IMG/VR virus record: IMGVR_UViG_2049941000_000050
DNA from: an uncultured virus (IMG/VR IMGVR_UViG_2049941000_000050)
Lineage: Duplodnaviria > Heunggongvirae > Uroviricota > Caudoviricetes
DNA: 2,144 nt
Direction: 5' to 3' (one strand)
The notes beneath the pieces are model-generated. The model was given only the letters and a program-made list of their open reading frames with translations. It did no database searches and was not told the DNA's origin. A program made the translations under genes and the position numbers. Below, piece after piece: positions 1 to 2,144 of this stretch (its first letter is position 1; every line of letters starts with the position of its first letter).

Positions 1-348
1 GGCGCAGGCGAAATCCCCGGAATCGAAATAAAAGTTCACGTTGGTGTTCGGCACAATCCCATACCTGTCCAGCTGGAGGAGGTCGTCCTGTACTTCCATA
101 TACGAAATCATTTCCGCCGAAACGGAGTAGTCCGGGTTCTGCTCGTAGCCGTAAGCCTGTCTCAGGACGGCGTTTTGGTCGATTACTGGCTTGAACTCCT
201 CGAAATACGGAACCTTGAGCTTAAAATAATTGACGTCGATGCCGTAGGAACGTATTATATCTCTATAATAATTCCCAATAATTTTCGATTCCCGCTCCAA
301 ATTCTTCATGTAGCGGATTTCTCTGTTGTTTTTCTGATACAACGCCAT
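1..348 (-). CDS. N-terminal 116 codons of a putative phage neck/head-closure protein (T4 gp14-like), variant A; runs off the window start
   Basis: Not in the ORF track because it has no stop in the window. Manual translation from ATG 348-346 (in-frame TAA upstream at 360-358): MALYQKNNREIRYMKNLERESKIIGNYYRDIIRSYGIDVNYFKLKVPYFEEFKPVIDQNAVLRQAYGYEQNPDYSVSAEMISYMEVQDDLLQLDRYGIVPNTNVNFYFDSGDFACA. The motif order (DIIRSYGIDVNY, AYG, ISYME, YGIVPNTNVNFYF) resembles the gp14 family as I recall it (I..G.d..Y / fG / a.Y / FG....d.v.l.i). The last 37 codons match 2034-2144. An alternative start is ATG 309. Confidence 0.75.
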   Translation of the reverse strand, partial: MALYQKNNREIRYMKNLERESKIIGNYYRDIIRSYGIDVNYFKLKVPYFEEFKPVIDQNAVLRQAYGYEQNPDYSVSAEMISYMEVQDDLLQLDRYGIVPNTNVNFYFDSGDFACA

Positions 349-354
349 TTGGAT

Positions 355-362
355 TATTTACA
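355..362 (-). promoter_or_regulatory. T4-type late promoter-like element TGTAAATA
   Basis: The minus strand reads TGTAAATA-ATCCAA-ATG, a 7/8 match to the T4 gp55 late promoter TATAAATA, 6 nt before the start of a probable structural gene. No Shine-Dalgarno sequence lies between the motif and the ATG. Confidence 0.5.
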
Positions 363-393
363 ATTTGGCGGCGAGTGGTTCACAAATATTCGG

Positions 394-399
394 TATAAT
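394..399 (+). promoter_or_regulatory. Sigma70-type -10 box for the lipoprotein gene
   Basis: Perfect TATAAT at 394-399 in the AT-rich divergent intergenic region. There is no canonical -35 at 16-18 nt spacing. Confidence 0.45.
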
Positions 400-414
400 A
401 TTGGCAACTTCGAA

Positions 415-420
415 TAAGGA
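415..420 (+). promoter_or_regulatory. Shine-Dalgarno site
   Basis: TAAGGA followed by a 12-nt A-rich spacer before ATG 433. Confidence 0.5.
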
Positions 421-432
421 ACAAAAAACACC

Positions 433-951
433 ATGAAGAAAACGTTTATTGCAATCATTTCCGCATTTCTGACGCTTATCGTCGGATGCAAGGAGCCAAC
501 CGTCGAGTCTATGACCGTAACCGCCACCGCCGTCGGCAGAGCCGCCGCATTGGTGGTCAATGAAACCGGAATCGACGCTAAAACCAGGGAAACAATCGTC
601 GACGTTCTCGGGACCGTGGCGAAGGTTACCCCGGCACCCGGTCAGAGCTTCGAGGATGCTTGGACCCCGGTCGTGAACGAAACCGTCGACAAGATGGTAG
701 CCGACGGAAAAATTAGCGATACCCAGGGAGTTCTGGTAAAAAGCGCGTTCTCCGTAATAGTTAAGGGTTTGGACTACATTTTCACGGTCCGCTACCCGAA
801 GGCGAAGGAATACGAAGACTTAGTAACCGCCGCCATCACCGGTTTCTCGAACGGTTTTCTTGAGGTGTTCAAGGTCGAACCGACAAAGACTGTCTCTTCC
901 GCGACGATTGATTTCGACAAGGAAGCCTTCGAATATCTTAAAAAGCGATAA
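433..951 (+). CDS. Hypothetical lipoprotein, 172 aa, with SPase II signal peptide
   Basis: MKK + hydrophobic core TFIAIISAFLTL + lipobox-like IVG/C (Cys19). The ORF has an ATG start, an upstream SD and -10, a TAA stop and a terminator directly downstream. The mature part looks amphipathic alpha-helical. Family not recognised. Confidence 0.85.
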   Translation: MKKTFIAIISAFLTLIVGCKEPTVESMTVTATAVGRAAALVVNETGIDAKTRETIVDVLGTVAKVTPAPGQSFEDAWTPVVNETVDKMVADGKISDTQGVLVKSAFSVIVKGLDYIFTVRYPKAKEYEDLVTAAITGFSNGFLEVFKVEPTKTVSSATIDFDKEAFEYLKKR

Positions 952-966
952 TCTCTATCGAGTTCT

Positions 967-1004
967 AAAAAAAGAGAGACCGGAGACGGTCTCTCTTTTT
1001 TTTT
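967..1004. terminator. Bidirectional rho-independent terminator
   Basis: A7 (967-973), stem GAGAGACCG (974-982), GAGA GNRA-type tetraloop (983-986), stem CGGTCTCTC (987-995), T9 (996-1004). The 9-bp stem is perfect and has U-tracts on both strands. It begins 15 nt after the lipoprotein stop. Confidence 0.93.
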
Positions 1005-1025
1005 AATATTTAATTCCCGCAAGAT

Positions 1026-1035
1026 NNNNNNNNNN
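1026..1035. other. Scaffold gap (10 N)
   Basis: Run of 10 N. Confidence 0.99.
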
Positions 1036-1389
1036 TTCGACGTAGTCCTTGCTGGCGTATTTTCTCTTGAAGGAATTCGCCGTGAAGACGTTTGTCGGAA
1101 GCTCGAGCCTAACGTCATCGTGCTCGAACGCCAGGCACGGAAGAACGTATTCCTTTTCCAGCTCGTAGGAGGAGATGACGGCGGCAAAGCGTCCGGTCAG
1201 GATTTCCGATTCGAACGTCAGCGGGGTGTTGTACCCCAGGGTGTAAGGGAAATACTCGTCGGAAAGGTTGTGGCAGACCGTTTTTCCCCCGATTTCGGAC
1301 GAAACTACGTCCGAAACGCAATCGGGAACTTCAAATTCGAAAACCGTCTCCTTTACCTTATATTCTTTCAGCTGTCCCAGCTTCCAGGC
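1036..1389 (-). CDS. Internal 118-codon fragment of the same gp14-like gene, variant A (AWKLGQLKEY...ASKDYVE)
   Basis: Aligns without gaps to 1677-2030 (offset 641) with 12 mismatches in 354 nt. The frame is open throughout and is bounded by N gaps on both sides. Confidence 0.8.
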
Positions 1390-1399
1390 NNNNNNNNNN
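1390..1399. other. Scaffold gap (10 N)
   Basis: Run of 10 N. Confidence 0.99.
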
Positions 1400-1400
1400 A

Positions 1401-2144
1401 CTTCCAGACGTACTTGTGGAGTAGCGGGTTTATCCCGTCATTTGAGATTATCTTGTCGGTGCTCTCGGTTATCTCGTACCTCTGCCTCGACCCGTCGGAG
1501 GGGAACCCAATCGTGACGATGTCTCCCACCTCGGGGTGTATCTTGTCCAGATATTTCCCGATTTTGTTCAGGTCGCGGAACAGAACCCCGCCGAAAAGCT
1601 TCCCCCGCAGAATGTTTTTGTACTGGTTTTTGCGAATATGGACCCTGTGGACGGCGAATTTCAGGAAAAGCATCGTCTCGACGTAGTCCTTGCTGGCGTA
1701 TTTTCTCTTGAAGGAATTCGCCGTGAAGACGTTTGTCGGGAGCTCGAGCCTAACGTCGTCGTGCTCGAACGCCAGGCACGGAAGAACGTATTCCTTTTCC
1801 AGCTCGTAGGAGGAGATGACGGCGGCAAAGCGTCCGGTCAGAATTTCCGATTCGAACGTCAGCGGGGTGTTGTACCCCAGAGTGTAGGGGAAATACTCGT
1901 CGGAAAGGTTGTGGCAGACCGTTTTCCCCCCGACCTCGGACGAAACAACGTCTGAAACGCAATCGGGAACTTCAAATTCAAAAACCGTCTCCTTTACCTT
2001 ATATTCTTTCAGCTGTCCCAGCTTCCAGGCGAGAGCGCAGGCGAAATCCCCGGAATCGAAATAAAAGTTCACGTTGGTGTTTGGCACAATCCCGTACCTG
2101 TCCAGCTAGAGGAGGTCGTCCTGTACTTCCATATACGAAATCAT
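1401..2144 (-). CDS. Central/C-terminal part of the putative gp14-like neck protein, variant B; partial at both ends, with one in-frame TAG at 2106-2108
   Basis: Corresponds to ORF-track 1368..2087, but homology to 1-111 shows the frame extends to the window edge (MISYMEVQDDLL[TAG]LDRYGIVPNTNVNF...). The C-terminal motifs HPEVGDIVTI...RYEIT...INPLLHKYVWK resemble the gp14-family P.eGDli...fEI...l....w.l pattern. The ORF-track tail 'PGSWDS' is a cross-gap artefact. Confidence 0.75.
1677..2030 (+). repeat. Direct near-duplicate of 1036-1389 (354 nt, 96.6% identical)
   Basis: Mismatches at 1677, 1740, 1758, 1842, 1881, 1887, 1926, 1934, 1935, 1947, 1953 and 1980; no indels. Confidence 0.97.
2034..2144 (+). 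repeat. Direct near-duplicate of 1-111 (111 nt, 4 mismatches)
   Basis: Offset 2033; mismatches at 1/2034, 49/2082, 61/2094 and 75/2108; no indels. Confidence 0.97.

Follow-up and report, generated by a model that had tools for sequence, protein, structure and literature searches.

A CAG/TAG polymorphism in a neck-like gene of a bovine-gut phage and the probable reading of TAG as glutamine in its clade

The DNA analysed here, referred to as the window, is a complete scaffold of 2,144 nt from an uncultured tailed phage and contains two gaps of ten Ns, at positions 1026-1035 and 1390-1399. On the minus strand, the pieces of the scaffold were found to be parts of one open frame, belonging to a gene of about 555 codons that is named neck-like here after its predicted fold. 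Based on the ORFs, the homologues and the fold, the piece at 1-348 (minus strand) is the 5' part of this gene, with 116 codons and the ATG at 348. The piece at 1400-2144 (minus strand), which bears an in-frame TAG, was identified by alignment and from contigs to cover codons ~80 to 327. A middle part of the gene is located at 1036-1389 (minus strand), out of order in the scaffold, and was placed by repeat alignment. A repeat search with alignment revealed 4 differences in 111 nt between 1-111 and 2034-2144, and 12 differences in 354 nt between 1036-1389 and 1677-2030. The pieces at 1-348 and 1036-1389 were assigned to haplotype 1 and the TAG-bearing piece to haplotype 2. The two ends of the window (1-111 and 2034-2144) are 97%-identical variants and could be misread as a terminal repeat or a gene duplication.

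Divergent to the neck-like gene, an ORF of 172 aa is present in the ORF list at 433-951 on the plus strand, coding for a lipoprotein-like product with a signal peptide ending in ...LIVGC. As stated in the original prediction, this is the only complete ORF in the window, and it ends with TAA. Its stop codon is followed by a strong terminator-like hairpin, computed for positions 967-1002 (plus strand), with 16 pairs, an A-run before and a T-run after the stem. Lipoprotein-like ORFs of 172-195 aa were identified at the same place in relatives, divergent beside the neck-like gene, at L018:9171-9701 (minus strand) and L001:9308-9892 (minus strand), showing that the arrangement is conserved.

The in-frame TAG lies at 2106-2108 (minus strand), and the homologous codon of the other variant, at 73-75 (minus strand), is CAG for Gln; the corresponding plus-strand letters are CTA and CTG. 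The further comparison of the two variants given in the original prediction was reproduced codon by codon, with 14 synonymous third-position changes and one ATC/GTC (Ile/Val) exchange among the other 15 differences. When TAG is translated as Gln, the frame 2144-1401 is open over 248 codons, the TAG being codon 13, followed by 235 codons over which the homology continues. This frame, free of decay, had been taken as support for recoding. It is indeed open; however, a recent nonsense mutation would look alike. The piece 2144-1401 contains five Gln sites, one of which is the TAG, and the ORF on the opposite strand contains zero TAGs. The description of the variants as two genes had to be abandoned: they are pieces of two strain haplotypes of one single-copy gene.

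The stretch was found in 12 public metagenome runs from the bovine gut, which belong to 5 studies and of which 4 are derived from one sample. Logan contigs of four runs (X1, X4 and X5 among them) were aligned on 1400-2144, these being contigs and unitigs, not reads. For run X1, both alleles were identified, with paired bubbles along the stretch. Here, a 78-nt unitig with a mean k-mer depth of 4.9 covers 2052-2129 with 0 differences to the window; it contains the A at 2108 linked with 2082T and 2094G and provides contig-level support for this A. The alternative in X1 is an 1886-nt contig at a depth of 11.3, which has 2082C, 2094A and a G at 2108. For the major haplotype, contigs extend 1793-1880 nt past the end of the window (from 2052 and 1981) and carry the letters of the piece 1-111. 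At 1896-2010, the depth of the window form compared to the other form was 4.9 versus 9.46 in X1 and 46.1 versus 71.4 in X4. G-bearing contigs at 2108 were also found in X4 (depth 85.3) and X5 (depth 2.9). X4 is a deeper run from the same sample as X1, and only a G contig was among the records listed for 2108, a result on contig data in which the A allele could be missed. X5 provided the only aligned contig from another study that covers 2108, and its G at a depth of 2.9 does not prove that the A is absent there. The TAG-bearing form is a real minority haplotype of a single locus, with about 30-39% of the depth. The unitig depth of 4.9 for A2108 excludes a single-read error, not a systematic one, and the support is not an independent replication, since X1-X4 may represent the window's own source sample.

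For the three window proteins, the lipoprotein-like one included, no Pfam or PHROG family was identified. Close relatives of the window protein were absent from the viral contig set, from the GenBank phages (tblastn) and from the genome contig set. A metagenome scan revealed one locus, L018, which is the nearest relative with DNA at 61% amino-acid identity; no longer contig of the window's phage was found in these searches. Homologues were identified only in metagenomes (32 of 289 candidates, 77 representatives) as proteins without names. The full-length homologues have about 500-600 aa, and many of the database entries are fragments. From IMG/VR, 17 loci were obtained by an alignment-based scan, and with the one from the metagenome scan (L018), 18 loci of 8.7-21 kb were available.

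In L018 and L001, the homologue is surrounded by genes for an SbcCD-like nuclease, a GroEL-type chaperonin, a peptidase, a helicase, a UvsY-like mediator and a tail sheath. The gene for the GroEL-type chaperonin (PHROG 5725, E values of 3e-129 and 4e-139) adjoins the SbcCD-like genes, at L018:5580-7754 (minus strand) and L001:4902-6578 (minus strand). Directly after the neck-like gene, a highly acidic protein is encoded at L018:11424-12413 (plus strand) and L001:11658-12530 (plus strand); the one of L018 contains KEEPKEEPK-type repeats and one internal TAG. For related contigs of 27-185 kb, a CheckV completeness of 14-69% was obtained, which by simple arithmetic implies a genome size of roughly 180-270 kb.

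The homologue from L018 was modelled with AlphaFold2 from a 39-sequence alignment, with a mean pLDDT of 66.4. Using this model, Foldseek identified nothing at E <= 0.001, the best row being the stopper of phage 812 with an E value of 7e-3 and a probability of 0.92. In a VIA-align search against 48,161 chains, the top 9 were without exception neck or connector chains of phages, with Z scores of 8.0-9.7 and 104-145 aligned residues, matching a model range of about 6-351. Among them were 8vhx_F (Z 9.7), 9lu4_M from T4 gp13/gp14 (Z 9.6, 126 residues) and 8hdr_A (Z 9.0); these scores are close to the range of 7-8 that the tool calls common. On the sequence level, neither the window pieces nor the L018 and L001 homologues were assigned to a neck-protein family in Pfam or PHROG, no meaningful Pfam match was obtained for the 39 aligned members, and a profile search against the PDB sequences gave 0 matches at E <= 1. 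The assignment as a neck gene in the original prediction is therefore supported on the fold level, for the first ~350 residues of the model, and not by a sequence match, so that a neck-protein-like fold of the gene product is plausible. The model resembles T4 gp13/gp14 (9lu4), the neck of phage Chi (8vhx) and the stopper of phage 812 (8qgr, 8q01). It differs from the matched chains in length, with ~555 aa compared to 110-230 aa; about 120 residues align, split by a large insertion, and the C-terminal 200 residues are not accounted for by the matched chains.

The window alone cannot settle which code is used, and the code was tested on the relatives. In the homologous gene, every internal stop codon is a TAG, and the genes run to the conserved C-terminus, ending with TAA or TGA. 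Internal TAGs were identified in 9 of 17 loci: L001 (4), L003 (5), L004 (6), L005 (4), L006 (11), L007 (4, with 2 more at the tail), L008 (7), L011 (2) and L018 (1). The homologous gene of L002, L010 and L012-L016 contains no internal TAG; the single TAG of L009 lies beyond the homology, and L017, the N-terminus of which is missing, was left unscored. In the column of the window's TAG, the 17 loci contain a Gln codon (CAG or CAA) in 5 cases, TAG in 3 (L005, L007 and L008), Glu in 3, Met in 2 and Ala, Val, Ser and Leu in one case each. The homologue of L007 extends for 17 codons past the conserved C-terminus and is then followed by TAG TAG TAA (at about 11660-11719); read as sense codons, the two TAGs would result in a protein ending ...ELKEQQ.

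Across the clade, ORFs bounded only by TAA and TGA were compared in an all-versus-all BLAST, and the best-scoring frame per region was kept (181 of 416 ORFs). This filter was aimed at conserved antisense shadow ORFs, in which TAG was aligned to Tyr or to TAG. In the kept ORFs, TAG was aligned with Gln in 522 of 2363 informative pairs (22%) compared to a Gln background of 2.9%, the pairs not being independent events. The residues opposite TAG were Gln (.218), Lys (.093), Glu (.090) and Asn (.082), with Ser at 6.2%, Leu at 4.1% and Trp at 0.8%, again for pairs that are not independent. Opposite real Gln codons in the same alignments, the values were.25 for Gln,.115 for Glu,.106 for Lys and.071 for Asn. 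Gln was the best-fitting residue for TAG by 0.44 nat per pair, with the same dependence among pairs. An alignment of TAG with Gln in relatives had been proposed as a check of the original prediction; it was found, with a residue profile like the one of true Gln codons. Per locus, the kept ORFs of L003-L008 contain 6-68 internal TAGs; for L018, 3 internal TAGs were counted, and L011 has at least 10. When L001 and L002 were compared, TAG was opposite Gln at 16 of 22 sites; the internal TAGs of L018 were opposite Gln at only 1 of 3 sites in comparison with L001 or L002. The ORF coverage of L003-L008, also proposed as a check, increased clearly, from ~0.60 to 0.91-0.96, when the codes were compared. 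For contigs of 46-55% GC, the ORF coverage is uninformative, since spurious ORFs inflate every code, and the homology counts were used instead.

Two sister long contigs of the window's branch, G001 (83 kb) and G002 (184.6 kb), share 76% amino-acid identity. G001 contains 78 internal TAGs in 52 conserved ORFs with 23,080 aligned codons, opposite Gln in 46 cases, Glu in 9, TAG in 7, Ala, Ser and Asp in 3 each, Gly in 2, a gap in 2 and Asn, His and Arg in one case each. In G002, 44 internal TAGs were identified in 51 conserved ORFs with 22,817 aligned codons, opposite Gln in 15 cases, Glu in 7, TAG in 7, Lys in 3, Leu, Met, Asp, Ala and Ser in 2 each and Ile and Arg in one case each. The Gln-aligned share is 46 of 69 sites for G001 and 15 of 37 for G002. 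Seven sites are TAG in both contigs, which shows that TAG sense codons can be conserved and are not all transient. In none of the 103 conserved ORFs of G001 and G002 was a TAG found where the partner ORF ends; the window itself contributes the TAA of its one complete gene. In the outgroups L009, L010 and L012-L014, TAG is present only at ORF edges, just after the homology ends, like a true stop codon, and possible TAG terminators were seen in the standard-code outgroups L009, L010 and L012.

A maximum-likelihood tree calculated for the protein groups the window with L018 and P0003 as its sisters (SH-aLRT 99), with L001 and L002 as the next relatives (SH-aLRT 99). The window lies inside a TAG-using side of 12 rows (SH-aLRT 95), where every locus with DNA, ten relatives in total, has internal TAGs. 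Since this side of the tree is TAG-using throughout, one change of state with a single origin is sufficient. The window's branch has a GC content of 46-55% and 1-5 TAGs per 1000 codons, as expected from the original prediction of a sparse recoding. Compared to the sister branch, its TAG density is low, at 1.2-3.4 per 1000 codons; the sister branch, with lower GC, has 3.1-11 TAGs per 1000 codons, with the exception of L011 (50% GC, 2.7). In L001, L002 and L018, the strand that carries the neck-like, peptidase and sheath genes has 25 TAGs in 7515 codons, compared to 1 in 8497 codons for the opposite one (Fisher p = 1.5e-7). Both strands contain TAGs in L003, L004, L006-L008 and L011, the strand of GroEL, SbcCD and the helicase included. 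The window fits the strand pattern of its branch: its TAG belongs to the late-strand gene, and the ORF on the opposite strand is free of TAGs; the lipoprotein-like ORF lies on the strand that is practically without TAGs in this branch.

The original prediction had also proposed a suppressor tRNA with a CUA anticodon as a sign of recoding, and a search revealed such a tRNA in one relative, out of 9 partial related viral records searched with Rfam. This single tRNA belongs to G003, the contig of L006, and is located at L019:1500-1574 (plus strand), about 1.5 kb beyond the L006 locus. ARAGORN assigned the anticodon CTA, and the Rfam score was 31.8 bits with a cut-off of 29. The call rests on these two programs; the minimum-free-energy fold gave no cloverleaf (z = -0.05). 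The first base of the tRNA is a U that pairs with A72, base 73 is a G, and the CCA is encoded; these features fit Gln identity. Its nearest annotated phage matches are the tRNA-Trp genes in 14 records of Streptomyces phages, with 80% identity along 70 nt, and its anticodon is one base from CCA. This hints at a putative Trp-derived suppressor, although TAG aligns with Gln. In E. coli, su+7 is a tRNA-Trp turned into an amber suppressor (CUA), which is charged mainly with Gln. By analogy, the Trp-like sequence with a CUA anticodon in G003 may resemble su+7; different from su+7, charging of the G003 tRNA with Gln is putative, and Trp was found at only 0.8% of the TAG-aligned positions.

No tRNAs were detected in the 18 loci of 8.7-21 kb (L001-L018), nor by Rfam and ARAGORN in the whole of G001 and G002, contigs that are 32% and 69% complete. 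ARAGORN at 85% thresholds gave 8 weak candidates in G001 and 29 in G002, which were considered as noise, and the lone 'cta' candidate at G002 105694-105784 was dropped, being inside a conserved ORF of 395 aa. An RF-1/RF-2 domain (PF00472) and a GlnRS-type synthetase (tRNA-synt_1c, PF00749) were found in 0 of 5 partial records, which are 25-69% complete and in which either gene could be missed.

By phylogenetic bracketing, TAG probably means Gln in the window's phage. The code 15 reading of the original prediction for a late structural gene is supported through the relatives; in the window itself, it concerns one codon on a minority haplotype. In the window, pieces of two haplotypes from co-occurring strains were chained together by the scaffolder; the gene would be a late structural one of a large bovine-gut myovirus, and this phage would belong to a clade which reads TAG as Gln, at least in late genes. 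The change from CAG to TAG on the minority haplotype would be a silent C-to-T transition, like 14 of the 15 other differences, and not a nonsense mutation. CAG is present at this site in the other haplotype and in L018, L001 and L002, the three nearest relatives with DNA, and TAG is thus the derived state, which would imply that the lineage continues to gain TAG sense codons. The decoder may be a suppressor tRNA of the phage or of the host, charged by the host GlnRS. The peptide around the site is identical in both haplotypes and would therefore not discriminate between them. Weighing against Gln are the single codon and the single complete gene available in the window for judging terminators, the minority position of the TAG allele, the nearest relative with DNA being only 61% identical, the 1 of 3 Gln-aligned TAG sites of L018, and the two nearest long contigs, in which no tRNA was detected.

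A true amber nonsense allele in a phage using the standard code, with the recoding either lost or never acquired, is considered unlikely. The second haplotype would then be defective and persist at ~30% because the co-infecting major haplotype complements it, or the mutation would be very recent. The allele is a minority one and concerns a single codon, the one contig from another study has G, and G001 and G002, the nearest long relatives, are without a detected suppressor tRNA, all of which would be consistent with a nonsense mutation; if recent, it would leave the downstream frame intact. The original prediction had argued that a nonsense allele in an essential neck gene would be lethal, an argument that is weak, as it holds only if the major haplotype does not complement the variant. 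However, internal TAGs in conserved genes were identified in each of the 10 relatives grouped with the window in the tree, and the lineage would have had to leave this shared code. In addition, the change hits a Gln codon in a column with TAG in three relatives, and the other three differences within the 111-nt overlap leave the protein unchanged, in agreement with purifying selection on this haplotype. As a very improbable explanation, the A at 2108 could be a sequencing or assembly error, the site being 36 nt from the end of a scaffold that is mis-assembled, with concatenated haplotypes and two N gaps. Against such an error stands the unitig of X1, which is exact over 2052-2129 and has the same depth (4.9) as the second haplotype at 1896-2010.

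Partial readthrough of TAG by a suppressor has also been considered, with the sparse late-gene TAGs acting as a throttle or timer and the TAG allele lowering the yield of the neck protein. The sparseness of the TAGs and their restriction to the strand that encodes the sheath, the neck-like protein and the peptidase (25 versus 1) would be in agreement with this, as would the 5 partial records in which no release-factor gene was found that would remove the competition at TAG. A regulation of late genes by recoding is among the proposals of Borges et al. (bioRxiv 10.1101/2021.08.26.457843). On the other side, full reassignment predicts a lack of TAG terminators, as observed for the 103 conserved ORFs of G001 and G002, and we regard partial readthrough as improbable. 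Sequence cannot tell partial readthrough and full reassignment apart, nor measure the efficiency.

With TAG read as Gln, a more specific proposal can be made, which is tentative. The segregating change from CAG to TAG (~30%) may be a code 15 sense TAG caught arising, in a branch of ~50% GC of a recoded jumbo-myovirus clade of single origin, with rare late-strand TAGs and a 69%-complete genome without a tRNA. If true, recoding would be maintained and even expanding at moderate GC without a phage-borne suppressor, which does not fit a model with low GC first and tRNA acquisition after. The decoder would then come from the host, from another phage or from an undetected RNA, and the CAG/TAG polymorphism between co-occurring strains would offer a direct view of recoded codons entering a population.

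Stop codon recoding in gut and rumen phages is already established, and the case described here is not new in kind. Its points of interest are modest: a sparse, strand-limited TAG at ~50% GC, a 185-kb contig on which no tRNA is visible, and a site segregating for CAG and TAG. For gut phages, cattle samples included, recoding of TAG to Gln (code 15) has been described for crAss-like, Lak, Garnet and other phages (bioRxiv 10.1101/2021.08.26.457843), and for crAss-like phages it has been confirmed by metaproteomics (Peters et al., PMC9523058). A survey from 2026 gives alternative codes for 8.75% of rumen jumbo phages, counting as recoded those with a coding density gain of 10%, and describes TAG recoding with CTA-anticodon tRNAs in part of the genomes (PMC13037316). 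Screens of the 10% kind used in that survey would probably miss phages in which each gene has only a few TAG sense codons, and code 15 is therefore probably more widespread than current estimates suggest. Gene callers using code 11 split this gene family, many of the database homologues being pieces.

Compared to the code 15 gut phages as described in the preprint (bioRxiv 10.1101/2021.08.26.457843), the clade of the window shares the Gln-aligned TAGs in conserved genes, their concentration in structural and late genes and the animal gut as habitat. It differs from them as a clade of large myoviruses encoding GroEL, SbcCD and UvsY, which was matched to no named clade, and in the window's branch by ~46-55% GC with only 1-5 TAGs per 1000 codons. 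From the alternatively coded set of the rumen survey (PMC13037316), it is set apart by the 10% coding density gain required there, for which the window's branch is probably too TAG-poor. With the alternatively coded rumen jumbo phages of this survey, it has in common the recoding of TAG, accompanied in some of the genomes by a CTA-anticodon tRNA, the rumen or bovine gut as habitat and an implied genome size of ~180-270 kb.
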